A stretch of DNA of 36,879 bases, taken from positions 1-36,879 of IMG/VR virus record IMGVR_UViG_3300045988_121423; one strand, written 5' to 3'. Every line of letters starts with the position of its first letter. Position 1 is the first letter of the stretch. Source of the DNA: a virus. Below, piece by piece: positions 1 to 36,879 of this stretch. The position numbers were made by a program, and so were the translations under genes. Below the pieces are notes generated by a model. It was given only the letters and a program-made list of their open reading frames with translations, was not told the origin of the DNA and searched no databases.

Positions 1-259
1 CCTCCATCAGCGCGTTGCTGCGCTCCATTTGCGCGGCGATGCGGCCCTCCATCTGCGAGCGCTCGCGGTCGCGCTGCAGGCGCTCGGCAACCTCGGCCTG
101 CTTGCGCTCCTCGCGCTTCACGTCCAGGCCGGCCTTGCGCTCGTTCTGCTTCCTGAACTCCTCCAGAAACTGTCGGCCGAAGTAGAACAAGATGAGCGCC
201 AGGAGCACGCCGCCGAGCCACCACGGGCCGTACGGCGCGAACAGCTCCAGAATTTCCAC
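1..259 (-). CDS. N-terminal part (start codon and transmembrane helix) of a membrane-anchored coiled-coil protein, a putative lysis accessory protein. The gene spans the circular junction and continues at 36670..36824.
   Basis: GTG start at about 259 lies 6 nt after an AAGGAG RBS. Translation is VEILELFAPYGPWWLGGVLLALILFYFGRQFLEEFRKQNERKAGLDVKREERKQAEVAERLQRDRERSQ, continuing in-frame into MEGRIAAQ... at the window end. One hydrophobic TM segment is followed by a charged coiled-coil region. It sits between the XkdX-like gene and the holin. Confidence 0.55.
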   Translation of the reverse strand, partial: MEILELFAPYGPWWLGGVLLALILFYFGRQFLEEFRKQNERKAGLDVKREERKQAEVAERLQRDRERSQMEGRIAAQMERSNALME

Positions 260-261
260 GC

Positions 262-411
262 CTACTCCTTCTTGGACGCCTTGATGGCCTCCATCTCCTT
301 CTTGGTGATCTTGCCCGCCTGCAGCAGCTGCTCCAGGCTCTCGTCATTGTAGAAGCCCGCCAGGTACCATTTCTGGATGCGTTGGGCGTATCGGCTCAGC
401 TTCACGGCCAC
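262..411 (-). CDS. XkdX-like small phage protein (49 aa)
   Basis: Translation VAVKLSRYAQRIQKWYLAGFYNDESLEQLLQAGKITKKEMEAIKASKKE matches the XkdX-family pattern WY..G.....L..L..G.IT..E...I. A GGAGGTGGAG RBS precedes it. It lies in the canonical position between the tail fibre genes and the lysis cassette, as in PBSX. It is below the 60-aa cut-off of the ORF track. Confidence 0.55.
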   Translation of the reverse strand: MAVKLSRYAQRIQKWYLAGFYNDESLEQLLQAGKITKKEMEAIKASKKE

Positions 412-597
412 CTACTCCACCTCCCCCGGCATGCTGTCGTCTTCGTCATCGCCTGGCAGCTCAACGTCTGCGCATGCCGCGACGAGCTCCATCAGCGCCT
501 CTTGGCGCTCCGCCTTGCTCTCCAGGTTCTCCTGGCGGCGGGAGGCGGCGAGGTCGTCGGGCGCCTTCTTGATGTCTAGCATCGGTGCTCCTTCCAT
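412..597 (-). CDS. Hypothetical small acidic protein (61 aa)
   Basis: The ORF has very high GC3. Translation ends ...VELPGDDEDDSMPGEVE. It overlaps the RT 3' end by 22 nt, consistent with translational coupling. Confidence 0.5.
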   Translation of the reverse strand: MEGAPMLDIKKAPDDLAASRRQENLESKAERQEALMELVAACADVELPGDDEDDSMPGEVE

Positions 598-1580
598 AGT
601 TCCTTGTACCAGGCGTCACAGCGCCTGATGAGCCTGAAGCTGTCGCCCTTGCCCGCGTGGTTGCGCCATGCTCGGTAGCTCTCGTCCACTTCAGCGCGCA
701 TGATGCGCCCCTTGAGGCTCAGCCTCGCCATCTTCGCTATGCGCCGCCGCATCTCCTTGACGTTCGACGGCTTCACGAACATGAGGACCTTGCCCGTGTC
801 GGTCAGGTGGAAGTCAAAGCCCAGGAATGGCACGCCGTCCCGCAACGGGTACACGCGCGATTTCTTCGGGTTCAGCTCGAAACCCAGGTTATTCAGGGTG
901 TCGCCGAACGCTTCCAGGGCGCGCTCGGCCTCCTCGCGGGTGGCGAAGATGGCCACGGCGTCGTCCATGTACCTGACGTAGTTCCTGATGCCCATGCGGT
1001 CTTTCGCCATATGGTCGAGCGGGTCCAGCACGCTGATGCCGGCTATCTGTATCATCTGGCTGCCCGGGTTGTAGCCGACCTCGCCCGGGTACTGGTTCCG
1101 CATGACCGCCATGGCCATGGCCATGATCTCGGGCGGCAGCTTACGGGCGAACGCCGCCTCGGCCGTCTCGTGCCGCATGTTCGGGTAGTAGCCCGCCACG
1201 TCCATCTGGCATACCCAGCCGTTCGGCCCGTTCTTGCGGTAGTGGCGGCGCATGAACTCCTTCAAGCGCTCGCGGGCGTAGTCGGTGCCCTTGCCCTTCC
1301 GGCATGCCGCGTTGTCCGATATGAAGCCGCGCACCATGCGGGGGTAGATGCTGTTGTCGTTGAGGCTGCGCTGGAACACGCGGTCGGCGAAGCCCACGCT
1401 CACGATGGTGCGGCGCTTGGGCCTCGTCACGTAGAACTCCCGCGTGGGCCCGCACCTGAACGTGCCCGCCTGCAGCTTGCGGCTCATGGCCAGCGTGCGC
1501 TCTGACAGGTTCAGCATGTAGCTGGCGGCGCTGTCCTTCCATATGACGCCGCGCCGGCACTTCTTCGCGCTCTCCCTCAA
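576..1580 (-). CDS. Diversity-generating retroelement (DGR) reverse transcriptase
   Basis: The RT motifs are QMDVAGYYPNM (motif A), GYNPGSQMIQIAGISVLDPLDHM (motif B with the DGR-type SQ...PLDH signature) and RYMDDAVAIF (YMDD, motif C). The N-terminal block FRCGPTREFYVTRPKRRTIVSVGFADRVF...CRKGKGTDYARER parallels Bordetella phage BPP-1 bRT (YRPGAYTHFFIHEPKRRKI...RVGKGTHRALDR). It is about 334 aa with no maturase or endonuclease domain. The annotated TTG start is uncertain, and the N-terminus may extend upstream. Confidence 0.9.
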   Translation of the reverse strand: MRESAKKCRRGVIWKDSAASYMLNLSERTLAMSRKLQAGTFRCGPTREFYVTRPKRRTIVSVGFADRVFQRSLNDNSIYPRMVRGFISDNAACRKGKGTDYARERLKEFMRRHYRKNGPNGWVCQMDVAGYYPNMRHETAEAAFARKLPPEIMAMAMAVMRNQYPGEVGYNPGSQMIQIAGISVLDPLDHMAKDRMGIRNYVRYMDDAVAIFATREEAERALEAFGDTLNNLGFELNPKKSRVYPLRDGVPFLGFDFHLTDTGKVLMFVKPSNVKEMRRRIAKMARLSLKGRIMRAEVDESYRAWRNHAGKGDSFRLIRRCDAWYKELWKEHRC

Positions 1581-1762
1581 AGCAAAGAACCCGACGACGC
1601 CGTTCAGCTCGCCGGGTTCCAGTTCGGGTGTGGGTCCGGGGCGCGCGATAGCCGCCCGCGTTCCAGCCGCGTCGGCGTCGCCCCGGCGTTGTTCGGCCCT
1701 CTCGGGCTCGGGGTCGCGGCTCCCCGCGCCGGTTTCGCCCCGCCCCGGATTGGTATCGATGG
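1581..1762 (-). other. GC-rich 182-bp spacer between the RBP stop and the RT start. It is the expected location of the DGR template repeat (TR) and/or the IMH and hairpin, but this is not verified.
   Basis: This is the only sizeable non-coding gap next to the RT. It contains in-frame AAC codons (ccg aac aac gcc ... ccg aac tgg aac ccg) and small GC hairpins such as cgggg-agccgcga-ccccg. By eye I found no adenine-restricted alignment to the last 130 nt of the upstream RBP gene. Confidence 0.3.
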
Positions 1763-2980
1763 CTAGATGGCGCGGGCGGGAGCACAGCGCAGCGCGCCCT
1801 GCGCGTTGAGGTAGTGGACGGTGCCCGACGCGTTCACGAGGAACGTGTTGCCGCCGCCGTTGCGACTAGCGGAACGCGTCCAGACGCTCTGTGGACTGGT
1901 CTTGCCGTTGATGGCGTAGGTGATCAGCTGCGGCCACGTCTGCCACAGCGCCAGCGGCGTCGGGGACTGCGCGACGCGCGCCCAGTACTCCCACGCCTCG
2001 CCCTCCTTGCCCTTCATGCCGGACTCGCCGAGCGCCAGGAAGTGCTCCTCCATGCTCGGCAGGAACACGAGGTCGTAGGTGGTGTCCAGCACCGGCTCGC
2101 TGTCGGTGCCCTCCTCGCAGTAGGGCACGCCGGTGACGACCTTCACGCGGCGCATGACGGCCAGCTCGGCCTCGGGGATGCCGTCCAGGAAGCCGCGCTT
2201 GCCGACGTACTCCGGCGGGCGGTCCCACTTGTTCTGCGGCTTCCACCAGTTCGTGCCCTTGCCGTTGAGGTACTGGCGCAGCGCGGACTGGCTCCAGCGG
2301 TTGTAGCCGTAGGCGCAGCGGTAGATGCTGTTCATGTTGCCGTTCGGCTTGGTGCCGATGGTGCCCAGGCTCGTGCCCTGCGCACCCTCGCTCATGCCCA
2401 CCGTCTCGATGGGGTCGGCGTCGCTCACGGTCTTGTAGGACTTGACCTGCCACGTGCCCGGGTCGCGGTCCGGTGCGTACTCCATGCCGGCCAGCACGCC
2501 GCCCTTCGGCACGCCCTTGGCGAGCGTGAACTGGTAGGTCTTGCCCTTGACCACGTTGGTGCCCCACGAGGCGCCCATGATCAGGTTGTAGGTGCCCGCG
2601 GCCAGCGCGGCCTCGCAGTACCAGAAGGCCTCCTTCTGGTCGAACTGCGTGCCGAAGGGCAGGGTGTAGTGCCACTGCAGGATGGTGCCGGGCAGCTTCT
2701 CGCCGTCCTGCAGTTCCAGCTCGGCGGGGAAGTGGCACACGTCGTTGGCCACGTCGTAGGCGGTGCCGCCGTCCGGGTCGGTCCACTTGGAGGTGATCTG
2801 GTCTCCGATGCCGAGCACGTAGGGCGCCAGGCCGTCGCGGCTCATGCGCGCCAGGCCGTCCCAGTTCGTCTTCAGCGCCGCAACCTTGTCGTGCGCCATC
2901 GCCTGCAGCGCGCCCGCGATGGCGCGGCCCGTGTCGTCGGTGATGATGGGGTATTCCACGATGGTGTTCTCTGTTGCCAC
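1763..2980 (-). CDS. Tail fibre receptor-binding protein with a C-terminal FGE/C-type-lectin (CLec) fold. It is the probable DGR target protein.
   Basis: The C-terminal region ...FLPSMEEHFLALGESGMKGKEGEAWEYWARVA...VWTRSASRNGGGNTFLVNASGTVHYLNAQGALRCAPARAI* resembles the FGE-sulfatase/CLec motif RLPTEAEWEYAARGG...GFRC found in DGR variable proteins such as Mtd and TvpA. The last 35 codons are rich in NNC codons (AAC GGC GGC GGC AAC ... ACC GTC CAC TAC CTC AAC). The gene is immediately upstream of the RT. GTG start. Confidence 0.6.
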   Translation of the reverse strand: MATENTIVEYPIITDDTGRAIAGALQAMAHDKVAALKTNWDGLARMSRDGLAPYVLGIGDQITSKWTDPDGGTAYDVANDVCHFPAELELQDGEKLPGTILQWHYTLPFGTQFDQKEAFWYCEAALAAGTYNLIMGASWGTNVVKGKTYQFTLAKGVPKGGVLAGMEYAPDRDPGTWQVKSYKTVSDADPIETVGMSEGAQGTSLGTIGTKPNGNMNSIYRCAYGYNRWSQSALRQYLNGKGTNWWKPQNKWDRPPEYVGKRGFLDGIPEAELAVMRRVKVVTGVPYCEEGTDSEPVLDTTYDLVFLPSMEEHFLALGESGMKGKEGEAWEYWARVAQSPTPLALWQTWPQLITYAINGKTSPQSVWTRSASRNGGGNTFLVNASGTVHYLNAQGALRCAPARAI

Positions 2981-2981
2981 G

Positions 2982-3665
2982 TTACGCCTTCTTTCTCACG
3001 GCCACGCACAGCTGGCCCTTGTCGTTGACGGTGATGCCGTTGGTCAGGCCGAGCACGGCCTTCTCCCACTCGGCCATCTTCCGGCTGTAGTTGCTCGCGC
3101 GGTCGGCCTCTGCCACCACGCGCCGCGCCTCCTCCTCGACGCGCGCCTGCTCCTGCGCCGTGGCCTTCTCCGTGATGGCCGTGCAGGAGTTGATGGCGGC
3201 GGTCGCCTGGCGCGTGATCTCGTCGGCGTTGGCCGCCATCTCCTGGGACTGCTCGATGATGCGGTCCAGCATCGGCACGTACGCGCCGGTGACGGCGTCC
3301 GTCAGGTCCACGTTGTCCAGCACCTCGATGCGCAGGCTGTTGGTGGAGCCCGTGAAGTCCTGACCGACCACGCGGAAGTACGCCATGGTGATGGAGCCGC
3401 GCACGGCCGCAACTGCGTCGGGGAAGCGGTACGTGAACTGCCCCGATTGGTCCTTGACGGTCACCTCCTCCATAATGGGGCGGCCGCCTGCGTTCTCCGC
3501 CATGAACGACACGGTGCAGGCGGCCAGGTTCACGGGCTCGCCGCCGTCGAGCAGCTGGAACGTGCGCTCCAGGCTTCGCGAGTCGCCGCGCCTGGCGCGC
3601 AGGCAGACCACGGGCATGAACTGCGTGCTGGTCTTCTGCAGGTCCAGCACGATGATCTCCCTCAT
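2982..3665 (-). CDS. BppU-like baseplate upper protein, N-terminal region of the tail fibre
   Basis: The N-terminal 120 aa (MREIIVLDLQKTST...VSFMAEN...AYFRVVG) resemble the BppU_N domain of lactococcal P335-type phages, and the C-terminal half is a helical coiled-coil. It sits directly upstream of the receptor-binding protein gene. Confidence 0.5.
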   Translation of the reverse strand: MREIIVLDLQKTSTQFMPVVCLRARRGDSRSLERTFQLLDGGEPVNLAACTVSFMAENAGGRPIMEEVTVKDQSGQFTYRFPDAVAAVRGSITMAYFRVVGQDFTGSTNSLRIEVLDNVDLTDAVTGAYVPMLDRIIEQSQEMAANADEITRQATAAINSCTAITEKATAQEQARVEEEARRVVAEADRASNYSRKMAEWEKAVLGLTNGITVNDKGQLCVAVRKKA

Positions 3666-3678
3666 CTCTTCTCCTCTC

Positions 3679-3927
3679 TCATCCGATGGTTCCCAGCACG
3701 ATGCCGCCGCTCGGCAGCATCAGCACCAGCGCTATATCGCCGGCCTTCGCGGAGACGCCGGACAGCTTCGCGCACGGCGTCGGCTCGTCGGCCCCTCGCA
3801 GCAGCACGTTGACCGTGCCGCCGGACACGGAGCGCACGGGCGCCCTCGTGTGGTACTCGCGCGGTCCCGATTCCGGCCACAGGGCGCGCGCCAGCTCGTC
3901 CGCCAGCTCGCCGCTATTTGTCGACAT
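3679..3927 (-). CDS. Hypothetical small beta-rich tail or baseplate protein (82 aa)
   Basis: The ORF has high GC3 and lies within the tail-tip gene cluster, between the Tal-like and BppU-like genes. It overlaps the upstream gene by 14 nt. Confidence 0.5.
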   Translation of the reverse strand: MSTNSGELADELARALWPESGPREYHTRAPVRSVSGGTVNVLLRGADEPTPCAKLSGVSAKAGDIALVLMLPSGGIVLGTIG

Positions 3928-5029
3928 GCCATGCCACCTTCCCGCTCGTCTCGATCTTGAAGTCCGGGCGCAGCAGGCGGCGCATGGTGATGGTCGTCTC
4001 GCCGCCCGGGCCGAAGTCCACCTCCTTGGCGGTGATGCCGCCCGTGAACCTCTTGCCCGAGCGCTCGTAGTCGACCAGCCCGCACTCGCCGACCTGCGCC
4101 GGGACGAACAGCCCGGGCACCGTTACGTACTCGATGCGCGTGGAGTTGTCCGCCAGCTTCTTCTCCGCAAGCGCCTTGAGCGCCGCCAGCATCTTCTCGG
4201 GCGTGTCGCCGGACAGCTCGGTCACCTCGTCGTCCAGCTGGCGCTCGCGGCGGCGGACCATGGTGCTCGCCTCGCTGCGCGGGTCGTCGTTGCGCGCCTC
4301 GGCGAACAGGCCCACCGAGTCGTCCTCGTACCACAGGCGCACCACGTTTGGCGTGTCCGCCCTGTTGTCCTTGGCCTTGATGGCGGGGAACGAGAAGCCC
4401 GTGCCGTCATCCGGGAACGTCCAGGTCGCCTCGCGCTCGGTCGGCTCGACGTACGGCTGCATCTGCACGGTTCCCCACGCGTCGGTGGTGGCGCTGCCGA
4501 AGCCCGCCGCCGACAGCAGCCAGTTGGCGATGCCCAGCCAGCTCTCGTCGCGCTCGAACGTGTGGGGACTTGAGAGCTTGTACGCGGACGGCGCGGCGGT
4601 GACGGGAAGGCCGAGCGCCCGCAGATGCTCCGCCGCCGTCTCGACGGCCTTGGTGCCTGCGGGCAGCGTGAGCGGGCAGCCGGGGCCGCACGTGGCCACC
4701 GTGAGCATGCCCGCCAGGTCTGCGCTGCCGCTCACGAGCGCGCCCTCCAGGCTCGTCTCCCCGACTTCGAGGAAGCCCGTGGCCACCGGCCCCTCCCAAC
4801 GCTCGCCCCACTGGTTCGTGAAGCCGTAGTAAACGCGGATTGCGTCGGACTCGTCGGGCACCGCCGCGCCCTCGAAGTCGATGGAGCCGGTGACCTTCAG
4901 CTCCTTGAACATGCTCTCGGACGACTTGCCGCCGGTGATCTGCCAGTAGTCCTCGGCCTCCTCCATGCTCGGCCACTTCACGCGCCGGAACGTCCAGTGC
5001 TCCTTGTATCTGCTGCCGTCCCATCTCAC
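3914..5029 (-). CDS. Tail-associated protein; a Tal-like baseplate hub, gp27-like in size
   Basis: At 371 aa it matches the size of the N-terminal hub domain of siphovirus Tal proteins, for example lactococcal phage p2 ORF16. Its position follows the Dit-like gene. No lysin domain was recognised. The call is based on position and size. Confidence 0.4.
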   Translation of the reverse strand: MRWDGSRYKEHWTFRRVKWPSMEEAEDYWQITGGKSSESMFKELKVTGSIDFEGAAVPDESDAIRVYYGFTNQWGERWEGPVATGFLEVGETSLEGALVSGSADLAGMLTVATCGPGCPLTLPAGTKAVETAAEHLRALGLPVTAAPSAYKLSSPHTFERDESWLGIANWLLSAAGFGSATTDAWGTVQMQPYVEPTEREATWTFPDDGTGFSFPAIKAKDNRADTPNVVRLWYEDDSVGLFAEARNDDPRSEASTMVRRRERQLDDEVTELSGDTPEKMLAALKALAEKKLADNSTRIEYVTVPGLFVPAQVGECGLVDYERSGKRFTGGITAKEVDFGPGGETTITMRRLLRPDFKIETSGKVAWHVDK

Positions 5030-7446
5030 AGGGCATCACCGTCCGTCCTCGTCACGTTGAGGGACACGTCCCACGCCTGCTCCGCGTTGCCCAGCGACGG
5101 CGTGAACGACGCCTTGGCCACGCCGTGGAACACGAAGCCGTACAGCGTCTTGAACACCATCGGCTCGCAGCTGCGCACCGCCTCGTAGAACCGCATGGCC
5201 TCTTCCCTGCTCTTGAGCCTCACGGTCATGTCGTGCGGCTCCTCCACGTTCTCGCTCGACACGACGACCGGATAGCGCTTGCCGGCAATCTGGTACGTCG
5301 AGAAGCTGGGCTCCACGCTGAACTCGTCGCCCGGCGCGTACATGCCGCTGGCGATGCCGCCGGACCAGTACACGAACAGCAGCGGCGACCCGATGCGGCC
5401 GGGGTAGCTGGCCTCGCTCACGGCGCCGGAGTCGGCGAAGCTGGCCGTCTCGTAGCTGTAGTCCGTGTTCAGCGGCGCGTATCGGTCCACGACCATGGAG
5501 CCGTCGTGCAGGTCTTCCGCGAGCAGGGTGCGCACGCCGCCGACGTTGCGCCACAGGCTGCACGTCTTCATGGCCACGGCGGCGTCGGTTCGGCCCTCGC
5601 GCACCGTTACCGCGACATAGCCCGTGGACGGGTCCGGCACGGCGTCCGCGACTGCCGTCGATGGCAGCACGTACGACACCGACACCGCGCGCGAGGCGCT
5701 GGCCTGCAGCGTGGAGCTTGAGCGCACGGACGCCTCAAGCGTGTAGGCGGCCCCGTCGCGCGGCAGCCACTCGCCGCTGCGAACGTCGAACTCCAAGCCG
5801 TCCATGAGGTCTCGCGAGAACACGGCCGCGCCGTCCGCGTCGCGCACGGTCAGGGTGCCGGCCGCCAGCTCGCCGCTCGGGTCGCTGTATCGAATCAGCA
5901 CGTGCACGGGCGTGTTCTCGATGGCGAAGTCGTCGGCGGGCTGCTCGATGGTCACCGTCGGCACCTGCCGCACGTACGTCGATACGGCGACCGACCACGG
6001 GCCGAAGTCCGCATGGGCGCCCTTGGTGCGGGCCTGCACGGTCAGCTTGGCGTTGACCGCGAACGAGTTGTCCAAGGAGGCGGAGGACGCGCCGCCGTTC
6101 ACGTCCGCCACATGCCACGTCGCGCCGCCGTCCGTGCTCCATCGCCACTGGGCGGCCGTCTGCGCCGAGCCGTCGATGGGGTTGTGGCGCCACGCTACCG
6201 TTATGCTCGCCTGTGTCTTCGGGATGACCTGCGAGCTTGACGGCGACGTGATCGTGGGGGCCGCGGGCGCGCAGATGGTCACGATGCCGTCCGACTCGAC
6301 CCATGCGCTCGCGAGGTCTCCGCATACGTTGCGAACGCGGTAGTACCACGTGCCTCCGCCGGGGTCGTCCTCGAAGTCCGTCGCCTTGCCACGCGTGGTA
6401 CGGACCGCCGTCCACGTTTCCAAGTCCGGGCTTCGCTCTATCTCGGTGCCCGTCGCGGTGTTCGCCCCGTTCTCGAAGACTCCCTTCACCTTGGTGTCGG
6501 ACACGCGGGACATCTTCGGTTTGCCCGGAGCGCACGGGGTGTTGTAGACGGTGCCGGTCTCGACCCACGCTGAAGCGCCCGCGGCGTTGCGGCTTCTCAC
6601 GCGGTATCGCCACGAATGGTTCGCGCTCGTCGAGCGGTCCACCTTCGTGCTGCCCGCCGCTTCGATGGCGCCGAAGTCCGACCATGCGCCGGCGTCCATC
6701 TGGCGCTGCACGTCGTGCGCCAGGTACAGGCCGGCGCATGGGCTTCCTGGCACGATGGACAGCGTGTTCTGCGTGTCGGAATCGCGCGCCACGCTCGCGG
6801 ACTTCGGTGCGTTCGGCGTCGTTGCTACTGCGTTCGTGTACTGGTGCGCGGGGGCGTTCCCCGCGCTGTTGTGCGGCAGCACTCGGAACTTGTACAGTCG
6901 GTTCGGCTCAGCCTGGTACGTGTACGCCGTGACGTCTCCGCCGCAGTCCTCGGCCAACTCGTACTCGCCGTCGTCTATGGACACGTCGACGTACACGCCG
7001 TCGTATGGGCGCGCGTCGGTCGTGTTGCTGCGCCACGTCACGAGCACCGTTCCGTTGCTTCGGAGGACTGCTACCTGGCTCATGACGTTGTTGGGCTTCC
7101 ACGTCGGCACGTCCGGGCTGTACCATGCGTCCACGGAGCTGTTGTAGCGGGTGTTGGACCGGCCCAGGTACCACACGGACGCGCTCACGTGCGCGCTGCC
7201 GCCGTAGCCGACCCAGCCGTAGTCCTGCCACCCGCTGTCGCCGTACCATCCCGTGCCGTACAGCCGCAGGCGCCCGCCCCACGAGGTGTCCGCGATGGTG
7301 CCGCCGAAGTTGCCGCTGTCGACGTAGCAGCTCTGCTTGTACTGGACCCATGCGCGGCCCTCCTCCTGTGCGGAGGTTCGGAACTCGACGTAGGCGTACA
7401 TTTTCGCGTCGGGGCCGCTCGCATTTCCCCAAAATCCCTTGGCCAT
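5026..7446 (-). CDS. Large distal-tail or adhesion protein (806 aa) with three fibronectin-type-III repeats and a W/Y/G-rich N-terminal segment; Dit-like by position
   Basis: The FN3 repeats are evident, for example VLRSNGTVLVTWRSNTTDARPYDGVYVDVS...YKFRVLPHNSAGNAP, ...HSWRYRVRSRNAAGASAWVE... and ...GTWYYRVRNVCGDLASAWVE.... The N-terminal segment is SWGGRLRLYGTGWYGDSGWQDYGWVGYGGS. The gene sits immediately after the tape measure gene. Confidence 0.45.
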   Translation of the reverse strand: MAKGFWGNASGPDAKMYAYVEFRTSAQEEGRAWVQYKQSCYVDSGNFGGTIADTSWGGRLRLYGTGWYGDSGWQDYGWVGYGGSAHVSASVWYLGRSNTRYNSSVDAWYSPDVPTWKPNNVMSQVAVLRSNGTVLVTWRSNTTDARPYDGVYVDVSIDDGEYELAEDCGGDVTAYTYQAEPNRLYKFRVLPHNSAGNAPAHQYTNAVATTPNAPKSASVARDSDTQNTLSIVPGSPCAGLYLAHDVQRQMDAGAWSDFGAIEAAGSTKVDRSTSANHSWRYRVRSRNAAGASAWVETGTVYNTPCAPGKPKMSRVSDTKVKGVFENGANTATGTEIERSPDLETWTAVRTTRGKATDFEDDPGGGTWYYRVRNVCGDLASAWVESDGIVTICAPAAPTITSPSSSQVIPKTQASITVAWRHNPIDGSAQTAAQWRWSTDGGATWHVADVNGGASSASLDNSFAVNAKLTVQARTKGAHADFGPWSVAVSTYVRQVPTVTIEQPADDFAIENTPVHVLIRYSDPSGELAAGTLTVRDADGAAVFSRDLMDGLEFDVRSGEWLPRDGAAYTLEASVRSSSTLQASASRAVSVSYVLPSTAVADAVPDPSTGYVAVTVREGRTDAAVAMKTCSLWRNVGGVRTLLAEDLHDGSMVVDRYAPLNTDYSYETASFADSGAVSEASYPGRIGSPLLFVYWSGGIASGMYAPGDEFSVEPSFSTYQIAGKRYPVVVSSENVEEPHDMTVRLKSREEAMRFYEAVRSCEPMVFKTLYGFVFHGVAKASFTPSLGNAEQAWDVSLNVTRTDGDAL

Positions 7447-7452
7447 GCTCCT

Positions 7453-9867
7453 CTATCCTCTCGTCCTCGTCGGGTTCGCGCGCTTCGCCGCCAGCACGAG
7501 GTTGACGAAGTCCTCCAGCGTGGCGAGGTCGCGCAGCTGCTCCATGCTCACCGTCACGTCGCCTATGTTGTAGACGACCGTGCCGCCGGCCCGCGCATCC
7601 GCCCCTCGCGCCGCCAGACGGCGGGCCACGGCGTCCGCGTAGGGGTCCATCTCACGGCCGGACAGCGGCACGACGGCCTCGGGGCCGGCCTCGCCGATGC
7701 CGACGACGCTCGCGCCCATGGCGATGGCGCCGGTTCGGTACCAGCTCACCGAGATGCTCGGCACGCTCGGCGGCATCAGGCTGAACTCGCCGCTCAGGCT
7801 GAAGTGGGGGAGGGCGATGTGCGGGAACTCCAGGTGCAGCCCAGCGAAGAAGCCGCTAATGGCGTCGAGCGCGTTGGACACGGTGCTCTTTGCGCCGCTC
7901 ATGGCGTTCTCTATGACCGACCTGATTCCGTTGAACGCCCCCGACACCGCGCCCGTCACGGCGTTGCACGCGCCGACCGCGACCGACTTGATCGAGTTCC
8001 AGATGCCTGAGAAGACGGACAGGATGCCTTGCAGGATGCCGCTGATGATGCTCGACATGCCGTTCAGGATTCCGCTCACGCCGGAGCTCATCATCGAGAA
8101 GTCTCCGGTGACCACGCCGACGATGAGGCCCAGCACCGTCTGGAAGATGCCCTGTATCACCTGCCAGGCGCCCTGGATGATGGACGACAGCGCCGCCATC
8201 ACGTTGGTGACGGTCGCGAGGATCGTCGCGAACACGTTGGCGACCGTGTCCATGATCGACGTGAGCACCGGCACGACGATGGCGATGATGACGGTGAGCG
8301 CCGCCTCGATGATGGGCAGCAGCACGTCCATCGCCGCCTGCACGGTCAGAACCAGCTGGTCCACGAACGCCTGGACGTACGGCGCCAGGAACGCGCATAT
8401 CTCCTGAACCTTCGCGCTGATGGCGTCGACGGCGGCCAGCACCGTGGCTCGGAACGTCTCGGACGTGTTCCACAGCGTCACCAGGACGGCCACCACGGCG
8501 GCTATCGCGGCCGCCACGGCGAGCGCCGGGGCGAGCGGGACAGCGAAGGCCCCGCCGAGCATGAGCAGGCCCTCGGACAGCGCGGGCAGCATCGCCACCA
8601 CGGAGCCGAACACCACGAGCAGCGGGCCGACCGCCGCGACCAGCGCCAGCACCACGGCTATGGCCGTCTGCGCGCCGGAGGGCAGGGACGCGAACGCCTC
8701 GGCGACGTTGCCGATGACGCCCGCCACGGCGGTGATGGCAGGCGCGAGCGCCGAGCCGAACGCGATGGACGCCGACTCGATGGCGCCGCCCATGTTCTCC
8801 AGCGCCCACGACAGCTCGCCCTTCTGTGCGTTGGCCATCGTCTCCGCGGCGGTCGCGTCGTTGGTCGCGGCTATGTACTTCTGCAGGCCCTCGCTGCCGG
8901 ACTGCATCAGGATGGCGGCGGCTCGCGAGGCGTCGGAGCCGAAGATGGTCTGCAGCGCGGCGTCGCGCTCCGCGTCGCTCAGCGTGCCCAGCTTGCCGGT
9001 CAGCTCGTCGGCTATGCCGGTTATGTCCTTCATCTTGCCGTTGGAGTCGCGGACCTCCAGGCCGTACGCCTCCATGGCATCGGCGGCCTGGTCGGTCGGC
9101 GCGGACAGGCGCTGCAGCATCGTCTTCAGGCTGGTGCCCGCGTCCGAGCCCTTCACGCCGTGGTCGGCGAACAGGGCGAGCGCGGCGGCCGTGTCCTCCA
9201 GGCTCCATCCGGCCAGCGACGCCTGGGCGCTGCACTGGCTCATGGCCTGCGTGAGGTCCGACACGTCGGCGGAGGACGCGTTGGCGGCGCCTGCGAGCGC
9301 GTTGGCGATGCGGGTGGCGTCCCCGGCGCCCAGGCCGAAGCTGCCCATCATCTGCACCGTGGTCTCGGCCGCATCGGCCAGGTTGAGCTGGCCGGCCGCC
9401 GCGAGGTCCATGGACGCCGCGAGCGCGCCGCCCTTGATATCCGCCTCGGTCAGGCCGCCCTTGGCAAGCTCCACCATGGCCTGCGCGGCCTCGGTGGCGC
9501 TGAACACGGTGTCCGAGCCGAGCTGCAGGGCGAGCTGGCGCAGGCCTTCCGTGTCGGCGGACGCGTCGCCGAGCGCTCCCTGCACCTGGCTCATGGCGTC
9601 GTCGAAGTTCGCGGCGACCGAGATGGCGGCGCCGCCAGCCGCCACGATGGGCACGGTGAGCCCGAGCGTCATGGAGCTGCCCAGGTCGGTGATGCCCTCG
9701 CCGAGCGCCTTGGTGGCCGCGCCGCCCTTCTTCAGCCCCTCCCAGTTGAGCTTTCCGTCCTTGCCCTTGATCTCCTCCATGGAGACCTTTATCTTCTTCA
9801 GCCCGGACACGACGCCCTGGTCGTCGAGGCGCGCGAGCACGGAGACGGCGTTGGATGCGCTACTCAT
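7453..9867 (-). CDS. Tail tape measure protein
   Basis: The protein is 804 aa and Ala/Gly-rich, with long helical repeats and hydrophobic GxxxG-type segments. It is encoded directly downstream of the two tail-chaperone ORFs. Confidence 0.85.
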   Translation of the reverse strand: MSSASNAVSVLARLDDQGVVSGLKKIKVSMEEIKGKDGKLNWEGLKKGGAATKALGEGITDLGSSMTLGLTVPIVAAGGAAISVAANFDDAMSQVQGALGDASADTEGLRQLALQLGSDTVFSATEAAQAMVELAKGGLTEADIKGGALAASMDLAAAGQLNLADAAETTVQMMGSFGLGAGDATRIANALAGAANASSADVSDLTQAMSQCSAQASLAGWSLEDTAAALALFADHGVKGSDAGTSLKTMLQRLSAPTDQAADAMEAYGLEVRDSNGKMKDITGIADELTGKLGTLSDAERDAALQTIFGSDASRAAAILMQSGSEGLQKYIAATNDATAAETMANAQKGELSWALENMGGAIESASIAFGSALAPAITAVAGVIGNVAEAFASLPSGAQTAIAVVLALVAAVGPLLVVFGSVVAMLPALSEGLLMLGGAFAVPLAPALAVAAAIAAVVAVLVTLWNTSETFRATVLAAVDAISAKVQEICAFLAPYVQAFVDQLVLTVQAAMDVLLPIIEAALTVIIAIVVPVLTSIMDTVANVFATILATVTNVMAALSSIIQGAWQVIQGIFQTVLGLIVGVVTGDFSMMSSGVSGILNGMSSIISGILQGILSVFSGIWNSIKSVAVGACNAVTGAVSGAFNGIRSVIENAMSGAKSTVSNALDAISGFFAGLHLEFPHIALPHFSLSGEFSLMPPSVPSISVSWYRTGAIAMGASVVGIGEAGPEAVVPLSGREMDPYADAVARRLAARGADARAGGTVVYNIGDVTVSMEQLRDLATLEDFVNLVLAAKRANPTRTRG

Positions 9868-10537
9868 CGGCGCTCACCGCCCGCCCGGCCGCGGCGAACT
9901 CGCTCGCGAAAGCCGACGCCATGGCGTTGTTGGCCGCCGCCATGCGGTCTCCCTCGGGCCGCTCGCCGCGCAGCGCGAAATGGCGCGCCCTGGCGCGGAA
10001 GGCCTCGACGTATTCTCTGTTGTCCTTGGTTTCCTTCGGGCATTTCGCCGTCCGGTAGTAGATGGCCTGCTGCAGCGGGGTCTCCCCGGACTCCATCAGG
10101 CCGGCCACGAGGTCGAGGAACGCGCCGTAGCTCATCGAGCCGGCCACCTCGTCCCAGTTGACGCCGTATGCCTGCAGGAGAGACGCGCGGATGCGCCCGG
10201 CGTCCTCGTCCCAGTCGAACACCGGCTCCTCGCTTCCCGCGGCACCGCGCGTGCCGTAGAGGTCGACGCCCATGGCATCCCAAAGCACGGAGTCCACCAT
10301 GTCCCAGAAGCGCTCGCGCCCCGCCTTCTCCACGGCGGCGGCGAGGTCGGGGAACAGCATGGCGGGCAGCAGCAGCTGCTTGTCCTCCTCGGTCAGCTCG
10401 GCGTCGGCGAACAGCTCGTTCACCAGCATGGCGTTGCGTGCGGAGTCGCACACGTCGAACTGTTCGCCCTCGTATTCGTATGTTGAGCAGAAGCGGCCGT
10501 TAACGGCCTTGCTCTGCGTCGTCAGGCTTCTGCTCAT
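9860..10537 (-). CDS. Tail assembly chaperone, gpT-like; the downstream overlapping frame of the G/GT pair
   Basis: At 225 aa it overlaps the 3' end of the upstream chaperone ORF by 38 nt, in the +1 frame. Its position between the major tail protein and the tape measure protein is diagnostic. Confidence 0.6.
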   Translation of the reverse strand: MSRSLTTQSKAVNGRFCSTYEYEGEQFDVCDSARNAMLVNELFADAELTEEDKQLLLPAMLFPDLAAAVEKAGRERFWDMVDSVLWDAMGVDLYGTRGAAGSEEPVFDWDEDAGRIRASLLQAYGVNWDEVAGSMSYGAFLDLVAGLMESGETPLQQAIYYRTAKCPKETKDNREYVEAFRARARHFALRGERPEGDRMAAANNAMASAFASEFAAAGRAVSADE

Positions 10538-10961
10538 CCGCTACCACATCCTGTAGGTAGTGCACTGCCTTGCTCTGCTTCACGTCGTTCAGGCGGTCGA
10601 AGATTGCCTGGCACACGGTGGCGAATACCTGGACCATGACCAGGTTGCATTGCTCGGGCTTCAGGCGCACGCCGTCGCCGCAAGCCGTCAGGATTGCGTC
10701 GTATGACTCCTCGCCGACGGCGTCCTTGATGACCGGCCCGATGACGTTCGCCATCTTGACGGACAGCTGGTCGAGATTCTTGCGGTTGGCGGTCTTGGCC
10801 TTGATCGAGTCGAGCGCGAGCGCCTTGTCGCGCGCCGCGATGCACTTGGCCGCGATGGCGTTCACGTTGGTGTCCGTGCAGTCGATGGAGCACGTCACGG
10901 TCTCGTCGCCGATCTCCACCTCGAAGCGCTCGAACGATTTCTTGACTTTCAGGGTTCTCAT
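10500..10961 (-). CDS. Tail assembly chaperone, gpG-like
   Basis: The protein is 153 aa and acidic. It is the first ORF after the major tail protein terminator and precedes the overlapping T-frame ORF. Confidence 0.65.
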   Translation of the reverse strand: MRTLKVKKSFERFEVEIGDETVTCSIDCTDTNVNAIAAKCIAARDKALALDSIKAKTANRKNLDQLSVKMANVIGPVIKDAVGEESYDAILTACGDGVRLKPEQCNLVMVQVFATVCQAIFDRLNDVKQSKAVHYLQDVVADEQKPDDAEQGR

Positions 10962-10996
10962 GGTTGCGCTGCCTTCCCATCGTGCGCTGCGACGTT

Positions 10997-11035
10997 AAAA
11001 AAAAGGCCGGGGCTGCAGCGCGTAACCCCGGCCTT
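10997..11035 (-). terminator. Rho-independent terminator downstream of the major tail protein gene
   Basis: On the minus strand the sequence reads aaggccggggttacgcgctgcagccccggcc followed by nine T. It is a perfect GC stem with a T-run. Confidence 0.8.
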
Positions 11036-11067
11036 CTCGGCATGTTCTCCCAGCTGTCGCCCAGCGG

Positions 11068-11778
11068 CTAGGAAGCGCTGACCGTCACCTTCACGACGGT
11101 GGATACGGACGGCTTGGCGGCGCATTTGACGGCGAGTCGCGTCTCGCCGGCCTTCAGGCCCGTCACCACGCCGTCCATCGAGACGCGCGCGATGGCGGTG
11201 TCCTCGATGGCGAACAGGCAGCGCGTGCTCGCGCCCTCCGGCAGGACGGACGGCTTGATGGCCGCCGCGGACTTGTTGGCGGCCACGGTGACCTCCTGCG
11301 CCACGGTCACGCTCTCCGGCAGGAGGACGCCCGCCGCGTCGGTCACGACCGTGGCGACGTCGGAACGGGACAGCGAGCATTTGAAGCTCGCCTTCTCGTT
11401 GGCGGCGCCGTTGGGGCCGTTGGCTGCGATATCGAGGACGGTGCAGGGCGCCTCGATGCACTTGCCGGTCGGGTCGGTGACGCGGTAGCGCGTCTTGCGC
11501 GCGGCGCCGATGCCGTCCTCGATGGAGGCGACGTAATCCTGGAAGGGGTCGCCGATGAGGCGGTGGCCCTCGACGCTGTACTTGGCGTTGACGCCGGTGA
11601 CGTCGGTCTCGGTGTTGCCGCCGCCGTTGTAGTAGGCGTCCTCGCTCGTGCTCTCGCTGTTGTCCTTGCTGATGTCTGAGATGCCGGGGCCGACCCACGC
11701 CCAGGTGCGCTTGTCGCCGTTCGGCGTCGTGTCGACCTCGACCACGTGCTGGTAGTTCAGCGCGAATCCGATGTCCAT
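11068..11778 (-). CDS. Major tail (tube) protein with a C-terminal Ig-like (Big_2-type) domain
   Basis: The protein is 236 aa. Its C-terminal segment ...AIKPSVLPEGASTRCLFAIEDTAIARVSMDGVVTGLKAGETRLAVKCAAKPS... is Big_2-like. A strong terminator follows, and the gene sits upstream of the chaperones and tape measure gene. Confidence 0.8.
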   Translation of the reverse strand: MDIGFALNYQHVVEVDTTPNGDKRTWAWVGPGISDISKDNSESTSEDAYYNGGGNTETDVTGVNAKYSVEGHRLIGDPFQDYVASIEDGIGAARKTRYRVTDPTGKCIEAPCTVLDIAANGPNGAANEKASFKCSLSRSDVATVVTDAAGVLLPESVTVAQEVTVAANKSAAAIKPSVLPEGASTRCLFAIEDTAIARVSMDGVVTGLKAGETRLAVKCAAKPSVSTVVKVTVSAS

Positions 11779-12183
11779 TTAGAGCTCCTTAATCTCGATG
11801 TGCGCGGTGGCCTCGACCACCCACACGTTGCGGCCGCTCTCGTCCCACTGGACGGGGCGCGGCTTCACTGTCTCGATGCGAATCATGCGGTAGCTGCCGT
11901 TGGCGCTGTCCAGCGGCACGGTGCGCAGCGTGCGCTCCGCCAGCAGCGCATCGCCCATGGCGTCCAGCTCCACCCGCCTGGCCACGAACAGGCTCAGGCG
12001 CACGGCCGTGTCGAACGCGAGGTCGAAATAGCTGTCCTCGCCGCCTGGCACGCCTGTGCGGATGGCGCAGAACTCGGCGTGGCGACGGGCGTCCGGCAGG
12101 TACGTGAACACGTCGCGGATGCCCGCGCCCTCCAGGCGAGCCCTCACGACGTCCACGAGGTCGAGCGTCTTGCTCTCGTCCAT
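11779..12183 (-). CDS. Tail terminator or tail completion protein, SPP1 gp17-like by position
   Basis: It is a 134-aa ORF between the neck proteins and the major tail protein. This is a positional inference. Confidence 0.45.
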   Translation of the reverse strand: MDESKTLDLVDVVRARLEGAGIRDVFTYLPDARRHAEFCAIRTGVPGGEDSYFDLAFDTAVRLSLFVARRVELDAMGDALLAERTLRTVPLDSANGSYRMIRIETVKPRPVQWDESGRNVWVVEATAHIEIKEL

Positions 12184-12192
12184 GCGTCCCTC

Positions 12193-12528
12193 CTAGTAGT
12201 CCATGTACAGCCGGCGCGCGAAGTCGCGCAGGTCGCCGCCGTCCTCCCGCGCGCACTTCTCGTCCCAGTGGTCGGTCGTCGCCGGGTCGGTGTGGCGCAT
12301 CGGCTCGTAGTACTGACGCGCCGCGTATGGCGTGTTCCACGTCAGGATGCCCGCGCCGTAGTCGGAGTTGACCGGCTCGCTGGAGCGCAGGATGGTCTCG
12401 CGCACGGGCACGTACTTGCGCATGACGAACGCGCAGCGCCTGGCGTACAGCTCCTGGCGCCTCTTGCACTCGGCCGGCGCGGTGGCCAGGTCGATGCCTT
12501 TGGTCACTATGTCCACGGACACGCTCAT
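12193..12528 (-). CDS. Neck or tail-component protein, HK97 gp10-like
   Basis: The 111-aa product starts MSVSVDIVTKG.... Its start overlaps the upstream stop in an ATGA arrangement, and it lies in the neck gene block. Confidence 0.45.
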   Translation of the reverse strand: MSVSVDIVTKGIDLATAPAECKRRQELYARRCAFVMRKYVPVRETILRSSEPVNSDYGAGILTWNTPYAARQYYEPMRHTDPATTDHWDEKCAREDGGDLRDFARRLYMDY

Positions 12529-12863
12529 CGCAGCTCCACCTCCCAGTGGTGCACGCGGCCCCTTTCGTCCACGTAGCGCGTGCAGGACGACACGCAGCAC
12601 TCGGGGCCGCCGTCGACGCTCACGAGGCTGCCGGCGGGCAGCTCCACGGCCCCCGCGGTGTTCACGGCGTCGACGAACAGCAGCCCGCTCGTGCCGTCCT
12701 GCAGCTGGTAGTCCGTGGCGCGCACGGACGCCTTCTGCTCATAGCGCACGCCCAGCAGCTCCACTGGGTCCGAGAAGCCCTGCCTGCCGCCGTCCTCGGT
12801 CGGGATGCGCGCGGCGGCGCGGCTCGGCAGCAGGCGCTTCGGTATGGGCACCATGGCGATCAT
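12525..12863 (-). CDS. Head-tail joining or head closure protein
   Basis: The 112-aa product starts MIAMVPIPKRLLPSR.... Its start overlaps the connector stop in an ATGA arrangement. The size and position fit the Phage_H_T_join family. Confidence 0.5.
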   Translation of the reverse strand: MIAMVPIPKRLLPSRAAARIPTEDGGRQGFSDPVELLGVRYEQKASVRATDYQLQDGTSGLLFVDAVNTAGAVELPAGSLVSVDGGPECCVSSCTRYVDERGRVHHWEVELR

Positions 12864-13201
12864 CCCAGCCCCTGGTACAGCAGGCCGGAGCCGGACAGCG
12901 CCCGGCGTACGGCCTTGGAGACGTCCGCCTCGTAGGCGCTCCCGCCCTGGCCCTGTTCGATGGTGAGCGAGCCGAGCCGCACGGTGCCCGAGTCGCACAC
13001 GCCGCCGCTGAAGCCGTAGGCCGCGTCCACGTCCAGCGCGGCGCACACTGCGGCCTTGTACGCCGCCACCTGCTCCTCGCCCTCGGGGACGTTGAAGCCG
13101 ATGGCCTCGCGCACCGCGGACGCGGCGGCGGGAAGGTGCGCGCACACCTCGTCCCAGGTGTGCGCCCCCTTGTAGTCCGCGCTGCGCACCTCCGGCAGCA
13201 T
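12860..13201 (-). CDS. Head-tail connector or adaptor protein, gp6/gp15-like
   Basis: The 113-aa product MLPEVRSADYKGAHTWDEVCAHLPAAASAVREAIGFNVPEGEEQVAAYKAAVCAALDVDAAYGF... fits the gp6-like head-tail connector pattern. It is downstream of the major capsid gene. Confidence 0.55.
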   Translation of the reverse strand: MLPEVRSADYKGAHTWDEVCAHLPAAASAVREAIGFNVPEGEEQVAAYKAAVCAALDVDAAYGFSGGVCDSGTVRLGSLTIEQGQGGSAYEADVSKAVRRALSGSGLLYQGLG

Positions 13202-13203
13202 GG

Positions 13204-13434
13204 CTACCCCTCCGTCGGGGCCGCGGGCTTCTTGCGCGTGCGCTTCGCCGGTGCGGGTGCGGGCTGCGGCTCCGGTTCGGGCTCCGCGTCCGGCTTCTCG
13301 GCCTGTTCGGGTTCTGCCTTCTCCGGTTCCGTCTGCGGCTCCTCGGCTCGCTCGGGCTGCGTCTGCTCCTGGCCGACCTCCGCCGGCTTCTCGGCCGGCT
13401 CCTCGGGGAAGGTCAGCCCCACGATGGTGCCCAT
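13204..13434 (-). CDS. Hypothetical acidic Pro/Glu-rich, disordered protein (76 aa)
   Basis: The ORF begins 4 nt after the major capsid stop. Translation is ...PEEPAEKPAEVGQEQTQPERAEEPQTEPEKAEPEQAEKPDAEPEPEPQPAPAPAKRTRKK.... Confidence 0.4.
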   Translation of the reverse strand: MGTIVGLTFPEEPAEKPAEVGQEQTQPERAEEPQTEPEKAEPEQAEKPDAEPEPEPQPAPAPAKRTRKKPAAPTEG

Positions 13435-13437
13435 GCC

Positions 13438-14340
13438 CTACTCCGTCTTGCCGACGTGGGCGTAGATCAGGCCGTTCTTCTGGAGGTACACCAGGAGGTC
13501 GTGGAACAGGCGGTACTGCCACTTGTGGGCCTCGTCGGCCTGGTTCACGTCCGGGCTGAAATAGCGCAGCTTCTCGTGCTTGGAGATTGCCGCGGCGGCC
13601 TCGGGGTGCATGACGATGAAGTTCAGCTTCTTGCCGTCGGCCGCCTTCTCGTAGCCGCCCTTCTCCTCGCCGGAGGTGGTGCCGTCGAGCAGCTTGATGG
13701 CGGAGTAGAAGCGGTCGGCCGCCACACCCACCATCTTCATCTCGTCCCAGGTCGCGAAGTTGGTGTTCGGGGCCTGGCCCGCGGACAGGCGGTACGCGCT
13801 GGACAGGCGCAGCAGCTTCTTGACGTTGCCGGAGTGGTAGAACAGGCACTCGCTCAGCTTTGCGCCGTGGTCCTCCATGCACTGCTCAGCGTCCAGCACG
13901 GCCTTGGCGGTCGCGTCGGCTTCGGCGAGGTCGGCCTGCACCGTGTTGCCGGCCTGCTTGGCCAGCTCGGCGAAGCGCAGCGCGTCCACCTCGGGCACGA
14001 CCTTCGTGCGGGCGAACTCGCCCATGGCTCGGGCGCTGACCAGCTTGGCGCGCTCCTCGTCGTCCAGCACGTCGATGCTGAACTCGCGGTCGCGCTCGTA
14101 GCGCAGCTTGTAGTCCTCCCACTCAAGGGAGATGCCGCCCTTGGTGAAGCCCTGGCCGCGCACGTGGGTCGCCAGGCCGTCCATGTCCATCTTCGCGATC
14201 TTGATGGTGCCGTTTCCGCTCATCTCGCCCAGCAGGTCCTGGTTCATGTTCAGGTCGCCGGTGACGGTCTCCTGCATAATGACCTGGTCCAGTCGGGTGG
14301 TGAACTTCGTGATGAAGGCACCGAGATTGTTTGCAGGCAT
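13438..14340 (-). CDS. Major capsid protein
   Basis: It is 300 aa and immediately follows the scaffold gene. Its size and position are typical of SPP1-type major capsid proteins. Confidence 0.8.
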   Translation of the reverse strand: MPANNLGAFITKFTTRLDQVIMQETVTGDLNMNQDLLGEMSGNGTIKIAKMDMDGLATHVRGQGFTKGGISLEWEDYKLRYERDREFSIDVLDDEERAKLVSARAMGEFARTKVVPEVDALRFAELAKQAGNTVQADLAEADATAKAVLDAEQCMEDHGAKLSECLFYHSGNVKKLLRLSSAYRLSAGQAPNTNFATWDEMKMVGVAADRFYSAIKLLDGTTSGEEKGGYEKAADGKKLNFIVMHPEAAAAISKHEKLRYFSPDVNQADEAHKWQYRLFHDLLVYLQKNGLIYAHVGKTE

Positions 14341-14353
14341 GTCCTGCTCCTTC

Positions 14354-14971
14354 CTAGTTCTTCTTCAGGCCGAACGCGCGGTCGAGCTCCGCGTCGTCGT
14401 CGCCTGCGGTCCCTTCGGGCTTCTTGCCCGTGGTGCCGGTCTGTTTGTCCTTGCCGAACAGGTACGGGCACTCCTCCTTGAGCTTGGCCACGTCGCCGTC
14501 GTAGTCGTCGAGCAGCGCCTTGGCCGCCTTGGCGTTCACGCAGCCCGCCAGTTCCAGCCTGTGGGCCACCTTCTCGTCGTCCAGCTCGGCCTTCATGTCA
14601 TCAAGCTTCTTCTGGAGGTCGTCGCGCCCCTCCTTGGTCTTGGCCGCCTCGTCGATCTGCGCCTGCAATTCGGCGATGCGCTTGTCCTTGGCCGCCAGGT
14701 CGCGCTCGTACTTGTGGCGGTTCACGGTCGCGCCGGACTTGCCGCCCTCGCCTGCTCCGCCGCCGTCTCCGTCGTTGCCCTCCTGGCCATCGCCGCCCTG
14801 CGGCTCCGTGCCGGCGCCCGCCGGCTCGTTGGCCTTGGGCTCGTTGCCCTCCTGGCCCTCGCCGCCCTGCGGCTCCGTGCCGGCGCCCGCCGGCTCGTTG
14901 GCCTTGGGCTCGTTGCCCTCCTGGCCCTCGGTTCCTTCGGCCGCCTTGTTGTCGGGGTCTTGCGCTCCCAT
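14354..14971 (-). CDS. Scaffolding protein
   Basis: The protein is 205 aa. Its acidic N-terminus carries a 23-aa tandem repeat (EGQEGNEPKANEPAGAGTEPQGG x2, from a 69-bp DNA repeat), and its C-terminus is coiled-coil. It is upstream of the major capsid gene. Confidence 0.75.
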   Translation of the reverse strand: MGAQDPDNKAAEGTEGQEGNEPKANEPAGAGTEPQGGEGQEGNEPKANEPAGAGTEPQGGDGQEGNDGDGGGAGEGGKSGATVNRHKYERDLAAKDKRIAELQAQIDEAAKTKEGRDDLQKKLDDMKAELDDEKVAHRLELAGCVNAKAAKALLDDYDGDVAKLKEECPYLFGKDKQTGTTGKKPEGTAGDDDAELDRAFGLKKN

Positions 14972-15114
14972 GTCCGTACCGTCCTTTCCGGTGTTTGGTT
15001 GCCGCGCTTCACTGCGCGCTCGGTCGTCTCGCAGCTGTTGCCGCCGCTGCCGCGCATGGGGCCGTTCCCGCCGCCCCTCGCGATGGTTCGAATGGTCGGC
15101 CGTGTGTCGCCTGG

Positions 15115-15145
15115 CATGAGAAAAGCCGCCCCGTAGGGCGGCTCT
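15115..15145 (-). terminator. Rho-independent terminator between the MuF/toxin-like module and the scaffold gene
   Basis: On the minus strand the sequence is gagccgccctacggggcggc followed by TTTTCT. Confidence 0.7.
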
Positions 15146-15178
15146 GCGTCGGTTCTATGCGGTTGTTTTGCGCTGGGG

Positions 15179-15403
15179 CTAGTCCGGGAACAGCTCCATG
15201 ATCGCGCACCATTCGCTGGTGAGCGCGGGCACGATGCGCGCTGCGCCTGCCGTCTCGTCGATTATCGGCAGCGGGAAGTCTGCCGCCTTGCCGGAGAACG
15301 ATAGCGAGTGGGCGGTGCTTGCGCCGTGCTGGACGGATGCGCCCAATTCTATCGGCATCGCCAGCTCGTCTTGCGTCTTTTTCAGCGCTTCTGCTACGTT
15401 CAT
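15179..15403 (-). CDS. Hypothetical small protein (74 aa); a candidate immunity or partner protein of the upstream hydrolase/toxin-like domain
   Basis: The product starts MNVAEALKKTQDELAMPIELG.... It has a strong RBS (aaggagaaacgATG) and its start overlaps the upstream stop in an ATGA arrangement. Confidence 0.5.
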   Translation of the reverse strand: MNVAEALKKTQDELAMPIELGASVQHGASTAHSLSFSGKAADFPLPIIDETAGAARIVPALTSEWCAIMELFPD

Positions 15404-15609
15404 CGTTTCTCCTTGCAGCATCGCTTTATCAGGTCCGTGAATCTGCGGTCGTCTATGCGCATGCAGTAGGTCTGGTTCTTTTTCGCCGCGGCGAAGTAGC
15501 GGGAGCAGTCTCCGTCGTTGCTCTGCGGGTCCACGAAGCGCGTCGCTCCGTTCACCCTCTCGGCGATGAAAACATGGCCGGAGTTGCCGCCCTTCCATTG
15601 TACGCGCAC
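15400..15609 (-). CDS. C-terminal half of a CHAP/NlpC-P60-like, papain-fold domain (the His-containing half). It is separated from the N-terminal half by an in-frame TGA.
   Basis: The motif ...NSGHVFIAERVNGATRFVDPQSNDGD resembles the CHAP His box GHVxIV. It is in the same reading frame as the MuF gene and ORF 15631..15825. GTG start. Confidence 0.4.
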   Translation of the reverse strand: MRVQWKGGNSGHVFIAERVNGATRFVDPQSNDGDCSRYFAAAKKNQTYCMRIDDRRFTDLIKRCCKEKR

Positions 15610-15630
15610 GATGGCGCGGGCGCCATCCCC

Positions 15631-15825
15631 TCACTGTTCCATCAGCTTCTCGACCTTGCCGCGGGTGTTTGCGCCGCTGTTGCTGAAGCACGGCACGAGG
15701 TCTGCGTTCTCGTACACGTGCGGCCAGCCGTTCTGGTCCGTCATGTAGGGGAGGCGGTCTCCCTTGCCGCCCCGCGGCTTGGCGGTCACATCGAAGCCCC
15801 TGCGGCGTGCTTCGTATGCGCTCAC
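15631..15825 (-). CDS. N-terminal half of the CHAP/NlpC-P60-like domain (the Cys-containing half). It lies in-frame downstream of the MuF stop codon.
   Basis: The translation AFNCQRCVSAYEARRRG...PCFSNSG begins 7 codons after the MuF TAG, in the same frame, and ends at an in-frame TGA. No convincing RBS was found. Confidence 0.35.
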   Translation of the reverse strand: MSAYEARRRGFDVTAKPRGGKGDRLPYMTDQNGWPHVYENADLVPCFSNSGANTRGKVEKLMEQ

Positions 15826-15846
15826 GCAGCGCTGGCAGTTAAACGC

Positions 15847-22605: not shown

Positions 22606-25026
22606 CTACCAGCCCGTCATGGCGTCCTCCATCTCGGGGTCGCGCAGCACGCCTGGCTGGTTGCCCTTGCCTCCCTCGCTGATGATCGTGCACCACTCGT
22701 TGGCCGAAGCCTTGACCCATGACTGCACGGTGGCCTTGGTCACCTGCTTGCCGTTCACCTCGGGCATGCGCTCCACCACGTTGGCCACGGTGGCGTCCAC
22801 GCCGTCCTCGGCGCAGGCGGCCATGCCCTCGCGCAGCGCCGCCAGCTTCTCCTCCTGCTTCTTGGCGTCGTTCCTGGCCTTGCGCTCGCGGCCCTGGGCG
22901 CGGTAGTCCATGCGCCCCATCTCCTCGCCCTCGGGGCTGGCGTCCGCCAGAAGCCCCGTGCGGTCGACCGCGTGCATGGGGTAGTCGAACAGCAGGTCCA
23001 CCGGCTCGAAGCGCGGGAACTCGCGCAGGGTGCCCTCCACGCGCCACGCGCTCATCGCCTTGGCCCTGCCCCGCGCGGCCAGGATGCCGTCGAGGTACGC
23101 CTTGGTCCACTCCGGCGCGCGCGCCTGCACGATGGAGCGGCACGCGGCCATGAGCTTGTCGCCGCCCGCCGCCAGGTCGTCCTCGGGCACCTCGGCGCGC
23201 CATCCCCCGCCCAGCCGCGCGGCGTTGGCGTCCATGAAGCCCGCGGCCTGCTGGCCGACCGCGCGGGCCTCCAGCTGCGCGCGCAGCTCGTCGGACACGT
23301 GCAGCTCCAGCATGTCCAGCAGCGCGTCGGGGTCTCGCGCGAACACGCCCGAGCCTGATGCGCGGTCCATTGAGCGCTTGCCGCCCTGGGCGCCCTTGGA
23401 GTGGTGGTGGCAGTAGATGACCGCGCAGCCCAGCCCGTCGGCCACCTTGTCGAACTGGTTGCAGAATGCCGCCATCTGGTCCGCGCTGTTCTCGTCGCCC
23501 GTGATGACCTTGTAGATGGGGTCGACGATGACGGCGATGGGGCGCTCCTTGGCCGCGCGGCGTATGAGCGCCGGTGCCAGCTGGTCCATCGGCTTGGACT
23601 TGCCGCGCAGGTTCCACACGGCCACGTTCGCCAGGTTGCGCGGCTCGGCGCCCATGGCGGCGTACACGTCGCGGAAGCGGTGCAGGCAGGATGCCCGGTC
23701 CAGCTCCAGGTTCACGTACATGACGCGGCCCTGGGCGCAGCGCCATCCGAACCACTCCAGGCCCTCGGCGATGGCCACCGTCAGCGCGATGAGCGCGAAC
23801 GACTTGCCCGCCTTGGACGGACCCGCCAGGAGCATCTTGTGCCCCTGGCGCAGCACGCCCTCGATGAGCGGCGGGGCCAGCTCGGGCATGTCGTCCCACG
23901 TGGCGGCCAGCGTCTCGGGGTCGGGCAGGTCGTCGTTCTGCTCGTCCAGCCACTCGCGCCACGCCTTCCAGCTCGGCTGGCCCATGGACTCGGCCACGAG
24001 CCACTGCCTGCGCCCCGCGCGCTCCACGCCGGGCATGCGGGACAGGCGGGACGGGTTCTTGTTCTGCGTGTCCAGCTTCAGGCCGTTGTCCTGGCATGTG
24101 CGGTACAGGAAGTCCACGCGCTTGCGGTACTCGTCGTAGTCCTTGGCGTCCACGCGCACGATGGCGTGCACGGACTTGTTGCCGCTGTGGACCACCGCCG
24201 CGATGGGCAGCTCCAGCGCGCGCATCACGGCCATCTGGCGGCCGGGCGCCATCTCGTCGGACTCCACGAGCGCGTAGCGGAACTCCGCCACGTTGTCGTT
24301 TCGCACGCCCTGCCCGTCGAGCGGGTTGAAGCGTATCCACGCGCCTGCCTCGGCGTTCGGCTGGCCCAGCGTGTAGCTCAGATCGTCGCCGTACTTGGCC
24401 AGCTGCTGGATGATCTCGCCGGCGGTGCGGGTGCAGCTGCCTTTGCCCGCGGGCGTCCACCGCCCGTCGCGCTCGAACGCGGCGGTGACGTAGCCCACTA
24501 TGTCCTCGGGGTCGAACAGCGCCGACAGGTAGCGCGTCAGCTGGTCGGCGGGGTGCCACGCGTCGCCCTCGGGCTCGCGCAGCTCCTCGCCCTCCAGCCA
24601 CGTGGGGTCGACCACGACGTTGGCGGGCTTTGCCCGGCCCTGCTGCTGCGGGCGCGTCGTGCGCCATTCGCGCAGGGCCGGCGCCCCCGGGCCGTCCCAC
24701 GGGTCCGCTTCGGACAGGTCCCAGCCGAACGCCTCGTCGTCGCCCCAGCCGGGCGGCTCGTAGCCGCGCTCCAGGGCCATCTGCACCAGCGTGCCGCCGT
24801 TCACGCGGCCCTCGCCGCCGTCGCCGAAGGAGCGCCACTTGCGCTCGCACTCGCCGGCGTGGTAGCGCGCCGCGTCGGCGGCGCTCCACGCGTCCCAGAC
24901 CTCGCAGCCGTAGCCCTCGGCCTTGAGCGCCATGCCGACGCCCACCCATTCCTGGTAGTCGAGCGACGACGCCGGCAGCGCCGCCAGGATGCCGTCGAGG
25001 TCTTCGCCCAGAAGGCTCCCGTCCAT
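22606..25026 (-). CDS. Bifunctional primase-polymerase (AEP family) fused to a P-loop replicative helicase (RepA/DnaB-like)
   Basis: The primase-polymerase motifs are ALVESDE and VVHSGNKSVHAIVRV, which is AEP motif II. The helicase Walker A is LLAGPSKAGKSF. Confidence 0.75.
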   Translation of the reverse strand: MDGSLLGEDLDGILAALPASSLDYQEWVGVGMALKAEGYGCEVWDAWSAADAARYHAGECERKWRSFGDGGEGRVNGGTLVQMALERGYEPPGWGDDEAFGWDLSEADPWDGPGAPALREWRTTRPQQQGRAKPANVVVDPTWLEGEELREPEGDAWHPADQLTRYLSALFDPEDIVGYVTAAFERDGRWTPAGKGSCTRTAGEIIQQLAKYGDDLSYTLGQPNAEAGAWIRFNPLDGQGVRNDNVAEFRYALVESDEMAPGRQMAVMRALELPIAAVVHSGNKSVHAIVRVDAKDYDEYRKRVDFLYRTCQDNGLKLDTQNKNPSRLSRMPGVERAGRRQWLVAESMGQPSWKAWREWLDEQNDDLPDPETLAATWDDMPELAPPLIEGVLRQGHKMLLAGPSKAGKSFALIALTVAIAEGLEWFGWRCAQGRVMYVNLELDRASCLHRFRDVYAAMGAEPRNLANVAVWNLRGKSKPMDQLAPALIRRAAKERPIAVIVDPIYKVITGDENSADQMAAFCNQFDKVADGLGCAVIYCHHHSKGAQGGKRSMDRASGSGVFARDPDALLDMLELHVSDELRAQLEARAVGQQAAGFMDANAARLGGGWRAEVPEDDLAAGGDKLMAACRSIVQARAPEWTKAYLDGILAARGRAKAMSAWRVEGTLREFPRFEPVDLLFDYPMHAVDRTGLLADASPEGEEMGRMDYRAQGRERKARNDAKKQEEKLAALREGMAACAEDGVDATVANVVERMPEVNGKQVTKATVQSWVKASANEWCTIISEGGKGNQPGVLRDPEMEDAMTGW

Positions 25027-25029
25027 CTC

Positions 25030-26637
25030 CTACACCTCCATCGTCGTCGGGTCGTACGTCGCGGGGTCGACGCCGCGCGGGACGCCGCGCCACCCCTGCG
25101 CCGCTATGCGGCTGATCATGTTGCTGGCCGCGTCGAACGGCCACGTGCCCACGTGCGAGAAGCCGAAGCGCTCCAGGCACCGTATCTGCTTCGGGGTGGT
25201 CAGCCCCTCGCGGCGGCGCTTGTCCAGGCGCTCCAGCAGCAGGCTGGCCTTGCCCTTGCACGCCACCTCGTCGGGGAAGATGCCGAAGCGCTCCAGCGCC
25301 GCCAGCTGCTTGTCCGTCGGCGGCTCCAGGTCGGCGGGGAACGCGGGCTCCCAGCCCGCCAGGTCCTCGGCCTGGATGCTCATCTCGAACTGCACGGGGT
25401 CGACCAGCTTGCGCTTGCGGCCCTTCATGGCCTTCAGCTCTCGCGCCAGGCTCTCCTCGCGCTGCGCCACCACGTCGGCGCTGGCCTGCCGCTCGCACGC
25501 CTCCAGGTCGACCCCGCCCGGGGCCTGCTCGGCCAGCTCGGTCATGCCCGCCGCCACCTCGGGCGACTGCGCCACCAGGTGCGCCGGGCGGCACAGGTCG
25601 TGCCTCTCGGTCATCCACAAAAAGTCGAGCACCAGCAGCTCCGCCTTGCCCGTCTCCGGGCTCAGGCGCGTGCCGCGGCCGACCATCTGCACGTACAGGC
25701 TGCGCACCTTCGTGGGCCGCAGGACCACCACGCAGTCCACGCTCGGGCAGTCCCAGCCCTCGGTGAGCAGCATGGAGTTGCACAGCACCGCGCCGGGGCC
25801 GGCCTGCTCGTAGCGCTCAAGCACCTCGGCCCGGTCCTCGCTCTCGCCGTCGACCTCCATGGCGTCGAAGCCCTTGGCGGCGAGCGCCGCCGCGAACTTC
25901 TTGGAGGTTGCCACGAGCGGCAGGAACGCCACGGTCTTGCGCCGCATGCACCCCGCCGCCAGCATCTCGTCGGCGATGCGGTCCAGGTACGGGTCGAGCG
26001 CCGTGCCCAGGTCGTCGGCGGCGAAGTCGCCCGCGCTCACCTTCACGCCCGCCAGGTCGATGGACAGCGGCACGGTCTGCGCCCGGATGGGGCACAGGTA
26101 CCCCTCGCGGATGGCCGTCGGCAGCGTGTACTCGTAGGCCACGCTCTCGAACAGCTGGCCCAGGTCGCGCTTGTCTCCGCGGTCGGCGGTGGCGGTGACG
26201 CCCAGCACCTTGGCGTCGGGGAAGTGGTCGAGCACCGCGCGGTAGCTGTCCGACAGCGCGTGGTGCGCCTCGTCGACCACGATGGCGCTGAAGTAGTCGG
26301 CGGGGAAGCGCGCCAGCCGCCTCGCCCTCATCATGCTCTGCACGCTGCCGACGGTGACGCGGTACCAGCTGCCCAGGCTGGTCTCCTCCGCCTTCTCCAC
26401 CGCGCACCCCAGGCCGGTGGCGGCCTGGAGCTTGTCGGCGGCCTGCTGCAGCAGCTCGCCGCGGTGGGCCAGGATGAGCACGCGCCCGCCCCGGTCCACC
26501 ACGTCCTTGGCCACGTTGCAGAAGACCACGGTCTTGCCGCAGCCGGTGGGCAGGACCAGGAGCGTCAGCCTCCGGCCCTGCTCCCACTCGGCCTCCACGG
26601 CGTCCACGGCCTCCCGCTGGTACGGCCTAAGCTCCAT
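25030..26637 (-). CDS. SF2 DEAD/DEAH-box DNA helicase
   Basis: Motifs present are PTGCGKT (motif I), VVDEAHH (motif II), TAT (motif III) and QMVGRGTR (motif VI). The C-terminus has two repeats (QLAALERFGIFPDE and QIRCLERFGFSHVG). Confidence 0.85.
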   Translation of the reverse strand: MELRPYQREAVDAVEAEWEQGRRLTLLVLPTGCGKTVVFCNVAKDVVDRGGRVLILAHRGELLQQAADKLQAATGLGCAVEKAEETSLGSWYRVTVGSVQSMMRARRLARFPADYFSAIVVDEAHHALSDSYRAVLDHFPDAKVLGVTATADRGDKRDLGQLFESVAYEYTLPTAIREGYLCPIRAQTVPLSIDLAGVKVSAGDFAADDLGTALDPYLDRIADEMLAAGCMRRKTVAFLPLVATSKKFAAALAAKGFDAMEVDGESEDRAEVLERYEQAGPGAVLCNSMLLTEGWDCPSVDCVVVLRPTKVRSLYVQMVGRGTRLSPETGKAELLVLDFLWMTERHDLCRPAHLVAQSPEVAAGMTELAEQAPGGVDLEACERQASADVVAQREESLARELKAMKGRKRKLVDPVQFEMSIQAEDLAGWEPAFPADLEPPTDKQLAALERFGIFPDEVACKGKASLLLERLDKRRREGLTTPKQIRCLERFGFSHVGTWPFDAASNMISRIAAQGWRGVPRGVDPATYDPTTMEV

Positions 26638-26640
26638 GGG

Positions 26641-27318
26641 CTACTGGATGCCCCAGCCGGGGTGCTGCGACGCCCCCGCCTGCGGCTGCGGGGTGGGCAT
26701 TCCCGCCATTGCCTGCTGCTGGTACTGCTGCTGCTGCGGGCCCGCCTGGGGCGCGTAGGGAGCCGCCTGGGGCGCGTACGCCTGCTGGGCGGGCGCCTGC
26801 TGCGCCTGCGGGGCGCTCAGGGCCGCGTCGGGGTCCTCGCCGCACTGCTTGGCGTAGGCTCGCCACGCCTTCTCGTGCTCCTCCGGCTTGCAGAAGCAGT
26901 CCACGTCGTTGGTCTCGCGCTCCTGGCCGTCGCGGTTGGTGTACGAGCGCTTCTTGAGCTTGAGCCAGCCGCCGCGGCCCTCGACGTCGCCCCAGTTGAC
27001 GACGACCTTGCCGCGCTCGTTGCGGCCCTGGCCGATGGCCTCCATGAACTGCGTGACCTTCCACAGCATGCGCTGCAGCAGGTACACGCGCTGGGTCACC
27101 AGCGCCTCCTCGCCGCCGGCGCCCTGCACCTTGAGCGTCAGCACCGCCATGGGGCAGGCCGGCATCTTCGCGCTGCCCTCGAAGCGGGCGCGCTCCATCT
27201 TCTGGACGGTGAACGGGTAGAAGCCGTCCTCCAGCACGGTCCAGCCGCCGTGGCTCCCGTCGTCGGGGTCCGCCTCGGTGAGGTCCCAGTCCAGCACCTC
27301 GTCTTGCATTTTCGCCAT
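26641..27318 (-). CDS. Putative ssDNA-binding or annealing accessory protein (DUF669/SSB-like) with a Gln/Pro-rich C-terminal tail
   Basis: It is adjacent to the AAA_24 ATPase gene, as in Sak4-type modules. The C-terminus is APQAQQAPAQQAYAPQAAPYAPQAGPQQQQYQQQ. Confidence 0.4.
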   Translation of the reverse strand: MAKMQDEVLDWDLTEADPDDGSHGGWTVLEDGFYPFTVQKMERARFEGSAKMPACPMAVLTLKVQGAGGEEALVTQRVYLLQRMLWKVTQFMEAIGQGRNERGKVVVNWGDVEGRGGWLKLKKRSYTNRDGQERETNDVDCFCKPEEHEKAWRAYAKQCGEDPDAALSAPQAQQAPAQQAYAPQAAPYAPQAGPQQQQYQQQAMAGMPTPQPQAGASQHPGWGIQ

Positions 27319-27345
27319 GTTCTCTTCCTTTCGTCCTGCGTCTCG

Positions 27346-28407
27346 TTAGAAGGGGATGTCCTCGCCGCCGCGGTATTCGGCCACCTTGGCCTTCACCGTC
27401 TCCCATTGCGGCACGATCAGCCCGGCGATGTAGTCGGGCGGGTACGCCTCGGGCGGCGTGTCGGGCGTGAAGTGGCCCTGCAGCACCGCGAAGTTCAGCA
27501 CCTCGGCCAGGCTCACGCCGTCCCGCTCCATCAGCTCGCAGGCGGGCGCCCAGAACGCGGGCAGCCCCTTCTTCGCGGCGATGGTCCCAGGCGCGTCGCC
27601 CTGCGCCTGCGGGGCGGGCTTGGCTTGGGGCTGCGGCATGGGCCGCGCCTGCGGGGCGGGGGCGGGCACGCGCGGGTCGGGCCCGAGGCTCGGCACGTGC
27701 GGCGCTATGGCCTCGTAGCCCAGCGGCACCTCGTCGGGAAGCCCCCAGCGGTTCTTCGCGTCCCACGTGGCCTGGTGCGTGCAGAAGATCGTGCGCTTGG
27801 CGCCGCGCGCCTTGCCCTTGGCCATGAAGCCCTCGCCGACCATCTCAACGACGGTCTTGTAGTTGACGAACAGCAGCGCGTCGGCCCATTCCTTGAGCAG
27901 CGCGGCGTCCTTCTTGTACATCTTCATGGTCCAGCGGTCGTAGCTCGCGGCCTCGTCGGGCTGCTCGAACTTGGAGACCATGGCGTGCGCCGTGACCACG
28001 ACGTTCATGCCCGCGTCGCGCACGTCGGTGAGCAGGTCGAGCATGCGGCCGAACTCCTCCAGGGCGAACTGCCAGCACTTGCCGAAGCCCAGCGTCTCCA
28101 TGGAGTCCCACTTGTGCTGCGCGCACAGCTCGGCGCACAGCAGGCGCTCGGCCCAGTCGGCGGTGTCGAGCACCAGCGTGCCGCACGGGCGCTCCGCCGC
28201 CACGTCGCGCAGCAGGCCCTTGAGCGCCGTCCAGCTCTGCGGGGCCTGCGTTCGGGCCACGTCGTATCCCTCGGTGCCGCCCTCGGTGTCGACGAACAGG
28301 GGGTTGGGGAACTGCGCGGCCAGCGTCGTCTTGCCGATGCCCTCGACGCCGTAGATCACGACTTTCTGGGGCTTCTGCGCGGCCCCGCGCGTTATCTGGA
28401 TGGCCAT
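27346..28407 (-). CDS. AAA_24 / RecA-like ATPase (Sak4-like recombination protein)
   Basis: The Walker A box is VVIYGVEGIGKTTLA. The product is 353 aa with a Pro-rich linker and a C-terminal domain. Its start overlaps the upstream stop in a TAATG arrangement. Confidence 0.7.
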   Translation of the reverse strand: MAIQITRGAAQKPQKVVIYGVEGIGKTTLAAQFPNPLFVDTEGGTEGYDVARTQAPQSWTALKGLLRDVAAERPCGTLVLDTADWAERLLCAELCAQHKWDSMETLGFGKCWQFALEEFGRMLDLLTDVRDAGMNVVVTAHAMVSKFEQPDEAASYDRWTMKMYKKDAALLKEWADALLFVNYKTVVEMVGEGFMAKGKARGAKRTIFCTHQATWDAKNRWGLPDEVPLGYEAIAPHVPSLGPDPRVPAPAPQARPMPQPQAKPAPQAQGDAPGTIAAKKGLPAFWAPACELMERDGVSLAEVLNFAVLQGHFTPDTPPEAYPPDYIAGLIVPQWETVKAKVAEYRGGEDIPF

Positions 28408-29819
28408 TACTGAATCACCCAGCCCTTCGCCGCCGCGGGCGCGCACGTCCCGTCGCGCGGGATGGTGCACTCCTGGCAGCCGCTGTCCGCCGCGCACTCG
28501 CGTAGGCTTTCGGCTACCATGCGCTCCTCGTCCCCCTCGGGGTCGCCCAGCTGCCCGCGCCCGTCCTCGATGACCAGGCTGCACTCGCCGCCGGTGCCAA
28601 CGCGGGTGCCGATGACTTGCAGGCCCTCGCCCTCGGCCCACTGCCCGAACTCGGCCAGCGTCTGCGGGTCCATCTGCTCGAGCTTGTCCACCAGCACGAA
28701 GCCGCACTCCGGCTTCAGCTCGCGCACGATGGCTGTCGCGGCCTTCAGCTGCTCGCTGCCGCTCATGCAGTCCCACGGCTGCCCCTGGTACTCCAGGCGC
28801 GGCTCGCCCTTGGCGTCGAACTCCACGGCCAGCCCCTCCAGCGGCAGCTTCGCTCCGCGCAGCAGGTCGGTGCGGGCCTTCTGCAGGCCGCGCACGCGCT
28901 CGTCCAGCTCGTCGTACTGGGCCTTCAGCTCGTCGGCCTCGGCCATCGCGGCGGCGCGGCGCATGTTGGTGCGCACCTTGTCGTTGACGGTCTCGACCTC
29001 GGCCAGCTGCGCCTCCAGCTCGGCGGTGGACTCGTCGCGCAGCTGCTCGGCGGTCTTTGCGGCGGTGGCCGCGTCGGCGCTCAGCCGCTCCACCTCCGCC
29101 GACTTCTCGGCCATGCGGCGCGCCAGCTCGGCGCTCTGCTCGTTCATGCGCGCCAGCTCTCCCATGGCCGCGTCCAGGCGCGCCTTGACCTGCTGGGCCT
29201 CCATGCGCTTGCGCTGGTTCTCGCCGTTGCGCGCCAGGATGGCCGACTGCTCGGCGATGAGCTCGGACGCGCTCACCTCCTGCGCCGGCGCGTCCGGCCA
29301 GTGCCGCATGTCGTTGGCCGCGCCCCGCTTCTGGCGCTCCATCTGGCCCACGGCCAGGCGCTGGTTGTAGGCCGTCTGCTTCTGCGCGTCCAGGGCCGCC
29401 AGCTCCTCGCCGACGCCCATGATGGACAGCAGCGTCTCGGCCTTCTCCTTGTCGGTGGCCTGCATGAACTTGGGCAGGTTCAGGGCCAGCTGCTCGGTGA
29501 ACGAGTTCAGCAGCTGCTGGCCGCCCTTGTTGCCGCTCGGGTCGATGACCTTCAGCGAGCTGTTCTTGCCCTTGCGCTCCACCACGATGCCGTTGTCCAG
29601 CACCACGCGCAGCTGCGGGTCGCCGGCGGCGTCCTCGCGCTTGGCGTTGCTCGGGCGCATCTTGTCGCCGCCGAGCGCCCACGCGATGGCGTCCAGCACG
29701 CTCGTCTTGCCCTGGCCGTTTCGGCCGCCTATGACCGTCAGCCCGTCGGCCTTCGGCTCCAGGTACACGGCCTTCACGCGCTTGACGTTCTCGGCCTCCA
29801 CCGATGCGATCTTCACCAT
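28407..29819 (-). CDS. SbcC/RecF/SMC-like AAA_23 ATPase with a long coiled-coil
   Basis: The N-terminus is MVKIASVEAENVKRVKAVYLEPKADGLTVIGGRNGQGKTSVLDAIAWAL, followed by about 250 aa of coiled-coil. Its start overlaps the ParB stop in a TAATG arrangement. Confidence 0.7.
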   Translation of the reverse strand: MVKIASVEAENVKRVKAVYLEPKADGLTVIGGRNGQGKTSVLDAIAWALGGDKMRPSNAKREDAAGDPQLRVVLDNGIVVERKGKNSSLKVIDPSGNKGGQQLLNSFTEQLALNLPKFMQATDKEKAETLLSIMGVGEELAALDAQKQTAYNQRLAVGQMERQKRGAANDMRHWPDAPAQEVSASELIAEQSAILARNGENQRKRMEAQQVKARLDAAMGELARMNEQSAELARRMAEKSAEVERLSADAATAAKTAEQLRDESTAELEAQLAEVETVNDKVRTNMRRAAAMAEADELKAQYDELDERVRGLQKARTDLLRGAKLPLEGLAVEFDAKGEPRLEYQGQPWDCMSGSEQLKAATAIVRELKPECGFVLVDKLEQMDPQTLAEFGQWAEGEGLQVIGTRVGTGGECSLVIEDGRGQLGDPEGDEERMVAESLRECAADSGCQECTIPRDGTCAPAAAKGWVIQ

Positions 29820-31129
29820 TACAGCTCCTCGCTCTCGTCTTCCTTGCACGCCGCCGACAGCTCGGCCATCAGCGCCATGTCCCCCCTGCTCGGCTCCCAG
29901 CCGTCGCCCGCCGCGGCGCCCATGGCGTCCAGGAAGTGCGTCAGCTGGTCGCGCCCGTAGTCGCTCATCTCGTCCAGGCCGCACGCCATGCCCAGCACCG
30001 TGAGGTTCGGCTCGGCGCCGGCCAGCCAGTCGCGGGCGATGCAGGCGGCCACCATGCCGCTGGCAGCTCCGTCGGGGCGGGCGCCTTCCCACTCGGCCTC
30101 GTCGAGCCAGCACGACGCCTTGCCGCCGTTGTCCCACCTGCTCTCGCGGTCGCCGAGCCACGACTTCACGGCCTCCTCCATGCACTCGCGGGCCTCGCGG
30201 CAGTCGAGGGGGCGCATCAGGCTCGGCACGAGGAACGCGCGCACGCTGTGCAGCATGTTCTCGATGCGGGCGGCCATGGCGTCCCTGCGCTCCTTGGCGG
30301 CCTCGCGCGAAGGGTCCACGGCGTCGTCGGGCAGGGCGGTGTAGACCACCACGCGCGCGCCGTCGTACTTGCTCACGAGCAGCGCGTACAGCGCCCCGCC
30401 GGCGTATTCCTCGGCCGCGGCCTCCAGGTCTTCGGGCGTGCGGCACGTCAGCGCGTAGCACATGCCCTCGGGGCGGTCGGGGCGGTCGCCGCGCTCCTCC
30501 AGGCCAAGGCGCAGCTCGGCGGCCTTGTCTCGCAGGGCTTGGGCGGCGCGCTCGCGCTCGACCTGCGCCCTGGCCTCCCTGTAAACGCGCTCCCACGCGC
30601 CCTCGTCGGCGTTGGCCACCTCGTCGGACAGCTCGGGGTGGTCGTCGGCCAGCTCGGCCACAGCCAGCAGGTGGTCGATGCTCATCAGCTCGGCCTCGCC
30701 GCCCAGGCGCTCGGCGGCCTTCTTGACCTTGCGCAGCCCCTTGCGGCGGGCGGCCTTCTCGACCTTCTGCGGCTCCACGCCCAGCAGCAGGGCGCGCTGC
30801 ACGCCGCGGCTGCGCTCCACCTCGTCGAGCGGCTTCTTGTCGTCGGTGGCCAGCATCGCCAGCGCGGCGTCCGCGTCGGCCCAGTCCTCGCACACCACCG
30901 CGTCGAACTCCTTGGTGCCCGCGATGCCCATGGCGCGCCAGCGGCGCTCGCCGTCCACGATGCGGTACACGCCGCCGTCGCGCACGAGCAGCGGCGGGTT
31001 CAGCGGCTCGCCCGGGCTCTTCGGGTTCAGCTCGAAGCTGGCGGCCAGCGCCTCCAGGTCGCCCATGTCCTCGCGCGGGTTGCCCTCGCTCGGGTACACG
31101 TCGGCGGTCTTGACTCGCTTCAGTTCCAT
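29819..31129 (-). CDS. ParB-like nuclease-domain protein
   Basis: The ParBc N-terminus is ...LLVRDGGVYRIVDGERRWRAMGIAG, containing the GERRxRA box. The product is 436 aa, and a strong RBS (ataggaggcaccaaacATG) precedes the gene. Confidence 0.75.
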   Translation of the reverse strand: MELKRVKTADVYPSEGNPREDMGDLEALAASFELNPKSPGEPLNPPLLVRDGGVYRIVDGERRWRAMGIAGTKEFDAVVCEDWADADAALAMLATDDKKPLDEVERSRGVQRALLLGVEPQKVEKAARRKGLRKVKKAAERLGGEAELMSIDHLLAVAELADDHPELSDEVANADEGAWERVYREARAQVERERAAQALRDKAAELRLGLEERGDRPDRPEGMCYALTCRTPEDLEAAAEEYAGGALYALLVSKYDGARVVVYTALPDDAVDPSREAAKERRDAMAARIENMLHSVRAFLVPSLMRPLDCREARECMEEAVKSWLGDRESRWDNGGKASCWLDEAEWEGARPDGAASGMVAACIARDWLAGAEPNLTVLGMACGLDEMSDYGRDQLTHFLDAMGAAAGDGWEPSRGDMALMAELSAACKEDESEEL

Positions 31130-31164
31130 GTTTGGTGCCTCCTATCAGGCAAAATATAAAAGTG

Positions 31165-31701
31165 TCATTGATTCGGGATTTTTTTTCGCATGCGCTCGAC
31201 GCGCCTGCGCTTGGCCTTCAGCACGCGGGTCAGCCTGCGCACGTCCCACGCCTCCATGGCGCCCGCCCACTCGTCGCGGGCCTTCGCCGCCTGGTAGGGC
31301 GTCATGCCGCTGGTGTCCGGCTCGGGCGGCTTCGGCGGCACGCCCGACTGGGTGCGCGCCTCGGTCCTCTGGTAGGTGGCCCGGTCGGCGTGGCCGAGCA
31401 TCGCCATGGCCATGGACGCGTCCGCGTCGGCCCTCGCTATGAGGTCGCGCAGCTCGCACGGCCTGCAGGCCCCGCTCTTGCCCATCCTCTCCCGCGCCAT
31501 CCCGCAGCGCGGGCAGGTCTGCGCGCACCTCGGCTCCCAGCAGCGCAGGGACAGCCCCATGCGCTTCGCCTTCTGGCGCACGCTCTCGTTCGAGCGCCTG
31601 AGCCGCCACGCTATCTCGCGGCGGGGGACGCGCCCGGCCATCTCGCGCAGCCTGCGCTCTTCCGCGACGGTCCACGGGCGCAGGCTCTCGCCGCGCCGCA
31701 T
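31165..31701 (-). CDS. DNA-binding protein with an N-terminal HTH-like region and a C4 zinc ribbon; a possible transcriptional regulator
   Basis: The N-terminal region is RPWTVAEERRLREMAGRVPRREIAWRLRRSNESVRQKAKRMGL. The zinc ribbon is CAQTCPRCG...CRPCE. Confidence 0.45.
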   Translation of the reverse strand: MRRGESLRPWTVAEERRLREMAGRVPRREIAWRLRRSNESVRQKAKRMGLSLRCWEPRCAQTCPRCGMARERMGKSGACRPCELRDLIARADADASMAMAMLGHADRATYQRTEARTQSGVPPKPPEPDTSGMTPYQAAKARDEWAGAMEAWDVRRLTRVLKAKRRRVERMRKKIPNQ

Positions 31702-32204
31702 CAGCGCCCGCCATGGCGCTGGTAGAACCACAGGCCGTGCGCGAACGCGCTGCGCAGGTGCTCATTGGTCACCAGGCGGCCGCAGCCCTGCAGGACCTCT
31801 CGCCCCTGCAGCGCCTCGTCGACCGCCCACGCGCAGTTCCCGCGCGCCCTCGGGTTGAGCACCTTGGCGCTCAGCTGGATGGTGAACGGCTCGCCGGCCT
31901 TGTGCAGGTGCGCGGTGAGGCTGCCCACCAGCCACGGCGTCTGGTGGCTCATGCTCATGTGGCCGCGGCCGCCCTGCTGCTGGTAGCCTTCGAGCACCAC
32001 CATGCTGTGCGGGCGCTCGGCCAGGAAGCGCTCAAGCTGGCGCCAGATGGACTCGCAGCGCTCGTCCAGCAGGTCGTTGTCGCCCCTCACGCCCTTCGGG
32101 AACCCGATGGTGCGCGAGTCGATCACGCGGCGCTCGTCCATGTACACGATGCCCGTGTGCAGGCAGCCCGGGTCGACGGCCACGATGGCCCCTAGCGCGC
32201 CCAT
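31701..32204 (-). CDS. RuvC-like Holliday junction resolvase
   Basis: The N-terminus MGALGAIVAVDPGCLHTGIVYMD resembles RuvC IDPGSRVTGYGV. A VLEGY acidic residue and a C-terminal D..E..H motif are present. Confidence 0.6.
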   Translation of the reverse strand: MGALGAIVAVDPGCLHTGIVYMDERRVIDSRTIGFPKGVRGDNDLLDERCESIWRQLERFLAERPHSMVVLEGYQQQGGRGHMSMSHQTPWLVGSLTAHLHKAGEPFTIQLSAKVLNPRARGNCAWAVDEALQGREVLQGCGRLVTNEHLRSAFAHGLWFYQRHGGR

Positions 32205-32431
32205 GCGGCCTCGCCCTCCCGGTACTCGTACACCGCCGCCGCGTAGCCGCGGTCGTATGCCTGCGCCTCGGCCTCGGCCTTGGACACGGCGATGCCGTGC
32301 GCCTGGCCGTCCAGGTACGCCTTGTGGCACATCTGGCCCGTCAGCAGCGCCATGAGCAGCACGGCCACCGCCGCGAATGCCAGCACGGCGTTGGCGTTCG
32401 CCGCCGCCTTGGCGTATACTCGCCCGGTCAC
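32192..32431 (-). CDS. Small membrane protein (79 aa)
   Basis: The ORF has high GC3 from its GTG start. The TM segment is NAVLAFAAVAVLLMALLTG. Confidence 0.4.
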   Translation of the reverse strand: MTGRVYAKAAANANAVLAFAAVAVLLMALLTGQMCHKAYLDGQAHGIAVSKAEAEAQAYDRGYAAAVYEYREGEAAWAR

Positions 32432-32619
32432 GCCCCCGCGGGCATGGCTTCCGGCTGCGCGGGCTTGCTTGCAGGCTTCTCCCGCGCGGCCTTCCACCTC
32501 TCGAACTCCTCCTCGACGCCCGGCGCCTCGAACGCCGCGCGCACCGCCGACATGAGCCGCGACCGCGCCATCCTCTTCGCCGCGTCCCTGCGCTCCTCGC
32601 CGCGCTCCGCCATGGTCAA
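32428..32619 (-). CDS. Hypothetical small charged helical protein (about 61-63 aa)
   Basis: The ORF has very high GC3. It has a TTG start and an alternative ATG two codons in. It lies directly after the Cro-like HTH gene. Confidence 0.4.
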   Translation of the reverse strand: MTMAERGEERRDAAKRMARSRLMSAVRAAFEAPGVEEEFERWKAAREKPASKPAQPEAMPAGA

Positions 32620-32634
32620 TGATCACCGCCATTC

Positions 32635-32832
32635 CTATTCCTCCTCTTCCAGCAGCTGCTCCATGGTCACGCCCAGCACCTCGGCCAGCTTCCTCAGCTT
32701 CGGCACGCTGGCCACGGTGCACCCGCGCTCCCAGCTGCTGACCATGGCCACGCTCGAAGCGCCCACGGCCACCGCCAGCTGCATCTGGGTCATGCCCAGC
32801 GCCTTGCGGCGCTCCTTCATCAGCTTCCCGTT
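32635..32832 (-). CDS. Cro-like XRE-family HTH regulator (66 aa)
   Basis: Translation is ...MKERRKALGMTQMQLAVAVGASSVAMVSSWERGCTVASVPKLRKLAEVLGVTMEQLL. It has a GTG start and lies in the first operon leftward of the divergent promoter region. Confidence 0.7.
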   Translation of the reverse strand, partial: NGKLMKERRKALGMTQMQLAVAVGASSVAMVSSWERGCTVASVPKLRKLAEVLGVTMEQLLEEEE

Positions 32833-32834
32833 CA

Positions 32835-33167
32835 CTACTCCTCTTCCTCCTTCTTCTCGTCGTACTGCGGGGCCTCGGCCAGGGTGTCGAAGTCGGTGCT
32901 CCACCCCTTGCCCGCCACGCTGAACTGCAGCGAGTCGCACAGGTTGAACTGCACGCCGCCCACCTCGAACATCGTGCGCATGGAGCACTCCAGCGGCACG
33001 ATGCGCTCGAAATCGAAGCCGAACATGGCGGCGGCGCGGCAGCAGATGCTCTCCTTGGTCTCCTCCATGCATCCGTTCTCGGCCATCTCGAACGCGAACG
33101 CCTCGTTTGTCGGGCTGTCCACGTGGCACTCGTTCACCATCGCCACCCAGTAGCTGTTCCTCGTCAT
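32835..33167 (-). CDS. Hypothetical protein (110 aa); the first gene of the leftward early operon
   Basis: A strong RBS (aaaggagaaggcaATG) precedes it. The product begins MTRNSYWVAMVNECHV.... The annotated 145-aa ORF extends upstream into the AT-rich promoter region, so the internal Met is preferred as the start. Confidence 0.5.
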   Translation of the reverse strand: MTRNSYWVAMVNECHVDSPTNEAFAFEMAENGCMEETKESICCRAAAMFGFDFERIVPLECSMRTMFEVGGVQFNLCDSLQFSVAGKGWSTDFDTLAEAPQYDEKKEEEE

Positions 33168-33319
33168 TGCCTTCTCCTTTCGGTGGGTGCCAAACGTGTA
33201 CTTATTTGCCGTTTGTCGGGTGTCTGGCACGTGATAAATAGTAAACACTACTTGCACACTAGTCAAGCACAAATTACAAAATTATAATTACGTGTTGTGT
33301 ACTAGGCGGATTAACGGGG
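33168..33319. promoter_or_regulatory. AT-rich divergent promoter/operator region between the leftward early operon and the rightward repressor-integrase operon
   Basis: There is a perfect TATAAT at about 33275 with TAGTCA 17 nt upstream, reading rightward. Repeated ACGTGT / CACGTG / GTGTACT motifs occur at aaacgtgtact, ggcacgtgata and ttacgtgttgtgtact. Confidence 0.5.
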
Positions 33320-33724
33320 GTGAGTGCGTTGCTGTATGAGTTGAAAAGCATCAGGAAACGCTCAGGCTTGAAACAGGAACAGGCAGCGGAACAACTTCAC
33401 GTGCCGTTGGGTACGTACAGGAATTGGGAGCAGTGCAAAAACGCGCCGAAAAGCGCTACGGAGTTAAAGCGCGTAGCTGACTTCTTCGGCGTTTCGGTCA
33501 CTGATCTGTTCGGAGATGACTTGGCCGAGCCTGGCGCGATTGCCCAGGCGATGGGAATACCGGACGAGCCGACTCAGCCGCAGCAGGTTATTCGAGTGGT
33601 CGACAAACGCCTACAGAACATCGAGGACGCCTACGACTCCATGAACGAGAACGGGCGCCACATACTGCACAGCGTGGCCACGTCGCTGGCGAAGGACCCC
33701 GCGAACGCGGCGGAGGAGGGCTAG
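33320..33724 (+). CDS. XRE-family HTH transcriptional regulator; candidate CI-like repressor
   Basis: The HTH is LKQEQAAEQLHVPLGTYRNWEQCKNAPKSATELKRVADFFGVSVTDL. The product is 134 aa with a C-terminal domain. The gene is co-oriented with and 3 nt upstream of the integrase gene. GTG start. Confidence 0.75.
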   Translation: MSALLYELKSIRKRSGLKQEQAAEQLHVPLGTYRNWEQCKNAPKSATELKRVADFFGVSVTDLFGDDLAEPGAIAQAMGIPDEPTQPQQVIRVVDKRLQNIEDAYDSMNENGRHILHSVATSLAKDPANAAEEG

Positions 33725-33726
33725 CC

Positions 33727-35238
33727 GTGGCCAACGCCGTCATATACGCCAGGTACAGCAGCGCGGGCCAGCGCGAGGAGTCCATCGAGGACCAGGTGCG
33801 TGTGTGCCGCCAGGCCGCCGAGCGCGACGGCGCCGCCATCGCCCGCGTGTACCACGACGCCGCCACAACGGGGCGCACCGCCGAGGGCCGCGACGGCTTT
33901 TTGCGCATGGTCGCCGACGCGCGCCGCGGCCTGTTCGACGTCGTGTACGTGTACAAGCTGGACCGCTTCGCGCGAAACCGCTACGACGCGGCCGTGTACA
34001 AGGCCAAACTGCGCCGCTGCGGCGTGGAGCTGCGCAGCGCCACGGAGGCTGTCGGCGACGGCCCCGAGTCCATCCTGCTGGAGTCGATGCTTGAGGGCCT
34101 GGCCGAGTACTACAGCGTGGCCCTGGCGGAGAACGTCAAGCGCGGCCAGCTGGGCAACGCCATGAAGTGCAAGCACAACGGTGTGCGCACGTACGGCTAC
34201 GACCTCGGCGAGGACGGCTACTACCACGTGAACGAGGAGGAGGCCGCCGTGGTGCGCCGCATGTTCCGCATGTACGCGGACGGCGCGAGCATGCCCGAGA
34301 TAGCGGCGGCCATGCCGGAGGCGCGCACGAAGATGGGCAAGCCGCTGTCCGTCGGGTTCATCAGCAAGAGCCTGCGCCTGGAGAAGTACCGGGGCGTGTA
34401 CAGCTACGGGCAGACGCGCGTGGAGGGCGGAATGCCCGCCATAGTCGACGGCGAGCTGTTCGAGGGCGTGCAGGGGATGCTCGCCGCCCGCGCGAGGAGG
34501 AGGCGCAGCACCATGGAGTATCTGCTTTCAGGCAAGCTGTTCGACGCGGAGGGCCACCGCTACCAGTCCAGCAGCGGCCACGGGAAGTCCGGCAGGAAAT
34601 ACACGTATTACCGCTGCCCGGCGACGGGCCACCAGGTGCCGCAGCACGTGCTGGAGGACGCCGTGGCCAAGGCCGCCGCCGACGTGATCGCCGCGGACGA
34701 CGACGCGGTGGAGGCCATCGTGGCCATGGTGATGGCCGCGCAGGCCGAGGAGATGGCCGACTCCATCGCCGCCGCGGACGCGACGCGCAAGCGGCTGGAG
34801 CAGAACGCGCGCGAGCAGTCGCGCGTGGTCGACCTCGCGGCCAAGACGGGGGCCGTCGACGCGGTGGCCGCCAAGCTCGGGCAGCTGGCCGACGAGAGGG
34901 AGGAGCTTGAGGCGTCGCTCGCGGAGATGGAGCTGTCGTGCGCCATGGTCGACGAGGAGCGGGCGGAGTTCTGGGTGCGCAGGCTCATGGGCCGCTCCGA
35001 CCCGCTGGAGGCCGTGCGCCTGTTCGTGGACCGCGTCGTGCTCGACAGGGAGGCGGGGGAGATGCGCGTCGCGTTCTCGTTCGACGGCATAAAAAAGAAC
35101 CCCCACCAGGCTGAATCTGATGGGGGTTCGCGTAACTGTCGACTGGCGGGGCACTCGCTACTTATAGCGAACACCATGGTGCACGTCACGGCCTGGGGTT
35201 TCGTCGCGGCGGTGCGCCTGCCTATGCTTGGGGCATGA
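33727..35238 (+). CDS. Large serine recombinase (phage integrase)
   Basis: The resolvase catalytic N-terminus is VIYARYSSAGQ...SIEDQ. It is followed by a recombinase domain, a zinc ribbon (YYRCPATGHQVPQH) and a coiled-coil. The last 50 codons have low GC3 and overlap palindromes, so the true C-terminus is uncertain. Confidence 0.9.
   Translation: MANAVIYARYSSAGQREESIEDQVRVCRQAAERDGAAIARVYHDAATTGRTAEGRDGFLRMVADARRGLFDVVYVYKLDRFARNRYDAAVYKAKLRRCGVELRSATEAVGDGPESILLESMLEGLAEYYSVALAENVKRGQLGNAMKCKHNGVRTYGYDLGEDGYYHVNEEEAAVVRRMFRMYADGASMPEIAAAMPEARTKMGKPLSVGFISKSLRLEKYRGVYSYGQTRVEGGMPAIVDGELFEGVQGMLAARARRRRSTMEYLLSGKLFDAEGHRYQSSSGHGKSGRKYTYYRCPATGHQVPQHVLEDAVAKAAADVIAADDDAVEAIVAMVMAAQAEEMADSIAAADATRKRLEQNAREQSRVVDLAAKTGAVDAVAAKLGQLADEREELEASLAEMELSCAMVDEERAEFWVRRLMGRSDPLEAVRLFVDRVVLDREAGEMRVAFSFDGIKKNPHQAESDGGSRNCRLAGHSLLIANTMVHVTAWGFVAAVRLPMLGA
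35091..35130 (-). terminator. Rho-independent terminator for the leftward lysis operon, lying inside the integrase 3' region
   Basis: On the minus strand the sequence is gaaccccca-tcagattcagcctgg-tgggggttc followed by TTTTTTAT. Confidence 0.65.
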
Positions 35239-35533
35239 TCTCCTGCTCGCCGTCCTCGTCCATGTACGGCATGAGGAACACGCCGCCCTGCTCGGTGGTA
35301 AGCAGCAGGTACTCGCGGTTGTGCTCGTCGCACACGATTTCCTGGCCGATGCCCTCGGGCAGGTCGTATATGGGGCCGTCCGTGCGGGCTTGCCTCACGG
35401 TCACGTCTTGCGCTCCCATGGCCTGCGACGCGCAGCTGGCGGCGGCCGGGACGATGAACAGCAGGACGACCGCCGCGAGGATGGGGCCGCACCCGCCGTT
35501 GCGCTCCTCGTCTGCGGGGCTCGGGTACGGCAT
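35222..35533 (-). CDS. Small secreted or membrane-anchored protein (103 aa), possibly a lipoprotein; moron-like
   Basis: The signal/TM segment is GCGPILAAVVLLFIVPAAASCASQA. The ORF has high GC3. It starts 4 nt after the endolysin stop and is the last gene before the int-proximal terminator. Confidence 0.5.
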   Translation of the reverse strand: MPYPSPADEERNGGCGPILAAVVLLFIVPAAASCASQAMGAQDVTVRQARTDGPIYDLPEGIGQEIVCDEHNREYLLLTTEQGGVFLMPYMDEDGEQEIMPQA

Positions 35534-35536
35534 GGC

Positions 35537-36349
35537 CTATCCCACCTTCACCAGATAGTCGTCGGCCTCTGGCTTGCCCGTGGCCTTGCCCACGGCGATG
35601 TAGCGCGTTGCGCCGCTGTAGCCCGTGTATCGGCCCCACACGTAGCCGTCGGCGATCTTGTACCAGTTATCCAGCGTCACGGTCTCGCCGCTGGAATAGT
35701 GCGCCACCTCGGTGCCGCCCAGGCCGGGGGCGTCGCGCACGCGCAGGTAGTCCACAGTGCAGCGGTAGGTGCCGCCGAAGTTCTCGGTCGTTTCCTGCTG
35801 CGCAGGCTGCGGCTGCGGGACGGCTGCGGGGGCGCTTCCAGCAGTGATGCCGAAGCATTCCAGGTAGATGCGCGCCAGCTCGTCCAGGTTGCCGTTGAAC
35901 TTCTCGCGGTCGCCGTCGTTGTCGATAAAGCCGTTCTCGCACAGGCGGTAGTTGATGCCGCGCGCGGCGGCTCGGTTCGGGTTCGCGAGGTCGGAACGGC
36001 GCACCAGCTTCTCGGAGCGCCCGGGCATGAACGCCGCCAGCTTGTCGGCCAGCGCATTGTCGTACTCGTCAGGCTCGAAGCCCTCCTTGATGATGACGTG
36101 CGCGCCGTGGGCCGTGGCGATGCCGCTGGCGTCCATGTGCAGCTCCACCACTGGCGCGTCGGTGCTCAGGCGGTTAAGCCCGCCGTCGGCGTACCAGTTG
36201 CGGGACGTATCGCCCAGCTCGACCTCGGAACCGCCCAGTTCCTTGATTCGCTGGCCCAGGGCGCGAACGCGCTCGGCCTCGGTGCAGCCGCCTGCGCAGC
36301 AGCCGGGGTCGCCAGCGCCGTGGCCGCAGATGATGAACAGTTTAGCCAT
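35537..36349 (-). CDS. Endolysin: N-acetylmuramoyl-L-alanine amidase (Amidase_3) with a C-terminal SH3b cell-wall-binding domain
   Basis: The N-terminus MAKLFIICGHGAGDPG matches the Amidase_3 GHGG.DPGA motif. The C-terminus ...DYLRVRDAPGLGGTEVAHYSSGETVTLDNWYKIADGYVWGRY is SH3_3/5-like. Confidence 0.85.
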   Translation of the reverse strand: MAKLFIICGHGAGDPGCCAGGCTEAERVRALGQRIKELGGSEVELGDTSRNWYADGGLNRLSTDAPVVELHMDASGIATAHGAHVIIKEGFEPDEYDNALADKLAAFMPGRSEKLVRRSDLANPNRAAARGINYRLCENGFIDNDGDREKFNGNLDELARIYLECFGITAGSAPAAVPQPQPAQQETTENFGGTYRCTVDYLRVRDAPGLGGTEVAHYSSGETVTLDNWYKIADGYVWGRYTGYSGATRYIAVGKATGKPEADDYLVKVG

Positions 36350-36352
36350 TGC

Positions 36353-36658
36353 CTACTCCTTCCCGCCTACGGTCACGCCCAGCAGGGCGTCGAGCCACTT
36401 GGATGTGATGCCTACCGACTTGAACAGCGTGTAGGCCGCCTGCACGCCGCCTACCACGGCGAAGGCGCACGTGACCCATGCGCCCGGGTCTGCGGGCACG
36501 CCGCCCACGAAGCCGGTCACGACGCCCGCCAGGAGCGAGCAGCCCAGCGCCAGGATGCGCGCGGCCTTGCCGGTCATGGCCTCGGTCTTGATCAGCTGCA
36601 CCGCGAACGGCACGGCGAAAGACAGCACGATGGCCGCCCCGGCTTGCATGATTGTCAT
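36353..36658 (-). CDS. Holin
   Basis: The product is 101 aa with 2-3 TM segments (AAIVLSFAVPFAVQLI, ILALGCSLLAGVVTGFVGGV and WVTCAFAVVGGVQAAYTLF). It has an RBS (aaaggagagaatcATG) and lies immediately upstream of the endolysin gene. Confidence 0.8.
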   Translation of the reverse strand: MTIMQAGAAIVLSFAVPFAVQLIKTEAMTGKAARILALGCSLLAGVVTGFVGGVPADPGAWVTCAFAVVGGVQAAYTLFKSVGITSKWLDALLGVTVGGKE

Positions 36659-36669
36659 GATTCTCTCCT

Positions 36670-36876
36670 TTAGTTGCTTGTTTCCTTGTCGTACAGCAGG
36701 TCAACGCGGTCGGCGATGTGGTCGACCTTCGCCGCCATGCCCTGGCTGCGCGCCTGGCTGTTCGCCAGGTCGGCGTGCAGCACCTCGTTGGAGGTCACGA
36801 CGGACTCCATGAGCGCCTTCATGGCCTCCATCAGCGCGTTGCTGCGCTCCATTTGCGCGGCGATGCGGCCCTCCAT
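36670..36876 (-). CDS. C-terminal part of the junction-spanning membrane-anchored coiled-coil protein. It is the same gene as 1..259, and 36825..36876 duplicates 1..52.
   Basis: Translation is MEGRIAAQMERSNALMEAMKALMESVVTSNEVLHADLANSQARSQGMAAKVDHIADRVDLLYDKETSN*. It is in-frame with the N-terminal part at the window start. Confidence 0.55.
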   Translation of the reverse strand: MEGRIAAQMERSNALMEAMKALMESVVTSNEVLHADLANSQARSQGMAAKVDHIADRVDLLYDKETSN

Positions 36877-36879
36877 CTG
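36825..36879. repeat. 55-bp terminal direct repeat identical to positions 1..55. It is either a circular-assembly overlap or a genuine terminal redundancy.
   Basis: There is an exact match of cctccatcagcgcgttgctgcgctccatttgcgcggcgatgcggccctccatctg at both window ends. A single ORF reads through the junction. Confidence 0.9.

What the first reader, a model, noticed from the sequence alone, without database searches (positions are those of the whole stretch)
576..2980. Phage-encoded diversity-generating retroelement: a DGR-type RT about 180 bp downstream of a tail-fibre receptor-binding protein with an FGE/C-type-lectin C-terminus
The 334-aa minus-strand ORF carries all the RT motifs in the DGR-specific form: motif B GYNPGSQ...LDPLDHM with the SQ substitution, YMDD, and an N-terminal block closely paralleling BPP-1 bRT (RPKRRTI / EPKRRKI). 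It has no maturase, RNase H or endonuclease domain. It sits between the tail-fibre genes and the lysis cassette, which is the classic place for phage DGRs. The RBP upstream ends in a CLec/FGE-fold signature (GEAWEYWARVA ... RNGGGNTFLVNASGTVHYLNAQGALRCA). Its last 35 codons are dominated by NNC codons, as expected for an AAC-templated variable repeat. This points to tropism switching of this phage's receptor-binding protein.
Basis: partly seen in the sequence, partly recalled or inferred. Interest (0 to 1): 0.85.

Follow-up and report, generated by a model that had tools for sequence, protein, structure and literature searches.

The report
Crippled phage DGR: template deleted
This Collinsella gut phage carries the reverse transcriptase and the hypervariable receptor-binding gene of a diversity-generating retroelement, but a 632-bp deletion has removed the template repeat and the Avd helper gene, so in this genome the system is a frozen remnant, not a working tropism switch.

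Summary
There is a 334-aa DGR-clade reverse transcriptase at 576-1580(-). It lies 182 nt downstream of a 405-aa gene at 1763-2980(-) that sits in the RBP position and ends in a DUF6273/C-type-lectin-like domain.

- **No template or Avd.** The window is a whole circular phage genome (55-nt terminal overlap). It contains no template repeat (TR) and no Avd gene.
- **Relatives are intact.** Every other relative whose locus is fully covered by a gap-free contig carries VR - hairpin - avd - TR - spacer - RT. This includes sibling Collinsella prophages that are 99.8-99.9% identical, five of them with an identical RT protein.
- **The deletion.** The window lacks 632 bp, joined at a 5-nt microhomology (GCGGG, 1739-1743). 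The deletion removes half of the hairpin downstream of VR, avd, the TR and the first ~43 nt of the spacer RNA.
- **The VR is genuine.** The surviving VR (1769-1891) differs from the siblings' TR at 18 positions, all of them TR adenines. It is a real product of past mutagenic homing that is now frozen.
- **Recurrent loss.** Two other independent junction types occur in the same tight clade.
- **Not a misassembly.** The junction lies outside any shared k-mer.

This is a known kind of system in a defective state, of low to moderate interest.

The parts
576..1580 (-). DGR-clade reverse transcriptase gene, 334 aa with a TTG start (an alternative ATG at 1517 gives the 313-aa product that gene callers report). 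It is intact, contains YMDD, and is identical over 334/334 residues to the RT of intact sibling prophages.
   Evidence: Identity to L044/L045/L047/L048/L050. Start-codon comparison across relatives.
1581..1738 (-). The retained 3' part (~158 nt) of the DGR RNA spacer that lies between TR and RT in intact relatives. It is nearly invariant across relatives whose RT genes differ by up to ~25% at the nucleotide level. It contains a predicted hairpin with compensatory changes.
   Evidence: Alignments A1 and A3. Consensus fold with compensatory pairs at A4 columns 131/152, 132/151, 133/150 and 135/147.
1739..1743 (-). Deletion junction. The 5-nt microhomology GCGGG is shared by the VR-side flank and the TR-side spacer. 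The 632 bp present in intact siblings (L048 5928-6559) are missing here.
1744..1762 (-). Remnant of the flank downstream of VR. Together with the junction bases it keeps only the 5' arm (GGGGCGGG, 1739-1746) of the 9-bp-stem, 4-nt-loop GC hairpin that follows VR in intact siblings.
   Evidence: DNA folds of the intact sequence against the window: -13.2 kcal/mol (z = -2.85) against no hairpin.
1769..1891 (-). Variable repeat (VR), 123 nt, encoding the last ~41 residues of the target protein. It differs from the canonical family TR at 18 positions, all of them TR adenines. It keeps the VR-type 3' end CCCGCCCGCGCC, where the TR has CCCGACCGAACC.
   Evidence: hypergeometric P = 2.6e-12.
1763..2980 (-). 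DGR target gene, 405 aa. It has N-terminal helices, a beta-rich middle domain and a C-terminal DUF6273/C-type-lectin-like domain that carries the VR. From its position directly after BppU_N it is the presumed receptor-binding protein.
   Evidence: DUF6273 is described as a CLec-like DGR target domain in PMC10743442 and PMC11792537.
2982..3665 (-). Context: a baseplate upper protein homologue (BppU_N) directly upstream of the target gene. This places the target in the RBP position.
   Evidence: (PF10651, 1.4e-12).

Best explanation
The window is the complete circular genome of a temperate siphovirus-like phage of Collinsella, a human gut bacterium. Its lineage carries a standard phage DGR, arranged as target gene with 3' VR - GC hairpin - avd - TR - ~200-nt spacer - RT.

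In this genome a 632-bp deletion joins a point 20-24 nt (window 1739-1743) after the target stop codon to a point ~43 nt after the end of the TR, at the microhomology GCGGG. The deletion most likely arose by replication slippage or illegitimate recombination next to the hairpin and between the imperfectly repeated VR and TR flanks; this mechanism is an inference.

The deletion removed four things: the 3' arm of the hairpin, the avd gene, the whole TR, and the 5' part of the spacer RNA, which is predicted to pair with the TR 3' end. What remains is an intact RT gene, a truncated spacer and an intact target gene. The VR of that gene is the last product of adenine mutagenesis before the loss.

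Without template RNA and Avd the RT has nothing to copy, so the receptor-binding specificity is locked.

Shown here: the absence of TR and avd, the breakpoints, the adenine-only signature of the VR, and the intactness of the RT. Inferred: the deletion mechanism, the loss of activity, and the RBP role of the target.
For: 1. **Complete genome.** Bases 1-55 equal bases 36825-36879.
2. **No TR/VR pair.** A-tolerant ungapped scans of every diagonal on both strands and an A-wildcard local alignment of the 182-nt gap against the genome found nothing. The canonical TR of the siblings hits only the VR, at 1777-1891.
3. **The scan works on relatives.** It found clean pairs with A-only or nearly A-only mismatches in 3 of 3 phage-database relatives, 13 of 14 IMG/VR relatives (the exception, L005, has an overwritten TR slot) and 11 of 11 Collinsella genome loci with enough upstream flank.
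4. **One copy where relatives have two.** blastn shows window 4947..1739 matching locus 1..3210 and window 1892..1 matching locus 3676..5580. Alignment A1 shows the switch from the VR flank to the TR spacer. Breakpoints and size.
5. **Avd is gone.** The 136-aa ORF between VR and TR in relatives is Avd (phrog_3206, 2.9e-13). The best tblastn hit in the window has E = 6.8.
6. **Very close intact siblings exist.** L042, L044, L045, L047, L048 and L050 are 99.8-99.9% identical in the flanks. Five of them (all but L042, which differs at one residue) have an identical RT protein.
7. **VR signature.** All 18 of the window VR's differences from the TR are at adenines. Across 13 clade members, 31 of 36 variable VR columns are TR adenines.
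8. **Independent assemblies.** The same junction and the same VR appear in contigs from MEGAHIT, JGI and ENA pipelines (L036, L037, L038). The same junction with a different VR appears in a Logan contig (L039).
9. **Not an assembler join.** The longest exact run shared by the VR and TR sides is 20-21 nt, and the junction lies outside it.
10. **The VR looks frozen.** Every other clade contig has a unique VR, but the window, L036 (which differs by 1 SNP elsewhere in the target gene), L037 and L038 share one.
Against: - No reads were available, so I cannot exclude that the source sample also held an intact copy or that the deleted form was a subpopulation.
- L036, L037 and L038 may come from the same cohort or even the same sample, so their independence is uncertain.
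- Contigs that share a junction type carry different VRs: L039 against the window for type A, and four different VRs for type B. This requires either repeated independent deletions at the same short homologies or continued diversification in trans. The first is assumed, not proven.
- Loss of function is inferred from the missing parts and was not measured.
Confidence: 0.85

Rival explanations
1. Trans-complemented remnant. The VR, which keeps its VR-type 3' end, and perhaps the RT are still used, with Avd and TR-spacer RNA supplied by an intact sibling DGR prophage in the same Collinsella cell. Diversification would then continue despite the deletion.
For: - Contigs with the same junction type carry different VRs, and these differ at TR-adenine positions: type A in L039 against the window, and type B in L033, L034, L040 and L041.
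- The TR is identical in many siblings.
- Scaffold L035 has an N-gap exactly at the type-B breakpoints, as expected if intact and deleted forms co-exist in one sample.
- The RT is kept perfectly intact.
Against: - Types A and B have lost part or all of the hairpin downstream of VR. This element is required for efficient retrohoming in BPP-1 (PMC3240598).
- The window's VR is identical in L036, L037 and L038, including one contig with a SNP elsewhere. That fits a frozen VR.
- SNP haplotypes are star-like and do not group contigs by junction type, as expected for recurrent recent events.
- No co-resident helper was observed.
Confidence: 0.08
2. Assembly artefact. The real phage has an intact DGR, and the assembler collapsed the VR and TR repeats, dropping avd and TR.
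For: VR and TR are ~85% identical 123-nt direct repeats 620 nt apart, which is a classic source of collapsed assemblies. VR is heterogeneous in populations. One scaffold (L035) breaks at this locus.
Against: - The junction is not inside the repeat. It lies at a 5-nt microhomology downstream of both copies.
- The longest exact run shared by the two sides is 20-21 nt and is located elsewhere.
- The identical junction is produced by four different pipelines: MEGAHIT k127, JGI, ENA scaffolds and Logan.
- A collapse would give a VR 5' / TR 3' chimera with the TR-type end CCCGACCGAACC. The window has the VR-type end and an intact stop codon.
Confidence: 0.04
3. A complete, autonomous DGR, with a cryptic or highly diverged TR in the 182-nt gap or elsewhere in the genome.
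For: The RT is DGR-type and intact, and the target and VR are genuine.
Against: - The 182-nt gap aligns base for base with the siblings' VR flank plus the distal part of the spacer, not with the TR.
- The A-wildcard alignment of the gap against the genome scores at background level.
- Whole-genome scans are negative.
- There is no Avd.
Confidence: 0.02
4. The orphan RT has been repurposed, for example as a defence or other cDNA-producing enzyme, and is kept for a function unrelated to VR diversification.
For: The RT ORF and ~158 nt of conserved structured RNA upstream are retained in all three deletion types. There are weak PADLOC matches to UG4 and UG17 RT models.
Against: - Retention is explained by ascertainment. 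The deleted contigs were found by exact match to the RT protein.
- The RT is identical to that of intact DGRs, so there has been no time or sign of divergence.
- The best PADLOC hit is the generic RT model, and NCBIfam DRT scores are far below their cut-offs.
Confidence: 0.01

Closest known systems
Intact sibling Collinsella prophage DGRs, e.g. GCA_003339885.1 PPTV01000006.1 (L044), L045, L047, L048, L050 and the IMG/VR contigs L004, L006, L012
   Same: The phage backbone is the same (99.8-99.9% nucleotide identity in the flanks for L044-L050). The RT protein is identical, the target gene is the same, and the spacer sequence is the same.
   Different: The siblings carry the 9-bp hairpin, the 136-aa Avd, the 123-nt TR with 35 adenines and the full spacer. 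The window lacks these 632 bp.
Bordetella phage BPP-1 DGR (mtd, avd, TR, brt)
   Same: The RT is the best structural-sequence match (8ub7_A, 1.6e-17). The VR sits at the 3' end of a tail receptor-binding gene with a C-type-lectin-type fold. The family shows adenine-specific TR-to-VR differences. In intact siblings a GC hairpin lies just downstream of VR, as described for BPP-1 (PMC3240598).
   Different: RT identity is only ~28%. The target is DUF6273 rather than Mtd. In this genome there is no TR, no avd and only half of the hairpin.
Gut Firmicutes phage DGRs with DUF6273 targets: Faecalibacterium phages (Lelie, Roos, Pioen; FP_Brigit and FP_Toutatis RTs), Roseburia phage Shimadzu, phages nd4 and nd12
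   Same: The RT belongs to the same PHROG and is 30-37% identical. The target carries a DUF6273/C-lec domain with the VR at the domain's C-terminal end (PMC10743442 and PMC11792537).
   Different: Those elements have a TR, and sometimes two VRs (for nd12). The host phylum differs (Actinomycetota: Collinsella) and the GC content here is 69%. The window's copy is defective.
Treponema denticola TvpA (2y3c) and other CLec-fold or FGE-fold DGR variable proteins

Membership tests
Diversity-generating retroelement (DGR) | Reverse transcriptase of the DGR clade | tested here: met
   phrog_1423 at 2.3e-74. The best PDB hit is BPP-1 bRT at 1.6e-17. The closest phage and prophage homologues all sit next to bona fide TR/VR pairs.
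Diversity-generating retroelement (DGR) | A template repeat (TR) in the same element or genome that pairs with the VR and differs from it almost only at TR adenines | tested here: not met
   There is no such pair in the complete circular genome. The siblings' TR matches only the VR itself. The positive controls worked.
Diversity-generating retroelement (DGR) | A variable repeat at the 3' end of a target gene that bears the adenine-mutagenesis signature | tested here: met
   Window 1769-1891(-) against the canonical family TR gives 18 mismatches, all 18 at TR adenines (P = 2.6e-12). Across clade members, 31 of 36 variable columns are at adenines.
Diversity-generating retroelement (DGR) | Accessory variability determinant (Avd) gene. 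It is present in this phage family's intact elements but is not universal among DGRs. | tested here: not met
   Relatives encode a 136-aa Avd (phrog_3206, 2.9e-13). tblastn of that protein against the window gives a best E of 6.8.
Diversity-generating retroelement (DGR) | Target-site elements: an IMH-type VR 3' end and a hairpin/cruciform downstream of VR | tested here: inconclusive
   The VR-specific 3' end CCCGCCCGCGCC is retained. The 9-bp-stem, 4-nt-loop hairpin of the siblings is cut in half. IMH function cannot be tested in silico.
Diversity-generating retroelement (DGR) | Variable protein with a C-type-lectin-type fold (here DUF6273) that displays the VR | tested here: met
Diversity-generating retroelement (DGR) | Ongoing adenine-specific heterogeneity of the VR in the source population | not testable with these tools
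   No reads were available. Indirectly, the window's VR is identical in L036, L037 and L038, whereas every other clade contig has a unique VR.
Retron | Retron-clade RT with an adjacent msr/msd non-coding RNA | tested here: not met
   Retron RT structures score far below bRT (3e-6 against 1.6e-17). There is no Rfam family hit in the whole window. The RNA upstream is the DGR spacer shared with intact DGRs.
Group II intron RT/maturase | A maturase (X) domain and intron RNA domains flanking the ORF | tested here: not met
   TIGR04416 scores 79.6 bits against a cut-off of 300. Only RVT_1 is found in Pfam. There are no group II intron Rfam hits.
Defence-associated RTs (DRT/UG/Abi) | Membership of a UG/Abi RT family together with its characteristic fused or neighbouring effector | tested here: not met
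   The best PADLOC hit is the generic RT model, and UG4 and UG17 are weaker. NCBIfam Drt models score 16-30 bits against cut-offs of 200-450. The neighbours are tail and lysis genes.

The most novel reading that the evidence does not exclude
Loss of avd-TR in this widespread Collinsella prophage may be more than random decay. It could be a recurrent, hotspot-driven 'lock-in' event: hairpin-stimulated slippage between the imperfectly repeated VR and TR flanks would freeze a successful receptor-binding variant while sparing the target gene and the RT. Alternatively, the RT+VR remnants could persist as satellites whose VR is still rewritten in trans by intact sibling prophages. Three independent junction types, and several different VRs on the same junction type within a clade that is at least 99.5% identical, are compatible with either idea.
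Probability: 0.1. Interest if true: 0.55.

Novelty: new member of a known kind. Interest (0 to 1): 0.3.

Why it matters
**For annotation.** An RT of DGR type next to a lectin-fold tail gene is not enough to call an active DGR. Here the short RT-target spacing is the scar of a deletion. The TR/VR test, which TR/VR-based DGR detectors rely on, fails.

**For biology.** A common human-gut Collinsella prophage carries an evidently active DGR: each of the 12 other VRs compared in the clade is unique, and nearly all variation falls on TR adenines. Derivatives that have lost the template arise repeatedly from it. This gives a natural set of 'on' and 'locked' phages that differ by ~630 bp. Such a set could be used to measure what DGR activity costs or gains a temperate phage in the gut, and to test trans-action of DGRs between co-resident prophages. 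The kind of system itself is well known.

Tried and rejected
- **TR hidden in the 182-nt gap.** Rejected. The gap aligns to the siblings' VR flank plus distal spacer, and it has no A-tolerant match anywhere in the genome.
- **TR or a second VR elsewhere in the genome.** Rejected. The only repeats are a 69-nt tandem, a 15-nt tandem and the 55-nt terminal overlap.
- **Avd elsewhere.** Rejected.
- **VR/TR homologous crossover as the cause of the deletion.** Rejected as stated. The junction lies downstream of both repeats, and the VR-type 3' end and stop codon are preserved.
- **Misassembly.** Judged unlikely.
- **Exact junction searches.** Searches in IMG/VR and the JGI metagenome collection found nothing. 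The junction was found only through exact-protein look-ups.
- **'All contigs with this RT are deleted'.** This turned out to be a look-up bias. In intact elements the TR reading frame runs open into the RT, so gene callers report a 462-aa product. Intact siblings with the identical RT exist.
- **NNC-codon argument for a VR.** Not significant.
- **Known RNA families.** Rfam scan of the whole window gave no hit.
- **Avd identification.** phmmer against PDB gave nothing and Pfam was below its cut-off. PHROGs identified it.
- **Haplotypes.** SNP haplotypes do not separate recurrent deletion from trans-diversification, because the population is star-like.
Full report
**What is in the window.** The 36,879-nt window has identical first and last 55 bases, so it is a circularly assembled, complete phage genome with 69% GC. 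Nearly all genes are on the minus strand. In order they are: large terminase, SPP1-type portal, minor capsid protein 2, scaffold, a tail protein with a Big_2 domain, tape measure, distal tail proteins, a BppU_N baseplate protein, the 405-aa gene of the finding, the RT, small ORFs (one XkdX-like), an amidase, and a serine recombinase on the plus strand. Close relatives are prophages in Collinsella genomes and MAGs from the human gut.

**Checking the observation.**
- The ORF 576-1580(-) is a 334-aa reverse transcriptase: RVT_1 5.7e-12 and phrog_1423 2.3e-74. No other domain reaches Pfam's cut-off.
- Its best solved relative is the BPP-1 DGR RT (8ub7_A, 1.6e-17). Group II and retron RTs score many orders of magnitude weaker.
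- NCBIfam group II and DRT models score far below their cut-offs. The best PADLOC match is the generic RT model.
- The upstream ORF 1763-2980(-) is 405 aa and carries Pfam DUF6273 over residues 223-387.
- An AlphaFold model built on 42 homologues is confident: pLDDT 90.6, pTM 0.87.
- Published work describes DUF6273 as a C-lectin-like domain that carries the VR in gut-phage DGR targets (PMC10743442, PMC11792537).
- Two details are not. The NNC-codon excess is not significant against the gene's own GC3 bias (p = 0.22). In the HMMER alignment the canonical DGR 'SQ' corresponds to IQ here, the cited GSQ lies three residues upstream, and the BPP-1 block reads EPKPRLI.

**The defining feature is missing.** A DGR needs a template repeat (TR).
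- I scanned every diagonal of the genome on both strands for ungapped segments whose mismatches fall on adenines of one copy. I found only a 69-nt tandem repeat, a 15-nt tandem repeat and the terminal overlap.
- An adenine-wildcard local alignment of the 182-nt RT-target gap against the whole genome scored at background level.
- The same scan, used as a positive control, found clean TR/VR pairs (9-21 mismatches, all or nearly all at adenines) in three phage-database relatives, in 13 of 14 IMG/VR relatives (L005 is the exception, described below) and in all 11 Collinsella genome loci with enough upstream sequence.
- In all of those loci the order is VR - ~500 nt containing a ~136-aa ORF - TR - ~200 nt - RT.
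- That ORF is Avd (phrog_3206 'Avd protein of DGR', 2.9e-13). The window has no homologue (best tblastn E = 6.8).

**What happened.**
- blastn against the close relatives splits the window into two blocks that overlap by ~150 nt. Window 4947..1739 matches the target, VR and flank. Window 1892..1 matches TR, spacer and RT. So the window has one repeat copy where the relatives have two.
- The alignment shows the window following the VR side through the VR-type 3' end (CCCGCCCGCGCC), the stop codon and 20-24 further bases. It then switches to the spacer sequence that lies ~43 nt downstream of the TR.
- Compared with an intact sibling (L048), 632 bp are missing (L048 5928-6559). The junction is the 5-nt microhomology GCGGG at window 1739-1743.
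- The lost segment comprises the 3' arm of a 9-bp-stem, 4-nt-loop GC hairpin just downstream of VR (folded: present in the sibling, absent in the window), the avd gene, the entire 123-nt TR and the start of the spacer.
- In BPP-1 a hairpin/cruciform immediately downstream of VR is required for efficient retrohoming and is conserved among phage DGRs (PMC3240598).
- A consensus fold of the TR-end-to-RT region in 13 relatives predicts that the TR 3' end pairs with the spacer. It also predicts a hairpin with compensatory changes in the part the window retains. This is a prediction only.

**The VR is genuine and the loss is recent.**
- The window's VR (1769-1891) differs from the TR shared by L004, L006 and L019 at 18 of 123 positions. 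All 18 are TR adenines (35 adenines in the TR; P = 2.6e-12).
- Intact siblings found through the exact BppU protein (L042, L044, L045, L047, L048, L050) are 99.8-99.9% identical to the window in both flanks. Five of them have an RT protein identical over 334/334 residues; L042 differs at one residue.
- The RT start (TTG at 1580) is the same as in intact siblings. More distant relatives use an ATG one codon downstream or nine codons upstream.
- The RT is therefore intact, and the deletion postdates an active DGR by very little.

**Recurrent loss, and a look-up bias.**
- An exact look-up of the 313-aa RT product found 18 contigs. Nine of the ten shown lack avd-TR, and the tenth (L035) has an unresolved N-gap at this locus.
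- They fall into three junction types. Type A is as in the window (L036-L039). Type B is joined at ...CCATCGATGCC|TGCGGCGCAG (L033, L034, L040, L041; L035 has a scaffold N-gap at this point). Type C is joined after the hairpin (L032).
- None of these types can be derived from another by further deletion, so they are independent events.
- This enrichment is an ascertainment effect. In intact elements the TR reading frame runs open through the spacer into the RT, so gene callers report a 462-aa product and the 313-aa query only retrieves deleted copies.
- The phage is widespread: the BppU protein is listed in 608 blocks of the collection. Nine of ten places returned for it are intact.
- Within the tight clade, 13 of 13 compared VRs are distinct, and 31 of 36 variable columns are TR adenines (P ~1e-19).
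- The window, L036 (one SNP elsewhere in the gene), L037 and L038 share one VR. That is what a frozen VR predicts, although these contigs may come from one cohort or sample.
- SNP haplotypes are star-like and do not group contigs by junction type.

**Artefact?** The junction lies outside the repeat. The longest exact run shared between the VR and TR sides is 20-21 nt and lies elsewhere. The same junction is reported by MEGAHIT, JGI, ENA-scaffold and Logan assemblies. A collapsed repeat would give a chimeric VR/TR with the TR-type end, which is not what is seen. I consider misassembly unlikely, but I could not look at reads.

**Mechanism and verdict.**
- In the intact family the system works as a canonical DGR. 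Avd and RT copy the TR-spacer RNA into adenine-mutagenised cDNA, which replaces the VR at the 3' end of the presumed receptor-binding gene. This mechanism is established for BPP-1 and is inferred here from homology and the adenine signature.
- In this genome the template, Avd and part of the target-site hairpin are gone. The element cannot diversify on its own, and the receptor-binding specificity is fixed.
- The most likely origin is slippage or illegitimate recombination at short homologies in the imperfectly repeated flanks of VR and TR, next to a GC hairpin (inferred).
- The main open alternative is diversification in trans by an intact sibling prophage. It would explain the different VRs on the same junction type, but it is disfavoured by the loss of the hairpin and by the shared VR of the window group.
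- The finding is a real but defective member of a well-known kind of element.

Noticed in passing
window 1-55 and 36825-36879: An exact 55-nt terminal direct overlap. The contig is a circularly assembled complete genome, so the deleted phage was present in excised, replicating or concatemeric form. An ENA scaffold (XIEH16-1_SAMEA3449254 scaffold_1025, 39,297 nt) starts at the same base and is 100% identical over window 1-5980.
   Followed up: partly
L005:3677-3799 (IMGVR_UViG_3300045988_087323): This is a second mode of DGR decay in a 98%-identical relative. The TR slot holds a VR-like, adenine-depleted copy with 17 A instead of 35, but it keeps the TR-type 3' end. The element's own VR differs from it at many non-adenine sites and by a 3-nt indel. 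It looks like the TR was overwritten, either by VR-to-TR conversion or by homing into the TR.
   Followed up: partly
L042-L051, e.g. L048:6334-7722; corresponds to window 576-1766(-): In these high-GC phages the TR reading frame runs without a stop through the spacer into the RT. Gene callers therefore annotate a 462-463-aa 'RT' that starts before the TR and overlaps avd. This is an annotation artefact, and it biases exact-protein look-ups toward deleted copies. In the window the RT frame is likewise open up to 1766.
   Followed up: yes
L032-L041 (junctions aligned): Three independent avd-TR deletion junctions (types A, B, C) occur in a phage clade that is at least 99.5% identical, and contigs that share a junction have different VRs. 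Scaffold L035 has an N-gap exactly at the type-B breakpoints, which suggests that intact and deleted forms co-exist in that sample.
   Followed up: partly
window 14772-14930: A 69-nt tandem repeat, 2.3 copies at 98% identity, in frame (23 codons) inside the scaffold-like protein gene 14354-14971(-) (weak Pfam Phage_scaffold match).
   Followed up: no
window 18810-18875: A perfect 15-nt tandem repeat, 4.4 copies, inside ORF 18759-19541(-). This is a 260-aa protein with no Pfam hit, located between the terminase and the portal.
   Followed up: no
window 1581-1738 and A3/A4 alignments: The ~200-nt spacer between TR and RT is almost invariant across relatives whose RT genes are only 74-85% identical at the nucleotide level. 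The predicted fold pairs the TR 3' end (GCTCCC) with spacer GGGAGC and contains a hairpin with four compensatory pairs. No Rfam family covers it.
   Followed up: partly
window 33727-35238 (+): A large serine recombinase (Resolvase + Recombinase domains) is among the few confidently called plus-strand genes. In related contigs the prophage is flanked by a host SurA/rotamase gene.
   Followed up: no
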